Position numbers and translations under genes: made by a program. This document shows, piece after piece, positions 1-64,000 of a stretch of 64,000 nucleotides of DNA (position 1 is the first letter of the stretch; each line of letters begins with the position of its first letter). This DNA comes from Amoebidium appalachense (Eukaryota > Protista > Ichthyosporea): NCBI GenBank assembly GCA_963693365.1, contig CAVNZM010000005.1:7448710-7512709 (forward strand), read 5' to 3'. A model generated the notes under the pieces. That model saw nothing but the letters and a program-made list of their open reading frames with translations. It searched no databases and had not been told where the DNA came from.

Positions 1-58
1 GAATGAGTGAGCGGGTGAGTGAGCGAGTGGGTGGGTGGGTGGGTGGGTGGGTGGGTGA

Positions 59-150
<92 letters not shown>

Positions 151-162
151 GTGCGCGCGTGC

Positions 163-200
<38 letters not shown>

Positions 201-535
201 ACGTCATGGCAAGGGCAACATACAATCTTTGCGTCAAGTGTGAAATTTGTCTGTCCAACTGCGCTTTTGCTGTCCGTGATTGCGGAGGTGAGCACGATTG
301 TTCGTGGCTCTTTTTGTTCATTTTTGTATAAATTTTTTCTTTCTTTTTCTTTTCTCTCTCTTCCTTCCTTCTTTCTTTCAATTTCCCTTCCTCTCTTTCA
401 TCCTCTTTCTTTCATTCTTTTGTTTTTTCTTTCTTTCTTTCTTTCTTCCATCCTTTCTTTTCCTTTTCTTTTTTTTCTTTCTTTCTTTCTTTCTTTTTTT
501 CTTTGGGGGTTTTTTTTTGTGTGTGTGTGGGGGGG

Positions 536-638
<103 letters not shown>

Positions 639-644
639 CGCGAG

Positions 645-681
<37 letters not shown>

Positions 682-784
682 AGGGTAGGTGAGGGATAAC
701 GGTTTAAAAAAATATAAATATCTTGACACACATCCAAATTCCTACTGCATATCCAAAGTATATCCATCCCATATATATATCTAC

Positions 785-2032
785 CTGCACGTGACTGAGA
801 CTGTTTTGCAGCCGCCGCCAGCTGCGCCGCCTGAGCCTTCACCTCCTTTTGATGTTTCGAACTGCTCTCATGCCCCCTATATGTCGCCTCGTTGGAAAAC
901 TTTTTCTTGCACAATTTACAATAGAAATCCGCCGGACTCCTACCCCCGCCCCCGCCCCCGCTTTTCCCAGTGTTTGAACCCGGGGTTAATGCGGTTGGCT
1001 GGTTAGCGCCTTTCGTCGTAGTGGTTGGCGCATTTTGATTGGGTCTTATCGGCGTGTTTTGATTGGTGGTTGTTCTGCTTGGCGTTGTGGTGGTGTGGTG
1101 CAAGGGGGTTTGGGTCCCCCCGGGAGCACCGCCCGGTTTCCTTGGGGTTGTTTGGTTTTTGGATGCGGCAGTGGTGGTGGGGGGTGGGGGGCTCGGTTCG
1201 CGTAATGGGAAAGGGTCGATTTTGAATGATGTGCGGAACGGTTTTCCTCCGATGCTGCCGGCGACGGAGGCGAGAAAGGCGGTGGGTGTGGAGAGGGGTG
1301 GTTCGACTAAGATAGGCAAGAACACTGTAAGGAAGGAAAACGCCAGTTAGAAAAGCTCTATGTCCTAAAAATGTAGGGAAAGTGGGGTCCCGGGGAGACG
1401 GGGGGGGAGGGAGGGAGGGGGGCTCAAGATGCCATGTGAATAGGAAGATAGGCAGAGGGGCCGGTCAACGGGCCACCAAGGACGGAGTAGTGAGGGAGAG
1501 ATGAGGAAGGGAAGGGGGGAGTGGGGAGGGGGAGAGGGGGGGTGTCACAGTGCGCAGAGTACAAAGTACACATTCACGACCGATAAAACCATGCAGATTG
1601 TGCAAAAAAGGGCACACACAAAGTGGTATGCTCAGCTGCTTTTGTGAATGTTTGTCCTGGGGGGAAGAAAAAATAGGGAAGAGAATAAAGAGGAGGTCGC
1701 GGGGAGCGAGGGAGGCGGAAAGAGAGGGTGTGTGTGTGTGGGGGGGGGGGGGGGGGGGGGTGGGAAGGGGGGGTGGGTGGTGGTGGTGGTGGGGGGGGGG
1801 GGGGTGAAAGGGCCCAAGAGACTGAGGGGCAGGAAGGGAGATCAAGAGTTGAGGGGGGGGCGGGGGGGCGGGGGGAGGGGGGGGGGGGGGGGGGGGAGGG
1901 GGGAGTGGGGGCGGAGAAAAATGGTTTGTAGGGCAGAGGGCCGAGAAAAAGAAGGGGAGAAGTAAGAGCCGGAGGGAGGGAAGGAGGGAGGGAGGGAGTG
2001 GAGGATAACGAGAACAGAGGAAAAAGGGAGAA

Positions 2033-2067
<35 letters not shown>

Positions 2068-2442
2068 GGAAAGAGGAGAGCGCGAGAGAGAAAGAGAGAG
2101 AAAGAGAGAGAGGCACAGAGAGAGGGGGGAGGGGGGGCGGGGGAAGAGAGAGAGAGAGAGGGTGGGTGGGTGGATGGGAGAAGGGAGGGAGGCAAAAAGA
2201 GGGTGTGTGGTAAGAGAGCGAGAGAGAGGGAGAGAGAGAGGGAGAGGGGGGGGGGGGGGGGAAGGAGGGAGGGAGGGAGAGAGAGAGAGAGGGGGGGGGG
2301 GGGGGGGGAGGGGGGGAGAGAGAGAGGTAGAGAGAAGAGCTAAGAATGAAAAGGGGGGTGGGGGGGAGGGCAGCGAGGGGAAGAGAGGAGAGGGTGGAGG
2401 CAAAGGGGGGACATGCAGTTGGGGGAGGGAGGAAGGAAGGAA

Positions 2443-2478
<36 letters not shown>

Positions 2479-2507
2479 AGGGAGGGCATATCCGGAAAGT
2501 TTACCAT
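785..2507 (-). CDS. Partial multi-exon gene for a U1/matrin(JAZ)-type C2H2 zinc-finger protein; probably continues off the left edge
   Basis: Exon 1324-785 (cag|...|gtag) encodes a Pro/Thr/Gly-rich region and then FYCKLCKKKFSNEATYRGHESSSKHQK (C-X2-C-X12-H-X5-H). Candidate upstream exons 1656-1581 (DKHSQKQLSIPLCVCPFLHNLHGFI) and ATG|gtaa at 2507-2505 join in frame. The 5' exons and any downstream exon (possibly about 200-290) are uncertain. Confidence 0.6.
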
Positions 2508-3347
2508 CTGTGGCGAGGGCGGCCGGACAGACCAGCGGCAGGTGAGACCAACCCATGGCGTTTGGGCTCTATAATAACACTTATTTGGCAGCCTATAAGC
2601 TGAACGTAAATTTTGCATATGCAATACTAATAATTGTAACAGGTTTGACCTTTATAACCATACTACTTTTCCAAGTTAGTTGGCCGGGAGTCCGGCGCAG
2701 GAACTTCCAAGTCGAGCCTCGAGGTGAACTTTGCAAAGGAACTTACAGCCCTCCACAGACACAGGGTTCGGAATACCATCCTATTACAAGATTTTGCAAT
2801 CAAAGTCCCAGGAGTCAGGACCAGGAACATGTGTCTACTGATGGAGTATGATTAAAACTCTCGAGGCCATAGATGGACAGACACGGCGTATTCCTTCGTA
2901 GTGTACCCTTCCTTTTCTCCTCATAAATGTAATGCAGTATACTGTACACAAAGGTTTTGGTTGTTGCTTCTTAACTAAGTCCGAGTATTTCATTCATTTC
3001 GCAATCAAAGTACACTATTACAGCATCTTAAGCTTGGATATTCTTAAGCAGGGACTCCATGGCGGACCAATGGGTATCGAGGCTCGCACTTCAAGATTTC
3101 TAAAACCTCGGGAATCCCTGTAGACGGCACGAACACAAGGGGGGGGGGGGGGGGGGGAGGGGGGGGGGGGGGGGGGGAGAACGGCAAGGTTCTATTACAA
3201 TCTTCAGGCCTAGTGTTGCAGAACTCTTGTGCTGCAGCGACGGCTCCAAAAAGAAGAGCACAAGTCAACAGAAAGCTTTGCTGCAAGTAGCCTCCCATAT
3301 ACGCTGAGAGGATTCTATAATCTTTATACAGGGAAGACTGGTGGAGT

Positions 3348-19127
<15,780 letters not shown>

Positions 19128-19240
19128 GAATATGCGAGGATACAGGGTGAATGTGTGAGGAATACGGGACGAATATGTGGGGGATAGGAGATGAATATGT
19201 GGGGAATAGGCGGGTGAATAGATGAGGAATAAGCGAAGAG
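19128..19240 (+). repeat. Degenerate 22-bp tandem repeat immediately after the TMTC stop codon
   Basis: GAATATGCGAGGATACAGGGT / GAATGTGTGAGGAATACGGGAC / GAATATGTGGGGGATAGGAGAT / GAATATGTGGGGAATAGGCGGGT / GAATAGATGAGGAATAAGC. Confidence 0.75.
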
Positions 19241-19593
19241 GGCAAGGAATACGGAGAATATAGTATTACGTGAACGTATGCTTTTGGGGTTATGCATGCC
19301 GCTGTCTGGTACTGTGCAGTCCGCATCTGTGCAACTCTCGACAGTTGTTTGTGTTTGTTATTGTGGCAACGCACACGTTACCCTGGCTGTGACACCAGTA
19401 CCCAAGCATGTAGCATAGTACTGAGTACACACCGGTAAAAAAATTTAGCAAAGCTGTTTTCTACCGTAATAGGTGCAGACATCGTATGCACATTTACCTG
19501 CGCTCACGCACACATGCAGAAGGGCACACACCGTCGGCACACATGCACATGCAGTGTAACTGACGCGCACGCGCGCGTGCGCACACACACACA

Positions 19594-19644
<51 letters not shown>

Positions 19645-20199
19645 ACACACATGTAAATAGAAATGTTTTGTGTATTCAATAGGCACTGAGTCTCGTAGCG
19701 TGACTATCTCATAAGATAAAATACCAAATACCTACATTTCAGGTGACCCCTGATTTCGCCGAATGATCAATTAAACGCACGGAATCTTGCCATATCCTTG
19801 CCATGCGGTCCAACCGATATTGAAACGTTGGTGCCTATGTTATATTTTAGTATCTTTATTATGTAGCTTTCTCCCTTGGTGGAAGGTGGAACTACTTGAA
19901 CTAGCATTCGAATTGCTTATTAAATTTATGTACACTTTGGGACATGCTGCATTAGCATGGGGCGCCACGGAACTTGTTTATGTTCCCCTGATCATATTAG
20001 ATGTGTATATATTCGTGATGGCATGTCTGGAGAAAAAAATGGCACACACGCACCCACACACGCACACACACGCTCTCTCTCTCTCTGCTCCCCCACCTCC
20101 CGCCCCCACCACCTCCCCCCTCCCCCCTCTCCCCCTCCCCCCTCTCCCCCTCCGCTCCCCCCCCTCCGCCCTAACCAAACTTCCCCCATCAAGATCTTG

Positions 20200-20407
<208 letters not shown>

Positions 20408-20733
20408 CCCCCCCTCTCCCCCCCCCCCCCCCCCTTGTTATCGAATTAGAACTGTTCGAACCGCGCGGCGGCCCTGCCTCCATATCGACTCCTGCGGACT
20501 CACGGAGGCACCGGCCGTAGGGGCACGTGACCAATATCTGTATTGACGCTATGTATCAAAGGCATGCTAAAGGGTGACTTCCAATCCTTAAAGAGTATTA
20601 AGAGCTCCATTAAAGGCAGAGAACATGTGACAGACAGCCAGACCTTGTACATGTGTTGTTTATTTCGGAACGAAAGAGGGATCTATGGTTCCGCGCCGAA
20701 ATTTGAGAAGCCAATCAGACGCGTTTCCGGGAT

Positions 20734-21141
20734 CAGGGGTTGAATTGCGACCCAAAATCGTCGTTTTTACGATGAAGCTCAGGGGGTAAAAACGGGTAAC
20801 GCTGTGAGGTGCTGTATTGGTTTTTCGTAACAGTGAAGTAGGCCAAAATAGAGTATTTCGGTGTTTTTTCATACCAAAATGGGTGTTTTCCTAGGTAAAA
20901 GGTGGTCAGGTCGTTATTTTGGCACTCCAGAGCGGAATATGAAGCCCTGTTTTGTCTCTTAGGGTGTGTAATTGCTAAGGGAGTGTAGAATTTACTGAAA
21001 CAGATCGTCAATTTTAATAATAATGTAGGGGGTCTATACGAGTCGTAAATGAGACGAACCCCGGCAATACGTTTTAGAACTTTTGCAAAACGATTACGTG
21101 TATGGCAAAACGGGTAGCGCAGTCAAACCCCACAACCCCTG
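20734..21141. mobile_element. hAT-type MITE (non-autonomous), 408 bp
   Basis: Perfect 9-bp TIR CAGGGGTTG...CAACCCCTG with imperfect subterminal symmetry. Flanks TTCCGGGAT (left) and TTCCGGGT (right) give an 8-bp TSD with one indel. CAGGGG termini with an 8-bp TSD are typical of hAT elements. Confidence 0.7.
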
Positions 21142-21606
21142 TTCCGGGTGGCTGCTGCACTAATCAAACCACTGCGCACCAAGAGCCGACGGGGGCAAAG
21201 TATTTTGAATTGTTCGTTTTCTGGTACGACTACATATATATTTATTACTGGAGGGTAGGCCGAGGCAGTCATCAAATCGTCTTGAACGAAAGTGCTCAGT
21301 TGTGTGTGGCAGTTTTAATATAACGTTTTATTGTTTGATAGTTTCTCTTTTATACTATAAATATGTTATATACTTTTTTAGCGCGAGTTGCAATTGAGGA
21401 CTCGAGGAGAGCCTGTCAGACTGAAACCCTTGAGCAGACAACCAGCACTGGTGGTTTTTCACCACATTTGCCCTCCTCCCACAAGAATCTGGCCGTCAAA
21501 ACAAAGGCCAGAAAGAGTTTCAAAAGAAGAGGTTCAACTGATGATGCTCACTGCCCACTCTGTTAGATAGTCAGTGTAGTGCCTGACGCATACGAACTAA
21601 CACAAA

Positions 21607-22389
<783 letters not shown>

Positions 22390-22404
22390 ATACACCCAAA
22401 AAAA

Positions 22405-27639
<5,235 letters not shown>

Positions 27640-27895
27640 GATTCGATTGCAAATTTTCACGCCGATCGCACCGCAGTCTCCGGTGCGCGGGCGTGCAAGC
27701 AAGTAGCGGCAGCTGTCGCCCGCGCCAAATTTAGACATACATAGGGAATTGGTGGGGTAGTGGAGAGGTGAAAGGGTGTTAAATATATAAGTCGCTAAAA
27801 GGTTTTGCGGAATCGTTTCATATGCATGGTGATATGTACAGAGGTGCTGAGGCACTTTTTCCCTCTTTCCCTTTCAAATAGATAACTTTTCCTGT

Positions 27896-27926
<31 letters not shown>

Positions 27927-27932
27927 TTTTTT

Positions 27933-27964
<32 letters not shown>

Positions 27965-28307
27965 TCCTGTTATTGCTAAGACTCGTTGCTAACATGTGTT
28001 CAACATTTTATCCTATGAACTCACCTGGCGTGAGGTTTAGATACACAGTAGATATACTGTTAGATATCCGAAGGATATGCTGAAGGAACACAAACTCCGA
28101 AGGGGAAAAAAAAAACATGTACTAAAAAACAAACATTAACAGGCCAGAGGTACTTGTCTTGCTGCAATTTTCGCTTCTCTGTCCGACATTTATGCCAATC
28201 ACGTGATTTCTAAATAAGGGCACACACCATATTAGGCAAAAGCCAATATATCGAGGCTGGCAATATATTTTTCAAGGCTGCATGCGAGAGGCAATATCAT
28301 GTACATG

Positions 28308-28381
28308 TGACCAGCCGATCCCGCATTGGATCGATCCCGGACCCTTGAAAAATAAGGGCTACCTCAGAAGGTAGCTGGTCA
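28308..28381. other. 74-nt four-way-junction (cloverleaf-like) structure; not a canonical tRNA
   Basis: Perfect stems TGACCAG/CTGGTCA (7 bp), CGATCC/GGATCG (6), CCCTT/AAGGG (5, 7-nt loop) and CTACCT/AGGTAG (6). No TTCRA T-loop and no tRNA spacing. Confidence 0.45.
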
Positions 28382-28430
28382 GCAGCTGTAGAGTCGGTGT
28401 GTGTATGTGCGCGCATGTGTGTGAACGGTT

Positions 28431-28464
<34 letters not shown>

Positions 28465-28468
28465 GGAT

Positions 28469-28517
28469 GACCGTACCTCTCCTATCCATAGATCTCTATC
28501 CAGTATAATCTAGAGAG
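28469..28517. repeat. 49-bp dispersed repeat, copy 1
   Basis: GACCGTACCTCTCCTATCCATAGATCTCTATCCAGTATAATCTAGAGAG; 48/49 identical to 44151-44199. Confidence 0.9.
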
Positions 28518-29451
28518 ACGGGGGTTTGGGGGGTCCCACATGTATGCTTTTTTCTTGTTCATTGGCTGTGACACACCCTCCAATGAAACCCTTGAATTCC
28601 TCTTTTGCCCACCTCTTCTTTTCCCTTGACGATCACGTGCCCATCATGAACGCGTATTCTCGCCTTTTTGCGTTCCTGTTAGTCTTTGCGAGTGCCTGCT
28701 GTGTTCCCTGTTGTTGGCGCCAAAGTCTTTTTTGCCGTGAAAAACTTCGCTTCCCTCCGCGCCTTTTCAGCCTCCGCGCCTTTTCCTTCGGTTCCCTCCC
28801 CGCCTTTTTTTGAAACCGTCAACGGTTGAGTGCACACAGACAATACAAAACCATGGCTCTTCCTTGTTCTGCTTGGCGTGGCTTCGACCGCACACGCACC
28901 AACCGCCTGTGGAATGGTGACTGTTTCCGGTGCGTTTGGAACTTTACTTCCCGACTACGTTCGTTTCCCGTTTCCTTTCGTCCCTCGCTTACCTCTCTCC
29001 CGTGACTGTGGGTGGCCGGCCTACCAATGCGTGGCCTTCCGCTGCCAATACCCATGCATTGGACTTTGGGGGGGGGGGGGGGGGGGGGGGGGGGGAGGGG
29101 GGGGGGGGGGGGGATAGAAAGTGAATAAAGGGCAAATTTAAAAAAGCGCACAAAATATGAGCAACGATGTTAATTCTTAGGGCTGCAGCTCACGAACAAT
29201 TGGTAGCTGCACCATGCATCGGTGCGAGGTACACTCCTGCGAGATCCGATGCTCCACATGATGCTATCATGGTCCAGCCGGACATGAAGGGTAACCTATA
29301 GTATTTGGGCGGGACGTTTTGCCATGCGGGAGCGCAAAAAAAAAAAAAAAATGCTTTTTATAAAACCAAAAAAAAAAGTAGGAATATAGGCTGGAAATCA
29401 AAACAGATGTCACGGAGAGGCGGGAATGATCGATGATCCAGATCTAGAAGT

Positions 29452-29488
<37 letters not shown>

Positions 29489-30128
29489 GGGAAGGCCAGG
29501 CCAGCGGGGATATTTGCCCGACTTCTCAACACTTTTGATAGTCTTGCAATCGCTTTAGTAATCATGTAACTGACACAGTCCGTTAGTCCTTTTATTGACA
29601 AAATATAAAATAGGGACATATGCCTACCATATAAGGATAATCGGATTAACTGTGATGTTTCCATATTTAGCAACAGCACCACCAGGGGCCATTTCGTATA
29701 TCCGGGGACGTTTCCTTTTTCTTTCAAGCTACATATACATAATATTATACTTGGTTGAGTGGATTAGCTGCTATGTTTCCTTATTTAACAGGTGTAACTA
29801 TTTAGGGATATTCAGGGATAAAATGGGCTAATTAACCAATTAGCTGTCATATTTCCATATTTAGCTACATCAATGTCTGGAATGTGTTAAAACAATCCTT
29901 CTTGTGCAAACCAAGGCGACAACAGGGAAACAAAACCCTAAGGGAAAGAAAGAATGGAAAAGGTAGAAGAAAGGAAGAAAGAAGGGGGAAAAGAGGCGAT
30001 TTGTTACGGGAAAAAGCACCCTTTAAGTAACCGGTATTTTTACGAACGATCAGATCCTCATGGCTCGGAATCTCTAGAACTATATGTACATATACACAGA
30101 GCCAAGATATCTAGATGCGCATCTTACT

Positions 30129-30159
<31 letters not shown>

Positions 30160-30379
30160 ATAAAAACAAAAAATAAAAATAAAAATAGAACCCCTCCCCC
30201 CTCCCTCGTTCAATCCCCAAACCATGCCTGGCCTAAGTAGAGGCCCAAATGCGCAATACAAAGCATTCAAATCAATCTTCCAGGAGAGCACAAGAAAAAA
30301 CCAACAACTTTTGGGTCCTTATCAAACTATGCCCGACCATCGCCCTAATGTCGTGGTGTGGCAACAAAAAACGCGCGCG

Positions 30380-30431
<52 letters not shown>

Positions 30432-30915
30432 TTGTCCGCATCCTAAACTATACACATTTTTCCATTTCGACATTATCCCGTATCTTCACATGTATCCCGA
30501 TTTTCTTTGAACCGTCTCCCCCCCCCCCCCCCCCCCCCCCCTCCCCTCCAAGCCATGTTCAAACATGCATTTCGTATCTATGCCAAAATTTCCAAAATGT
30601 ATACAAATACTTACGATTATATCTACTACCCCTAACCCTTTCGGTATCCGGCAATATCATTCATAAACGCCCCCGAACCACCCACGAATTACGCACAAAC
30701 CACATGTGGTCTAAACTATCCCCAGCAAGGCAGGTTTACGTGTAAACTATCCAAAAAACAATCCAAAAGATACGTCAATATTATCCCACTATCACCAGTT
30801 CTTATATACCAGGTGTAAGCTATCCCGAAATTACGACGTCGATATCCGCATATCACCAAGCGCGATGACCGTCCTGAGCACACACAATCTTCTTCCGTGT
30901 AAAACTATCACAAAA

Positions 30916-31154
30916 TTACGCCGGGACTATCTCACCACCGCCATGCAGCAGCCTCCCCACGACCTCCACCATGCCCAGCAGGGTGATGGGTTTAGTCATC
31001 CAGTCGTCGAAATTTCGCCTCTCGGGGGATGACTCGTCGGGGACTTGGAAACTGGCAGAGAGGGCCACCACCTTGGGATGCTGCAGTGGGTCGATTTGTT
31101 AAAATTCAAATTGCAAGAGATCGTGAGGATTTTTGTGTATGAAATGCGTGATAA

Positions 31155-31205
<51 letters not shown>

Positions 31206-31452
31206 AAACACACCTTTCTCTCATGTCCCCCCCCCCCCCCCCCCCCCCCCCCCCGTCCCCTAAAAAAGAAAAAAAAAAAAAAATTCCAGGCAGATAATCA
31301 ACCGAGTAACGGAGGCCGCGCGCGCGCATTGGTGTCAAAGGGGTAGGGGCCGAAGGGAAGGGAAGGGGGGGGGAAGACCAATAACGAACCTTCTGTGTAT
31401 CCGTAGCCTTTATTCTTGCTGCCGCTGAGTAGCCATCCATCACCGGCATCTG

Positions 31453-31497
<45 letters not shown>

Positions 31498-31528
31498 GTC
31501 AGCAACACATGCTTTTAGCCCTACGTGT

Positions 31529-31570
<42 letters not shown>

Positions 31571-31726
31571 ACACCCCACCCCACCCACCTAAAAAACAAA
31601 AAAAACAAAAAAAACAAAAAAAACAAAAAAAAAAACGGCTCCTGCCTGATCTTAGTTTTTCCTTGCGGGATTAGAATGATTCACAGAAAACGAAGTACAC
31701 GCTCACAACAGAAAGCACAATGCCTA

Positions 31727-31763
<37 letters not shown>

Positions 31764-32590
31764 CATGGTGGTGGTGGTGGGTAGGTGGTGTGTGTGTGTG
31801 TGTGTGTGTGCCATGGTGGTGGTGGTGGGTAGGTGGTGTGTGTGTGTGTGTGTGGGGGGGGGGGGGGAGGGGGGAAGGGGTGCGATGGAGAGAGGAACAC
31901 ACAATTGTAGGGCGGACATTCGCACAAACATAAAACTCACCCACCCACCCACCCACCCACCCACCCACCCACACCCACCCACACGTAAACCCACCTGTAT
32001 GTCCATGAACACGAGGTCATATGCTCTCTCAGTCGCCTCCTCCACCATCCTCACCCCTACCTCTCCGTTTTCCGCCAAGTCCACATTTTCGAACCCTAAA
32101 CTTTTCAGTAATTTCGACACCACCAGCTGGTTCAACCGATTGTCCTCGACGACCAAAACCCGGATGTTCGCGTTTTCCGGATTGAAATGCGGACCTCTCA
32201 TTACAGATTTTGACCCGGAATCCGTTTTGGTTGACCTGCTTTCGTCCGAATCGGTTCGGCTTCTCTTCCGGGCCACCCGTTCCCTCGACCTGCAACTCCT
32301 TTGCCTCCTCGTTTGACGGATGGTGGGGTTTTTGGCGTCGGCCTGGGGTTCTTCGTCTTCCTGAGGTGAAATTTCATCGCAATCGTTTTCGATCAAATCC
32401 GATCCGTGGTTGCTGATCTCCCCCTCTGAGTCATCGATATGGGGCCTCTTGCTTGACTGCTCCAATGACAACCTGTGGTTTGTGGGAAAAGGGTCAGGTC
32501 AGGTTGATGTGCCATAAATAGGTTTGACCTGCTAACAGCAATTTTGGACGGATAGTGGGGATAATGGTTGACCAAGGAATGGTGCACAGC

Positions 32591-32650
<60 letters not shown>

Positions 32651-32713
32651 TTGCGCGCGCGCGCACACACACACACGCAAGCGCGCGCGCGCACACACAG
32701 ACACACACACACA

Positions 32714-32749
<36 letters not shown>

Positions 32750-32811
32750 GTCCTGCGTAAATCTCCACCGACCCGCCCACCCCAGCACACAACACACACA
32801 ACACACACACA

Positions 32812-32872
<61 letters not shown>

Positions 32873-33380
32873 ATCCGCAAGAATTCCGCCCTTACCTCTG
32901 GCTGCTCTCAAACGACAGCAAATGGCTGATGTCCTCCTCCTTTACATTCGGGCCGGTCCACCCCTTGCGACCCGGTTCGTTGCAGTTCGACTCGACCCGC
33001 AAGGTGAGCACCATATCCATGGTTGTGCCCTTGCCGACGGCCGTGTTCAAGGGGTTAACCCCAATGGTGCCGGCCATGAGTTTAACCAGTTTGCTGCAGA
33101 TGGCTAGCCCCAGCCCGGACCCCCCGTACTTGCGCGTGGTGCTGGCATCGACCTAAAATGGGGGAAGGGGGAGGGAAAGGGGGGGGGGGGGGGGGTAGTA
33201 AAGGTAAGCGCATAACGTCGGGGGTTGAGGTCAAATTGGCTTTTGCAAAACGTTCACCAAAAGAAAATCAGGCGGAGGCAAAGACAACCAGGCAGATACA
33301 ACGAAAAACAGGGGATAAAAAACGAGCATCAGTGATAAATCAGGGAAAATCAGGGATAGCCAACAAGAGAACCAGTGAAA

Positions 33381-33438
<58 letters not shown>

Positions 33439-33734
33439 AAAAAAAAAAAAAAAAGACGGGCATAAGCCAACGAAAGTCGGTGATCGGTACATTAGTAGAT
33501 TAAACAGCAAGGGCTTTCGGGCCAAAAACATGGGTACAGACACACAACAACATACCTGCGTGAACGAGTCGAATATAGTCTCGTACTTATCCGGGGGTAC
33601 CCCTATACCCGTATCCTCCACAGAGAACCTCAAAGTCACGTGATCACCGGTCCTCGACTCGACGTGGCAGCCAATCGTGACACGACCACCAGACGGCGTG
33701 AACTTGAGCGAGTTGGACACGAGATTGTTGAGAA

Positions 33735-33797
<63 letters not shown>

Positions 33798-33803
33798 TTT
33801 GTG

Positions 33804-33838
<35 letters not shown>

Positions 33839-33986
33839 CAGCAGTGTGTTTCGGGGTATTGAGTATACATACATTCACGACCGACGACACAATCAGATTT
33901 TGTGCAAAAACACATAATAAGAGTATGCATCCTAGGCACAGCTCTTTAGAGGCCTGCGGGGAGGAGATGCCGGAAGAGAGGTGGGG

Positions 33987-34022
<36 letters not shown>

Positions 34023-34100
34023 ATCGAGAAGCTCATTAACTCCAAACTTCTTCTCTTTTCTCAAAGAAAGTAAGAAGGGAGAGGGGAAGAAAAAAAAAAA

Positions 34101-34142
<42 letters not shown>

Positions 34143-35046
34143 AGAAAAAAAATAAAAATAGAAATAAAAAGGGCAAGGAAAGTAGAACACACCTGCAGTA
34201 GCCGTGTGCTATCAGCCATTACACTTGTGGGCACGTCTCCTCCCAGCTCCACACTCAGACACACCCCCTTGTCCTCGGCTGCCCGCTGGAACAGGGACTG
34301 GGTCTGAAGGGGGGGGGGGGGGGGGGACATGTGAGATGGAGACATTGCGAAAAACAGACCCCTTCAGCCCAGCCCTCCGCAGAACCAAACACACACACAC
34401 ACACAAGCCCCCCCCCCCCCCCCAACCCACAAACACGAATATACGCACACACGCACAGTCCTCGAACACAAACATACTCATCCACATACATGCACAACCC
34501 ACACCTACATGCACACACATAATCACACATATCCCACATACCTCATGCAGCAATCCAGCGATCCTGATTGGTCGCATCTCCAGCTCGACCTTATAACACT
34601 CCATCTTGGAGAATAGCAACACGTCATTTAAAATGTTTAAAAGATAACGGCTGCTCGTCTTTAGGGTGTCCATAAGCTCCCGTTGCTCAGAGGTAAGCCT
34701 GGAAGCTGCTAGAAGGTCACCAGTGGTGATGATCCCGCTCATTGGAGTGCGGATCTCGTGCGACTAGGTGTGTGTGTGTGTGTGCATGTGTGTGTGTGGT
34801 CATGCGCGGGGGGGGGGGAGGGGAGGGGGGGGAGGGGGGGGGAGAGAGAGAGAGAGAGGGGGGGGGGGGAAGAGGGTGTTAACAGAGTACGAAGCACAGA
34901 TTCACGACGAACGAACAACAAAGCAGGGATCAGGAAGGAAGAATGGAAAATGAGAAGCCACTACAAAACATGTTCTAAGACCATTTAGGTCAGAGTTAGC
35001 ATACCATTTTGACGTTCAACACAATGCCAGTAGTGCCATCAACCAT

Positions 35047-35094
<48 letters not shown>

Positions 35095-35813
35095 CGACAC
35101 TAGACATGCGATCCATTCTATACCCAAAAAAAGACAATCCCGTAATATACCAAAATAAGGCAATCCCACTGCACACCCAAAAAAGGCAACTCCACTGCAT
35201 GCCAAACATACCATCTGAGCCAGAAACTGGCTCTTTGTCCTCGTGGCCTCCTCCGCCTTGTCCCTTAAAGCCAACGCCGCCTCCTTGCTCCGCCTTAAAT
35301 TCTCCTCGAGTTCCTTTCGCTCCTTTAAGTTGCGTATCCTTTTACGTAAGACGACCTCTTTGTTTTTGGAAACGAAATCCTCAGGCGGAACGTAGTAGAA
35401 GTTGTCGAATACTTCCATGTCCACGTGCGCAACGGGGTGCACGGTGAGGATCTGTGTGTAAGTGTATGTGTACGTGTATGTGTGTGTGTGTGTGTGCGCG
35501 CGTGCGCGTGCAGAGGCGTCAGACACGCAGACACATACAACTGCTCCCCCACATGAAAACTGCTCCCCCACATCAAAACACCTTCCTACCCCACCAATCC
35601 AACCTACACACACAGGAATGTAACAAAACACAACCACAAATTAAGCCACACATACACGAGACACCCGTACACCCAACAAGCCCACAATACATAACACACA
35701 AAATAAACACACACACACACACACATACACACCCACACACATGCGCACCTCTCCTTCCTAACAAAACACACCCACCCACCCACACGCCCACACACACACA
35801 CGCCCGGGGCACA

Positions 35814-35850
<37 letters not shown>

Positions 35851-35981
35851 ACGCGCACACACACCTTTGTGAGGCATGACGGGTGGAACAATCTCATATC
35901 GTACTGGCACATGGCCACAAACCGACTGCCCCTCTCAAACAGCTCGTTGACCTTGGCCTCGTAGTGGCACAGGTGCTGCCG

Positions 35982-36046
<65 letters not shown>

Positions 36047-37765
36047 AGAAGGGGGAGGGGCGGGCGTTAGAATTTGTCACAGAGTATGAAGCACACACTC
36101 GACAGACAACATAATGCAGATGTTGCAAAGCACACACAAAGAGAATGGCAGAGAGAAGGGGAGGGTGAGGCGAGAGGGAGAACGATGGAACCTAACCATC
36201 CAAGAAAAAAACATCGCCTCTCGTTCAAAAAAACCCAAACTAAATATTATAATTTTAAAAGAGTTTAAAAATTTTAATACCTGTCCAGTTGCCGAATGAC
36301 GCTGCCCCTGCCTCTATGCTCCACGTCATGTCTGCTGTGGCCCTCAAGGCCGCATAGCCCTCCTCCACCGCACCAAGCACCAGTCCCTCCATCGTCCTAT
36401 CAAATTTGGACGTTAATATTTTATAACTTCAGATTAAAGGACATTATGTTACGATCGCTGCTCCATGTTAACGTGATACCCTCAAGGACAATTATTTCTG
36501 GTTGCTCTCGAAATTCATTGAGTTTCGGACGGTGGGCGATAGTGTTGAAACCAGCAAGGAAGATAGAAGATAATTCTTTTGTTAAAAAAAATTAACAAAA
36601 AATAAACAGCAGCCTCCCCCCCCCCCCCCCCCCCCCCCCAATAATAATAATAATAAACAAATAGATCAAGTAAATAAATGAGCAAGTAAAATATGTTAAT
36701 TAACTAGATATCAGCAAACAAACAAACTAACAAACAAGCAAACAAACCAAAGAAATAGCAACAAAAAATAAGAGAAACAACAGATAAAAGGTAAGAACAG
36801 CAACAATCAGAGCAACAAAAATAACGCCACCAACGTAACCACGATTAAAAAAAATAATAATAAAAAGAACCTTTGCGTACAAACAAAAACCGTTGGTGCT
36901 TGATGCAAACAGGGAGTGGTTGCCAGATGTGCGCCTTGTGTGTGTGCAAGTGTGTGCATGTGTGAGCATGTACATGTGTGTGCGCAACGCGCGCACGCCC
37001 GCATGTGTGAGTGTGAGTGTGCGTGTGTGTGCGCGCGCGTGCGAGTCTATGTGTGCGCGTGTATTTGGGAGGGGGGCAAGGGGGGGTGGGGGAGGGGGTC
37101 CAAACCTAATAACCCTGTGGGGGTCGAATTTTCCCTCTGCCAGGTATATCTCCACAGCCGGCTTGAAGACCAGCTGCCCTGACCCTACCAACGCAACGGG
37201 ATCGAGCCCGGCCTCCTCCAGCCACGAACATATCTCGGCTGCAGTGTGGTCATGGTGCAGATATACAACCTGCGAAATATACGGAAATTAAAAATTGAAG
37301 GAATTAAACACGTGCACGAGAATATCTCGGCTGCAGTGTGATCGGGATGTAGATATACAACCTGCAGAAGGGTTAAAAAAAAAAAAAAAAAAAAATGGAA
37401 GGAGTTGTAAACACGTGCACGGGCATATCTCGGCTGCAGTGTGGTTATGATGTAGATATGCAATCTCTGCGAAATTTACTTGACAAAAAAAAAAGGGAAG
37501 AAGTTCCAACTCAGAAGCTTATCTCAGCTGCAATGCGATAATGATGCAGATGTACAATCTGCGAAATATGTGGAAAATGAAAAAAAATAACAAAGAAATA
37601 CGGAAGGAGGTCCAGCCACAAGCATATCTCTGCTGCTGTGTGGTCGTGATACAGAAATACAACCTGTGAAATGTACCGCATTTATTTTAAAGGTAATAGG
37701 CGCGCGCACGGGCGATCTCAGATGCACACTACAACGAGTGCCAGTGAAGCACAAAAAGAGTGTTT

Positions 37766-37820
<55 letters not shown>

Positions 37821-38644
37821 TGCACGGGAGAACACTCCGGCAGAGATAGGATACGTCTAGTGTAAGGTGTGGAGTGTTGGCGGGATTCGAAATCATGCAC
37901 ACACGCAAACACATTTTGGCACACAAACACTGCGTGACACGCATGCGTGCACACACACACACACACATACACACACACACAAACACACAAACACAAGCAC
38001 AAACACGCGAATACACACTTACACAAGCAAAGCGTGTGACACATACGTGCACAAACACGGGTCTTACATGCACAAACACGCACATAACCATGTGCCAGTG
38101 CCCAAAACGTGAAAACATGAAGATGTGACAGCACACTTACATATCATAAGCGTGCACCTGCACACGCACACAGGCAGTGCAACACACACAATCACACACA
38201 CCCACGCGAGCTTTCGCACCGTATGATACACATACATGCACACATGCACGGAAACACACATGCACGTATGCATGTACTGCGGTGCACACATGCAAGCACG
38301 TACACACATAACGCATAGTACCTAATAGTCTCCCCTCCCCCCATACCAAACACGTGGAGCACCCACACCGACAACCACACCCACACACCCACTCACATCC
38401 ACCCATTCACCCACTCATCCGCCCACACCCACACCCGCACCCACACCCGCACCCGCACCCGCACACACACACACACACATACCCTGTGATGATTATCCAG
38501 TCCTCCTTTTACAAAAGCCACCACATTCTGCTTTTTGTCGCTGTCGCTTTCAAACAGACTGCAAATGTGGTCCCCGGGCTTCATTTGCACAGGTTCTCTC
38601 CCGGAACGTGTCGCGAAACTCGAACTCTCCGTACAGCACCCCAT
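30916..38644 (-). CDS. Hybrid sensor histidine kinase: MEDS sensory domain + coiled coil + HisKA + HATPase_c + receiver, about 757 aa, 12 exons
   Basis: Exons 38644-38483, 37269-37106, 36396-36281, 35983-35865, 35451-35212, 34763-34542, 34303-34193, 33735-33556, 33152-32896, 32472-31995, 31449-31390, 31080-30916 (2274 nt, in phase). MEDS motifs: [66 protein letters not shown]. Kinase motifs: H-box [17 protein letters not shown]-box [15 protein letters not shown]1 VEDTGIG, F-box IFDSFTQ, G2 [11 protein letters not shown]. Receiver motifs: [33 protein letters not shown]. Confidence 0.93.
37270..37745 (-). repeat. Tandem array (about 95-100-bp period) of decayed copies of the acceptor plus 5' end of kinase exon 2
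   Basis: Copies near 37361, 37464, 37558 and 37663 (plus a weak one near 37740) each read AG|(G/A)TTG(T/C)A...GCAGC.GAGATA, matching true exon 2 GTTGTATATCTGCACCATGACCACACTGCAGCCGAGATATG. Confidence 0.85.
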
Positions 38645-39010
38645 GTTATGATTAAATAATGATGACAAGCTTCCTTTGGGATTCGTCATATAATAGTTGC
38701 TTCCCGTACTATGGCGTGCTCACTGTTGAGTTAAAGCAGATCGTGGACCGAGGTTCCCGTTTCAAAGGTTTTTTTTGTCCTCTACGATCTATCGTAGTTA
38801 TTCAATCTAATGTCAACCGTTTAAGTCAACTAGTGAGAAAAAAGTCTCCAACCAGTCCGTTGGCTTCCTTGCCAACCGTTCAAATTTTGGTTGATTATTT
38901 CTTGTTTGGAACGACTTCATTGTATAAAACAAACCTTTAGTGCGTGTTTGCTAGGCCGCTGAGGACAGTCTTCTAGAACTATGGCCGAGTCTGACGTCTA
39001 GGACCCGGAT

Positions 39011-39108
39011 AATTTGGTGGTAAAAAAAAAAGAAAAGAAAAGAAAAGCTCGCCAAGAAATTTGGTGGTAAAAAAAAAAAGAAAAGAAAAGAAAAGCTCGC
39101 CAAGAAAT
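39011..39108. repeat. Tandem duplication of about 47 bp upstream of the kinase start
   Basis: AATTTGGTGGT(A)nGAAAAGAAAAGAAAAGCTCGCCAAGA occurs twice. Confidence 0.85.
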
Positions 39109-39860
39109 TGTCGAAGGTCTACACCAAGAAAACGTGAGCAAGGGGAGGGGCACGTTTCACTGTGTAAGGTCAACTTGATAGCAAAACAATAGGCCTACAA
39201 TAGTGTTTAGAAACTTTCGGAAACAACGCAAAGGTTCAAACGGGAAGGGGATAGAAACTGCAGGAACGCACGCCGCGTGAGCGTGATCATTTTCGAACCA
39301 GCAAATCTAGCCAGCAAATATATTTGACATATCTTGATTGTTCTCAAATTTAGAGATATACGGGAATTTGTAGGTGGGGCTTGGTTTTTGAGTTGTAAAT
39401 AAAGCTTCTACTCGGAATAGTCATTTTTGGTTGATAATGGGTTAAACGATAATATCTGGATGAAGATTAGGAACATTTTTGGGTGAATATTGTGATTTGA
39501 AGCTGGATTAGGCTGATTCGTCACTCAGATAAATTGTGGATACTGAGACTTATTATCAGTCTAAAATATATAACTAGTATTTCAGGATAGTGAGGTAGTA
39601 CAAACAAACTTTATCCACTTCTCGTCACCCTGCACAACACTTTACCATCATTGACTTCCTTCCTAACGCGGGTGATTTTTCTCACTGCCCAAACTATGTT
39701 TCCAATACCTGCGCGCTCACGTCACGCACGTAATACAACCGCGGGCCCAAGAAATTGCTACAATAGTATATCATATGATGTGGCACATGTTGTGTTTCCA
39801 GATTGGCCGGAGGGAGCGGCCAATAAAATGCAATGATCCCAAAACTATGCAGAATGGCAT

Positions 39861-43150
<3,290 letters not shown>

Positions 43151-43944
43151 AATGGCATAGCATAACATTAGCCGTTTTGAATGGACAGACTCGAGATGTC
43201 GACGATCATGATATCTAAGGGGTATATTTGTTATTTCTATCACTAACATAGTATAGCGGCAGTTAAAAAAATATGATCTTCTTTTAATATCAGACTCTGA
43301 GGGCTGGCGTTTAGTAATTTGACGGCAAGTTCCGTACAATCATGATAAATCAGTTTCGGCACTGACCACTGATGAATCACGTCACTGATATGCATTCGAA
43401 TTCTAATCATTACTGGGTCAGCCATGAAAACCCAAACTGAAAAGGAGCGGCAAAAAAAAGAACGAAGGTAGTGGGTTATAATAAATTATACCCTTTTTTG
43501 ATGTATAATTGAAAACGGTGAGATGGGGTGCAGTGCACGCCAGCCGTACGGGGCACGGGACCCCAATCTTTGATATCCGAAATATTACTGCGGCACATTC
43601 CGGGATTTTTCCTTGGAAGTTGCCGGGTGACCTCCAGCGGACGGGGCGGACGTGCGCAGTGCACCCGGCACCGTGGCACGCTGCCAAATTTGAAGGTAAT
43701 TGTTGTATGTATATACATACCTCGTTAAATTAAAGGTTTCAATGGCAAGTATTTGTTGGCATAAATTTGGCTACACAGCTTTTTTCGCAGACTTCCTTCC
43801 TATTGAATCAGTCTACTGAGCACCTCAGAACATCCTGACATATCACTCAGGGCGACTCATGAGGTTAGGCTATGTACTTTGCTCGGGGGAGGAATTCGAA
43901 AGCACGGCCGCAAACTTTCAATTGCAAAGCAAACATCCCATCAT

Positions 43945-44026
43945 CTGAGTTTCATCCAATCGGGAATATTTAAAACACTACGATTCGTTCGTTGATGTTT
44001 ATGGCTCCCGATTGGATGAAACTCAG
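43945..44026. repeat. 82-nt hairpin with a perfect 21-bp inverted repeat
   Basis: CTGAGTTTCATCCAATCGGGA (43945-43965) / TCCCGATTGGATGAAACTCAG (44006-44026); the 40-nt spacer is partly self-complementary. Confidence 0.85.
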
Positions 44027-44109
44027 TAGCCACTGTCGCCGGCGCGCCGCTGTGTCCGCCCCTTCTTCCCGCAGGTCGGGTCTCTGGTCGGGCCCCAGGC
44101 TGTTCAAGA

Positions 44110-44150
<41 letters not shown>

Positions 44151-44199
44151 GACCATACCTCTCCTATCCATAGATCTCTATCCAGTATAATCTAGAGAG
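44151..44199. repeat. 49-bp dispersed repeat, copy 2
   Basis: 48/49 identical to 28469-28517; flanked by poly-C runs. Confidence 0.9.
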
Positions 44200-44244
44200 C
44201 CCCCCCTCCCCCCCCCCCCTCCCGCCCCCCCTCCCCCCCCCCCT

Positions 44245-44273
<29 letters not shown>

Positions 44274-44276
<3 letters not shown>

Positions 44277-44768
44277 TGCAGGCCAAATTTAAAGTGTAGT
44301 CCAGGCCAAAGCGTTGTCCAACTGGAAAGTTTAACTTAATTGGACTCCGGGCCAAAGTGTCGCGGTCATTGCAATTGTCATTCGAAAAGGAGGCCCTGAG
44401 GTAACTTGGCAAATTCGTATGCGCGCGTCAGTGTGTGTGTGTGTGTACAAATGCGTGTGTGTGTGCGTGCGTGCGTCAAGGTGTGTCTGTCTGTACATGT
44501 GTCTGGCAGGTACATGTGCATGACATTGTGTGTGGTCGCGTTTCCCCCCCCCCCCCTTTTTTTTTCTTTTTTTCTTTTTTTCTTTTCTTTTTCTTTGTGC
44601 GTGCGTGTGCGTGTGTGCACGTGTGTGTGTGTGTGTGCTTGAGTGCGATTGAGCCCGCATGTGTGTGAGTGCGTGCGGGTATGCGCTAAGCCTTGTGCGG
44701 GTCACGTGCGCGTACGTGACACTGCAGGTGTGCCACGGGTGGGGTGTGCGGGTGTGTGCGGGTGTGCG

Positions 44769-44828
<60 letters not shown>

Positions 44829-45030
44829 ATGTGTGTGTATGCACACACACACACACAGTCACACATGTACACACACACACACACATGCACACACACTGAC
44901 GCGGTCACGCGAATTTAAAGTTGCCAAGTCACCCCTCCTTTTCGAATGACAATGTGGCGACACTTTGGCCCGGAGTCCAAGTTTCCAGTTGGACTACACT
45001 TTGGCCTGGACTACACTTTGGCCTGCAACC
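44274..45030. mobile_element. Foldback/long-TIR MITE, 757 bp
   Basis: Imperfect TIRs of about 140-160 bp: GGTTGCAGGCCAAA...GTGTAGTCCAGGCCAAAG...TTGGACTCCGGGCCAAAGTGTCGC...ATTGTCATTCGAAAAGGAGG, mirrored at 44895-45030 and ending TTTGGCCTGCAACC. Internal GGCCAAAG subrepeats. It is inserted in a poly-C run, so the TSD is unreadable. Confidence 0.8.
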
Positions 45031-45197
45031 CCCCCCCCCCCCCCCCCCCCCCCCCCATATGGCCATATGCTCCCCCCCCCCCCCAAAAAAAAAGAAGCTT
45101 TGACATCTCTTTTCCACTCGGTTTCTTAAGGAGCTCTCCCCCTCATTCCATGCCCCAGACCTACGTTTGCTGCTTCCTTTAGTGGCTCCTTGGGGTT

Positions 45198-45289
<92 letters not shown>

Positions 45290-47889
45290 CACACACGCAC
45301 ACACACACACACAGTCACACACACAGAGACACACACACAGGCACACATACACATGTGCACACACTCACATGTGCGCACGCCAAGTCGCGCGCCAATGTAC
45401 ACGCCAGCACTGACTCTGAACAACTTGCGAGTGATCACGATTGGCCAGCCATCCATTGCAACTCCATTTTTTGTCCGAGGGTGATTGCAACATGTGCAGT
45501 CTTGCCCAAGTCACCCATGCATATGCATGGCCAACAACCCGCTAAACGGCACAGGCCCGACACACGTGCGCGCACCCGGCGCACGCAAGCACGCATTGTA
45601 GGCTACTCACTTTGCGCTCTGCAGGCGCTGATGGCTGACGCCAGTAGCCGACGATCTAGATCTAGATCTCTTGGGCCAATGGATGTACAGATACTATATC
45701 CACTGTCCACAGTACTGCAGATCTTGTAGATCCGGCATCATATTCAGCCGCAAAAAAAAACAAAAAAAAAAAAAAAAAAAAAAAAACCGGTATATCTCCA
45801 CATACGATGTCTATCTGATACGTTATATCTCCACGTTAAAATCTGTATGATGTAAGTGTAACATCGATTTGTACATGTATATCTTGTTGCAATTGGGTGG
45901 AAGTAACGTTGGCCTTGGTGCTCTCATCACAGCTCACCTACATGTCGTTAATAAACAGCACCCCCCCCCCCCCCCTCCCCCCCCCCCCCCCCCCCCCCCA
46001 ATAGACATTAATATTACTGTACACCTAACGGTCTGAAATGAGTAACCTTCTCGGCGCTGTAGGTACACGGCTGTCAGTGACTGGCCCACATACGTGCACT
46101 AGAACTATGCCAGCAGCTGGCTCACGCCCATGTAAATGTATGGCATCAAAATTATGGCATTCTGCATGCAGCTATCTATCATCGCTTCTTAGACATGGTT
46201 CAGTTTTTATTATGAAGCCAGTGAAATATATATATCTGTGATAAATGAATTTCAGGAAAAGAGATGAAATTGTGAGAAAGTATCCGGCATGTTGATGAAC
46301 GGTCCCACTTGGCAATGTGTGCGCCTGCATGTATGTACAATGTCACGGCCCGCGGCTCCGAGGCGTTCATCATGTACATTTTGGCCGTGGAAACTACGGC
46401 CTGTCCCATGCATGTTTATGTTGTGCTCGCGCACTGTGTGTGTTTTGTATGTACGTGAAACGGGCCCATTTTTGATTCAAGGGGCCCTGGAGCACGTCCA
46501 TATGTACGTGAAACTGGCTCATGTTTGATTCAAGAGGCTCGGTGGAACACGTCCAACTCTAAACTTCAAAACCTGCTCACGTTCGATAAGTCTTGCGTGA
46601 ACCTGCCCGTAATGTTCAGGAAAACTGTGAATCCTTGTGTTCGTCTTTCACACGAACCGTTAGAGGTTTTGGGATACCGAATTGATAGACATCCCTTGAA
46701 ATAGATGCAAAAGTTTGGGAGGCTGCTCACGTACTTTGTTAGGTCTGACTGGTGCCGCCAAGTTCTTGGCGAGGCGTGCCTTCTGAATCTGATACTAGCA
46801 ACGTAAACTTTTTGGCCAGCCGTAAGTTAACCGTTCAGGTCATTGTGATAGTAGGTTGGCAAAATAACGATTCGTGTGCCCCGTATGACTTGTCATGCCG
46901 GGCACGTCATATGACATGGTGTAGTTCTATTACTACGTATTTACATTTTACGTGTTGTGTGACACTGTTTTACGGCAAAATGCGTGAGTGCAGGCCTAGG
47001 ACCTGATGTTCAAAGTACAGGTGATCATGATCAATTTGAACAGACAAGGTTTGTGCCACGGTATATATGCACACAAATTATTAAGACTTGACCCACCAAC
47101 AGGCTGGTTTAGCAGATTTTCGTTGTATAGCAGCAGGCCATCCTGTTGACACAGTGATCGGGGCCATGTGCGTGAGCCTCATTGTGTGTAAGTACGTTTT
47201 CGTGTTGTAGGCTTGTTGGCATACAATTCTCTAGATCTGAACTGCCGCCGTCAGTGATGTTTCAAAGTTTATTCCTGGTTTGTTTCTCAGCGACTTGTCA
47301 TGGGCTTCCAGGCACATATTTAGTTACTTACAATATGTCACATGACCTTTGATACTTCCGCCCTTGAGCCTTTCTTTTTGTGCTGTGAGGATCTATAACA
47401 CGCTGGTACACTATGCAAAGTGCATAAACAATATGCTTATTACACAGCGTGGCATGGCTGTTTATATGTTGTATTCGAGCGGTTTCAAAATGGGATTCAC
47501 CGCACAATAACTCATACTAACAACAGCTGAACCGAGGTAAATATGGTATGTGTGATATGTATGATCTAAGCGTAAGTTAAGGCTTCAAGTATATGTGTAA
47601 AGATTCAGTAGCTGTGGCATTAGTATGTAGCACGAGCTAAATGAGGCTCACTCCCACTGCCAGTTTAACCTATAGCGTGCATCATAACAGGCTTACATAC
47701 CAACCGCCTGAATGGAAATGTTGAACGTAACAACCCAATCCCTTTTTTATAATCGAAGATATCACACAACAATACTATGATAGTCACCACACCACACCCA
47801 TATATCCGCCCTATTATATTTCATCTATCTCAAACCCAGTCGCCCCGTGAGCCGGCGCCAACATCGCTGATCTTATCATCCTTCGGAAC

Positions 47890-60136
<12,247 letters not shown>

Positions 60137-60693
60137 GGTTGGTGATGTGAGATAAGAAGGGCCAGTATCAAAGCTCGTGGCTGTGTTTGGTGTTTCAAGA
60201 AAAAAGCAGACAACGATAGGGCAGGTCGATAGAAGATGTTGACCTTGTACAGACAGATTCCGTACACTCCTTTTTTTCACTGTCCACTGCTTTTAGCAAA
60301 AGACCGAGAAAAACAACAATCAACAACGGCAACAGTATTTGATCGACGTAAAACTAATGTACACAGAGAAGAAACCAACCAAACAAAGAGCTTTGCAACA
60401 CATGAGCGAGCAAGTATCAGGCACGTCAAAGAGGGGAGGGAGTTGAACAGAGTGGTAACACCAGCACTAACTAGTACACAAGTTGACCAAAGGGAGAGAG
60501 GGAGAGACAGTCGCTTGCCCGAAGAGGGAGGGGGGGAGAGGGGGGGAGAGGGGGGGGGAGGGAGGAGGGGCGCTCGTATTGAGACGCAATGGCAACATTG
60601 TTTCAATGTAGTCATCCGAGGAAATGACCGTCAAGGCATGTATTTAGATACAAATTCCCACGAACCAGCATCATGGCCAGGAAGGTGGGTTGG

Positions 60694-60737
<44 letters not shown>

Positions 60738-61703
60738 TGGTGGTGGTGGTGGTGGTGTGTGTGGGGGGGGGGAGGGAGGGGGGGAGGGGGGGGGGGGGGG
60801 AGGGGGGAAGAGGGTGGGCTACCTCTGTTGAAGGCCGCTCCCACCTGGGCCAGGCGACCTTTTTTCCATGTTTCCTTTTAGTAGACGGTTTAAGCGTTAG
60901 CGGCCACCAATGGCTGCATATCTTTTCCTTAAGGCCGGTTTTGTTTGCCTTCCGTTGCTCTGAAACTTTGAGGAGACCAGTGGCCACTCAAGCAGCGAAA
61001 TGGCTAAAACCCTTCACTTTAAATCCTATACACACACCATGGCCGTAAGGAAATTCATCCAATGTGTAACTAGAACAGGTCATAGAATGAGCCGCTATAT
61101 CCTAGGAACAGCATTTGCTGGTTCTTCGAATTCGGCGTATGTGCGTGTTTACCAGCTAGCCTCCTTCCTTAAAATCTTCCACCTTACCCGACCAGCTCAG
61201 TGATATAAGCCTTGTCTCCAGAGGCTCTTTAGTCAGACGGAACAGAACCCCCTTTTTTTGGTCTATGATAGCGCTTGAGAGCCGCCCTGCCTGAGGGACT
61301 GCTTACGTCGTTTTGATCACAGAAGTATAATTGCAAAAAGGGACTGTGTACGTTGCTGTAGATAGCGCTTTTTAGACTATTATGCAAACCACGGGAGTTA
61401 CATGTTTTCACCGGAAGTTCTTTCAGTCCGAAAAAAGTTTCTTTCCACTCACGTCGTTTTCTGGGGCAGCACATTTCCCTTGAACGAATGTAGCTGTCTG
61501 TACCCGCACCCTATAGCCGTCTCTGGCCGGATAGGATCCAGGACAGCGTGGCAAGCGCACTGCAATAATATCAAACCGCCGTCGGCCACTCCTATCACTA
61601 TGCCGTGGTAATTTACCTCTGAAGCCGGGCCCCGGGCCCGACTCCGCAAAGGCCCTGCAGAGGTCCACGGTGGTGGTGGCGGTGGTTGGGTGGGTGGGTG
61701 GGT

Positions 61704-61757
<54 letters not shown>

Positions 61758-62656
61758 GGAGGGGGGGCACCGGGTTAGATTGGTGGAAGGGGGAGATGGG
61801 GGGAGGGAAGAGGGGCGGAGGGGGGGGGGGGGGGGGGGGGGGGGAAGGAGGAGCGCGGGGTGGGCCCAGCTACTCGCGGGGTTGTCCGTCTTGATCGTGA
61901 CAGCCAGGCTGAGGAGGAGGGGCACAGCCTGAGAAAACCAACATCCAAGTAAGGCTTGAGGCTTGCATCATGTGGAGCCTTTAGCTTTTGCAACTGCAAT
62001 TGGCAAACAAGAGCACATGCAAGAGCGGCCTGACCGTCTTATTCGGCCACCCGCTTGCACTAGCGCCAGCAATTGTTCTACGTACTCAATAACAGTGGAC
62101 CCCACCTTCACAACGGTGGTTGACCCAACTACTGGTGTAACTACAGAGTTTATAAACATGTTATCAAGATTTTTACTGGTGTTTAAAAGCTTATACTGAG
62201 TGTTGTCAGTCTTTCTTACAAAAAATACTATCTGCTTACGTCTATTGATAGAACTCACTGGTACCCTTTCCAGGCTACCCAGTTTGTGTTCATGTGTTTT
62301 TTTTTACATGCTTTGTTTGGGTACTGAGCCTTGTGTCGTTCACAAAAAATGCTGTCTGCTTACGAATTCACATGATATAGTACATGAACGTTTACCAGAG
62401 AAATACACATCGTTCAAGAGGAGCTCCAAATTACTTACAAAAACTCTTAAAAAGCCCTTGACCGCCAAAAAAGCTCCGACTATCAAAGAACACCAGCTCC
62501 GCATGAGGACATGTTAGCAAATTCAGAAGTTCTATCACACGAGCCAACCCTACCACTACCGAAACCTAGCCCGACGTAAGCTACCCCGCTCAGCGAACGA
62601 TATCTGATTCAACGGTTTCTTATGACTTACAACAAATCCACTACACTATCAGGCCA

Positions 62657-64000
62657 TTAGTTCTCCGTCTCGTCTTTCCCCACCTTCCTGTACTTGTATT
62701 GCTTCCTCCTATGCTCGTTTCTCTTCTCCTTCTCTCCCGGATACTTAAACTGCAGCCCGTGTTTATTGCACAGCGTCGCGGGTCCCTTTGGCCCTGTGCG
62801 CCACTGTGTCTTATGCTCCCTACCGTTGATGTTGCACCCACCGGGCCACAAACACCGCCTCAACTCTCTTGGAAGTTTTATAACTCTCCCCGTGTGCGGG
62901 TCAACGGGAGGGCCGCCGTAGAGCGATTCGTGGCTGCTGGTCCTGCGCATGACTAGGGACCCCGTGCTCAACCTACGCTGAGGCATGTGTCCAGGATACG
63001 GGCTCATGTGTGAAGGAGAGCACAAGCGCGGGCTCATGGCGGGCGAGCGCGGCTGGGCCGAATCCAGAAGGTTGTCTGCACACGCGTACGGGTCGAGCGG
63101 AGAGAAGGGGAGTGTAGGTGAAGCCGGAGCTGAGAAAAATGGGTCTGCGTGTGTGCCGAGGTGAGAAGGGCCGTCGTTGGGTGCGAACAAAAGCGTGTTT
63201 CTTGGTGCACCATGCTGCTGGTCGGCCAGGTCTCCCCACGGGGCAAAAAAACCTCCTTCAATGCTGTCCCGCGAGTCAAACGGAGAATTACCAGGGCTCC
63301 CAAAGGATCCATCCAGACAAAGCCCAGCAAAGTGTGTGCTAATTTTGAGCATGCCCAGAGACCTACTGCGTGGCCGGCTCAAGTCCCCTCCTCCTTGCGA
63401 GAAATCCCCAGTCAGAATGCCCGAGGGAGGGATGATGTTTACGCCCACTGGTGCGTCAAACTGCAAGTCCGAGTGGTTGCCAAGGCCGAAGTCGATACTG
63501 TCAAAGTTTGTCCCCAGAGGCTGAATAGAATGAAGGGAATTCGTGCTCAGGAGGTCGTGAAAACTCGCTGGCTCAGGCTGCAACCTGGTGGGCTGCTCAA
63601 AACGCCTCTGAGTCAGGTCGTGGTCGGGGACCCTGGACGGATAGTTTGAGGGCGAAGAAAGGTCCCCAAAGAGCGCTGCGCTATCCAAACTGAGATCAAA
63701 GGATCCCATGACATTGTGTTCTTGAAAGAGCAGCCTTGCGAGTTGGTGGGACGCCGGCTCCCGCTGGGATGTGGCCAGAAACTCGGCCACCTCAACCTCG
63801 GTCCGTTTAATGGAGTTGAGCATTCCTGACATGTCGAAAGAGGGCTCGTATGCAGGTGATGACGCTGGTTGAAGTGGTGAAAGGGTGGCGTCGGATAGTT
63901 TATGATTTTGAGGGAAAAGACTCGCTTTAGGGGAGGAAGAGAAACGGGGGCTGTACGACACGTGTATGTTGTTGCTTGGAGATAAGGTTTGGGGACGCTC
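62657..64000 (-). CDS. GATA-like zinc-finger transcription factor, 5'-partial (frame open to the window edge)
   Basis: Uninterrupted ORF of more than 440 codons: a Ser/Pro-rich disordered region, then RRCLWPGGCNINGREHKTQWRTGPKGPATLCNKHGLQF and a basic tail. QWRTGPKGPATLCN..GL matches the plant/fungal-type GATA core WRxGPxGxxxLCNxCGL. Confidence 0.8.
   Translation of the reverse strand, partial: ERPQTLSPSNNIHVSYSPRFSSSPKASLFPQNHKLSDATLSPLQPASSPAYEPSFDMSGMLNSIKRTEVEVAEFLATSQREPASHQLARLLFQEHNVMGSFDLSLDSAALFGDLSSPSNYPSRVPDHDLTQRRFEQPTRLQPEPASFHDLLSTNSLHSIQPLGTNFDSIDFGLGNHSDLQFDAPVGVNIIPPSGILTGDFSQGGGDLSRPRSRSLGMLKISTHFAGLCLDGSFGSPGNSPFDSRDSIEGGFFAPWGDLADQQHGAPRNTLLFAPNDGPSHLGTHADPFFSAPASPTLPFSPLDPYACADNLLDSAQPRSPAMSPRLCSPSHMSPYPGHMPQRRLSTGSLVMRRTSSHESLYGGPPVDPHTGRVIKLPRELRRCLWPGGCNINGREHKTQWRTGPKGPATLCNKHGLQFKYPGEKEKRNEHRRKQYKYRKVGKDETEN

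Follow-up and report, generated by a model that had tools for sequence, protein, structure and literature searches.

A predicted hybrid histidine kinase with an N-terminal MEDS domain in Amoebidium appalachense, and its architectural relatives in chytrid fungi and discosean amoebae

The MEDS domain is said, according to a prediction made in 2005, to bind a simple hydrocarbon derivative, and a search of the literature turned up no account of a MEDS domain binding a ligand directly. In the accessible parts of the literature found, only two members are linked to chemical signals: DcmR of Methylobacterium DM4, tied to the dichloromethane response, and EtnR2 of Mycobacterium NBB4. The available part of the EtnR2 paper indicates that this protein is required in vivo for ethylene-oxide induction, with ligand binding by MEDS presented as a hypothesis (PMC11197473). 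Both are transcription regulators without a kinase, EtnR2 consisting of MEDS alone and DcmR carrying an HTH, and they are likened here, by description and not by sequence, to a protein of A. appalachense that carries a kinase and a receiver (REC) domain. Other known MEDS proteins are the prokaryotic kinases, such as MA2082 of Methanosarcina acetivorans, the single case assayed, which autophosphorylates according to the accessible part of its report (PMC11784639), and, from sediment metagenomes, kinases of the MEDS-PAS/GAF type. They share with the A. appalachense protein a predicted cytoplasmic location and an N-terminal MEDS (36–42% identical), but they have no introns and usually interpose PAS, GAF or PocR domains between MEDS and kinase (e.g., P0033 and P0049); the direct MEDS-HisKA-HATPase-REC form was found in one of 80 metagenome loci, on a 2.1 kb contig. 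Many other MEDS proteins of prokaryotes consist of a stand-alone frame, about 210–290 residues long. Concerning eukaryotes, ethylene receptors, CHASE kinases, phytochromes, the fungal groups I–XI and Dictyostelium Dhk proteins share the hybrid HisKA-HATPase-REC core, whereas their described inputs are ethylene-binding helices, CHASE, GAF/PHY, PAS, HAMP or S/TK domains. MEDS is not mentioned in the text of the surveys of eukaryotic histidine kinases consulted, and no paper naming MEDS in a eukaryotic kinase was found in a literature search that included a survey of 748 kinases.

In the window, i.e., the whole stretch of 64,000 nucleotides analyzed, the MEDS kinase gene runs on the minus strand from 38644 (start codon) to 30916 (end of the stop codon). 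The 12 exons, joined in phase, gave a single frame of 757 residues with one terminal stop, and the 11 introns, 238–1213 nt long, were all of the GT..AG type; the phase-consistent exon chain of the preliminary description was exact in its coordinates. The order in the protein is MEDS, coiled coil, HisKA, HATPase and REC, with MEDS occupying the entire N-terminus and the point of fusion between MEDS and kinase lying inside a single exon, exon 5. The features are as follows:
38687..38689, minus strand: second in-frame start codon, in weak context, 15 codons upstream of the one at 38644 and an alternative to it
38483..38644, minus strand: exon 1, residues 1–54, opening with a strong-context start codon and an MGCC N-terminus, and holding strand 1 of MEDS, which carries H26 and C28, as well as the segment standing in place of the KaiC P-loop
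37309..37684, minus strand: four degenerate tandem copies of the exon 2 acceptor and first codons, inside intron 1
37106..37269, minus strand: exon 2, MEDS profile 31–84, above the Pfam cut-off by itself
36281..36396, minus strand: exon 3, MEDS profile 91–115, with R127, D131 (Walker-B position) and W134
35865..35983, minus strand: exon 4, MEDS profile 119–153, with Y155, E156, C173 and Y175
35212..35451, minus strand: exon 5, MEDS C-terminus (H192, P193, N204), coiled coil and start of the HisKA helix
34542..34763, minus strand: exon 6, HisKA with the phospho-accepting H269
34193..34303, minus strand: exon 7, linker from HisKA to HATPase
33556..33735, minus strand: exon 8, HATPase N, G1 and F boxes
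32896..33152, minus strand: exon 9, HATPase G2 box and start of a linker
31995..32472, minus strand: exon 10, charged linker, then first half of REC (E633, D634, D681)
31390..31449, minus strand: exon 11, REC, with splicing on either side seen in three runs
30916..31080, minus strand: exon 12, end of REC (S711, K733) and stop, acceptor confirmed
The four copies inside intron 1 are likely decoys, lacking an in-phase donor; their use as cassette exons was ruled out, as a donor-like site in phase 0 is missing.

When the 12 exons were scanned singly against Pfam, MEDS (PF14417) was matched colinearly by exons 1–4, exon 1 covering positions 1–30 of the 161 of the profile, and only exon 2 exceeded by itself (33.5 bits) the curated cut-off of 29.8 bits. 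The MEDS assignment of the N-terminal 230 residues or so, as preliminarily described, is thereby borne out. Spliced, the N-terminal 215 residues aligned end to end with the contiguous prokaryotic MEDS protein L083 (36% identity, E 4e-44). Of the four introns said to lie within MEDS, three interrupt the Pfam-matched region and one comes just ahead of the conserved HP motif, so that this count stands. Other single-exon matches above cut-off were HisKA on exon 6 (E 8e-15), HATPase_c on exons 8 and 9, and Response_reg on exon 10; exons 5, 7, 11 and 12 gave no match when scanned singly, and, with E values up to 1 admitted, none of the 12 exons matched CHASE, GAF/PHY, PAS, HAMP or S/TK input domains. 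The catalytic and phosphotransfer residues H269, N386, D419-x-G-x-G, G2 box, E633/D634, D681, S711 and K733 are all present. Pfam and residue inspection thus agree with the earlier claim of a complete four-domain protein with intact phosphotransfer residues, and by these criteria the predicted protein is a hybrid histidine kinase.

The MEDS part holds the family-majority residues H26, C28, R127, W134, Y155, E156, C173, Y175, H192, P193 and N204. Seven of them (H26, C28, R127, E156, C173, H192, N204) are conserved in 12–13 of 13 eukaryote-type and in 49–57 of 58 other MEDS rows. So, the His/Cys motifs pointed out preliminarily (HIC, CQYD, HP) are present and conserved, but they are common to the whole family rather than specific to this gene. 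D131 aligns with the Walker-B Asp, a position occupied by Glu in 10 of 13 eukaryote-type and 48 of 58 other rows.

Concerning the fold, the KaiC/RecA type and the continuous helix described here were seen in models of homologues (L083 and P0023), and are extended from them to the 757-residue protein. The predicted structure of L083, used as a stand-in (pLDDT 87.8), matched FlaH (Z 15.6, rmsd 3.2, 163 residues aligned) and KaiC CI (Z 13.9, rmsd 3.1, 164 aligned), and a MEDS profile that included the A. appalachense row matched KaiC-like ATPases at 96.8% (94.9% with eukaryote-type rows only). The likeness to KaiC/FlaH/RecA-type ATPases thus comprises fold, profile and Walker-B acid, but those enzymes have a Walker A P-loop, which is missing in 72 of 72 MEDS rows, where the aligned segment lacks the P-loop glycines. 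On these models MEDS is predicted to be a KaiC/RecA-type ATPase fold that lost the P-loop and kept the Walker-B acid, not a PAS-like pocket, and it would work like a repurposed KaiC fold rather than an active KaiC ATPase. This agrees with the published label of ‘inactivated KaiC’: the accessible part of Galperin 2018 holds an entry ‘MEDS (iKaiC)’ that includes a role as output domain of REC. A PDB sequence search gave no solved MEDS structure among nine weak matches, the best of them being a designed KaiC (E 0.011). In the P0023 model, a helix runs unbroken over residues 206–267, from the end of MEDS to the phospho-His helix.

Splicing was observed in public runs. Intron 11 (309 nt, 31080 to 31390) was absent from contigs of three out of four runs (X8, X10 and X12, under two study codes), and the loose ends of these contigs run into exon 10, so that the exon 10–11 junction was also seen; run X1 (DNA) was unspliced and read into intron 11. 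Read support covers two of the 11 junctions (exons 10–11 and 11–12), and junctions 1–9, including those of MEDS, are prediction. Therefore, of the chain preliminarily described, the two 3′-most junctions are spliced in three runs and those of the MEDS region rest on the exon model. Two spliced contigs extend beyond exon 11 in the upstream direction, by 2445 and 2302 nt, where the predicted coding sequence amounts to 2049 nt; this fits a single full transcript, without being proof of one. No run carrying the gene is recorded as RNA in the run index, which bears neither way. GC3 was 0.69 in both the MEDS and the kinase parts, compared to 0.54–0.74 in four neighboring exons. The gene is thus real and spliced, with codon use like that of its neighbors.

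The same four-domain protein occurs in three chytrid fungi (hypothetical proteins KAJ3179254.1 and KAI9011520.1 of Gaertneriomyces, and KAJ3294822.1 of Borealophlyctis) and in four discosean amoebae (Dermamoeba algensis, Stenamoeba stenopodia, Luapeleamoeba hula and Thecamoeba quadrilineata; raw transcript frames from EukProt). These proteins are like the A. appalachense kinase in domain order, direct MEDS-HisKA join and conserved residues, but they are only 28–36% identical to it, and the likeness is one of architecture, not of established orthology. Among the best 150 of 202 matches to exon 5, 11 show MEDS in direct fusion with a HisKA-REC hybrid, corresponding to five named eukaryotes, one EukProt entry, five proteins on contigs of 1.3–2.3 kb and no named prokaryote; cluster members contributed Gaertneriomyces semiglobifer and T. 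quadrilineata. As hybrid-type cores were the source of the HisKA profile, the 109 of 150 without a HisKA match may still have this domain. Pfam confirmed all four domains in 11 of the direct-fusion proteins, cluster members included. ‘Eukaryote-type’ is used as a label, and six full-length proteins so labelled may not be eukaryotic. A search with alignment A8 brought up mainly bacterial hybrid kinases, and gave MEDS in two of 120 listed proteins, one of them new (P0162). Protein searches by word index, with exon 2 (17 candidates) or exon 5 (206 candidates) as the query, found no match, which are weak negatives; in the ESM Atlas, exon 2 had no usable match and a Thecamoeba fragment matched bacterial HisKA clusters only, and viral contigs gave 91 pattern matches and no relatives. 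The 12-exon gene probably belongs to an overlooked eukaryotic MEDS kinase family. Of the novelty claimed preliminarily, it holds that no description of the architecture was found in the literature, but with seven named chytrids and amoebae it is already partly widespread. The gene does not amount to a new kind of system, and the domain is already Pfam-annotated in public proteins; MEDS is an extra input domain for eukaryotic histidine kinases, missing from the surveys consulted and present in two supergroups.

As to origin, most likely the family passed from a prokaryote into eukaryotes at an early date, or on a few occasions, and was then patchily retained. It is rather doubtful, though well worth considering, that this lineage gained its MEDS independently from a prokaryote, the four-domain order having arisen several times in eukaryotes. 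The A. appalachense MEDS was, by BLAST, 40–42% identical to prokaryote-type proteins and 27–34% to named eukaryotic ones; its kinase core was 46–48% identical to bacterial-type and 26–43% to eukaryote-type cores. ‘Prokaryote’ is an assumed label for rows without an organism name, and of seven such rows of the tree that were looked up, one proved to have a name. Moreover, prokaryotic direct MEDS-HisKA fusions without REC exist, e.g., P0113 of a Thermoplasmatota archaeon. However, the A. appalachense branch is long (1.2–1.4), which lowers its identity to other long branches, and the exon 5 matches just mentioned include no named prokaryote with the direct four-domain form. A first MEDS tree (72 rows) came from a quick search and had long branches meeting; the rebuilt one (41 rows) excluded the intron-containing P0078 and 30 prokaryote-type rows, including the long branches L112, L065, L135 and L066. 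The free MEDS tree scattered 13 eukaryote-type rows in three unsupported places, and a single eukaryotic MEDS clade appeared in 6% of bootstrap trees; such a clade was not recovered and, in AU tests, was not rejected (p-AU 0.238 for MEDS, 0.285 for the kinase core). Eukaryote-type rows were clustered in the MEDS tree (three changes versus 11.3 when shuffled) and in the kinase tree (two versus 11.9), the latter including no MEDS-less eukaryotic kinases, so that its clustering may reflect general kinship of eukaryotic hybrid kinases. The horizontal acquisition by this lineage proposed preliminarily does not follow from the trees, which neither show nor reject a shared eukaryotic origin.

Concerning function, we think it probable that the protein is an intracellular hybrid kinase in which a KaiC-fold MEDS senses a small reactive metabolite and switches a His-Asp phosphorelay, its domain architecture being shared with chytrids and discosean amoebae. 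Dimerization would take place via HisKA, as in such kinases; the old nucleotide site of MEDS (H26, C28, D131, C173, H192) might bind a small electrophile, metal or redox signal; the resulting change would travel down the single helix and shift the kinase/phosphatase balance, and phosphate would pass from H269 to D681, an HPt protein and a response regulator encoded elsewhere in the genome. The role of small-molecule sensor assigned preliminarily accords with the 2005 prediction, but a P-loop-less KaiC/RecA fold permits a protein-interaction role as well. MEDS could then be an inactivated KaiC-type module without ligand, which oligomerizes or docks a partner, the contact setting kinase activity. 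We regard this as unlikely: the fold, shared also with the inactive Elp456 subcomplex (Z 13.7, among the top matches of L083), the role as REC output domain and the many stand-alone MEDS proteins speak for it, but the near-invariant His, Cys and acid residues of the 72 rows suit a chemical site better, and DcmR and EtnR2 are, as far as the accessible sources go, linked to chemical responses. Equally improbable seems a tether by N-terminal myristoylation and palmitoylation, with sensing at the membrane instead of in the cytosol. Hydropathy over 19 residues peaks at 1.58, within the G2 region, which indicates no membrane helix, as previously claimed, but the strong-context start yields MGCC, which we take to be a possible acylation motif under the myristoylation/palmitoylation rule; against this, none of 12 homologues begins with MG, and the upstream start would bury the Gly. 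That the gene is an artefact (false splice model, pseudogene or prokaryotic contamination) is hardly credible: reads cover few junctions and intron 1 holds decoy acceptors, but the Pfam matches are colinear, the frame is open, contigs of three runs are spliced, and 4 of 12 neighboring exons scanned gave eukaryote-type matches (cytochrome b561, GATA, C2H2 and AA_permease).

A bolder reading, which we hold to be quite improbable, traces a KaiC-fold sensor kinase back to the ancestor common to amoebae, fungi and animals, with an emptied nucleotide pocket of Cys, His and Walker-B acid that detects small electrophiles such as halomethanes and epoxides; if true, it would be an ancient undescribed eukaryotic chemosensory input and a second life of the circadian-clock fold. 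Judging from the models, the eukaryotic form would be the simplest MEDS kinase, with no intervening PAS or GAF and one helix to the catalytic His. It seems reasonable, given this layout, to consider it a clean reporter for what MEDS detects and for whether its P-loop-less KaiC fold acts as ligand pocket or as docking module.

The MEDS hybrid kinase described preliminarily as a complete spliced gene was recovered as such: twelve exons joined at GT..AG sites yield a single frame of 757 residues, with colinear Pfam matches when each of the 12 exons was scanned separately. The introns of this minus-strand gene are rich in microsatellites and homopolymers.

Exons of the MEDS hybrid kinase gene (GT..AG model), with the per-exon Pfam matches.
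Exon 1: 38644–38483, minus strand, MEDS match
Exon 2: 37269–37106, minus strand, MEDS match
Exon 3: 36396–36281, minus strand, MEDS match
Exon 4: 35983–35865, minus strand, MEDS match
Exon 5: 35451–35212, minus strand, MEDS-kinase fusion point, no match
Exon 6: 34763–34542, minus strand, HisKA match
Exon 7: 34303–34193, minus strand, no match
Exon 8: 33735–33556, minus strand, HATPase_c match
Exon 9: 33152–32896, minus strand, HATPase_c match
Exon 10: 32472–31995, minus strand, Response_reg match
Exon 11: 31449–31390, minus strand, no match
Exon 12: 31080–30916, minus strand, no match

All four expected families were matched. Exons 1–4 cover successive positions of the MEDS profile, and since four separate exons match one rare family in order, the MEDS call is not due to chance. 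The fusion of MEDS to the kinase needs no splicing assumption, because the fusion point lies inside exon 5. Over its whole length, the spliced MEDS region can be aligned with uninterrupted prokaryotic proteins, L083 being the best (36% over 215 residues). The phosphotransfer residues are intact, as had been reported, including H269 as the phosphate acceptor, the boxes that bind ATP and, in the receiver, E633/D634, D681, S711 and K733; likewise, no membrane helix is apparent in the 757-residue protein.

Concerning transcription, four public sequencing runs were aligned to 30800–31455, so that the read evidence on splicing concerns the 3′ end of the gene (exons 10–12). The contigs of three of them (X8, X10 and X12; two study codes) skip exactly intron 11, and their loose ends run on into exon 10, while the X1 contig is unspliced and reads into intron 11. 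The run kinds are guessed, yet the skipping of intron 11 means that spliced molecules exist. The gene is real and spliced, and the preliminary observation of it stands. Beyond the upstream end of exon 11, where coding sequence is predicted to take up 2049 nt, the X8 and X12 contigs extend for 2445 and 2302 nt, which leaves 396 and 253 nt, respectively, for a leader.

The likely start codon yields an MGCC N-terminus. N-termini of this type are a possible acylation signal, and judging from its sequence that of the kinase may be acylated; it occurs in none of 12 homologues. A second in-frame start, in weaker context, is present 15 codons further upstream, at 38689 (minus strand), and a 35-codon upstream frame starts at 38920 (minus strand); each of these might modulate translation or affect the N-terminus. 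Intron 1 holds, at 37309–37684, four degenerate tandem copies of the exon-2 acceptor and first codons (65–82% identity, 92–105 nt spacing, an AG in each). Because a donor-like site in phase 0 is lacking there, splicing would need to bypass all four copies as decoys.

Relatives of the same design were sought with exon 5 by phmmer against 1.84 billion representatives, which gave 202 matches. Among the best 150 of these 202, MEDS is joined directly to a hybrid HisKA and REC in 11, with no named prokaryote among them. Five are from the chytrids Gaertneriomyces sp. JEL0708 and Borealophlyctis nickersoniae and the discosean amoebae Dermamoeba algensis, Stenamoeba stenopodia and Luapeleamoeba hula; the other six are a EukProt entry that has no accession and five proteins from contigs of 1.3–2.3 kb without assigned organism. 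Two more species, G. semiglobifer and Thecamoeba quadrilineata, come in as cluster members; the named relatives belong to Chytridiomycota and Amoebozoa/Discosea. The four domains were confirmed with Pfam in 11 full or near-full relatives, those of chytrids and amoebae being 28–36% identical to the Amoebidium protein. Two further proteins share the design, the homologue P0162 and L193 (one of 80 loci). The nearest exon-5 matches among those listed (P0002, P0006, P0007 and P0100) are short frames, 50–68% identical, which run into intron-like sequence and probably represent exons of related genes; in all four the linker is shorter by one residue than in most others. In the public model of P0013 (Borealophlyctis, KAJ3294822.1), MEDS strand 1 is interrupted by 38 extra residues, which resemble a retained intron.

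Among sampled prokaryote genomes, 14 of 201 from the phylum of G002, 46 of 151 from that of G003 and 32 of 121 from that of G004 contain MEDS. An Obscuribacterales genome encodes an 886-residue MEDS-containing hybrid kinase (L016:2460–5120), with a response-regulator-like frame directly after it and a sugar-epimerase-like frame before it, by eye.

The proposal of a singular acquisition was not borne out, the same four-domain design being present in chytrids and discosean amoebae. In raw identity, the MEDS of the window is 40–42% identical to prokaryote-type proteins versus 27–34% to named eukaryotic ones, and its kinase core 46–48% to bacterial-type versus 26–43% to eukaryote-type cores. Separate trees were built for both parts. 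In the MEDS tree (41 rows, 13 eukaryote-type), the eukaryote-type rows need 3 label changes versus 11.3 for shuffles; they cluster by this measure, but no more than 6% of bootstrap trees unite them in a single clade. The AU test does not reject a single clade (p-AU 0.238). The kinase tree, also of 41 rows, comprised 14 eukaryote-type cores, 24 of 116 bacterial-type cores and three prokaryote-type MEDS kinases, eukaryotic kinases lacking MEDS being outside its scope. Here the window's sequence joins seven eukaryote-type rows with weak support (86/53), label changes number 2 versus 11.9 when shuffled, and one clade is not rejected (p-AU 0.285). The eukaryotic proteins may go back to a single old origin or to several transfers.

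The fold of MEDS was approached through models of two homologues serving as stand-ins, L083 (AlphaFold; pLDDT 87.8) and the eukaryote-type P0023 (pLDDT 80.7, pTM 0.53), which have the same MEDS topology. The L083 model retrieved FlaH (E 2e-7) and KaiC (E 7e-7) with Foldseek, and VIA-align gave FlaH Z 15.6 (rmsd 3.2, 163 aligned), KaiC CI Z 13.9 and Elp456 Z 13.7. A MEDS profile of 72 rows headed by the window's sequence matched at 96.8% a profile of KaiC-like ATPases (16 sequences with Walker A, out of 20 fetched). The KaiC P-loop aligns to a glycine-free MEDS segment, about residues 31–39, and the Walker-B Asp to D131; Walker A is present in none of the 72 MEDS rows, where H26, C28, R127, W134, E156, C173, H192 and N204 are near-invariant. 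The label 'MEDS (iKaiC)', for an inactivated KaiC-like ATPase, appears in PMC5847659, in agreement with this result. The ligand pocket of a known kind that had been envisaged was not borne out.

This fold could be read in two ways. We consider it rather probable that the emptied nucleotide site now forms a putative pocket in which a reactive small molecule, or else a metal or redox signal, would be sensed, that the helix out of MEDS would carry the change to the kinase, and that the kinase would pass phosphate from His to Asp and then to a presumed HPt protein. In the P0023 model, a single helix (residues 206–267) runs into the phospho-His. The main alternative, that MEDS is a docking or oligomer module in the style of KaiC, draws on the same fold and seems to us unlikely. 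A chemical signal has indirect support in the literature: MEDS-only EtnR2 is required in vivo for ethylene-oxide induction, binding being stated there as a hypothesis (PMC11197473), DcmR is described as sensing dichloromethane (PMC8784404, PMC11507031), and MA2082, a MEDS kinase, autophosphorylates (PMC11784639).

The gene is a member of a eukaryotic group of hybrid kinases that is apparently undescribed, takes a KaiC-fold domain as its input and occurs in two supergroups. A full-text literature search, whose coverage leaves out most subscription journals, found no paper on MEDS in a eukaryotic kinase. The accessible text of Kabbara et al. (PMC6324907), on 748 kinases of 67 eukaryotes, has no occurrence of MEDS, which its figures and other supplements could hold unlabelled. 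In the sections available, PMC6944256 and PMC8142344 mention MEDS under archaea only, PMC5285503 and PMC4758236 do not mention it, and PMC11796333 and bioRxiv 10.1101/2021.08.30.458270 deal with prokaryotes.

Concerning the neighbourhood, GC3 is 0.69 in the MEDS and kinase halves alike, similar to the neighbours. Four of 12 neighbouring exons scanned had Pfam matches, all to eukaryotic families (cytochrome b561, GATA, C2H2 and AA_permease). A GATA-type zinc finger at 62660–63115 (minus strand; E 6e-5, below cut-off) apparently has His at its fourth Cys position (CNKH), in a gene extending beyond the window. A multi-exon transporter gene at about 48700–59600 (minus strand), with AA_permease matched on one exon, resembles SLC12 cation-chloride cotransporters by eye. 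At about 6800–15600 (plus strand), exons resemble by eye a TMTC-type membrane protein, two of them scanned giving no Pfam match. A multi-exon eukaryotic cytochrome b561 gene lies at about 22369–26092 (plus strand; E 2e-12 on one exon), and a C2H2 zinc finger of jaz/met type at 669–977 (minus strand; E 5e-9).
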